IMG/VR virus record: IMGVR_UViG_3300047272_000219
Span: 1-35,506 of that record
Length of the DNA stretch: 35,506 bases
Source: a virus
Lineage: Duplodnaviria; Caudoviricetes
Reading direction: 5' to 3' (one strand)
Of this stretch, positions 1 through 35,506 are shown in pieces; positions within the stretch are counted from its first letter, which is position 1, and every line of letters starts with the position of its first letter. Below the pieces are notes generated by a model. The model saw only the letters and a program-made list of their open reading frames with translations. It made no database searches and had not been told where the DNA came from. Both the position numbers and the translations under genes were made by a program.

Positions 1-516
1 ACGGCCAAGTGCCGCTTGCACTGGTCGAAGAGAACGCTGCGATCTACGCATGGGATCGTGATGACGTTGCCCCAGTGACGCCAACGGCTCCTACGGTCTA
101 TAACCCGCTCAACAGCCCTTTCATCCTTGGGATTGATGTGGCTGGCACAACGGCTGACTGGTCTGGGATTATTGACGATAACGGCGACAAGCCTGAGGAT
201 AATGCTGACGTTACGGCCAACGCTGTTCCATCACTCGATCAGATTGCGCCAGTGGCTTTTGCGGCTGACTTTCTTGGCGTATTGTCGGCTGGTCAGTTGC
301 CGAAGAACATCAATGTCATTCGTCGCCGTGGCGGCGTTGATGTATCAAGCAGCACGACATGGTCCATTATATCCCAAGTTGGCATTACAGGCACAGTGAC
401 CGTATCTTCTAGCGGTGTTGTGACCATCCCGACTGGAGCGACTATCGGAACGTCCTCAGTAATTGAGGTTCGCTCTGTGCGTGACGGCACAACGCTTGAC
501 GCTCGTATTGGTGTTA
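1..516. repeat. Terminal direct repeat, copy 1 (matches 34991-35506); circularisation overlap
   Basis: Direct comparison at offset 34990: 1-118 identical, 119-389 diverged (~38 substitutions), 390-516 identical. Confidence 0.97.
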
Positions 517-977
517 CACGGAATGACGCAGCGCCCCCAAATACAGGTTCTGGTGGCGGAACAACCGTTAGCGACTCGACCTTTAACTCGGTCAGCGGGA
601 CCAGTTTTGTGGCTATTTCTGATCTAATGACGGTCAAGACGGGTTCATCTGGTCAAGTGCAATTTGCCGCGGCCTTAACAACGACTGTTGAGGCTGCTCT
701 GCCAGTAGGAACTTTCCCTGTCGAAATGAAGTGGCAGTACCGCACAGTAGGTGGAACATTCGCAGATGTTGCATCAGAAGTGCCTTCTACTACAGATGCC
801 GCCACTCTTTTTGAAGGCTTCTATTATTCTGAAGATGGCTTCATTGACTGCTCTCCGTTGAAAACTGGGCTTTCAGCAAGCACTGACTATGAGGTGCAGT
901 TGTTTGCCCGGCGCGTTTATTCAACTCCCATAAAAGACGTTTTCTTTATAGGCACTGCATCAGCAGTTGGCAGTTAA
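1..977 (+). CDS. C-terminal part of tail tip / central fibre protein (continues the gene starting at 33553 across the circular junction)
   Basis: ORF 9..977 is in frame with the open frame 33553->end via the repeat. Ser/Thr/Gly/Val-rich beta-type sequence with 'KPEDNADVT' motif. Confidence 0.85.
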   Translation, partial: GQVPLALVEENAAIYAWDRDDVAPVTPTAPTVYNPLNSPFILGIDVAGTTADWSGIIDDNGDKPEDNADVTANAVPSLDQIAPVAFAADFLGVLSAGQLPKNINVIRRRGGVDVSSSTTWSIISQVGITGTVTVSSSGVVTIPTGATIGTSSVIEVRSVRDGTTLDARIGVTRNDAAPPNTGSGGGTTVSDSTFNSVSGTSFVAISDLMTVKTGSSGQVQFAAALTTTVEAALPVGTFPVEMKWQYRTVGGTFADVASEVPSTTDAATLFEGFYYSEDGFIDCSPLKTGLSASTDYEVQLFARRVYSTPIKDVFFIGTASAVGS

Positions 978-1014
978 ACGATAAAATGCTAGTAATAGCG
1001 CGAAAGGGATATTG

Positions 1015-2388
1015 ATGGCCTATATCTACGATCTTACGGACACTTGGAACGCTTCGGGCACGACCTTCAACGGCATCAAGTTGAACGTGACCGACAGCGC
1101 GTCGGCCAGTTCCTCTAAGCTTGTCACCCTTCAGACTAACGGCACTGAGCATTTCAGCATCACTAAGGCTGGCGTTGGCTATATTAGTGGGAATTTAGGC
1201 ATTGGTACAGCTTCGCCAGCGAACAAGCTGGATGTGGTTGGTATCGCCTCCGCCCGTTCGGACATATCAACGGGCAACTCCCCATTGGTTGCAGTAAATA
1301 CTAATACGGGAAGCAACACGACAAAATATACGAGCCTGTTATTCCAAGGCTACGACACTATCGGGACTAATAAAAATACGGGCCTTGTCCAATGCGGCCC
1401 GTCCGATGCTAACTATGTAACGTCATATATGGCTTTCCAGACACGTTCTGGTGACGCCCTTTTCGAACGTATGCGTATCACCTCCGGCGGCAATGTCGGA
1501 ATTGGTACGAGTTCGCCTGCTTCAAAGCTGGATGTAAACGGAATACTTCGGCTCTCTGGTGGAGAGGATAGCCAGCTTCAGTGGACTAACAACGGCCAAA
1601 CTTGGCGGTTGAATAACTCGACAGCGGGGCGGCTGTATTTCTATGATATTACGGGCGCTAAATTTCCTTTCGGTATAGCTGCAGGGACTGCAAACGATAC
1701 CCTTTGCCTTACCAGCACAGGCGTCGGGATTGGTACGACTTCGCCAGCCACCGCCCTTGATGTTGCGACAGGGTTTATTCAGCTTTCTTCTGGTGCAACG
1801 GCACGCACAAAAATATTTGCCGACGCTTCTATTTCATATTTTACAGCGGAAGGTGCTCGGGCTTTAACGCTTTCAACCAACGGCACAGAACGTATGCGCA
1901 TCGACAGCAGCGGCAGGGTGTTGGTGGGTTCCACATCGACCAGCTACGCGTATGCAGATACGTCAATGCGTTGGAATAACACTGGCGGTGGGCTTTTGCT
2001 TTCACAAAATAGCACTGCAAATCTTAACCAAATGGTGTTTTTCAACCCGAATGGGGCGGTTGGTTCTATCAACACAGATGGTTCCGGCACTATTTACGCC
2101 ACATCGTCGGATTACCGCCTAAAGAACATCGACGGCCCTCTGAAAAACAGCGGCGCATACATCGACGCACTCAAGCCTCTTGAAGGTTGGTGGAAAGCTG
2201 ACGGCAAACGCTTTATCGGTTTTCTGGCTCACCAAGTTCAAGAGGTTTCGCAAACGCCTGTGGTTGTAGGCGAGAAGGACGGCGAAAAAATGCAAGCTAT
2301 GGACTATTCTGCACCTGAACTTATTGCCAACCTTATTGCAGAGGTCCAATCACTACGCGCCCGTGTGGCCCAGTTAGAAGGGAATTAA
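1015..2388 (+). CDS. Tail fibre with C-terminal intramolecular chaperone (peptidase S74-like)
   Basis: Repeated GN(V/L)GIGT-SP and ERMRI modules. C-terminal SDYRLKN...LKP...GFLAHQVQEV...MDYS followed by a coiled coil. Confidence 0.9.
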   Translation: MAYIYDLTDTWNASGTTFNGIKLNVTDSASASSSKLVTLQTNGTEHFSITKAGVGYISGNLGIGTASPANKLDVVGIASARSDISTGNSPLVAVNTNTGSNTTKYTSLLFQGYDTIGTNKNTGLVQCGPSDANYVTSYMAFQTRSGDALFERMRITSGGNVGIGTSSPASKLDVNGILRLSGGEDSQLQWTNNGQTWRLNNSTAGRLYFYDITGAKFPFGIAAGTANDTLCLTSTGVGIGTTSPATALDVATGFIQLSSGATARTKIFADASISYFTAEGARALTLSTNGTERMRIDSSGRVLVGSTSTSYAYADTSMRWNNTGGGLLLSQNSTANLNQMVFFNPNGAVGSINTDGSGTIYATSSDYRLKNIDGPLKNSGAYIDALKPLEGWWKADGKRFIGFLAHQVQEVSQTPVVVGEKDGEKMQAMDYSAPELIANLIAEVQSLRARVAQLEGN

Positions 2389-2390
2389 GA

Positions 2391-2711
2391 ATGACAACGA
2401 CTTGGAAAGTATCGCAGCTTGACTGCTACCCAGAATATGAAGGTAGCACAGACGTTGTGTTCACTGTGCATTGGTCGGTTGGCGCACAGGACGGCGAGTT
2501 CTCAGGTTACAGCTACGGCTCACAATCCCTGACGCTCGATCCAGAGGCGACCTTCGTACCGTTTGCCGACCTGACTGAAGCACAGGTCATTGGCTGGGTG
2601 CAAGACTCGATGGGCGAAGATGCTGTTGCTGGAATTGAAGCAAACCTCGCAACTCAAATCGAGAACGCAAAGAACCCACCAGTTGTCAACCCACCTCTAC
2701 CTTGGGGCTGA
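2391..2711 (+). CDS. Conserved acidic tail-fibre-associated protein
   Basis: VVFTVHW...FVPFADLTEAQVIGWV...PLPW pattern typical of small genes after aquatic-phage tail fibres; good RBS (GAAGGG). Confidence 0.7.
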   Translation: MTTTWKVSQLDCYPEYEGSTDVVFTVHWSVGAQDGEFSGYSYGSQSLTLDPEATFVPFADLTEAQVIGWVQDSMGEDAVAGIEANLATQIENAKNPPVVNPPLPWG

Positions 2712-2713
2712 CG

Positions 2714-2914
2714 ATGAAAATCCACACACTATTAAATCACTTGGGGGATAACGTGAAGCACATTGCTGACGGAGCCGCTGCGTTGGCGGCTTTTGGCACA
2801 TTGGTGCAAATTCTTCCCCCATTGGCTTCACTGCTCACGATAGTGTGGATGAGTTTGCGCATATATGATTGGTTTGAAGCAAGGCTCTCAGGGGAGCGTT
2901 TGCCAAAAGATTAG
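2714..2914 (+). CDS. Small membrane protein, holin-like
   Basis: 66 aa with a hydrophobic segment (AAALAAFGTLVQILPPLASLLTIVW) and charged C-terminus; sits at the start of the lysis region. Confidence 0.55.
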   Translation: MKIHTLLNHLGDNVKHIADGAAALAAFGTLVQILPPLASLLTIVWMSLRIYDWFEARLSGERLPKD

Positions 2915-2922
2915 GGTGACTA

Positions 2923-4101
2923 ATGAATCCATTGAAAATAGACGAGAACCTGTACGACTATTGCACACCTCGTCAGAAAGAGGTCTTGGAAGCCATAGAT
3001 CGACTTGGCAGTGCTAGGGCCGCATCGATTGAGTTAGGCATGAACATGGGAAGCGCAAGCGAGACATATCTCGCTGTGAAACGCAAGGCTGCAAAGTTCG
3101 GCTATGCCCCAGAGCATGACTTCACTCGACCAGTGCCAGAAGGCTATGTAGCCAAGGGCGTCAGCACCTATTACAATGCTGAAGGCAAGCCAGCCGGGCA
3201 ATGGGTTAAGGCATCACTTAGCCATCAGGCCTTGGTGGACGCCATGCGCGAGGCCATTGACGGCTTCAAGGACGAAATACTACCCGCCAGCATCATTGCT
3301 GCTCCAGCGGCATCTGAGGAGCATCTGTGCAACCTTTATACCTTCACCGACTACCACCTTGGGATGCTGGCATGGCATAAAGAGGGCGGGAGCGATTGGA
3401 ACATCTCTATCGCAGAGCGCACCATCATTGCTGCACTGCAACAGATGATAGAGCAAAGTCCCAAAGCGCATACGGCAGTTGTCAACATCCAAGGCGACTT
3501 CCTGCATACGGATGGCAAGACACCCGTCACGCCAGCATCAAAGCATGTTCTCGACGCTGACAGCCGCTTCCCTAAAATACGCAAGTCCGCGATCCGCGTG
3601 ATCCGCTCAATGGTGGCAATGTCTTTGCTGCGCCATCAGGAAGTGCATCTGGTTATAGCAGAAGGCAACCACGACGAAGAAAGCGCTGGCTGGTTGGCTG
3701 ACCTGTTCGCTGTGCATTATGAGGAGGAGCCTCGCGTCACTGTCAACGATAGCGTTCTGCCATTCTATGTTTTTGAATGGGGCACTACCATGCTGGGCAT
3801 CCATCATGGTCACAAGGTCAAGAACGAGTCCCTACCTCTACTGTTCGCCGCGCAGTTCCCGCAAGCGTGGGGCCGCACGACCCGTCGCGAGATACATTGC
3901 GGACATCGCCACCACCGCGATGAAAAAGAGTATAACGGCGTCACCGTCGTTCAGCATCCAACACTGGCAGCGCGTGACGCCTATGCTGCGCGTGGCGGCT
4001 GGATTGCGGATCGAGCGGCATGGGCTATCACTTATCATAAGAAGTATGGCGCTGTGGGCCGCGTTATGATAACAACGGAAATGTTAGAGGACGCAGCATG
4101 A
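2923..4101 (+). CDS. HTH + calcineurin-like metallophosphoesterase
   Basis: Complete metal-binding motif set: TDYH, QGDFLH, EGNHD, HHGH, GHRHH. N-terminal helical HTH-like segment (TPRQKEVLEAIDRLGSARAASIELGM). Confidence 0.85.
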   Translation: MNPLKIDENLYDYCTPRQKEVLEAIDRLGSARAASIELGMNMGSASETYLAVKRKAAKFGYAPEHDFTRPVPEGYVAKGVSTYYNAEGKPAGQWVKASLSHQALVDAMREAIDGFKDEILPASIIAAPAASEEHLCNLYTFTDYHLGMLAWHKEGGSDWNISIAERTIIAALQQMIEQSPKAHTAVVNIQGDFLHTDGKTPVTPASKHVLDADSRFPKIRKSAIRVIRSMVAMSLLRHQEVHLVIAEGNHDEESAGWLADLFAVHYEEEPRVTVNDSVLPFYVFEWGTTMLGIHHGHKVKNESLPLLFAAQFPQAWGRTTRREIHCGHRHHRDEKEYNGVTVVQHPTLAARDAYAARGGWIADRAAWAITYHKKYGAVGRVMITTEMLEDAA

Positions 4102-4562
4102 GCAACTTTCCCATCAAACGCATCGTCGTTCACTGCACGGCCACCCGTGAAGGGCAGGACGTAAGCGCCGCCACGATTCGCGGCTGGCATCTGAAGCAGG
4201 GTTGGTCGGACATTGGCTACCATTATGTCGTTCGGTTAGACGGCCAGATCGAGAAAGGTCGCCCAGACACAGCCATCGGCTCTCATGTCAAGGGCTGGAA
4301 CAAGAACAGCATCGCCATTGTCTATGTCGGCGGATTGGATAAAGACGGCAAGCCCAAGGACACTCGGACTTCAGCCCAGAAGAAGGCGCTGAAGGAAATC
4401 ATCACCCGTATACGTGCGTTGCACAAGAACCCACCAGTTATGGGCCACCGCGACCTATCGCCAGATAAGGACGGCGATGGCATTGTCGAGAAGCATGAAT
4501 GGCTGAAGGAGTGCCCATGCTTCGATATGCCAGCTTGGTTTGCTCAAGGTATGCCAATATGA
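4098..4562 (+). CDS. Endolysin, N-acetylmuramoyl-L-alanine amidase (Amidase_2, T7-lysozyme-like)
   Basis: IVVHCTAT, GWSDIGYHYVV, GSHVKGWN, GHRD and KECPCFD Zn-amidase motifs. Confidence 0.95.
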   Translation: MSNFPIKRIVVHCTATREGQDVSAATIRGWHLKQGWSDIGYHYVVRLDGQIEKGRPDTAIGSHVKGWNKNSIAIVYVGGLDKDGKPKDTRTSAQKKALKEIITRIRALHKNPPVMGHRDLSPDKDGDGIVEKHEWLKECPCFDMPAWFAQGMPI

Positions 4563-4822
4563 TCAGCCTCCTGTGGACACCAAACGGGCGCAGGGCCGCT
4601 GCGTTCGGCGCACTGCTTGGCGGTTGTATCATTATGACGATCTTCGCGGCTGTCGGCGTGTGGCTTGTGTCGGGAAACACAGCGTACACCTTCTATCTGG
4701 CATTGGCTGCTCATGCGCAGATTATGCTTGGCCTGACTGCCTTTACTGCACTGTTTGTAAGGCGGCACATATCCGTGGGCAAAGACGGCGTTAAGATAGA
4801 GGACCAACCCCGTGCTGACTAA
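4559..4822 (+). CDS. Two-TM membrane protein, probable holin/antiholin
   Basis: ATG overlaps the endolysin stop (ATGA); two hydrophobic helices; charged C-terminus. Confidence 0.65.
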   Translation: MISLLWTPNGRRAAAFGALLGGCIIMTIFAAVGVWLVSGNTAYTFYLALAAHAQIMLGLTAFTALFVRRHISVGKDGVKIEDQPRAD

Positions 4823-5312
4823 ATTTGTTCCGTATCTGAAGTTCGCACCGTATGCTGCAATAGGGCTATTTGCCCTTCTGGCGGCTGTACAGTGGCAGAG
4901 CGCACGGCACTGGGAGAAACGCTACATTGGGTCAGAGAAGGCCCACGGCGCCACCGTAGCGGCTTATACTGGCGCACAGATTGCGGCTAAGGAGTTAAAC
5001 AAGGCTAAGGTCGCTCAGATTGAGCGCCAATATGCCGCCATATCAGAAAAGGCAGAATCCGATTATGAAAGACGTATTGCTGATAACCGCGCTTCTGTTG
5101 ACCGCTGGATGCGCAACCAAGCCGCTAAAGGTTCTACCGGAAGCACCGGAGCAAGCCAAGACGCCCCAATGCCCGGTGAAGTTGTGTCAGGAACCGAAAC
5201 GGCCATCATTCCTATTGCCGATCTCGAAATAGTCGCTGACGCCTATGCGCAGTTAGATGCGCTAAGGGCTTGGGCGCTTGAGGTTGGTCAGGTTACTGCT
5301 CACAATCCTTAA
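4812..5312 (+). CDS. i-spanin (Rz-like)
   Basis: N-terminal TM helix, Ala-rich coiled coil, follows endolysin/holin, and contains a nested lipoprotein ORF. Confidence 0.75.
   Translation: MLTKFVPYLKFAPYAAIGLFALLAAVQWQSARHWEKRYIGSEKAHGATVAAYTGAQIAAKELNKAKVAQIERQYAAISEKAESDYERRIADNRASVDRWMRNQAAKGSTGSTGASQDAPMPGEVVSGTETAIIPIADLEIVADAYAQLDALRAWALEVGQVTAHNP
5065..5232 (+). CDS. o-spanin (Rz1-like lipoprotein), nested in the i-spanin gene
   Basis: MKDVLLITALLLTAG-C lipobox signal, Pro-rich mature part, +1 frame inside the Rz-like gene. Confidence 0.75.
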   Translation: MKDVLLITALLLTAGCATKPLKVLPEAPEQAKTPQCPVKLCQEPKRPSFLLPISK

Positions 5313-5357
5313 CGCCCTCGGCCAATCGGGATATGATCCAGTCGATGATGCGGCGGG

Positions 5358-5603
5358 TCATTTGCCATGATCCTGCAACGCACGGACTATCTCCACCGCC
5401 CTCGCTGATGTGATAGTCTTGTAATCAGCCCATGATCCACAAGCACATTCGTTTTCTTCGTGGGCAAAGCAGTCGCAAAGCCTTGCATCAGTCTCTAACG
5501 CATTGGCAGCGGCTTCGATGCCAGCATCATAACCTGACTGCCATTCGGATGCTGGGTCTTTGGTTAATTGCTCTATTGATTGGCGTAGTCGCTCATTCGT
5601 CAT
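5358..5603 (-). CDS. Hypothetical phage protein
   Basis: Last gene of the stop/start-coupled leftward operon; CDC...CAC motif. Confidence 0.65.
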   Translation of the reverse strand: MTNERLRQSIEQLTKDPASEWQSGYDAGIEAAANALETDARLCDCFAHEENECACGSWADYKTITSARAVEIVRALQDHGK

Positions 5604-5788
5604 TCGCCCTCTCCTATATAGTCCAATATCCGCTTCAACGCCTTGATGTCTTTCTTGTATTCCTTAACATCATCGGGATGGACGTAGTGATAGGTGAAGT
5701 TGCCCTCGACCGTCTTAAGTGTCTCCTTCAGCCATATGCGAATAATATCATCTAGCTGATTTATATCTAGCTTTATATCAATCATCAT
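5600..5788 (-). CDS. Hypothetical protein
   Basis: ATG (MMIDIKLD...) coupled to the upstream stop at 5785. Confidence 0.6.
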   Translation of the reverse strand: MMIDIKLDINQLDDIIRIWLKETLKTVEGNFTYHYVHPDDVKEYKKDIKALKRILDYIGEGE

Positions 5789-6225
5789 TTGTTTTGTTCC
5801 AGAATTGCGCGGGATTGGTTTACCCAATGTAAATCATGCTTTGGTCTACCGTTTTGGTCGCAATAATCTGCAACCGCGCAATCCAGCAAAACCTCCAACG
5901 CTGTCACCCATTCGCGTAGTTGCTTAACATCCATTATCGCGCAATCGTAATCGACCCTCCATTGTTCAATCTCAAGCCTCATATGTCCCTCAAGCGCAGC
6001 AAGGTCTTTTACGGCAAGTCGCCTACTCTCGGCCAAACATTCTGCACTTTTATTCAGCCGCTCAATCTCCGCCGCTTGGGCTTCGATGCGGTCTGCTGCT
6101 TCATGTGGGATGGTCGGTATCGGCCTGTTACTCCGCAGCCGCCGCACTAAATCGTCAGGGCAAATTTCAATCAAGTCCGCATCCTGTGCAATCAGGTTGT
6201 CCATCGCTTCTGTCTTATCTGTCAT
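5785..6225 (-). CDS. Hypothetical coiled-coil phage protein
   Basis: DLVRRLR...EAADRIE...EIERL pattern common in phage accessory genes; ATGA-coupled. Confidence 0.65.
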   Translation of the reverse strand: MTDKTEAMDNLIAQDADLIEICPDDLVRRLRSNRPIPTIPHEAADRIEAQAAEIERLNKSAECLAESRRLAVKDLAALEGHMRLEIEQWRVDYDCAIMDVKQLREWVTALEVLLDCAVADYCDQNGRPKHDLHWVNQSRAILEQNK

Positions 6226-6623
6226 TGCCCCTTCTCCCGTATCTCCAGCCCGCTATATTCCAGTGCGGCGCGCAAACGGCCCACAAGGTCTTTGCGGAGG
6301 AGGTCTGCGTATTCAGCCTTAACCGAATCATACGCGCCGACATCTATATCGGCCAACAGATCAACCAGCGGGTCAGGCTTGGGCTTGGGGATGATGAAGC
6401 TGGCAAGCGTATCTCCGCCATCCTCTGCAACCAAATGCTCCCCAAAATATTCCACCACCGCATCGCTCACCTCTTGCTTAAAGGCTTCGTGCGCTTCGAT
6501 GGCGCGGCATAGGGCTTCGGTATACGGGGAAACCTCACGGCGCACTGCGCGTTTGTCGCTTAGGTTGCGTTCGGCCAGCACTTCGCGCACCAGCGCCAAG
6601 GCTTTTGCTTCAACGTCGTTCAC
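6222..6623 (-). CDS. Hypothetical protein
   Basis: GTG start overlapping the upstream stop, GGAGG RBS; shorter than the ORF-track call. Confidence 0.6.
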   Translation of the reverse strand: MNDVEAKALALVREVLAERNLSDKRAVRREVSPYTEALCRAIEAHEAFKQEVSDAVVEYFGEHLVAEDGGDTLASFIIPKPKPDPLVDLLADIDVGAYDSVKAEYADLLRKDLVGRLRAALEYSGLEIREKGQ

Positions 6624-6793
6624 AGCGACCTCCCAATCGCGATGCCCTTGCGGATGCCTTGTTGAACAAGGCGCATCCAGACTGTGTGATCCCATTCACC
6701 GGAGAGATAAGCCCTCCAATCGTCGTTGTCCTGCTTCTCCGCTTGGGCGGCGCAGATTTCCCGTGCGGCTTGTGTGATTTGTTCGTCTGTCAT
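6620..6793 (-). CDS. Hypothetical protein (57 aa, MTDEQITQAAREIC...), not in ORF track
   Basis: Manual translation; fills the gap in the tightly coupled leftward operon. Confidence 0.6.
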   Translation of the reverse strand: MTDEQITQAAREICAAQAEKQDNDDWRAYLSGEWDHTVWMRLVQQGIRKGIAIGRSL

Positions 6794-6797
6794 TTGC

Positions 6798-6983
6798 TTA
6801 TACCAATCTTGTTATAAATGTGACGCCTTCGACAGTGCGGCATTTGAAGGCTTTGCCGTGGCGGATGCCATATTGCGATACGTTGCGGCTGGTGCGCTTT
6901 GGATCGCCTTTATTCTCTGCTGGCATGGTGGCGACTTCACCGACTTCCAGCGTTCCCATTGGGTAAATCATTGGACGGCTCAT
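6798..6983 (-). CDS. Small basic protein, possibly DNA-binding
   Basis: YPMGTLEVGE...FKCRT...ITRL pattern; ATG coupled to the upstream stop. Confidence 0.6.
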   Translation of the reverse strand: MSRPMIYPMGTLEVGEVATMPAENKGDPKRTSRNVSQYGIRHGKAFKCRTVEGVTFITRLV

Positions 6984-7108
6984 GACCACCAATCCTCTTC
7001 CATCTCTTTGCGCTCTTCCTCTGTAATGTCAGGCGCGGTTGCAATCAGATATGCGGTCAATATCCAGACTGATATGACCAACAGGAAAAGCCAGTTATCT
7101 GCGGTCAT
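6980..7108 (-). CDS. Small single-TM protein (42 aa, MTADNWLFLLVISVWILTAYLIA...)
   Basis: Manual translation; ATGA-coupled at both ends. Confidence 0.55.
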   Translation of the reverse strand: MTADNWLFLLVISVWILTAYLIATAPDITEEERKEMEEDWWS

Positions 7109-7242
7109 TTACCTTGTTCCTTTTCACGTTCTGCGCGGCGTTCGGCAAAGGTCTTGCCGTCGAGGCCGCGCAGCGGCCATGCGCTGTCGGATGAAACTCG
7201 GTGTTTGCGCCCCATTGGCGCGGCTTGTTGTGGTTTAAACAT
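7105..7242 (-). CDS. Small basic protein (45 aa, MFKPQQAAPMGRK...)
   Basis: Strong TAAGGAG RBS directly after a promoter. Confidence 0.6.
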   Translation of the reverse strand: MFKPQQAAPMGRKHRVSSDSAWPLRGLDGKTFAERRAEREKEQGK

Positions 7243-7264
7243 TTAATCACTCCTTATTGCTAAT

Positions 7265-7299
7265 ACCCTCAAACTATAATTAGAGGGTTCATGTGTCAA
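7265..7299 (-). promoter_or_regulatory. Sigma70-like leftward promoter with overlapping inverted repeat
   Basis: Minus strand TTGACA-N17-TAGTTT; ACCCTC...GAGGGT inverted repeat brackets the -10. Confidence 0.55.
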
Positions 7300-7307
7300 A
7301 CAGAAAA

Positions 7308-7643
7308 TTACATATCGACTATAAAAGTTTTAGGCTTCTTGCGTGAAAGCAACCGGGACATCCAAAACTCATGCTCTGCGCCAGTTGTGCGATCAGCGTG
7401 ATATTGGAACAGCGCCCGTGCCAGTGGATCATAGCCACGGTTATTATGTGTGGTAATCAATGGCGATGGTTGCATGGGCGCTAGATTGGCTGGTTTACGG
7501 CGCTTGTCATCCGCAAGGGCGTTCTCAATATCCTTCATCGTAAGGCGGAGACCATTCTCGCTGTTGATATAGTTGAGAACTGTCGATTTGTCGGTGATAT
7601 AGCCGCACAGGTGGCGGATTTGCATTTTTATGTTGTAGTCCAT
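7308..7643 (-). CDS. Hypothetical protein
   Basis: 111-aa ORF directly downstream of the helicase with an AGGAAA RBS. Confidence 0.65.
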   Translation of the reverse strand: MDYNIKMQIRHLCGYITDKSTVLNYINSENGLRLTMKDIENALADDKRRKPANLAPMQPSPLITTHNNRGYDPLARALFQYHADRTTGAEHEFWMSRLLSRKKPKTFIVDM

Positions 7644-7644
7644 T

Positions 7645-8991
7645 TCATTTCCTTTTTGGTTTTAATGCGTTGAGCAGCGCCGACTGGTTTGTGTCCTTAC
7701 TGGCGAGTACGCTCATCACCCGCTCATCAATGGTATTGCTTACAATCATGTGGACAATCCGCACTGGCTTCTCCTGACCCTGCCTATGCAATCGCGCATT
7801 GAACTGTTGGTATAATTCCAAAGACCAATTCATTGCAAACCAAATTATCATGGAGCCGCCACGCTGGAGATTTAGGCCGTGTCCGGCACTGGCTGGGTGC
7901 GCCAACAGCATTTTAATACGCCCAGCGTTCCAATCGATTACGGTCTGCGGGTCTTTGTCAAGCGTCCTTGCGTGTGGAAACTTCTTCTGGATGCGCTCAA
8001 GATCGGACTTGTAGTTGTAGGCTACAAGCAAATTCTCGTTGCTGTTCTGCTCGACCAGATCGACCAGTGCGTCCAGCTTTGCGCTGTGGACCTCTGACCA
8101 GTTGCCAAGATCGTCAGTATATAGCGCACCGTTGGCGTTCTGGAGCAGCTTGTTGGCAAGCACAGCGGCGTTCATGGCCTCAACCATATCGCCGTCAGGC
8201 AACTGAGCCAGAAGCGTGTCCTCGAACACTTGGTAAGCCTTTAGCGCGGCTGGTGGCAACTGCACGCTCTCGATCAGGTCAATGCGGTCCGGCAGTTCAA
8301 GATAATCCTCTGCCGACATCGATATGGTCATGGGCGCAAGCAGTTCATAAATGCGCTCAGGCGATCCGTTGCGCGGCGTGTGCTTGTAACCCATATAATC
8401 GGTCTCAAAGTACCGCTGCTTGAAAGCCGTCATTGTGCGCCCCAGAGCCTCACCTTGGTCGATCAGATAGGTCTGAGACCACAGGTCGAGCAGACCGTTG
8501 GGGCTGGGTGTGCCTGTCAATAGGACCATGTAGTCGGTCATCGGCACTATCTTTTTGAGCGCCTTGAAGCGTTTGCTGGCTGGGTTCTTGAACGAACTGC
8601 TCTCGTCAATGACCACACAGTCAAAGGGCCACTTCTTTTTATAATGGTTCACCAGCCATTCGACGTTCTCACGATTGATAACGTAAACGTCCGCCTCGCG
8701 CTGTAGGACGCTGATTCGATTGCGCTCACTGCCTGTGCAGATGGCAACGTCGAGATGGCGCAAATGATGCCACTGAGCGGCCTCTTGCTTCCAGACAGTG
8801 TTCGCCACGCGCAGAGGCGCAATTACAAGCACCTTATCGACAGCAAACGAGTCCTTGAGATCGGTTATGGCCGTGAGCGTAGAGGTCGTTTTGCCCAAAC
8901 CCATGTCGAGCCACAGGGCGCAACGCTTGGTGTCAATGATGAATTGGACAACGCGCCTTTGATACTCATGGAGATCATATCGATAGCGCAC
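7645..8991 (-). CDS. SNF2-family (SF2) helicase
   Basis: LHEYQ, DMGLGKT (Walker A), VIDESS, LLTGTP, SAGHGLNLQ, QFNARLHRQGQ. Start probably GTG at 8991. Confidence 0.95.
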   Translation of the reverse strand: MRYRYDLHEYQRRVVQFIIDTKRCALWLDMGLGKTTSTLTAITDLKDSFAVDKVLVIAPLRVANTVWKQEAAQWHHLRHLDVAICTGSERNRISVLQREADVYVINRENVEWLVNHYKKKWPFDCVVIDESSSFKNPASKRFKALKKIVPMTDYMVLLTGTPSPNGLLDLWSQTYLIDQGEALGRTMTAFKQRYFETDYMGYKHTPRNGSPERIYELLAPMTISMSAEDYLELPDRIDLIESVQLPPAALKAYQVFEDTLLAQLPDGDMVEAMNAAVLANKLLQNANGALYTDDLGNWSEVHSAKLDALVDLVEQNSNENLLVAYNYKSDLERIQKKFPHARTLDKDPQTVIDWNAGRIKMLLAHPASAGHGLNLQRGGSMIIWFAMNWSLELYQQFNARLHRQGQEKPVRIVHMIVSNTIDERVMSVLASKDTNQSALLNALKPKRK

Positions 8992-9244
8992 GGCAACCAT
9001 CCTCAATACTGTCGCACACATGGACCTCGCAGCCAGCGTCAACCATCCTGCGCATTATGTAATCTTGAAGTTCAGTCGGCTTCTTGCCCGGTGCTTTGAA
9101 CTCGATAAACACAATGCGACCAGCCTTCATGAATATGCGGTCCGGCACGCCGCGCTGGGCTGGGGACACGAATTTGAAGGATAGCCAGCCGCCCTTCTTG
9201 GCGAGTTCCGAAACACGGCGTTCGATGTCACGTTCCAATGTCAT
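8975..9244 (-). CDS. VRR-NUC domain nuclease
   Basis: ERDIE...KFVSP...GVPDRI...FIEFKAPG...LQ motif. Confidence 0.92.
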   Translation of the reverse strand: MTLERDIERRVSELAKKGGWLSFKFVSPAQRGVPDRIFMKAGRIVFIEFKAPGKKPTELQDYIMRRMVDAGCEVHVCDSIEDGCRALSI

Positions 9245-11010
9245 AGATACCCCACTTCAGAAAGCAGCTTCTCCGCTGCGTCTAAATACACGCTATAATC
9301 CACATCGTTTGGAAATGCGTCAGGCAACTGCATCAGCGGCCTTGTGCCTTCCGACTTGGGAACCTTGTTGCCGTTCTTGACGTAGCGGATCACCTCGTCG
9401 GACGCGACACTGGTTGAGTAATAAGACCGAATCGCCTTGCCGATGTTCTCCCCGCGCCACAGCGCACCGCCTGTGACCCTGCGCACCGTGACAAAACGCC
9501 GAATGTCATCGCACTTACGGATCGTTCTCTCAATTGGTGTCCCGCTGGCTATGCGTGCGGCCACTGCGTCATAGACGATCTGACAGTCAGGGTTCTTGGC
9601 GAGGCTGGGCGATGCAAACACACCCTTGCCCTTGGTCTTACCGTCCAGCATCACTGCGACATAGTTGTTGACATCACGGCTGGCGATGGCGCGATAGTTG
9701 GTCCGCTCCAGTTCGTAACTGGTATCGAGCATCCAGTCCCAAGCGATACACTGCATCTTAACGTCAAGGCTCTTGGGGGCGTGCAAAACAATACCGTCGG
9801 TGTTGGCGCTTATGACCCTAATCCCGGCCATCTCCATGCGCTCAATCAGCATCAGCAGGGCCAGTTGCCCTGAGATTGTGGTCTGGGCCATCAGGTCGGG
9901 GCTGTACAGAAAACTGTACTTACTTCCCAGCTTTCCAAACGTCCCGTTGATGACGATCTTCAGAACGTCCGCTGTCACCTTATCGCCACCGCGCTTGGCA
10001 TCTAGGCGGCGCGTCACAATGCTCTGGAACACGGTCAGGAAGTCCGTGCCAAGGTGCTTGGGTGATAGCCGCTGACCAAGGATGATGTTCGGATAGTAGC
10101 TGGCAACATCCCAGTCAGCCAGCACTTCGTCAGATGAGGCTTCGATGAACTGGCGCTTTTCGCAACTGTGCAGTCCGCCGATCCCCATCTGATACTGGGC
10201 CTTGCCAATCGTAATGCGCTCTTTTTTGAGCCACTCAGGCATTTCGACAGAGCCATTGGCCGACAGCGTGAAGTCCGTTTCGAGGACGCGCTCGAACATG
10301 GCTCTGAGTTCTGGGCTGTCGAAGCGAATAAAGCCGGGGTCTTTGTAGCGGAAGGTGTAACCCTTCTTGATTACGGGCTTCTCAGCGCACCCACCAAGGC
10401 GCTCAATCTCGTTGGCGATAACGACCTCCGCGATCTGCGCATCGCTCTTGGAGCGTAGGTCAGCGCCATATTGCTCGCCCATTGTCACGCGCAGAGCGAT
10501 TTGCGGCTGGAGATGCCGATATAGGATCGATGTCATCTCAAGGTCGTTGCGGCAATATTCGCGCAGCAAGGCGCGTTGCTCTGCATCGATGCTGGCCTCA
10601 GGATCAATCGGCAAGTCCTGCATCTTGGGGGCGTGCAGCCGACCACCGTAAATCTTCAGCGATGCTTGACCAATAGCCAGTTCGATCAGGTCGATGTGGT
10701 CCCAGTTGCGTGGTACTTTTACGCCAAGCTGCCAGTGGCGTTTACCTTCGACAATGATTTTGTCGGAAATGTCCTTGATTTCTTGGTTCGATTTACCGCT
10801 AAGAGCAGCGGCGATGATCGGGAGGTCGTAGCCAATCGAATTGAACCCGACAGTTGTGTCGCGGGTCATCATTGTGCGGATACCGTCAATGTCGATGTGG
10901 CCCGGATATATCTCGAATGTCTCGATAAGCGACCTGTCTGGTGAAGCGCCAAGGTGCATTCCCATCAGCAGGAAATAGTCTTTATAAACTTCAGTATCTA
11001 TAATTATCAT
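9241..11010 (-). CDS. DNA polymerase family B with 3'-5' exonuclease
   Basis: ExoI DTE, ExoII FNSIGYD, ExoIII YCRND; PolB motifs DVASYYP, KIVINGTFGK and ANTDG. Confidence 0.92.
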   Translation of the reverse strand: MIIIDTEVYKDYFLLMGMHLGASPDRSLIETFEIYPGHIDIDGIRTMMTRDTTVGFNSIGYDLPIIAAALSGKSNQEIKDISDKIIVEGKRHWQLGVKVPRNWDHIDLIELAIGQASLKIYGGRLHAPKMQDLPIDPEASIDAEQRALLREYCRNDLEMTSILYRHLQPQIALRVTMGEQYGADLRSKSDAQIAEVVIANEIERLGGCAEKPVIKKGYTFRYKDPGFIRFDSPELRAMFERVLETDFTLSANGSVEMPEWLKKERITIGKAQYQMGIGGLHSCEKRQFIEASSDEVLADWDVASYYPNIILGQRLSPKHLGTDFLTVFQSIVTRRLDAKRGGDKVTADVLKIVINGTFGKLGSKYSFLYSPDLMAQTTISGQLALLMLIERMEMAGIRVISANTDGIVLHAPKSLDVKMQCIAWDWMLDTSYELERTNYRAIASRDVNNYVAVMLDGKTKGKGVFASPSLAKNPDCQIVYDAVAARIASGTPIERTIRKCDDIRRFVTVRRVTGGALWRGENIGKAIRSYYSTSVASDEVIRYVKNGNKVPKSEGTRPLMQLPDAFPNDVDYSVYLDAAEKLLSEVGYL

Positions 11011-11025
11011 GGAGGGGTGGCCTCT

Positions 11026-11066
11026 CAAAAAGTTACCCCTGCGACCATGAGCCGCAGGGGTTTTTT
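11026..11066. terminator. Intrinsic terminator, likely bidirectional, between the ssDNA-binding and polymerase genes
   Basis: ACCCCTGCG-N9-CGCAGGGGT hairpin with T-tracts on both strands. Confidence 0.75.
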
Positions 11067-11068
11067 AC

Positions 11069-11584
11069 TTAGAATGTTTCGTCATCTATATCGTCGAAAT
11101 CATCAGCGCTTGCTGACGAGCCGCCGGAGGAGAACGCCTCGCCATCTGCGGCAAACTGGACGCCAAGGAGGGTGGCGTTGATGCGCTTGCCGTAGTTGTT
11201 GTTCTGCGTCCACAGGTCAATGATCGCATTGACATAGCAGCCGCTGTACACCACGCCGTCTTCCTCAGTCAGAGGCGACTTGTCCTTGTTCAGAACAAGT
11301 GGGCGCTTCTTCGTGCTGGCCTTCAGCGTCATGTGACCCGCATAACCTTCATATTCGGTCTCATCGCCATCGCGCAAGCACAGCTTTTCGGCTGGAACCC
11401 GTGCACCCTTTAGGTCGGCAATGATCTTGGATTTGATGGCAGCATCGATCTCTTTAATGAGCGATGCGTGCTTGACCTTATCGAGAAGGAAGGTGGCCTC
11501 ATATTTTGTGTCCACACCATCGAACTGGGCCTTTTGGAACAGCGATGGGAAAGACAGGCGTACATTATTCAACTTGATAGACAT
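11069..11584 (-). CDS. DUF2815-like ssDNA-binding protein (T7 gp2.5-like OB fold)
   Basis: VRLSFPSLF...KY...LRDGD...YSGCYVNA...LLGVQF..DGEAF with acidic tail ending in F. Confidence 0.9.
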   Translation of the reverse strand: MSIKLNNVRLSFPSLFQKAQFDGVDTKYEATFLLDKVKHASLIKEIDAAIKSKIIADLKGARVPAEKLCLRDGDETEYEGYAGHMTLKASTKKRPLVLNKDKSPLTEEDGVVYSGCYVNAIIDLWTQNNNYGKRINATLLGVQFAADGEAFSSGGSSASADDFDDIDDETF

Positions 11585-11666
11585 ATAGATTTCCTTTTAG
11601 GTTTTGGTTTTACGTTTTAAGCCATTTGGCCGATTGAGGTTATACTAAGTCTCACGGGATGCAACC

Positions 11667-12794
11667 TCAAAAATCATCAGCCGTGATATTGACGGCAGGG
11701 CGCGGGTCATCTGACTTCGCCAGTGTGGGTCGGCCTTGAGGCTTTACCACAAATTTAGCGATCTCGGCGGCACGCTTCTTGCCAACAATCTTCTCCGCTT
11801 GGGCAGGGCTTACCAGCTTTTTGGTGTAGGCCTCTTCTCCAAGCAATTCAAAAATATCCTGCTCTACGGTGGCCTCGTCGGACCATTGGCGGTTGGACTT
11901 ACCAGCCACCAGTTTGTAGCCTTCAAACGGAATCCCCTCATTCAAACGATCCACGACAACATCTTCGACAGCATCCAGCCAAGACACAATCAGCTTCTTT
12001 GCCGACAGCGCCTTGCCCAGTTGCTCGTCAGTCAGGCGGTTGACTGGGGTGAGTTCCTCAACTGCATCAAATTGGTTCATAATTACATCACTTGTAAAAG
12101 CGGCAAGGGCTGTACAAGTGGCCTTGGCTTTGCACCACTGGCACTGCTTCTCACCGGGATTAAACTCTGCGTTAGGCAGACCGCACATCAACGCCCTTGA
12201 CTTTGCGTATTCGCCCCATTCGAGCAACTGGTCGATGCTTATGACCCAGTCCTCGAAAATGTCAGGGTTGCATCGCGGCTGGACGATGCTGATGACAATC
12301 TCTTCTATATCGACAATGCCAGCACACTGCGTGTAAGCCCCAAGAGCGTAAAGCATCCCTTGGCTGTTATCGACAGGCGACACTTGCACGCCCTGACCAT
12401 ATTTCAGATCGATAACGTGCATGGTGTTGCCGCTGATAATCAGAGCATCACAAGTGCCGAAGCCCTCTGGAACCCAGTCGCTGAAATCAACGCGCACCTC
12501 ATAGGCAACATAAGCCTTTGGCGGTGTGTGATAGCGCACATAGTTAATGTACTCCTGCACATGGTCCGCCATCTCCTGCGTGATTTCAGCGTTGGTCTCA
12601 GGCATAACCTTGCCGACCCATTCGTCAGCGTCGGTGTTGCTCTTTAAGGCAACTTCTGCCAACTCATGCGCCACCGTGCCTTCAAAGGCGTGCGGCGATG
12701 ACTTGTCTGCTATACCACGCTCGGCCTCAACCGACGCAGGGCAAGCAAGCCAACGGTGTGAGCCACTGGCGCTGAGTTTGGCATGTGCTGTCAT
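11667..12794 (-). CDS. DUF2800-like Cas4/PD-(D/E)XK exonuclease
   Basis: HAKLSASGSHRWLACPAS, GTVAH, GTCD, IDLKYG, QGMLYALG, CQWCKAKATC. Confidence 0.92.
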   Translation of the reverse strand: MTAHAKLSASGSHRWLACPASVEAERGIADKSSPHAFEGTVAHELAEVALKSNTDADEWVGKVMPETNAEITQEMADHVQEYINYVRYHTPPKAYVAYEVRVDFSDWVPEGFGTCDALIISGNTMHVIDLKYGQGVQVSPVDNSQGMLYALGAYTQCAGIVDIEEIVISIVQPRCNPDIFEDWVISIDQLLEWGEYAKSRALMCGLPNAEFNPGEKQCQWCKAKATCTALAAFTSDVIMNQFDAVEELTPVNRLTDEQLGKALSAKKLIVSWLDAVEDVVVDRLNEGIPFEGYKLVAGKSNRQWSDEATVEQDIFELLGEEAYTKKLVSPAQAEKIVGKKRAAEIAKFVVKPQGRPTLAKSDDPRPAVNITADDF

Positions 12795-13033
12795 AATTTG
12801 ACTTTCTTCAGCGAGTGAACAACAGTTGTGTGGTCTCTGTTCATTATGCGACCAATCTCAGTGGTTGAGTAACCCTTCTCACGAAGCATCACCATGCATT
12901 TGCGACGAACATTGACCAAAGCCATTACACGAGATGGCCCAAGTATGTCGTAAATTGTATAGCCATGATCTTCAGCAATCTCGGCAACATCATTAAGGTT
13001 CTTCTGACGCGGTGTTAGCACAGCGCACCCCAC
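12791..13033 (-). CDS. Stand-alone DnaA domain-IV-like HTH protein
   Basis: DILGPSR...VRR...STTEIGRIMNRDHTTVVHSLKK resembles the DnaA C-terminal signature. Exact start uncertain. Confidence 0.8.
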   Translation of the reverse strand: MGCAVLTPRQKNLNDVAEIAEDHGYTIYDILGPSRVMALVNVRRKCMVMLREKGYSTTEIGRIMNRDHTTVVHSLKKVKL

Positions 13034-13620
13034 TGATCCGCCATCGCAGCGGCGATACCCTTAAACGTAGTGCTGCGCAGTTTCCACCTATCGGCAGATG
13101 GTGGTAGATAATGAAGACGCTGGCGCTGATTATCTGGCAGTGCCATCATTGCTTCTTTGACGTTATCCGTCGGCACTAGAGGCGGAAGGTTCTTCAGCCA
13201 TAGGCATGTAGCTTTTTGTTCCATGTGGCCAAACATCCACGGCTGGATAGTCTGGGTCTGTTGCATACCGCCGATCCGCTCTTTGGCATATTTGTGCATC
13301 ACAGGGTTCTCAATGGCGATACGCTTAATAGGTGTGTCCCAAAGAGCCTTAAAGAAAGCAGCGCCTTCATCTAGTTTGGCCCAGCGTGTTGGGTCTTTGT
13401 GCAGCCAAGTAACCCCGGCGTTGGTTAAGTAAGTGCAGGGTGGGTGGGCTATCATCAAATCCCAATCATGCCCATGTGCAAGAACAAGAGCGTCACCTTG
13501 GATGTGCCAATGCGGGTCGCCATCAGTCGGTAGCAAATCGCAAGACCAAGCATCATGGCCTTTGGCTCGGAAAGCATCTCTTACGGTGGCGCTGTATTCA
13601 CAAGCGACCAATACCTTCAC
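13015..13620 (-). CDS. Compact DNA cytosine-C5 methyltransferase-like protein
   Basis: MKVLVACEYS, WSCDL, IAHPPC (motif IV), IENP (motif VI), QPWMFG...KATCLWL. Confidence 0.8.
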   Translation of the reverse strand: MKVLVACEYSATVRDAFRAKGHDAWSCDLLPTDGDPHWHIQGDALVLAHGHDWDLMIAHPPCTYLTNAGVTWLHKDPTRWAKLDEGAAFFKALWDTPIKRIAIENPVMHKYAKERIGGMQQTQTIQPWMFGHMEQKATCLWLKNLPPLVPTDNVKEAMMALPDNQRQRLHYLPPSADRWKLRSTTFKGIAAAMADQWGALC

Positions 13621-13946
13621 GCGAGTTCCTCCAGCTTGGAGGCAAACTCCTCTAGGCTCTCGGCTGGGATGTCCTTGACCAGTTTGCCGCCGTAGCTGGC
13701 AATGATGGTCTTGATCTTGGGGCTGTTACCTTTATCAGCACGCGTCAGTTCAAGGCAGCGGGTCTGAAGCGAGTCAACCGTAACCGTGGGTGTGGTTGGC
13801 TTTGGTTCCGATTTAACTGTTTCCGTTTTGGAAACAGTTGCCACTGAGGCCGTCTTGTCAAAGTCGAACGTCAGTTGCGCTGTGTCCAGTGTTTTGATCA
13901 AACGCTCGATGGCGGAAGTCAGTTTATCAATCTTAGTTTCTAACAT
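13617..13946 (-). CDS. Conserved phage protein usually upstream of DUF2800
   Basis: N-terminal helix, Thr/Pro linker, C-terminal IIASYGGKLVKDIP domain; first gene of the leftward operon. Confidence 0.7.
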   Translation of the reverse strand: MLETKIDKLTSAIERLIKTLDTAQLTFDFDKTASVATVSKTETVKSEPKPTTPTVTVDSLQTRCLELTRADKGNSPKIKTIIASYGGKLVKDIPAESLEEFASKLEELA

Positions 13947-14022
13947 TTTTATTTTCCCTTTTGCTTATTTGGTTTGTACGCTATATGACGATGTGCAACG
14001 ATACGCAACAGGAAAATTGCAA
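13947..14022. promoter_or_regulatory. Divergent control region
   Basis: Intergenic between divergent operons; minus-strand TTGCGT-N17-TATAGC; GCAAC direct repeat. Confidence 0.5.
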
Positions 14023-14199
14023 ATGAAGAAAATGCTCACCTCATCACAGATTGCCTTGCAGATCGGTGTGACAAAGAATACCGTCATCAAGATGGCTAAG
14101 GCCGGACAGATACCTTCGATCCGAATCGGCTCAGGCCATTATCGCTTCGACATTGACGATGTGAAACTAGCATTAAATACAGGAGGCGTTGACAAGTGA
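14023..14199 (+). CDS. HTH_17 / excisionase-like DNA-binding protein
   Basis: MLTSSQIALQIGVTKNTVIKMAKAGQIPSIRIGSGHYRF; AGGAAA RBS. Confidence 0.85.
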   Translation: MKKMLTSSQIALQIGVTKNTVIKMAKAGQIPSIRIGSGHYRFDIDDVKLALNTGGVDK

Positions 14200-16592
14200 A
14201 ATACACCATAGCCGTCGGGACTGAACTCGGCACAGTGCAAAATAAGTCGTTTGAGTGGTATAAGATCGTAGAGCGCCTGAGCCACCATGAGGTCGCCATG
14301 ACCAAGGGGGGACGTTATTTCGTCGGGGGCGAGTACAGCAGCAGCGAACGCAAAGAGGCTAACCTCCTCAACCGTTCGCTCCTGACCTTGGACATTGACA
14401 ATGTGGTCGGCATGACCGTCGCTGAACTGGAACTGATGCTTGTGATGAGCATCGACTGCGCCTTCGTCGCCTACTCGACCTTCAGCCACACGCCTGAGCA
14501 TCCTAAGATTAGGGTTGTTGTGCCACTGTCACGGCCAGTCAGCCCTGACGAGTATCGTGAGGTGTCCCGCGACTTCACGACCCTGCTGCCGGAGTTGACG
14601 TTCGATCCATGCTCGTTCGTGCCGAACCAGTTGATGTACCTCCCAGCGTGTCCAGACCTGTCTACCGCATGGACCGTTGCGATGGGTCTTGAGCCGCATG
14701 AAGTGCCAGATGTCATCACCGTGCCAGTGCGTGACGATAGCGATGACTTTGAACGCGCTGTCCTCGCCCAGCCGCTTGACATCAGCGATGATGAGGTGGA
14801 CGCTTACCTCGACGCTTATCCGGCGCAGTCCCTCGAATATGACGAATGGATCAAGGTCGGTGCTGCGCTGCATCATCAGTTCCAAGGTGATTCAGTCACA
14901 GGCTTCAAGCGTTGGCTCGACTGGTCCGCCAAGTCCGACAAGCACGATCCCGCTCAGATGCAAGTCAAGTGGCGCTCGTTCGGCAACTCGACCCGCGTTG
15001 TGACCTTCGCCTCCGTCATCCATCTGGCCCGTGCCAGTGGCGCAGAGATCGAGCGGCCTTCGTCTGTGGCTGTCGCTGTTGAGCAATCTGCCTTTGAGCG
15101 TCTGCTTGAGGTGGCCTCGAACGTCGAGAGCATGGCTGAGTATGATGACTTTAAGTCGCGCATCCAGAACATCTCCCTCGCCGTTCTGCCCTTGGACAAA
15201 CGCTCCTTGCTGGCCCAAGAGGTCTATGATGCATGGGGTAAAGAGCGTGGGCTGACGAAAACGGACATCAAGTCACAACTGAAGCCATCCTCAAAGGTTA
15301 AAGTTGACAAGGTTGAGAAACCAGATTGGTTAGAACCGTGGGTCTATATCGAGTCCACGGGCGAATATTATAACTGCGATCTGCACTACGGCATCAAGCG
15401 TGAGGCGTTCAACACCAAGTTCGGTCACTCTATGGCGCTGGCCTTCGGTGATGACGCCGTGCTGCCGTCTGTGTTCGCCGCCAACCACTGCGACATCGAG
15501 ACAGTGGTTGACACGATGTTCTGGCCGGGTGCGGGTCGCTTCTTCGAGCATGAGGGCAAGCGGTTCATCAACACTTACCGCGAGACAGGTATCGCGCCCT
15601 GCGAAACATTGGATGAGGACGGTCAATCGGTCATCGACCTTTTCATGGGGCATGTGCGCTTCATGGTTGAGAATGAGGACGAACAGCGGTTGCTGGTGGA
15701 CTATCTGGCATGGATCATTCAGCATCCCGGCCAAAAGATTAACTGGGCGCTGCTCATTCAAGGGGCGCAGGGCGTTGGTAAATCCTACTTTGCCGTTGTG
15801 ATGCAGAACCTGTTGGGGCTGATGACCCGCAACGTAGAACCGATGGCGTTGAGCGGACGGTTCACAGCATGGGCGCATGGGGCGTTGTTGGCGGTCATCG
15901 AAGAAATCCGCATCTCAGGCGAGAACCGTTTTGAACTTATCGACAGGCTGAAGCCCTTTGTGTCGAACAATGTGGTCCAGATTGAGGAGAAGGGCCGCGA
16001 TCAGCGCACCGTGCCAAACTTCCAGACGTATCTGCTCTTGACCAACCATAAGGACGCGCTGCCCGTAAACGAGAACGACAGGCGCTATGCCCCAATCTTC
16101 TCACGGGTGCAGTCCGAAGAGCAGTTGTTTGAGGAGTTGGGTGGTCGGCTGGGCGCTGATGCCTATTTCACCAAGCTGTTCGACGAAAGCGAACGCCGTG
16201 CAGACGCCCTGTCATTCTTCCTACGCAATTGGAAAATCAGCGCAGGGTTCTCAGCCAAGGGGCGTGCGCCGCACACCTCAGCGCGTGAGGAAATGATTGC
16301 CCTTGGCGTTTCGCCCGACAGGTCGCTTATCGAGGACGCCATCGACCTGATGCGGTGCGATGTGATCAATGACAAGGTGCTGGATGTCACATGGCTCAAT
16401 AAATTGTGTGAGGCCGAAGGGACTATGCTGCCGAAGACGAGGGCTATAAGCGCGATACTTTTGGAAATGGGCTATAAGCAGATAGAGGGGCGGCGGATGA
16501 AAATCAGCAAGACAAATGGCCTTCATTATGTCTGGTTTAAGGGTGATGAGAAGGGCGTCAAAAACATCGTTCGTGAGTTCCACGGAGGGTGA
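14196..16592 (+). CDS. Primase-helicase (AEP prim-pol + PriCT-2 + SF3-like helicase)
   Basis: LTLDID and YSTFSH...KIRVVVPL; YDEWIKVGAALH...WS...KWRSF; GAQGVGKS, IEEI, LTNH. Confidence 0.92.
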   Translation: MKYTIAVGTELGTVQNKSFEWYKIVERLSHHEVAMTKGGRYFVGGEYSSSERKEANLLNRSLLTLDIDNVVGMTVAELELMLVMSIDCAFVAYSTFSHTPEHPKIRVVVPLSRPVSPDEYREVSRDFTTLLPELTFDPCSFVPNQLMYLPACPDLSTAWTVAMGLEPHEVPDVITVPVRDDSDDFERAVLAQPLDISDDEVDAYLDAYPAQSLEYDEWIKVGAALHHQFQGDSVTGFKRWLDWSAKSDKHDPAQMQVKWRSFGNSTRVVTFASVIHLARASGAEIERPSSVAVAVEQSAFERLLEVASNVESMAEYDDFKSRIQNISLAVLPLDKRSLLAQEVYDAWGKERGLTKTDIKSQLKPSSKVKVDKVEKPDWLEPWVYIESTGEYYNCDLHYGIKREAFNTKFGHSMALAFGDDAVLPSVFAANHCDIETVVDTMFWPGAGRFFEHEGKRFINTYRETGIAPCETLDEDGQSVIDLFMGHVRFMVENEDEQRLLVDYLAWIIQHPGQKINWALLIQGAQGVGKSYFAVVMQNLLGLMTRNVEPMALSGRFTAWAHGALLAVIEEIRISGENRFELIDRLKPFVSNNVVQIEEKGRDQRTVPNFQTYLLLTNHKDALPVNENDRRYAPIFSRVQSEEQLFEELGGRLGADAYFTKLFDESERRADALSFFLRNWKISAGFSAKGRAPHTSAREEMIALGVSPDRSLIEDAIDLMRCDVINDKVLDVTWLNKLCEAEGTMLPKTRAISAILLEMGYKQIEGRRMKISKTNGLHYVWFKGDEKGVKNIVREFHGG

Positions 16593-16880
16593 TTTTCGAG
16601 GTGCGCAATGGGTTTTTGTATTGCGCACCTTTTGATTTTGGAGGTGCGCAATAAGGCATTTTAAAAACATTGCGCACCTTTATTGCGCACCTGTCTTAAA
16701 CCCTTGTTTTTACTACTATATATCTATATATTATATAAAAAGTGTGCAATATATAGATATATAAGTCGTATAGAGATACATATATATTTTAACGTAAAAG
16801 GTAGGGTTACAGGGGTATACATATTTTTTTTTTATTATATAGGGGTGATACAAGAGAATTTGCGCACTTCGCGCACTGAC
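16591..16880. repeat. Probable replication origin: AGGTGCGCAAT iterons flanking an AT-rich tract
   Basis: Five perfect 11-mers in both orientations (16599, 16620, 16642, 16669, 16682), degenerate copies near 16740, 16859 and 16868, and a very AT-rich 16705-16840 segment directly after the primase. Confidence 0.75.
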
Positions 16881-16901
16881 TGAAAATGACTGGAGATAAA
16901 T

Positions 16902-17111
16902 ATGACTGACAATGTGAATGCACCAAGCCACTATCGGCAGGGTGAGATCGAGTGCATCGATGCTATTCAATCGGCGTTGACACCGGAGGAGTTTAGAGGA
17001 TACTGCAAAGGCAATTCGCTGAAGTATATTTGGCGTGAGCAATATAAGGGTGGCGATGAGTCGCTGCGTAAAGCGCAATGGTATCTGGACCGCATCGTCA
17101 ATTTAATATAA
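16902..17111 (+). CDS. DUF3310 / SaV-like protein
   Basis: DNVNAPSHY...IECID...GN.LKYIWR...KG...LRKAQWYL. Confidence 0.9.
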   Translation: MTDNVNAPSHYRQGEIECIDAIQSALTPEEFRGYCKGNSLKYIWREQYKGGDESLRKAQWYLDRIVNLI

Positions 17112-17122
17112 GGAGTGAAAAT

Positions 17123-17314
17123 ATGGAGGATGATTTGAGCCGCGAAGAGAAATGCTCAGACTGCATATTTTTTGTGCAGTCACCCAGTGGGCTGCATGGT
17201 TACTGCAAGCGATACCCTCCCGTGTTCACGGGCGCTGATGAGCGCAACAGAGTTAAGTTCCATAATCCGGTGGTGAGTCCCTACAGCTTCTGTGGTGAAT
17301 TTGAGGAAATCTAA
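17123..17314 (+). CDS. Small Cys4 metal-binding protein
   Basis: CSDC...GYCKRYPP...FCGEF; TAAGGAG RBS. Confidence 0.7.
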   Translation: MEDDLSREEKCSDCIFFVQSPSGLHGYCKRYPPVFTGADERNRVKFHNPVVSPYSFCGEFEEI

Positions 17315-18064
17315 ATGCTGGCTCTAAAGATGGACACATCCGATCTGGATCGTAAGTTCAAGATGCTGCTTGAGATGCCCAAGACAATTGAGAAGGCTGT
17401 CGTTGGTGCGATGGCTGACACGGTGGATGATGTTCATAAGCGTCAGATTGACGAGATGGGTCTATCGTTCGCCAAAGTATCACCATACGTTAAGAAAGGT
17501 TTGGTCAAGGCTCTGCCCTATGGTCGTGATCGTCAGTTTGGCGGTAAGCGGCTGGGCCAGAGCCTTGCGAACTCTGGGACGTATTTCGAGGAGTTTCCCG
17601 CACGCGGATCGCCCAACGCCATTGTTCGGCCAAACGTCTTTGGTGGAACACGCGGTAAGAAGGCTTCTGAAAATCGTCTAAGGATGCAGGGTATTCTCCC
17701 AGCCGGGGGCTTCACGATCCAAGGCAATGACTATCCCAAAGGATCAGGCGGTAACATCAATGGCGCACGCTACAGCGAGATGCTAGCGGCGATTGGTGCG
17801 TTGTCTGAGACTGCACGGTCCCAGATGCCAAAGGGCAAGCAGAAGAACCGCAAGAACGTCAGCTTCTTCGTCCTACGCCGTGGGGGCGCACCTATCGGCA
17901 TCGCAGAGCGCCGTGGAAACGATGTGAAGGTAATGCTTGCGTTCGCCAGAAACGTGAATTACAAACCCATATATCCCTTCCACAAGGTTGGCCGGGAGCA
18001 ATTAAATTATAGCCTACCAAGGCACTTTGACCGCATATTGAAACGCTATCTCGATAGGCTTTAA
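17315..18064 (+). CDS. Basic protein resembling neck / tail-completion (gpZ/HK97-gp10-like) proteins
   Basis: N- and C-terminal amphipathic helices, GGTRGKKASENRL and GNI motifs; family assignment inferred. Confidence 0.5.
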   Translation: MLALKMDTSDLDRKFKMLLEMPKTIEKAVVGAMADTVDDVHKRQIDEMGLSFAKVSPYVKKGLVKALPYGRDRQFGGKRLGQSLANSGTYFEEFPARGSPNAIVRPNVFGGTRGKKASENRLRMQGILPAGGFTIQGNDYPKGSGGNINGARYSEMLAAIGALSETARSQMPKGKQKNRKNVSFFVLRRGGAPIGIAERRGNDVKVMLAFARNVNYKPIYPFHKVGREQLNYSLPRHFDRILKRYLDRL

Positions 18065-18065
18065 C

Positions 18066-18263
18066 ATGAATGATAATATGGAGCATGAAGGGCCAAAGCA
18101 TTTGTTTGCTGCGGCTCTGCTTAACGATCTGATGGTTATCTTGGATAACGCAGCAAAGCGCGGCCTCGATCCGCTTGATGAGGATGGTGTGCCGATCTAC
18201 GGTTTTTCGTATTGGTCTGGAGAGTGCGCGAAGGCGCTGGGCGTAAAGAAAATTGTTCCATAA
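18066..18263 (+). CDS. Hypothetical protein
   Basis: 65-aa ORF directly following the previous gene. Confidence 0.55.
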   Translation: MNDNMEHEGPKHLFAAALLNDLMVILDNAAKRGLDPLDEDGVPIYGFSYWSGECAKALGVKKIVP

Positions 18264-18430
18264 ATCGTATGGGGGTAGCCCCGCCCCGCCCCCGCCGCAC
18301 CCCTAAATTTTGGCCCATAAATCGTATGGGGGGCAGCGATGCCTCGTAAATCGTATGGGGGTAATTTTCTTGCGCAAATTCGCAACATTCGGTCGCGCAA
18401 TAATATTACTTTGACTCGCAATAATATTGC
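18258..18430. repeat. Non-coding repeat cluster
   Basis: TAAATCGTATGGGGG x3 (18261, 18318, 18347), C-run tract 18279-18303, CGCAATAATATT x2 (18396, 18417). Confidence 0.9.
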
Positions 18431-18473
18431 TTTAGTCCATGTCTGATTATGCCCCATATATATAAAGCCAAAA

Positions 18474-18553
18474 ACGGCCATTGGCCGCGCTTTGAAAATT
18501 ATTTTCTCCCCGATGTATTTTTTTATTGACGCGACCAATGGCCGTGCTATTGG
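18474..18553 (+). promoter_or_regulatory. Early sigma70-like promoter with paired operator-like palindromes
   Basis: T-rich UP element, TTGACG(18526)-N16-TATTGG; ACGGCCATTGGCCGCG (18474) has a 1-mismatch inverted copy at 18530-18545. Confidence 0.65.
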
Positions 18554-18587
18554 GGCGTTACTGAAACTGAAAATAAGGATTTATCTA

Positions 18588-18755
18588 ATGTCTAACGTAA
18601 CTTTTGGCTTTATCGTGTTTCTTGTAAGCATCACCATTTTTACGGTTATGCTTGTCGGTGGCGCGGCTCTTTTTTCCGGGCATGTTGCGCTTGCTATATT
18701 GCTTGTTTGCATGTTCGGCATGGGCACTGGCGTTTCAATGATTGAACGCAATTGA
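18588..18755 (+). CDS. Small two-TM membrane protein (55 aa)
   Basis: TAAGGA RBS, ATG at 18588, almost entirely hydrophobic. Confidence 0.65.
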   Translation: MSNVTFGFIVFLVSITIFTVMLVGGAALFSGHVALAILLVCMFGMGTGVSMIERN

Positions 18756-18781
18756 TTAACTTTTCTAACATTAAGGAATAA

Positions 18782-19144
18782 ATGAAAATGACAGAACAGG
18801 AAATTTGGAACAGTGACCAATGCGTTACCGACGTTTTAGGTTTTATAGGAACGGTTCCACATTGGATAGATCAAGACATTGGCATTTCAACTGTGGCATC
18901 TATCATGCAAGGCGGATGCAATAGTGGCGCGTATATGCCTGCCGTTACATATTACCGGGCATTGGCCATTATGGGCAATTATGGCGATGATGTGCTTGAT
19001 TACATTCAACAGCAGCTTGGCGAAACACCAGCCCCAAGCGCTGGTGAGTCATGGGGCGGAATGGCTTGCCATTATCTATCATTGGCTGTGGAGTTATGGG
19101 CTGGTAATATTTACTATCAATTGGAGTCATTAGACGATGAATAA
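18782..19144 (+). CDS. Acidic early protein, candidate Ocr-like DNA mimic
   Basis: TAAGGA RBS; 16 D/E versus 2 K/R; PAVTYY and VELW loosely recall T7 Ocr. Function is inference. Confidence 0.55.
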   Translation: MKMTEQEIWNSDQCVTDVLGFIGTVPHWIDQDIGISTVASIMQGGCNSGAYMPAVTYYRALAIMGNYGDDVLDYIQQQLGETPAPSAGESWGGMACHYLSLAVELWAGNIYYQLESLDDE

Positions 19145-19322
19145 GTTGCATTTGCCAGTTGGCTATCGCGCCTATAATGGGCACATATTCACAAAATCAG
19201 ACTGTGAATTTTACAACAGATATACCGACGATGTAGAACGCAATAGAAACTATCCATCCGGATTAGAGCGCTGTTTAGATCGACGCAATAAAGCATTTAA
19301 AATCATTATAGGACATTCATGA
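19137..19322 (+). CDS. Hypothetical early protein
   Basis: Overlapping operon arrangement, GGAG RBS. Confidence 0.6.
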   Translation: MNKLHLPVGYRAYNGHIFTKSDCEFYNRYTDDVERNRNYPSGLERCLDRRNKAFKIIIGHS

Positions 19323-19323
19323 T

Positions 19324-19629
19324 ATGACATATACAAAAGAACCTTGGCACATATGCAATGTAACTGGCAGGGGTTTGCGCCTTATTAGGGATGCAAACGG
19401 CTATTGCGTGGCAGAGGCGGTGAAACCCGCGAATAGTGGCGCGGCATATATTGATGCCGATGCTAATGCGGCCTTGATCTCTGCCGCGCCGGACATGCTG
19501 TCTGCGCTTGAAACTATTGTTTCAAACTATCCCTATTGGGCGAGCAAAATACAAATGAAAGAGATAGACAATGTTGCAATTGCAATGGCCAAGGCCGCAA
19601 TAGCTAAGGCAAGGGGAGAGCTTGCATGA
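19324..19629 (+). CDS. Hypothetical early protein of the common 'T..PW...ANA.LI.AAP' phage family
   Basis: YTKEPW...ANAALISAAPDMLSALE...AIAKARGE. Confidence 0.75.
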   Translation: MTYTKEPWHICNVTGRGLRLIRDANGYCVAEAVKPANSGAAYIDADANAALISAAPDMLSALETIVSNYPYWASKIQMKEIDNVAIAMAKAAIAKARGELA

Positions 19630-19772
19630 AATCATATTGGTATTTTGGTGAGCTTATAAGCCGAAACGCAAATCCCTATGGCCTAATGTGGCAATGCCAT
19701 TGCGACGGGTCATTTATCTATGCCGATACGCTGGCAGGCATTAAACAGTTAATCCGGGAGACATTGGCATGA
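19626..19772 (+). CDS. Small protein (48 aa, ...ADTLAGIKQLIRE), not in ORF track
   Basis: Manual translation; ATGA-coupled at both ends; GGAG RBS. Confidence 0.65.
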   Translation: MKSYWYFGELISRNANPYGLMWQCHCDGSFIYADTLAGIKQLIRETLA

Positions 19773-19921
19773 ATGTAAGAGCTTGGCGCAAATCCCGCGC
19801 ATTGACCCAAGAACAAGCTGCGCAACTGCTGGCCATATCGCCTAGGCATTACCAGCGCGTTGAAGCTGGCCATAGGCCAATCACACCAATGATCGAACGG
19901 CTTTTGGAGTTGAACCAATGA
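19769..19921 (+). CDS. XRE-family HTH protein (50 aa), not in ORF track
   Basis: MNVRAWRKSRALTQEQAAQLLAISPRHYQRVEAGHRPI matches the Cro/XRE pattern; ATGA-coupled. Confidence 0.85.
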   Translation: MNVRAWRKSRALTQEQAAQLLAISPRHYQRVEAGHRPITPMIERLLELNQ

Positions 19922-20130
19922 AACAGATTAGATTGAAGCAAATCACGAATAAATGTGGCGATATAGGTTTGATGGAATATGCCTGTCATCCGTCATTAGA
20001 CAAGCGCATATTCCGTGAATGGAATGGCGGAATGGAATGGACATATGAAAAACAATTTGCTGCCAATGGCTGGAACAACAGGACATATGGCAGCGTATTC
20101 AAACCTAGTGATTTTGTGATCACCACATAG
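19918..20130 (+). CDS. Hypothetical early protein
   Basis: ATGA-coupled, GGAG RBS, last gene before a terminator. Confidence 0.6.
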   Translation: MKQIRLKQITNKCGDIGLMEYACHPSLDKRIFREWNGGMEWTYEKQFAANGWNNRTYGSVFKPSDFVITT

Positions 20131-20152
20131 TCGCTACCACATAAACAAATGG

Positions 20153-20179
20153 ACCCGGCCATAGTGCCGGGTTTTTTTT
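20153..20179 (+). terminator. Intrinsic terminator of the early operon
   Basis: ACCCGGC-CATAGT-GCCGGGT followed by a T-tract. Confidence 0.9.
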
Positions 20180-20363
20180 GTGCCTATTGCATAGGCATTG
20201 CCCGCCATTGCGCGGGCCTTTGGCGCTTGCCCATAGACGCCCATATAAGCCGTTTGAGCCTATGCCATTGCCATTGGCTATATGGGTAGCAGGGGCCGTC
20301 ATATCGACGCCCTAGCGGCGCTCTGTGGCGCTCTGTGGCATATGCCAGCGCGTTACAGAAAAC

Positions 20364-20407
20364 GGGTCCTATGGGGCATATTGCCGCTGCGGGTGATTAG
20401 GACCCCA
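20364..20407 (+). other. Candidate cos site (cosQ + cosN)
   Basis: GGGTCCT (identical to lambda cosQ) about 22 nt before GG-GTGATTAGGACC-CC, about 170 bp upstream of terS; the terminase is lambda-type. Confidence 0.55.
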
Positions 20408-20572
20408 ATTGATTTCAAGAGAGAGCAATTTCCAAACCTATTCTTGAAATATTGTTGCGCAGATTGGGGCTAGACACGCAAAGCCGTTGGTGTCACAATG
20501 CCAAAACGAAGCCGTAAGTCCGGTTTCAAGCGAGTGATAAAATAATATTTTTATGGGAATTTAGGAACCATT

Positions 20573-21013
20573 GTGACAGCACAACAGCGCAAACCCACAA
20601 CTGGCGGCGTAATTATCGGCTCATCTTATGACGAGGCTCGGACACGCAAGGTTAATGCCGAAGCGGAGATCGCAGAACTCGAACTGGCGAAGATACGCGG
20701 CACGCTCTGCATGACGGACGATGTGGTTAAGGCGTGGGAGAGTGTTCTGCACGCTTGCAAGGCCAAATTCCTGTCGCTGCCCACCAAGGTCGCACCTGTT
20801 GTGGCGAACGAGAGCGATGTGGCGAAGGTCAAGGACTTTTTGGAGAGCGCGGTCCGCGAGGCGCTCATGGAACTGTCGAACTACCAGCCGGAGATTGACC
20901 CTGTGCGGACTGGCAGTGGCGCTGTCGAAAATGACCCCAGCGGTGAAGAGGAAGCGCCAAAGCCCAAGCGCAAAGTTGGTCGCCCGAAGAAGGGTCGAAC
21001 GATAATCGTATGA
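20573..21013 (+). CDS. terS: Terminase small subunit (Nu1-like oligomerisation part)
   Basis: YDEARTRK..AEAEIAELELAKIRGTL...LSLP; ATGA-coupled to terL. Confidence 0.8.
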   Translation: MTAQQRKPTTGGVIIGSSYDEARTRKVNAEAEIAELELAKIRGTLCMTDDVVKAWESVLHACKAKFLSLPTKVAPVVANESDVAKVKDFLESAVREALMELSNYQPEIDPVRTGSGAVENDPSGEEEAPKPKRKVGRPKKGRTIIV

Positions 21014-22866
21014 TCGAACAAGCCACCAGACAGAACGCACTGGAGCAAATGGCTAAGGCCATGAAGCAGATGACGCCGCCTCCACGCATGAGTGTGGCGC
21101 AATGGGCGGATCACGAACGGCGGCTGGACTCGCAGAGCAGTGCGGAGCCGGGTCGGTGGATTACATCCAGAGCAGAGTATCAGCGCGGCATCATGGACGC
21201 TTGCTCTGACCCACTGGTCAAAGAGGTGGTGGTTATGTGCGGTGCGCAGCTTGGCAAGTCTGAGATGCTGCTCAACACCATTGGCTACCACATGGCGCAT
21301 GACCCAGCGCCGATCTTGATGATGCAACCGACTGTGGACATGGCCCAGTCGTTCTCGAAGGACCGCGTGACAGCGGGTCTTCTCCGTTCAACCCCTTGCC
21401 TTCGGGACAAGGTCAAAGACAGTAAGGCTAAAGATGCAAACAACACTACGCTTCATAAAGTTTTTCCCGGTGGCGCTCTTTCTCTGGTCGGTGCTAATTC
21501 TCCTAGTTCCCTTGCTTCTCGTCCGATTCGTGTTGTTCTTTGCGATGAAGTTGATCGATATCCTCCTTCTGCTGGCGAGGAAGGTGACCCTATATCTCTT
21601 GCCAAGCGACGGGCAGCTACCTTCTGGAACAGGAAGATCATTTTAGTATCGACGCCGACCAACAAGAACGCCAGCCGCATTGAGGCTGCGTATGAAGAAA
21701 GCGACCAGCGCAAGTTCATGGTTCCGTGCCACGACTGCGACCATTTGCAGGAAATGACTTGGGCTAACGTCAAATGGCATGACGATAATCCGCACACCGC
21801 CTTCTATTGCTGCTCTGAGTGCGGCTCTGTCTGGGGCGATGCGGAGCGGCGCAAGGCCGTGTCGAAGGGTGAGTGGGTTGCCAATAAGCCGTTCAACGGT
21901 GTGGCTGGCTTCCATCTCAATGCGCTTTACTCGCCGTGGTCGGTGCTGTCGGACGCGGTTGAGGAGTTTTTGGCCGCACGCAAAGACCCCATGCGCCTCA
22001 AGACCTTTGTCAACACCTTCTTTGGCGAGACTTGGGAGGATCAGGGCGAAGGTGTCGATGATTACGCCATCTCCAAGCGCAAAGAGGATTACGAAGGTAT
22101 CCCTGATGACGTTGTTGTCCTCACCTGTGGCGTTGACGTTCAAGATGACCGCTTAGAAGCTGAGATTGTCGGCTGGGGCGCTGGCGAAGAAAGCTGGCAA
22201 ATCGAGTATCATGTTCTGTATGGCGACCCATCCAGTCCTGCGCTGTGGGCAAAGCTGGACGAGATTATTCTGGCGACATACGAGCATCCAAGCGGTGAGC
22301 CTATGCTGATCCGCGCAACTTGCATTGACTCTGGCGGACACCACACCCGCGCTGTGTATAACTATGCCAAGACCAGAGCGGGGCACAGGGTCTTTGCCAT
22401 CAAGGGTGTTGGGGGCGAGGGTAAGCCCATTGTAGGACGGCCTTCGCGCAACAACATCGGAAAGATACCGCTTTACCCAATCGGCGTTGATACTGCGAAG
22501 GAATTGCATTACGCCAGACTGCGTATTGACGAGCCGGGTGGCGGATATTGCCACTTCCAAGCCAAGCGCGATGATGAGTATTTCCGCCAGCTAACGGCTG
22601 AAAAGCAAGTGGTTCGCTATCATAAGGGCTACCCCACAAGGGCGTGGATCAAGACGCGGACTCGAAATGAGGCACTTGACGTTCGAGTTTATGCGATTGC
22701 CGCTTTCCATATTCTCAATATTAATATAGATAGCATAGTCAATCGGTTTCATGCTACTATAAACCGTAGGACTGAGGCTCTTTCTGGGGCCGAAGATGTG
22801 AAGCCACACCCGCTGGCCTCAAGGAAAGGGCCAAAACGAGGTGGTTTTGCTAATAACTGGCGTTGA
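21010..22866 (+). CDS. terL: Terminase large subunit, lambda gpA family
   Basis: GAQLGKSE, CDEVDRY, VSTPT, CHDC/CSEC, GFHLNALYSPW, GVDVQ, IDSGG, RNEALD. Confidence 0.97.
   Translation: MIEQATRQNALEQMAKAMKQMTPPPRMSVAQWADHERRLDSQSSAEPGRWITSRAEYQRGIMDACSDPLVKEVVVMCGAQLGKSEMLLNTIGYHMAHDPAPILMMQPTVDMAQSFSKDRVTAGLLRSTPCLRDKVKDSKAKDANNTTLHKVFPGGALSLVGANSPSSLASRPIRVVLCDEVDRYPPSAGEEGDPISLAKRRAATFWNRKIILVSTPTNKNASRIEAAYEESDQRKFMVPCHDCDHLQEMTWANVKWHDDNPHTAFYCCSECGSVWGDAERRKAVSKGEWVANKPFNGVAGFHLNALYSPWSVLSDAVEEFLAARKDPMRLKTFVNTFFGETWEDQGEGVDDYAISKRKEDYEGIPDDVVVLTCGVDVQDDRLEAEIVGWGAGEESWQIEYHVLYGDPSSPALWAKLDEIILATYEHPSGEPMLIRATCIDSGGHHTRAVYNYAKTRAGHRVFAIKGVGGEGKPIVGRPSRNNIGKIPLYPIGVDTAKELHYARLRIDEPGGGYCHFQAKRDDEYFRQLTAEKQVVRYHKGYPTRAWIKTRTRNEALDVRVYAIAAFHILNINIDSIVNRFHATINRRTEALSGAEDVKPHPLASRKGPKRGGFANNWR
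21434..21646 (+). CDS. Putative overprinted membrane protein in the +1 frame of terL
   Basis: ATG with upstream TAAGG; 35 of 50 terL codons in 21451-21600 end in T versus 6 of 40 in 21241-21360; long hydrophobic product. Confidence 0.55.
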   Translation: MQTTLRFIKFFPVALFLWSVLILLVPLLLVRFVLFFAMKLIDILLLLARKVTLYLLPSDGQLPSGTGRSF

Positions 22867-22872
22867 GGGATA

Positions 22873-23460
22873 ATGGCAAACCTTTTTGATGAGAGCAATG
22901 CGCCAGAAGGCGAACCTCTGAAGATTGTCGTTGGCGACTTTCTCCAGTGGAAGAAAACGGAGCTTGCTGAAAGTTATCCCCCTGCCAGCTATTCGGCGGA
23001 GTATGTCGCTCGTGTAGCGTCGGGCCAGAGCGGTGAGATTAAGTTAGCGGCAACTGAGCGCACAGATTATTACCTGTTTCAAGCGACAAGCACTACCACT
23101 GCGGCTTTCGAGGCTGGTTTCTATCACTGGCAACTTGAGGTCACGCAGACATCTACGGGCAACCGTATTGTCGTAGAGCGTGGTGAGTTTGAGGCGATTG
23201 CCGACCTCGACAATAACGGCGCTGATCCCCGCACACATGCTGAGATTATGCTGGACAAGATTGAAGGTCTGCTTGTTGGCCGCGCTGACAAGGACGTTTC
23301 GTCTTACTCGATCCAAGGTCGTTCTATTTCTAAGATGACGATTTCTGACCTGTTGCTATGGCGCGACTATTACCGCAAAGAGGTTGTAAAAGAACGCCGC
23401 GATAATGCAATTGAATTGGGTAAACCCACCAAAACCACTATGAAGGTTCGGTTCCTATGA
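22873..23460 (+). CDS. Head completion protein (gpW-like C-terminus with extra N-terminal domain)
   Basis: Between terL and portal; SYSIQGRSISK..ISDL pattern. Confidence 0.75.
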   Translation: MANLFDESNAPEGEPLKIVVGDFLQWKKTELAESYPPASYSAEYVARVASGQSGEIKLAATERTDYYLFQATSTTTAAFEAGFYHWQLEVTQTSTGNRIVVERGEFEAIADLDNNGADPRTHAEIMLDKIEGLLVGRADKDVSSYSIQGRSISKMTISDLLLWRDYYRKEVVKERRDNAIELGKPTKTTMKVRFL

Positions 23461-24935
23461 GTCTTTGGCGCGAAGCATTTGGTCTGCCACCCAAGGCAAA
23501 GAACGCTGTCGTAAAGCGTTCCTACCACGCTGCTAACACGGGTCGGCTCTTTGCCGACTTCTTTGCGTCCAGTCGCAGCCCTGACAGCGAGTTAAAGCCT
23601 GACCTCGTAATTATGCGTAACCGCGCCCGTGCGCTTGCTCGTGATGACGTTTATGTCAAGCGTTACCTGACGCTGCTCAAGACCAACGTGGTTGGCGAAA
23701 AGGGCATGACGCTACAGGTCAAGGCCCGTAACACAGACAATTCACTGGATGTCATTGGCAACCAGATCGTTGAGGACGCTTGGTCGCAGTTCTCCATGAA
23801 GGGTAACTGCACATCTGATGGTCGCCTTAGCTGGATTGATTTGCAGAAATATGTGATGGAGGCCACTGCCCGTGATGGCGAGGCTTTCATTCAGATTGTT
23901 CGCAATCGCGCCTTTATCCACGGTATTGCTTTCCACCCAATTGAAGCCGACATGATCGACGAGATGAAGAACGAGCGTGCCAAGAATGGCCGCGAAATTC
24001 GCATGGGCATCGAACTTGACGAGTACCAACGCCCAGTTGCTTACTGGGTCAAGAAGCGCCACCCCGGCGATCTGGACTTTGCGACTTACACCGTCAACGT
24101 ATCTGAGCGTATTGACGCCAAGAACATGATCCACGTTTATGACCCGCTTCGCGCTGGTCAGACACGCGGTGAACCTTGGATGGCTCCGGCGATTGCGCAG
24201 TTGAAGATGTTGAACGCCCACCGTGAGGCTGAGTTGGTCGCTTCGCGTATGGCGGCGTCAAAAATGGGCTTCTTTACCTCTGACAATGGTGAAGACGCGC
24301 CAGCCGACGATTACGACAACGGCGTGCCGATCATCGATGCGGAACCCGGCACTTTCCATCAACTGCCCAACGGCGTTGACTTTAAGCCGTTCGATCCGAC
24401 CCACCCCGCCACAGCTTTCGCTGAGTTCCAGAAGGGTGTTCTGCGGGGCATCTCGTCTGCGCTGAACGTGTCTTACGCCTCGCTGTCGAACGATCTTGAA
24501 GGGACATCATATAGTTCCATCCGTCAGGGTGCACTCGAAGAGCGTGATGCCTACAAGATGATGCAGCAGTTCCTCATGGAGCATTTTGTCATCCCAGCTT
24601 ACTCTGCGTGGCTGATGCACATAATGGAGTTCGGCTATATTCCGATCCCAGCCTCTCGCTTTCCAAAGTTCTTCGCTGCATCGCACTTCCGTGCACGCGG
24701 CTGGCAGTGGGTCGATCCGCTGAAGGAAGTGAACGCGGCTGTTACCGCAATGCACAACGGCATTATGTCGATGCAAGATATTTCCGGTCAGTATGGCCGC
24801 GATATTGAAGAGACATTCAGCCAGTGGCAGCGTGATAAGGAGTTGGCTGACCAGTTTGGGCTTGAACTGGCGTTCTTCCCGTTTGGTGGCGATGCCAAGG
24901 CCAAAATTGCTGAGGAAGACCCTGATGCCGTATAA
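23457..24935 (+). CDS. Portal protein, lambda family
   Basis: RARALAR, NVVG, DGEAF, RAGQTRGEPW, SYSSIRQG, WQWVDPLKE. Confidence 0.95.
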   Translation: MSLWREAFGLPPKAKNAVVKRSYHAANTGRLFADFFASSRSPDSELKPDLVIMRNRARALARDDVYVKRYLTLLKTNVVGEKGMTLQVKARNTDNSLDVIGNQIVEDAWSQFSMKGNCTSDGRLSWIDLQKYVMEATARDGEAFIQIVRNRAFIHGIAFHPIEADMIDEMKNERAKNGREIRMGIELDEYQRPVAYWVKKRHPGDLDFATYTVNVSERIDAKNMIHVYDPLRAGQTRGEPWMAPAIAQLKMLNAHREAELVASRMAASKMGFFTSDNGEDAPADDYDNGVPIIDAEPGTFHQLPNGVDFKPFDPTHPATAFAEFQKGVLRGISSALNVSYASLSNDLEGTSYSSIRQGALEERDAYKMMQQFLMEHFVIPAYSAWLMHIMEFGYIPIPASRFPKFFAASHFRARGWQWVDPLKEVNAAVTAMHNGIMSMQDISGQYGRDIEETFSQWQRDKELADQFGLELAFFPFGGDAKAKIAEEDPDAV

Positions 24936-27474
24936 GCCAACAGACGGTATGAAGACAGAGGCCCAGCGCGGTCTTGATTGGCGCGAGGAGTATGGTCGCG
25001 GCGGTACTGAAATCGGTATTGGCCGTGCGCGTGATATTGTCGCAGGGCGGCAGTTATCTGAGGATGTTGTCAAGAGAATGTACAGCTTCTTCAGCCGTCA
25101 TGAGGTTGACAAGCAAGCCGAAGGTTTCCGTCCCGGCGAGGAAGGCTACCCTTCAAACGGGCGCATAGCTTGGGCGCTCTGGGGCGGGGACGCCGGGTTC
25201 TCATGGTCAAAAGATAAGGTAAACTCTATGGAAGAAAATCGCGCTGCCCCTGATGGGCTTAAGGTTGGTGATTTTGTCGAATGGAATAGTTCTGGCGGCA
25301 AAGCCCGTGGGCAAATCGAGCATATTATGCGCGAAGGCGTGCTTGGTATTCCCGATAGCGAATTTTCAATCAACGCGACTGAGGATGATCCCGCTGCATT
25401 GATCCGCATTTTCCGTGAGGGTGAGGCTACAGAAACCTTGGTCGGCCACCGTTTTTCAACACTTACAAAGATTTCGGACATTCGTTCTTCGGAAGAAGTG
25501 CAGCACCAGTTGAATGATGGTGATTTTGATGGTATTCGTTCTGAAGAAGCAACTGAGGATCAGTTAATGTCGGACGAAGAGAATCGTGCAACGGTTAAGA
25601 TCGAGATAGAGATCGATACCGAAGACCATTCTGAAGTTGAGGATGCGCCTTCTGAAGACATGCCTTCAGAGGATGTGCTTATTGATGTTTCCACAGAGGA
25701 GCGCAAGGCTCCTGTTGAGGTCTTGCATCGCGCCATTGACATGGAAGCGAAGGCTATTGACGAGAAAAAGCGCACTGTTGACATCGCTGTCTCGTCTGAA
25801 CTGGCTGTTGACCGCTCATTCGGAAAAGAAGTTTTGGTTCATGAGATGGGCGCTATTGACTTAGCGTTCCTCGCATCGGGCCGTGCACCACTGTTGCTCG
25901 ATCATGATATGGAGCGTCAGATTGGTGTTATTGAATCCGTGGAACTTTCTGGGGACCGCGTGCTTCGAGCCAAAGTCAGGTTCGGACGCTCGGCGCTTGC
26001 TCAGGAGGTTTTTCAGGACGTTGTCGATGGTATCCGGTCGAATGTATCGGTTGGTTATCGCGTCAACAAAATGGAGCGTTCCCCGAAGAATAAGGACGAG
26101 TACCTTGTTCGCTCTTGGTCGCCCCTTGAGGTATCTGTCGTTTCAATCCCCGCTGACCCGTCAGTTGGCGTGGGTCGTAGCGCGGCTGCTCTCGAACCCC
26201 AACCTACCATTGAACCATCCATCAAGAAGGAAGTCAAAATGACTGACGAAGTAAACTTGGATGCGGTTCGGGCCGAAGCAAATGCTGCTGCCGCTCGTAA
26301 CGCCTCCGAAATCATCTCGCTCGGCGCACGCCACAATAAGCGTGACCTCGCTGACGCAGCCATCCGTTCGGGCAAGAGCATTGAACAGTTCCGTGGTGAA
26401 CTGCTCGACGTAATCGGTTCGGACAAGCCGCTTGAGAACGAAAACATTGGTCTGACGAATAAAGAAATCCGTCAGTTCTCGGTTGTTCGTGCAATTGCTG
26501 CTCTCGCAAACCCAAGTGACCGTCGCCTCCGCGAAGCCGCTGCTTTCGAGTTTGAAGTCTCGGAAGCTGCTGCACAGCGTTATGGCCGTGGCGCACAGGG
26601 CGTTATGCTCCCAACCGACATTCTCGGCGTATGGGGCAAGCGCGACTTGAACACCAGCGATGACAACGAAATCGTTGCAACCAACTTGCTTGCTAACGAG
26701 TTCATCGACGTTCTGCGCAACTCTTCGTCCGTAATGCAAGCTGGTGCGCGTATGCTCCCCGGTCTTGTTGGCAACGTAGCAATCCCTAAGAAGACTGCTG
26801 CTTCGTCGGGCGGCTGGATCAGTTCTGAAGGTGGCGCTGCCTCTGAATCAGAACCAACCTTCGGCACAGTGTCGATGTCGCCAAAGAACATTGGCGCGTT
26901 CACCGACATGACCCGTCAGTTGATCCTCCAATCGACTCCTGCCATCGAGCAGTTGGTCCGTGACGATTTGACACAGGCTCTGGCCTTGGCAATCGACAAG
27001 GGCGCATTGGAAGGTTCGGGATCGTCCGGTCAGCCAACAGGTATCTTGAACACCTCCGGTGTAAACAAGCCAACCGCGTTTGCTGCTGCTGTTCCAACCT
27101 TTGCTGAAATGGTTGCTTTGGAAACTGCTGTTGCAGAAGACAACGCTCTGTTCGGCAACTTGGCCTACATCACGGACGCAGCCACTTACGGCGGTCTGAA
27201 GACGAAAGCTAAGGACGCTGGTTCGGGCATGTTCGTCCTCGAAGGTGGTCAAGCCAACGGTTACAACGTAATCCGCACTCAGCAGTCAACTGCTGGTAAC
27301 GTATACTTCGGTAACTTCGCTGACTGCTTGATCGGCATGTGGGGTGGTCTCGACCTGACGGTTGATCCTTACACCGCATCCAGCACCGGAACTGTTCGCG
27401 TTGTTGCGCTTCAGACTGTTGACGTTGCACTTCGCAACGCAGTCTCGTTCGCTTACAACAACGACACGGTATAA
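24925..27474 (+). CDS. Prohead protease-major capsid fusion with two additional N-terminal domains
   Basis: Protease PLLLDHD...IG...SVGY...EVSVVSIPAD; HK97-fold capsid C-terminus. Start at ATG 24925 overlapping the portal end; in-frame RBS+ATG at 25567 and 26239. Confidence 0.92.
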   Translation: MPYKPTDGMKTEAQRGLDWREEYGRGGTEIGIGRARDIVAGRQLSEDVVKRMYSFFSRHEVDKQAEGFRPGEEGYPSNGRIAWALWGGDAGFSWSKDKVNSMEENRAAPDGLKVGDFVEWNSSGGKARGQIEHIMREGVLGIPDSEFSINATEDDPAALIRIFREGEATETLVGHRFSTLTKISDIRSSEEVQHQLNDGDFDGIRSEEATEDQLMSDEENRATVKIEIEIDTEDHSEVEDAPSEDMPSEDVLIDVSTEERKAPVEVLHRAIDMEAKAIDEKKRTVDIAVSSELAVDRSFGKEVLVHEMGAIDLAFLASGRAPLLLDHDMERQIGVIESVELSGDRVLRAKVRFGRSALAQEVFQDVVDGIRSNVSVGYRVNKMERSPKNKDEYLVRSWSPLEVSVVSIPADPSVGVGRSAAALEPQPTIEPSIKKEVKMTDEVNLDAVRAEANAAAARNASEIISLGARHNKRDLADAAIRSGKSIEQFRGELLDVIGSDKPLENENIGLTNKEIRQFSVVRAIAALANPSDRRLREAAAFEFEVSEAAAQRYGRGAQGVMLPTDILGVWGKRDLNTSDDNEIVATNLLANEFIDVLRNSSSVMQAGARMLPGLVGNVAIPKKTAASSGGWISSEGGAASESEPTFGTVSMSPKNIGAFTDMTRQLILQSTPAIEQLVRDDLTQALALAIDKGALEGSGSSGQPTGILNTSGVNKPTAFAAAVPTFAEMVALETAVAEDNALFGNLAYITDAATYGGLKTKAKDAGSGMFVLEGGQANGYNVIRTQQSTAGNVYFGNFADCLIGMWGGLDLTVDPYTASSTGTVRVVALQTVDVALRNAVSFAYNNDTV

Positions 27475-27479
27475 GAAAT

Positions 27480-27522
27480 GTTGGGGACCGGGATTTGGAA
27501 GTCATCTCGGTCCCCGACTTCT
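27480..27522 (+). terminator. Strong hairpin after the capsid gene (terminator or mRNA stabiliser)
   Basis: GTTGGGGACCGGGAT-N9-ATCTCGGTCCCCGAC followed by a weak U-tract. Confidence 0.65.
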
Positions 27523-27534
27523 CAGGAGGTTTTC

Positions 27535-27741
27535 ATGCAATATAAATGTGTTCGTGGCGTTGTTACATCGCAAGGTCCGCTTAACGCGGGTGATATTGTC
27601 ACGCTTCCTGCCAGCGAGGCGTTGGTCCTTTTGGCCGATAATAAGCTGGAGATTTACGAAGAGGTCCGTGTTGCCGCACCGCCAAAGGTTGAGCACCGTG
27701 ACCCCGTGATTTCGCGTGGATCAAAGCGCAATGGGCGTTGA
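27535..27741 (+). CDS. Small head-associated protein
   Basis: CAGGAGG RBS; AGDIVTLP..EA..L pattern; position after the capsid gene. Confidence 0.65.
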   Translation: MQYKCVRGVVTSQGPLNAGDIVTLPASEALVLLADNKLEIYEEVRVAAPPKVEHRDPVISRGSKRNGR

Positions 27742-28042
27742 GTCTGCCGCTGATATTTTAGATTTCTTCGAGGTCGATGACTTTGCGGATGTTGCCACCT
27801 ACACAGCCGTAGGTGGCAGTGCTGTATCTGTGACTGGTATCTTTGACGAGCCACAGGCCAGCCGCAATGCCACCGACCTGATGGACATCACCATCCCATC
27901 GCCCCAGTTCGTTTGCCGCACGGCTGACGTTCCATCGGCGGCTGACGGGGACCAAATCATCATTCGCACCATAGCCTACACTGTTCGCGTTGTTTTGACA
28001 GACGGCACTGGCGTATCTACGCTGATACTCGAAAAGGTATAA
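27731..28042 (+). CDS. Head-tail joining protein (gpFII-like)
   Basis: Position; V.GIFD...GDQI.I...Y.V..V..DGTGVSTLIL beta-barrel pattern. Confidence 0.8.
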   Translation: MGVESAADILDFFEVDDFADVATYTAVGGSAVSVTGIFDEPQASRNATDLMDITIPSPQFVCRTADVPSAADGDQIIIRTIAYTVRVVLTDGTGVSTLILEKV

Positions 28043-28043
28043 T

Positions 28044-28487
28044 ATGAGCCATGTGAGGCAACAGATTAGGGACCGTGTTGCGACACTGGTAACGGGTTTG
28101 CCTACGACTGGCGCGAACGTCTACAAGATGCGCCGCTATGCGCTTGACGATGCCAAATTGCCAGCCATCTGCGTCTACACGATGGACGAGAGCAGTTCAC
28201 TGATTACAATCGGCACTCGCACGCTGCGCCGGGTCATTAACGTGGCAATTGACATCATGATCAAAGGGTCCAGCACTGCGGTGTCGGATTCCATTGATAC
28301 CATCTGCGTATCGGCTGAAGAAGCCATCGCTGCGGATTTCACTCTTAATGGTCTCGCCAAATCTTGCATTTTGACTAGCACTGAGATAGATATTAATGTA
28401 GAAGGCGAAAAATCAATTGCATCCGCAAGGTTGGTCTACACCGTAGAATACATCACCAGCATAACGGATGTGGAGACAGCGCGATGA
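28044..28487 (+). CDS. Tail terminator protein (gpU-like)
   Basis: MSHVRQQIRD...LPAICVY...; position before the tail tube genes. Confidence 0.75.
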   Translation: MSHVRQQIRDRVATLVTGLPTTGANVYKMRRYALDDAKLPAICVYTMDESSSLITIGTRTLRRVINVAIDIMIKGSSTAVSDSIDTICVSAEEAIAADFTLNGLAKSCILTSTEIDINVEGEKSIASARLVYTVEYITSITDVETAR

Positions 28488-28627
28488 AAATGGTTAAAGT
28501 CTATAACAAAACTGGCGATGAGATACTCGCCTGTGAAGTTGATCTGGACCGCTATGCTCAGATCGGCTGGACGCCCGTCAAAGAAAAGCCCAAGGCGAAG
28601 CCAGTGGCTAAAGAGGAGACTGAGTAA
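28484..28627 (+). CDS. Small virion-module protein (47 aa, MKMVKVYNKTG...), not in ORF track
   Basis: Manual translation; coupled at both ends; GGAG RBS. Confidence 0.65.
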   Translation: MKMVKVYNKTGDEILACEVDLDRYAQIGWTPVKEKPKAKPVAKEETE

Positions 28628-29025
28628 TGGCAACGCATACTGGTTCAGAGGGAACTGTTAAGGTTGGCGCGAACGCCATTGCTGAAATCCGTTCCTATTC
28701 GCTTGAGGAAACTGCTGACACCGCCGAAGATACTTCGATGGGCGACAGCTATCGCACGTTCAAAACCACGCTAAAGGCATGGACCGGATCGGTTGATGTG
28801 TTCTGGGATGAAACCGACACAAACGGTCAGGTTGCCCTTGCGGTTGGTTCTGAGGTGACTGCGAACTTCTTTCCAGAAGGCGCTTCGGCTGGTGTCTCTG
28901 AAAAATATTATACCGGAAACGCAATCGTTACAGGTAAGACCGTAACAGGCAGCTTCGACGGTATGGTCGAATCCACAATCACGCTTCAAGGCACTGGTGC
29001 TTTGACGCTATCCACCTTGGCGTAA
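28627..29025 (+). CDS. Tail tube protein, copy 1
   Basis: G.EGTVKVG...EDTSMGD...LKAWTGS...TITLQGTGAL; GAGGAG RBS. Confidence 0.85.
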   Translation: MATHTGSEGTVKVGANAIAEIRSYSLEETADTAEDTSMGDSYRTFKTTLKAWTGSVDVFWDETDTNGQVALAVGSEVTANFFPEGASAGVSEKYYTGNAIVTGKTVTGSFDGMVESTITLQGTGALTLSTLA

Positions 29026-29036
29026 GGACTATTTAG

Positions 29037-29429
29037 ATGGCAACGCATACTGGCTCTGAGGGAACTGTTAAGGTTGGATCAACCAACAGCATCCTTGAAA
29101 TCCGTTCCTACTCGGTTGAAGAAACATCTGATACTGCGGAAGACACCTCAATGGGTGACAGCTACCGCACCTTCAAGACCACGTTGAAAGCGTGGACAGG
29201 TTCGGTTGACGTATTTTGGGATGAGACCGACAGCACGGGCCAAGGCGCTCTTGTCGTTGGCTCAGAGGTCACTGTTCGGTTCATGCCAGAAGGTGCATCA
29301 TCCGGTGACACCTATCTGACAGGTAGCGCAATCGTAACTGGCAAAACTATCACAGGCAGCTTTGACGGCATGGTTGAATCCACAATCACTCTTCAAGGTA
29401 CTGGTTCGCTGAGTTCTGCTACAGTCTAA
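29037..29429 (+). CDS. Tail tube protein, copy 2 (~80% aa identity to copy 1)
   Basis: Manual alignment: about 106 of 129 aligned residues identical; TAAGGA RBS. Confidence 0.85.
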   Translation: MATHTGSEGTVKVGSTNSILEIRSYSVEETSDTAEDTSMGDSYRTFKTTLKAWTGSVDVFWDETDSTGQGALVVGSEVTVRFMPEGASSGDTYLTGSAIVTGKTITGSFDGMVESTITLQGTGSLSSATV

Positions 29430-29447
29430 TTTCAAAGGATATAATTT

Positions 29448-29786
29448 ATGAGTATTTCAAAGCGTATTGCAGAGCGTACATCGACCAAGACGCATATCGA
29501 GGTCGCAGAATGGGGTGAGAAGGGGTCGCCGGAAAAAGTTTATTACGGCCCCCTGCTTGCTGGTGAATTGAACCGCATCCAGCGCAAGCATCCCCAGTTC
29601 CTTAATAACGCATCGTTTGAGGCTATGGTCGATTTGATCATCCTCAAGGCGGAGAACGGCCAAGGTGAAAAGCTATTCACGCTTGAGGACAAGGCCATTC
29701 TGATGCGTGAAGAGGTTGGTGTTATCTCGACTGTGGCCGCTGCTCTTATGAGCGGAACCAGCGTCGAGGAGCATGAAAAAAACTAG
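29448..29786 (+). CDS. Tail assembly chaperone (gpG-like)
   Basis: Between tube and tape measure genes; ends in EKN* on a slippery site. Confidence 0.85.
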   Translation: MSISKRIAERTSTKTHIEVAEWGEKGSPEKVYYGPLLAGELNRIQRKHPQFLNNASFEAMVDLIILKAENGQGEKLFTLEDKAILMREEVGVISTVAAALMSGTSVEEHEKN

Positions 29787-29950
29787 CCGACGATCCGTTT
29801 AGGTTCAATCTACTGACCTTGGCGGATCGACTTGGCAAAACCATCTCAGAGATTGAAGAAATCTCAATAGACGAGTATAACGAGTGGGTCGCTTACTTTA
29901 AGCTGGACGCAGAGAGGCAGAAAAAGCGTGGCTCAGGATCAAAGAGTTGA
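29777..29950 (+). CDS. -1 frameshift extension of the chaperone (gpGT-like)
   Basis: A-AAA-AAC at 29777-29783; the -1 frame reads LADDPFRFNLLTLADRLGKTISEIEEISIDEYNEWVAYFK...* and has no ATG. Confidence 0.85.
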   Translation, partial: KKLADDPFRFNLLTLADRLGKTISEIEEISIDEYNEWVAYFKLDAERQKKRGSGSKS

Positions 29951-31871
29951 GTTTCTATTCGCGGCTCAGGTTTCTGGGCAGGAGCAGCTTCAGAAGCTAA
30001 TATCTTCTGTTGACTCGCTGCGCAAAGAGACTGAACAACTCAAATCCGCTAACGCTGGTCTTGCCTCATCCACTGATGCTGTAATCCGCAATGGTGTGCG
30101 ATACAATAACGCTCTTGACGCTCAGTCCAAGGCCCTTCGCAATAGCCGCATGGGTACTCAGCAGCTTGGGATGCAGATCAATGACTTTGCGACCAGTGTA
30201 TCAACTGGCGCAAGTCCCATCCAAGCATTTAACCAACAAATAGGTCAAGTCGGATTTGCGATGTCCATGATGGGCGGCGCAGCTGGAGCAGTTGGTTCAT
30301 TTTTAGCAGGGCCATTTGGCGTTTTTGTTATTGGCGCAGCAATGGGCCTCGGCTTTCTGGCAGAAAAATTTGGCTTGGTTGGCGAAGAAAGCAAGAAAAC
30401 AAAAAGTGATATTAATAGCCTAACTGATAGCTATAATTTGCAAACTGCCTCTATTGAGGATTTGGCGGCAATTGATGAGTTGTTGATTAAAAATAATCGT
30501 GACATTGCACAGACTGCGATACAGGCTGCAAATGCCAGTGCGATTGTCACTGCTAGGTATCGGGATCAAGCGCAGTCTGCCTTGACACTTGCCCGTATTG
30601 AGGCGGCGCTTGCCAGAACAAAACTGAATGGCATTATTGCGATTGCCGAAGCAAACACAAAATATCAGGATGCTCTTTCTGGTTCAGAGGCGTTTGCAAA
30701 TATTGGGCAAGACAATCAGAACACAGCAAGACAACTGGCTAATGCCAAGAAGGCGGAAGCAGCTTTAGGGGTATTAGAAAAGCGTTTAGAAGGCTACACA
30801 ATAGCCACAAGAAAGTCACAGGCGGAGTCCTACACCCTTTCTGCTGCGATGGGTACTTCGGCAATGGCCGCTGAAAAGCATGAGCAAACTATAAACAATT
30901 TGCGCAACGCTTATGCCAATGGGAAAATATCGCAGGATAAGTTTAGGGCGGCTGTGGACGCAGAAACCGCGTCTTATGCAAAGCTAAAAGATTCAATGAA
31001 AAAGGTTCGCGGCAAAACGCGCACTGGTAAATCTGATGCTGAAAAAGAGGCTGAAAAAGAACTAAAATCAATTGAAGCCTTTATGGATAAAATCGGCAAG
31101 GTGGGCATGAAGGAAATCCCTGCTTACCAGCGCGAGATTGCCATGTTGGAAAAAGACTTCATGGAACTGTCCAAGGCTGGACAGAGCGCGACCATTGCGC
31201 CGTTTAAGGCTGCTGTGGAATCGATTGAGATGAACGCTTACAGCGATATGCTCAAGGCTGATGTCAAAGAAGCTGAGACTATGATTAAAGACATAGTTTC
31301 CAACTTTGATGAAATACCCTTAAGCAAAGAGATAGAAGCAATCATTTCTAGGAACGAAGAGTTGAACAATTCATTCCAAGCCATTGGTATGAGCGTCAGC
31401 AATGCGTTCAAGGGTATGTTGACAGGCGCAACATCATTCAAAGATGCTATGAAGGGTATCATCAGCGCGGTGATCGATGAGTTGTTCCGCCTCTTCGTTG
31501 TCCAGCAAATTGTCGGCATGGTCAGCGGCGCAATTGGCGGTCTGACAGGTACTCCTGCTGCCAAATTACCGGGCAAGGCAATCGGCGGCTCCGTAGGCAA
31601 GAACAAACCTTATATGGTCGGTGAACAAGGTCCAGAGTTGTTCATCCCCGGCGGCAGCGGCACGATCATCCCCAACCGCAACTTGTCAAGCAACAGCGGC
31701 GGTGGAAACTTCAACATCAGCGTCGATGCGCGTGGCGCTTCAGACCCAGCCGCTGTTCGCGCTCAGGTGCAGCAGGGTATTATGGAAGCTGCTCCAGCAA
31801 TTATCGCTGCGGCAGAGTCGCGCACGGTTGCAAGCCTTCGTAGGCCGCGCCTCGGTGGAGTTATGCAGTAA
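29928..31871 (+). CDS. Tape measure protein
   Basis: Ala-rich helical protein; QINDFATSVSTGASPIQAFNQQ; C-terminal GGSV...YMVGEQGPELFIP. Confidence 0.92.
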   Translation: MAQDQRVEFLFAAQVSGQEQLQKLISSVDSLRKETEQLKSANAGLASSTDAVIRNGVRYNNALDAQSKALRNSRMGTQQLGMQINDFATSVSTGASPIQAFNQQIGQVGFAMSMMGGAAGAVGSFLAGPFGVFVIGAAMGLGFLAEKFGLVGEESKKTKSDINSLTDSYNLQTASIEDLAAIDELLIKNNRDIAQTAIQAANASAIVTARYRDQAQSALTLARIEAALARTKLNGIIAIAEANTKYQDALSGSEAFANIGQDNQNTARQLANAKKAEAALGVLEKRLEGYTIATRKSQAESYTLSAAMGTSAMAAEKHEQTINNLRNAYANGKISQDKFRAAVDAETASYAKLKDSMKKVRGKTRTGKSDAEKEAEKELKSIEAFMDKIGKVGMKEIPAYQREIAMLEKDFMELSKAGQSATIAPFKAAVESIEMNAYSDMLKADVKEAETMIKDIVSNFDEIPLSKEIEAIISRNEELNNSFQAIGMSVSNAFKGMLTGATSFKDAMKGIISAVIDELFRLFVVQQIVGMVSGAIGGLTGTPAAKLPGKAIGGSVGKNKPYMVGEQGPELFIPGGSGTIIPNRNLSSNSGGGNFNISVDARGASDPAAVRAQVQQGIMEAAPAIIAAAESRTVASLRRPRLGGVMQ

Positions 31872-32461
31872 TGGCAACAATATCCTTCCCCTCGTCCCCT
31901 AAGCCCAACGGCATGGCATGGCGCTTGGTCATGCCATCGCAGACCAATGTGTCGGAATGGACTGGTCGCCGTCAGACCATCGCATCTGGTCGTGGCTGGT
32001 GGGAGTGCCAACTGTCATTGCCCCCAATCGTGGGGACGCTCAATGTCAACGCATGGCGTTCGTTTATAGCTAAGAGCCGTGGCAAAGCTAACGATTTCCA
32101 AGTGCCTGTTGACCCAACGGCTCAGTCGGCATCAACAGCCACACCACTGGTAAACGGCGCAGGGCAGACCGGACGCACGTTGAGCACTGATGGCTGGCCG
32201 CTATCAACCACAGTGCTTGTCGCTGGTCAGTTCGTCACCATCAACAACCAGCTTTTGCAGTTGACTGAGAACGTAACGTCGAACGGCTCCGGTGTCGCAA
32301 CGCTCACTTTCGAGCCGCCGATCCGCACATCGCCAGCGGACAACACCGCCATCGAATACAAGAACCCGTATTGCTTAATGTATATGGTAGAGGAGCCAAC
32401 GCTTTCGGTTGAGAATGGCTATGTCTATAGCCTCTCGCTGAATCTTCGGGAGTCCTTCTAA
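31871..32461 (+). CDS. Distal tail protein
   Basis: Follows the tape measure gene; S.WTG..Q...W pattern with an inserted beta domain. Confidence 0.7.
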   Translation: MATISFPSSPKPNGMAWRLVMPSQTNVSEWTGRRQTIASGRGWWECQLSLPPIVGTLNVNAWRSFIAKSRGKANDFQVPVDPTAQSASTATPLVNGAGQTGRTLSTDGWPLSTTVLVAGQFVTINNQLLQLTENVTSNGSGVATLTFEPPIRTSPADNTAIEYKNPYCLMYMVEEPTLSVENGYVYSLSLNLRESF

Positions 32462-33165
32462 TGGTGGATGCAACCACCCAAGCAGCGCTTAATGCGCAGA
32501 TAGTCAACTGGCGCGTTCTTATCTATGCCGACTTTGACGGCGATGTGCTGCGTGGGACCAGCGGCCTTTACGACAAGGTCATCTCTGGATCAGGCGATGC
32601 TGAGTTGGATGGCACATACGACAGCTTCAACCACGAATTGATTAATGTGTCGGCTGTCAAGCACAGCGAAACTGGCTCTGATACGGTGTCAATCTCGTTA
32701 AGTGGTATGATTGTCAACCTTGACTATCTGCAAGAGCGTGACGGCGATTACATCTTTACACGCGATGAGCAACTGATCCGCGTGCGGTCTTCAGAGTTCC
32801 TGAACATCATTGGTGACAAGACGCGCTGGCAAGGGCGGACTGCTCGACTGTGGTTCTATTGCGTTGACGAGAACGAGACACAAATAGGCTCAATCATCCC
32901 GTATTACACAGGCTACATGAACGAGGTTAGCATCGCTGGCGCTCCAGATAGTCAGGTTGTGACCTTGACCATTGAGAACTATCTGGTCAGCATCGCAGGA
33001 GCGCAGAACAAGACCTACCTAATCCAGAACATTTTTGATTCCGGGGATCTTAGCGGTGAGGCAGCTATCTCTGCGGCCAACGGTATGGCAGCGGCAGGGT
33101 CTTATGGTTATGGTCCCGGAGGCGGAGGTGGCGGTGGTGACGGAAGCAATGGGAATTTCCGATGA
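32461..33165 (+). CDS. Baseplate hub / minor tail protein
   Basis: Position; WQGR.ARLW, Y.GYM, TIEN motifs. Confidence 0.65.
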   Translation: MVDATTQAALNAQIVNWRVLIYADFDGDVLRGTSGLYDKVISGSGDAELDGTYDSFNHELINVSAVKHSETGSDTVSISLSGMIVNLDYLQERDGDYIFTRDEQLIRVRSSEFLNIIGDKTRWQGRTARLWFYCVDENETQIGSIIPYYTGYMNEVSIAGAPDSQVVTLTIENYLVSIAGAQNKTYLIQNIFDSGDLSGEAAISAANGMAAAGSYGYGPGGGGGGGDGSNGNFR

Positions 33166-33560
33166 GAATACCGACATGGGAGGAGGCACTGGCCAATTAC
33201 ATGGCCGAAAAGCGTCACGAGCCGTTTGAATATGGCGTGAACGACTGCTGCCTGTTCGCTGCTGGCGCTGTGCTTCAGATTACGGGCAAAGACCCTATGT
33301 CTGAGTTCCGTGGCAAATACGACAGCCTAAAGGGTAGTCTCAAGGTCATCAAAGAGATCGGCGCAGGGACACTGGAAGCAACGCTCGACGCAAAGTTTCC
33401 AGAGGTTGCGATTGGACACGCACAAAGAGGCGACTTGGCTTTCTTTGACGGCTCTGTTGGTGTAGTGATGGGTGGCTTCGCCTATTTCGCTTCGGATGAC
33501 GGCTTAGAGAAAATCCCACGCGCTATGTGGGACAAGTGCTGGAGTGTTGGCCGTGGGTAA
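33162..33560 (+). CDS. NlpC/P60-like tail assembly protein
   Basis: PFEYGVNDCCLFAA...AQRGDL; position before the tail tip gene. Confidence 0.75.
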   Translation: MRIPTWEEALANYMAEKRHEPFEYGVNDCCLFAAGAVLQITGKDPMSEFRGKYDSLKGSLKVIKEIGAGTLEATLDAKFPEVAIGHAQRGDLAFFDGSVGVVMGGFAYFASDDGLEKIPRAMWDKCWSVGRG

Positions 33561-35506
33561 GACAGTCAAAGGTTTATTGGTTGCAGCCGTAATTATCGGC
33601 GTTTCATTCTTAATTCCGCCAGCGGGTATCGGCATTGCGGCAGGGATGACAATAACCAGTGGCGCTATCCTTGCGATGGGCGTCACTATGGCCCTGTCAA
33701 CTGTGGCTATGGCAGCATTTGCGCCTAAAGCACCCAAGACGCAAATATCGCGCCTCAATGTCAGCCTTGACCCAAGTACGCCACGCAAGGCGGTGTTCGG
33801 CACTACGGCGATGCCTCTTGATCTGCGCTACCATGAGTCCAGTGGCACGAACCAAGAATATGTCGATTACATTATATGCGTTGCAGCGCATAAAGTGAAA
33901 TCCATCGATGAGATTTGGTTTGAAGAGAAATTGGCATGGTCAGCCAGTGGTGGTGTCACTTCAACCTATTCTGGCTATCTGACAGTCGCAACCCGCACCG
34001 AAGGCACGGCGGCAAACACCATCGCCATCAACGGCGGGACTAAGTGGGGCACATCTCGTCGCCTGACAGGCTGCGCCTATGTGTATCTGCGCATTAAGCG
34101 CACTGGTAACACCAAGACAGCCGAAAGCCCATTGGTCGGTGGCCTACCCAGCCGTGTGACCGTAATCGGTGATGGCGCTGCGCTTTACGACCCGCGCAAA
34201 GATAGCACTGTCCCCGGTGGCTCAGGATCGCACCGCGCCACGGACCAATCGACTTGGGGTTCCTACACGGATGCCGACGATACCGACAACCCTGTGCTCC
34301 AGTTGCTTTGGTGGCTTCTGGGCTGGAAGATTAACGGTAAGTTGTCCGTGGGCGCTGGCGTCCCATACACCCGCATCGATATGGAGTCGTTCATCACGGC
34401 TGCAAACATCTGCGATGAGAGCGTGACCCTTGCGACAGGCGGCACGCAGAAACGCTATCGGACCAGTGGCACGGCGTCTGACGCTGATGACCGTATGGAC
34501 ATCATCAACAACTTCTTAATGTCGATGAACGCCACCCTTCGTGACAGCGGTGGCAAGTTGACCCTGACCGTCATGAAGAACGACCTTGCGGATTATACTC
34601 TGCAACTCAACGAGGCGGACATGCTGGGCGAGTTCGATTGGCAGCAGACCCGTGGTTTGACTGAGAATTACAACATTGCCCGTGGCCGCTTCATCGACCC
34701 ATCTCAGAACAGCCTTTACCAGCTTGTCGATTACCCAGAGGTCGGCTTCGCATCGCCTGATGGCGTTGAGCGCGTGATGAGCATTGACTTGTATTATGTC
34801 GAAGACGGACGCAGGGCGCAGCGGATCGCAAAGCAGATACTCCAGCGCAACCAGTATCGCGGGATGTTGTCGGCTGTGTTTAATGCCAAGGCGCTCGGCT
34901 GTCAGGTTGGTGATATTGTGCTTCTCAGCCTTGAGGCTCTCGGCTGGTCGAGCAAACCCTTCCGCGTAGTTAGCCAAGAGATTCGGTTTGACGGCCAAGT
35001 GCCGCTTGCACTGGTCGAAGAGAACGCTGCGATCTACGCATGGGATCGTGATGACGTTGCCCCAGTGACGCCAACGGCTCCTACGGTCTATAACCCGCTC
35101 AACAGCCCGTTCATCCTTGGGATTGATGTGGCTGGCACAACTGCTGACTGGTCTGGGATTATTGACGATAACGGCGACAAGCCAGAGGATAATGCTGACG
35201 TTACAGCCAGCGCTGTGCCATCGCTCGATCAGGTTGCTCCAGTGGCCTTCGCCGCTGACTATCTTGGCGTCCTGTCGGCTGGGCAGTTGCCCAAAAACAT
35301 TGGTGTTATTCGCCGCCGTGGTGGCGTTGATGTATCAAGTTCAACAACATGGTCAATCATATCGCAAACGGGTATCACTGGCACAGTGACCGTATCTTCT
35401 AGCGGTGTTGTGACCATCCCGACTGGAGCGACTATCGGAACGTCCTCAGTAATTGAGGTTCGCTCTGTGCGTGACGGCACAACGCTTGACGCTCGTATTG
35501 GTGTTA
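33553..35506 (+). CDS. Tail tip / central fibre protein (J-like); runs off the window and continues at the start (about 804 aa in total)
   Basis: GTG at 33553 opens a frame not listed in the ORF track because it has no stop in the window; hydrophobic N-terminus, YDPRKDS, AANICDE, VGDIV motifs. Confidence 0.85.
   Translation, partial: MGKTVKGLLVAAVIIGVSFLIPPAGIGIAAGMTITSGAILAMGVTMALSTVAMAAFAPKAPKTQISRLNVSLDPSTPRKAVFGTTAMPLDLRYHESSGTNQEYVDYIICVAAHKVKSIDEIWFEEKLAWSASGGVTSTYSGYLTVATRTEGTAANTIAINGGTKWGTSRRLTGCAYVYLRIKRTGNTKTAESPLVGGLPSRVTVIGDGAALYDPRKDSTVPGGSGSHRATDQSTWGSYTDADDTDNPVLQLLWWLLGWKINGKLSVGAGVPYTRIDMESFITAANICDESVTLATGGTQKRYRTSGTASDADDRMDIINNFLMSMNATLRDSGGKLTLTVMKNDLADYTLQLNEADMLGEFDWQQTRGLTENYNIARGRFIDPSQNSLYQLVDYPEVGFASPDGVERVMSIDLYYVEDGRRAQRIAKQILQRNQYRGMLSAVFNAKALGCQVGDIVLLSLEALGWSSKPFRVVSQEIRFDGQVPLALVEENAAIYAWDRDDVAPVTPTAPTVYNPLNSPFILGIDVAGTTADWSGIIDDNGDKPEDNADVTASAVPSLDQVAPVAFAADYLGVLSAGQLPKNIGVIRRRGGVDVSSSTTWSIISQTGITGTVTVSSSGVVTIPTGATIGTSSVIEVRSVRDGTTLDARIGV
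34991..35506. repeat. Terminal direct repeat, copy 2
   Basis: Matches 1-516. Confidence 0.97.

Follow-up and report, generated by a model that had tools for sequence, protein, structure and literature searches.

We found that terL, the terminase large-subunit gene of a tailed phage, very probably carries a second, selected protein-coding gene overprinted in its +1 frame (probability about 0.93, judged from comparisons among terL sequences). The initial annotation had proposed a selected, unannotated hydrophobic gene at this place, and that proposal is now strongly supported by a T bias that depends on the encoded +1 residue, by the avoidance of stop codons, and by the relatives.

Results

A candidate overprinted gene in the terminase ATPase core

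The window, by which we mean the whole stretch of DNA analysed (35,506 nucleotides), is a linear virus record of 35.5 kb that is 99% complete and whose best-matching runs point to a freshwater setting. By gene content it is a lambda-like siphophage, with terS, a gpA-type terL, a portal, a capsid-protease fusion, tail genes, and a lysis region (2.7-5.3 kb) that includes an amidase and spanin-like genes. The closest cultured relatives are Roseobacter phages (TerL identity 57-61%), and a Hyphomonadaceae bin contains one 3.6-kb contig, which may be binning noise. RNA runs yielded contigs of relatives, a kind of data that does not bear on reading frame or expression level. The major tail protein genes are duplicated in tandem (28627-29025 and 29037-29429, both phrog_1407); two copies of this gene were also seen in genomes G005, G010, and G014, and one is listed in G017, G018, and G019. 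The features on which the main finding turns are the following.

21010-22866, plus strand: terL, gpA-type terminase large subunit, 618 aa (phrog_15, E 1e-253)
21423-21427, plus strand: Shine-Dalgarno-like TAAGG, 6 nt before the ATG
21434-21646, plus strand: probable overprinted +1-frame gene, 70 aa, ATG to TAG (from the open reading frame and relatives)
21451-21600, plus strand: zone of third-position T bias in terL, 35 of 50 codons

The overlap takes up TerL codons 142-212, within the GpA_ATPase domain (PF05876, TerL residues 44-289), and includes the VVLCDE motif, which we take to be Walker B. The initial annotation had counted 35 T-ending codons among 50 at 21451-21600 as against 6 of 40 at 21241-21360, and recounting returned exactly these figures; the ATG and TAAGG ahead of the bias and the stop shortly after it were all located as described. 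When the TerL peptide was held fixed and synonymous codons were drawn from flanking terL usage, 35 T-ending codons were reached in 0 of 20,000 draws (mean 13.0), and the richest 50-codon window among 24 other long genes of the phage held 26. A C-to-T mutation bias was rejected as the cause because codons ending in G were as scarce as would be expected of those ending in C under such a depletion (3 and 7 of the 50, respectively). Under the same codon null, 54% of draws contained the ATG and 44% had a frame free of stops; stretches of 90 or more +1 codons without a stop were also common in genes of this set. An ATG and an open frame in one sequence are therefore unremarkable, and it is the T bias and the comparative data that carry the case.

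Two other parts of terL drew our attention. At terL codons 403-504 the +1 frame is again poor in stops; T bias is absent there, and A-ending codons are mildly depleted at stop-making sites (45/727 vs 67/603). Near the 3' end of the gene, a second T/AT-rich zone (22660-22850) combines low synonymous variation with many +1 stops and has promoter-like matches close by (22723-22752, minus strand; 22847-22874, plus strand); this zone is probably a regulatory signal.

Start signal, open frame, and hydrophobicity go together in close relatives

We gathered terL loci by protein search and codon-neutral patterns and added four Roseobacter phage records; in the viral collection the gpA terL motif has about 2,600 matching stretches. 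The resulting 353 sequences gave 229 distinct, complete, and indel-free copies of TerL codons 125-224, of which 100 were at least 84% identical to the window over these codons and form the close set. These were classed by start signal alone, using a motif picked after the data had been seen: AAGG or AGGG was followed by ATG in 81, and AAGGTG by a GTG one codon later in 3. We refer to these 84 as carriers. AAGG or AGGG stood at the site in 81/81 ATG-bearing open-frame relatives and was missing in the three in-clade ATG-bearing relatives with stops.

A conserved ATG and ribosome-binding site and an absence of +1 stops in relatives were the marks that the initial annotation had proposed for a gene, and both are kept: the +1 frame was stop-free in 84/84 sequences with motif and start versus 8/16 without (Fisher p 7e-8 for the start-signal comparison, whose rows are non-independent). 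A 19-residue hydropathy of at least 2.3 was reached in 83/84 sequences with the start signal versus 0/16 without, and Pro26 of the +1 protein was present in 81/84 carriers versus 1/16 of the relatives without a start signal. The +1 stop fell within terL codons 209-213 in 83/84 carriers, and the protein was 67-71 aa long in 78 of 79 distinct relatives and 82 aa in the other. Mean third-position T excess over the flanks was 0.33 in carriers, 0.09 in the 16 non-carriers, and 0.03 in 129 distant regions, and none of these 129 outgroup terL regions combined an ATG at codon 142 with an open frame. Among carriers, the TerL peptide has a median identity of 99% and identity of the +1 protein goes down to 34%.

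Relatives that keep the T bias with the start lost or with +1 stops, the pattern that had been named as pointing away from a gene, were essentially not found. The 16 start-less relatives had no hydrophobic segment and mostly no bias, with a partial T excess of 0.16-0.21 kept in three. These three (L064, L065, and L067, over terL codons 105-249) have a long stop-free +1 frame and could represent either a decaying or an incipient state of the hidden gene. The 82-aa form (L278, identical to L045, at 761-1006) has the first half of the gene intact and a tail identical to that of a gene-less sister lineage, and is likely a recombinant. Among distant terL genes, L117 and L199 showed a local T excess (25-27 of 50 at codons 148-197) with a +1 stop near codon 159, and L135, a T-rich gene, had a 53-aa hydrophobic +1 ORF after an ATG from terL codon 237 onward, which may be chance.

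The T bias follows the amino acids of the +1 frame

When a uniform T bias was imposed at the matching level, 73% of draws were stop-free and 93% were hydrophobic. Because a plain T-rich signal alone gives a hydrophobic open frame, we asked what the bias follows. Within terL codons 148-197, the core of the T bias, the strength with which T was favoured over C varied with the +1 residue that C would give, with ln odds of 2.12 for Pro, 1.69 for Ser, 1.03 for Ala, and 0.18 for Thr (per-site Kruskal p 2.5e-4). A-ending Leu, Val, and Ile codons made up 127/584 at harmless sites, where they give Tyr, versus 0/513 at sites where they would make a stop. Counted as minimum third-position changes, the A-ending share was 32/84 at 7 harmless sites versus 0/29 at 6 stop-making sites (p 1.9e-5; the tree was built from the same region and the counts are approximate). 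Outside the ORF this contrast was absent or mild, both upstream (134/1379 vs 53/428) and downstream (125/1396 vs 61/754). At two sites a codon that does not end in T is held: terL Ser167 is TCC, which gives Pro26, in 81/84 carriers, and terL Arg183 is CGA or AGA, both of which give Asp42, in 80/84, where these two codons together account for 164 of 1,529 Arg codons in the flanks. Across the aligned genes, these patterns show selection acting on the amino acids of the predicted +1 protein.

We weighed against this the possibility that no protein is made and that the T bias is a signal in the DNA or RNA itself (a binding site, an antisense element, or weakly structured mRNA) with the ORF as a by-product. 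The yield of hydrophobic and often stop-free frames with an ATG under uniform T bias fits such a signal, as does a region that is slightly under-structured (z +1.17). However, the bias depends on the +1 residue, stop-making A-ending codons are absent where harmless ones are common, the rare non-T codons for Ser167 and Arg183 are fixed, and the bias is lost with the start, which itself has moved once; we consider this explanation very improbable. Conserved RNA structure was rejected on the same z value and on two-sided changes in only 2/37 consensus pairs among 21 sequences. An antisense or +2 gene was also rejected; a minus-strand ORF of 114 aa is open in the window, and the alternative frames are stopped in many relatives.

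Losses and a moved start within one clade

We built a TerL tree from which the overlap was excluded (107 rows, with 21 left out for shortness). Every carrier falls within a single well-supported clade (94 rows), and this clade contains four nested losses (L213/L232/L061, L215/L242, L274/L347, and L338), each with T content at background and the start or motif lost. A start-less group of seven rows (L063-L071), three of whose members have a partial T excess, could represent either a fifth loss or an early-branching lineage. Read from the tree, the putative gene is lost at least four times, with start, T bias, and hydrophobicity going together. In 6 independent pairs the T excess followed the start in 5.8 and never opposed it (p about 0.03), and hydrophobicity and Pro26 went in the same direction, short of significance (p about 0.06 and 0.13).

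In L068, L070, and L072 the ATG is lost and a GTG start lies one codon later (L070:514-720; L072:2048-2248); here changes in TerL create a new AAGGTG, 7 nt upstream of the GTG. Translation as a frameshift fusion to TerL is disfavoured by this re-created start and by +1 stops a few codons before the ATG in many carriers.

The TerL peptide itself bears on how such a frame could arise. Its longest internal stretch that lacks K, E, Q, W, and M spans residues 151-179 (29 residues); codons for these five amino acids cannot end in T. A stretch free of them allows T at every third position, so this part of TerL is predisposed to a +1 membrane frame, and the hidden gene would have been born there de novo by synonymous change, in keeping with a distribution narrower than that of terL itself.

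A predicted single-helix membrane protein

21464-21547, plus strand: predicted transmembrane segment, residues 11-38 (prediction; helix in model)
21509-21511, plus strand: conserved Pro26, within the transmembrane segment
21548-21604, plus strand: predicted amphipathic basic helix, residues 39-57 (from the hydrophobic moment)
21557-21559, plus strand: Asp42, within the amphipathic helix

Transmembrane prediction, a check proposed at the outset, gave one long segment in the +1 protein and no second one. The segment begins at residue 11-12 in 53/84 carriers, after a basic N terminus (2.0 K/R in residues 1-11). Arg31 is present in 63/84 carriers and Lys or Arg at position 39 in 84/84, and residues 31-55 hold 4.5 K/R. 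The hydrophobic moment of the amphipathic helix is 0.50-0.59 in carriers versus 0.30-0.43 in sequences without the gene, and a polar tail follows the helix. The initial annotation had likened the protein to one with a Pro-kinked helix. The conserved proline is there; the model shows no kink, as AlphaFold with 44 members gave one unbroken helix over residues 3-55 (pLDDT 82.5, pTM 0.45). Homodimer prediction with residues 1-60 scored 0.02, which we count neither for nor against a dimer. A lipoprotein or o-spanin was rejected, with the lipobox consensus in 0/84 and no invariant Cys, and a cleaved signal peptide is disfavoured, since residue 32, the likely last one before a cut, is Phe in 60/84.

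Five near-identical gene calls exist, all on short contigs. A profile search of 1.8 billion proteins returned only the family itself (2 matches, both of family length), PDB sequences gave no match to the product below E 0.78, a viral fold search gave no E below 0.001, and the best Atlas hit (0.79) led to nothing beyond the family. Against PHROG the best E was 0.0023, in 2 of 44 members and with no holin PHROG, and Pfam gave no match to the +1 protein. By sequence, profile, language-model features, or fold, the family is without a homologue outside itself, and the homologue and fold searches returned nothing that points to any function.

A second terL group with a hydrophobic +1 frame

A scan of the 129 outgroup regions for hydrophobic +1 frames gave three matches, one of which (L130) was followed outward through a comparison of 357 distinct regions. 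This led to six distant sequences (L130, L395, L438, L441, L439, and L466), 64-70% identical to the window, with L447 as a borderline seventh; the six rows amount to about three lineages. Their +1 frame is open from about codon 90 to 195, roughly 100 aa, with two hydrophobic segments and start candidates at codons 90-96, and the ORF had no PHROG match.

L438:776-1075: second-group ORF, hydrophobic +1 frame over TerL codons about 90-195
L394:939-1253: second-group ORF, hydrophobic +1 frame over the same TerL codons

In the six sequences, T at codons 119-185 stood at 88/96 Pro-class versus 27/59 Thr-class sites, A-ending codons at stop-making sites numbered 0/47, and there were no +1 stops; 17 neighbours of the group had 40 stops in the same +1 stretch. 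An AU test on 44 rows rejected a single clade for both groups (p 9e-5), and the TerL peptides of the two groups differ inside the overlap. Together these results point to a separate origin of the second-group frame, which on the sequence comparisons is likely; alternatively, it may reflect an old origin with many losses.

Likeness to known overprinted and nested genes

The phiX174 E protein has a proline in its membrane helix and a basic tail. In the account of E within gene D (PMC8227390), third-position T of D is second-position T of E and yields a Leu-rich transmembrane segment. The hidden gene has the same layout, an internal +1 overlap in which third-position T of the older gene becomes a hydrophobic transmembrane segment. 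Unlike E, it belongs to a tailed dsDNA phage that itself encodes an endolysin and spanins, its host gene encodes the terminase ATPase, and it is dispensable in several lineages. Homology to E was rejected, as there was no sequence or profile match and the E motif RWxxW occurs in 0/84 members.

According to a survey of levivirus lysis genes, 21/33 active sgls lie in the +1 frame of rep, as small ORFs within an essential enzyme that arose de novo repeatedly (PMC7693330). The hidden gene is likewise a small ORF that has a Shine-Dalgarno sequence, lies +1 to the coding frame of an essential enzyme, and encodes a membrane segment. Its membrane helix followed by an amphipathic basic helix, here predicted only, resembles Sgl-type inhibitors and LysM, which is described as having a membrane helix and then a C-terminal amphipathic helix (PMC12506998). 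The levivirus sgls are sole lysis genes of RNA phages and lie mostly in poorly conserved parts of Rep; unlike them, the hidden gene sits on the most conserved part of TerL, in a phage that has endolysin and spanin-like genes. Embedded o-spanins such as lambda Rz1 within Rz are nested, usually unannotated, and membrane-targeted (PMC6139136). The hidden gene shares this character in a tailed phage; unlike Rz1-type o-spanins, it has no lipobox in any carrier and is not inside an i-spanin gene, and the window has a separate nested spanin pair. The hidden gene resembles E and the Sgls in origin and layout and is not a member of those families. The open-licence literature, in the text available, held no description of an overprinted or nested gene inside a terminase; the initial annotation likewise knew of none at this position in gpA-family terminases.

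Relation to the lysis cassette and possible functions

The phages are mosaics whose replication and lysis modules vary, and the hidden gene stays with terL and the head module. Among carriers the endolysins come from at least four unrelated families (phrog_822, 181, 315, and 7), and a gene-less genome (G019) has the same cassette type as a carrier (G005). In the window, the cassette at 2.7-5.3 kb lies about 16 kb from the hidden gene. Two small, hydrophobic holin-like genes (2714-2914 and 4517-4822) flank its phosphoesterase and amidase; they had no named holin-family match, and of 18 near-complete virus records (one non-carrier included) only 12 and 14 contained them. An i-spanin-like gene (4812-5312) contains a nested o-spanin-like ORF (5065-5232) that bears a lipobox, and neither had a named family match.

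Because cassettes are swapped around a gene that is kept, the hidden gene is not a needed holin and is not likely tied to one holin. A partnership with the phage's own lysis cassette, as holin or antiholin, would suit its small size and its membrane helix with a basic tail, the two hydrophobic segments of the second terL group, which recall class II holins, and the putative role of the cassette's holin-like genes, which match no named holin family. We nevertheless hold it to be decidedly improbable, given that the gene coexists with non-homologous cassettes, that one cassette type occurs both with and without it, that it matched neither Pfam nor a holin PHROG, and that it lies so far from the cassette.

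Independence from the lysis cassette would point to a host-side target and underlies our guess at an accessory role; we chose an envelope inhibitor because the known phage +1 overprinted membrane proteins considered here are lysis proteins. By this analogy, we tentatively propose, at somewhat less than even odds, that the product is an E- or LysM-like protein that assists lysis by inhibiting a protein of the host envelope. The gene would be co-transcribed with terS and terL from a late promoter, for which there is one weak candidate.

20471-20499, plus strand: sigma-70-like promoter match, candidate late promoter, upstream of terS (20573-21013); weak

The region held 4 promoter-like matches versus 1.7 expected, none of which falls after terS and ahead of the hidden gene. 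Upstream of terS, in non-coding DNA where one would look for a packaging site, there are also a terminator-like hairpin (20151-20174) and a short direct repeat (about 20317-20340). Translation would likely start from the gene's own ribosome-binding site inside terL and give a small inner-membrane protein whose amphipathic basic helix is predicted to lie on the cytoplasmic face. Late in infection this protein would likely bind and jam a host envelope protein, perhaps a cell-wall precursor enzyme or flippase, and so aid the ordinary lysis genes of the phage. As a counterpoint, an extra lysis protein is not needed in a phage equipped with an endolysin, spanin-like genes, and two holin-like genes, and early expression at the start of the late operon could risk premature lysis.

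An exclusion or lysis-inhibition factor, which would block DNA entry or a receptor pathway and guard progeny from superinfection, is unlikely but has several points in its favour. T4 Imm and HK97 gp15 are small exclusion proteins of similar size and layout, and the single membrane helix of the hidden protein is typical of them; the gene is independent of the lysis cassette, its repeated loss fits a host-specific benefit, and a position near the start of the late operon suits a protein that does not kill the cell. Most exclusion genes, however, are expressed early or from a prophage, and the product has no homology to any exclusion family, nor did the window proteins scanned (part of the ORFs) include an integrase match.

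Alternatively, the protein could block an immunity triggered by the terminase or other late proteins, for example the membrane effector of an Avs-type system. The location inside terL would guarantee its synthesis together with the trigger, and module swapping cannot part the two. Avs2 binds the terminase ATPase domain (PMC11564622), and a frame of this kind was acquired in two terL groups. The permissive 29-residue run of TerL accounts equally well for the repeated appearance of such frames here, and we regard immunity blocking as quite unlikely.

A part in head assembly or terminase dosage, as a portal or procapsid anchor or chaperone or through translation that tunes TerL output, would fit a gene that stays linked to the head module through exchanges of the replication and lysis modules. 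It is improbable, since L213, L232, and L061 lack the gene despite a near-identical TerL segment (94% over 100 residues), portal, and capsid, and since selection on Pro26 and Asp42 exceeds what a translation-only device would need.

Discussion

Overprinted membrane proteins have been described in tiny ssDNA and ssRNA phages and as nested spanins. The hidden gene offers an exceptionally full record of the life of a de novo gene on a near-invariant essential enzyme, with birth, selection, a moved start, and at least four losses, to which a probable second origin at the same place in terL adds. We raise as a speculation, itself doubtful, that the gpA terminase ATPase core is a recurrent birthplace of genes, where at least two lineages would have gained a new, homologue-free class of host-envelope inhibitors hard-wired to packaging. 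Equally speculatively, membrane proteins would arise there by synonymous change alone and might serve as protein antibiotics or immunity blockers.

For work on these phages, the finding means that selected genes inside the most widely used phage marker gene escape standard annotation and that synonymous sites in this stretch of terL are not neutral. If the product jams a host envelope protein, the family would supply a ready set of about 80 naturally occurring versions of a new small antibacterial protein; should the product block immunity, it would explain how the phage hides its terminase.
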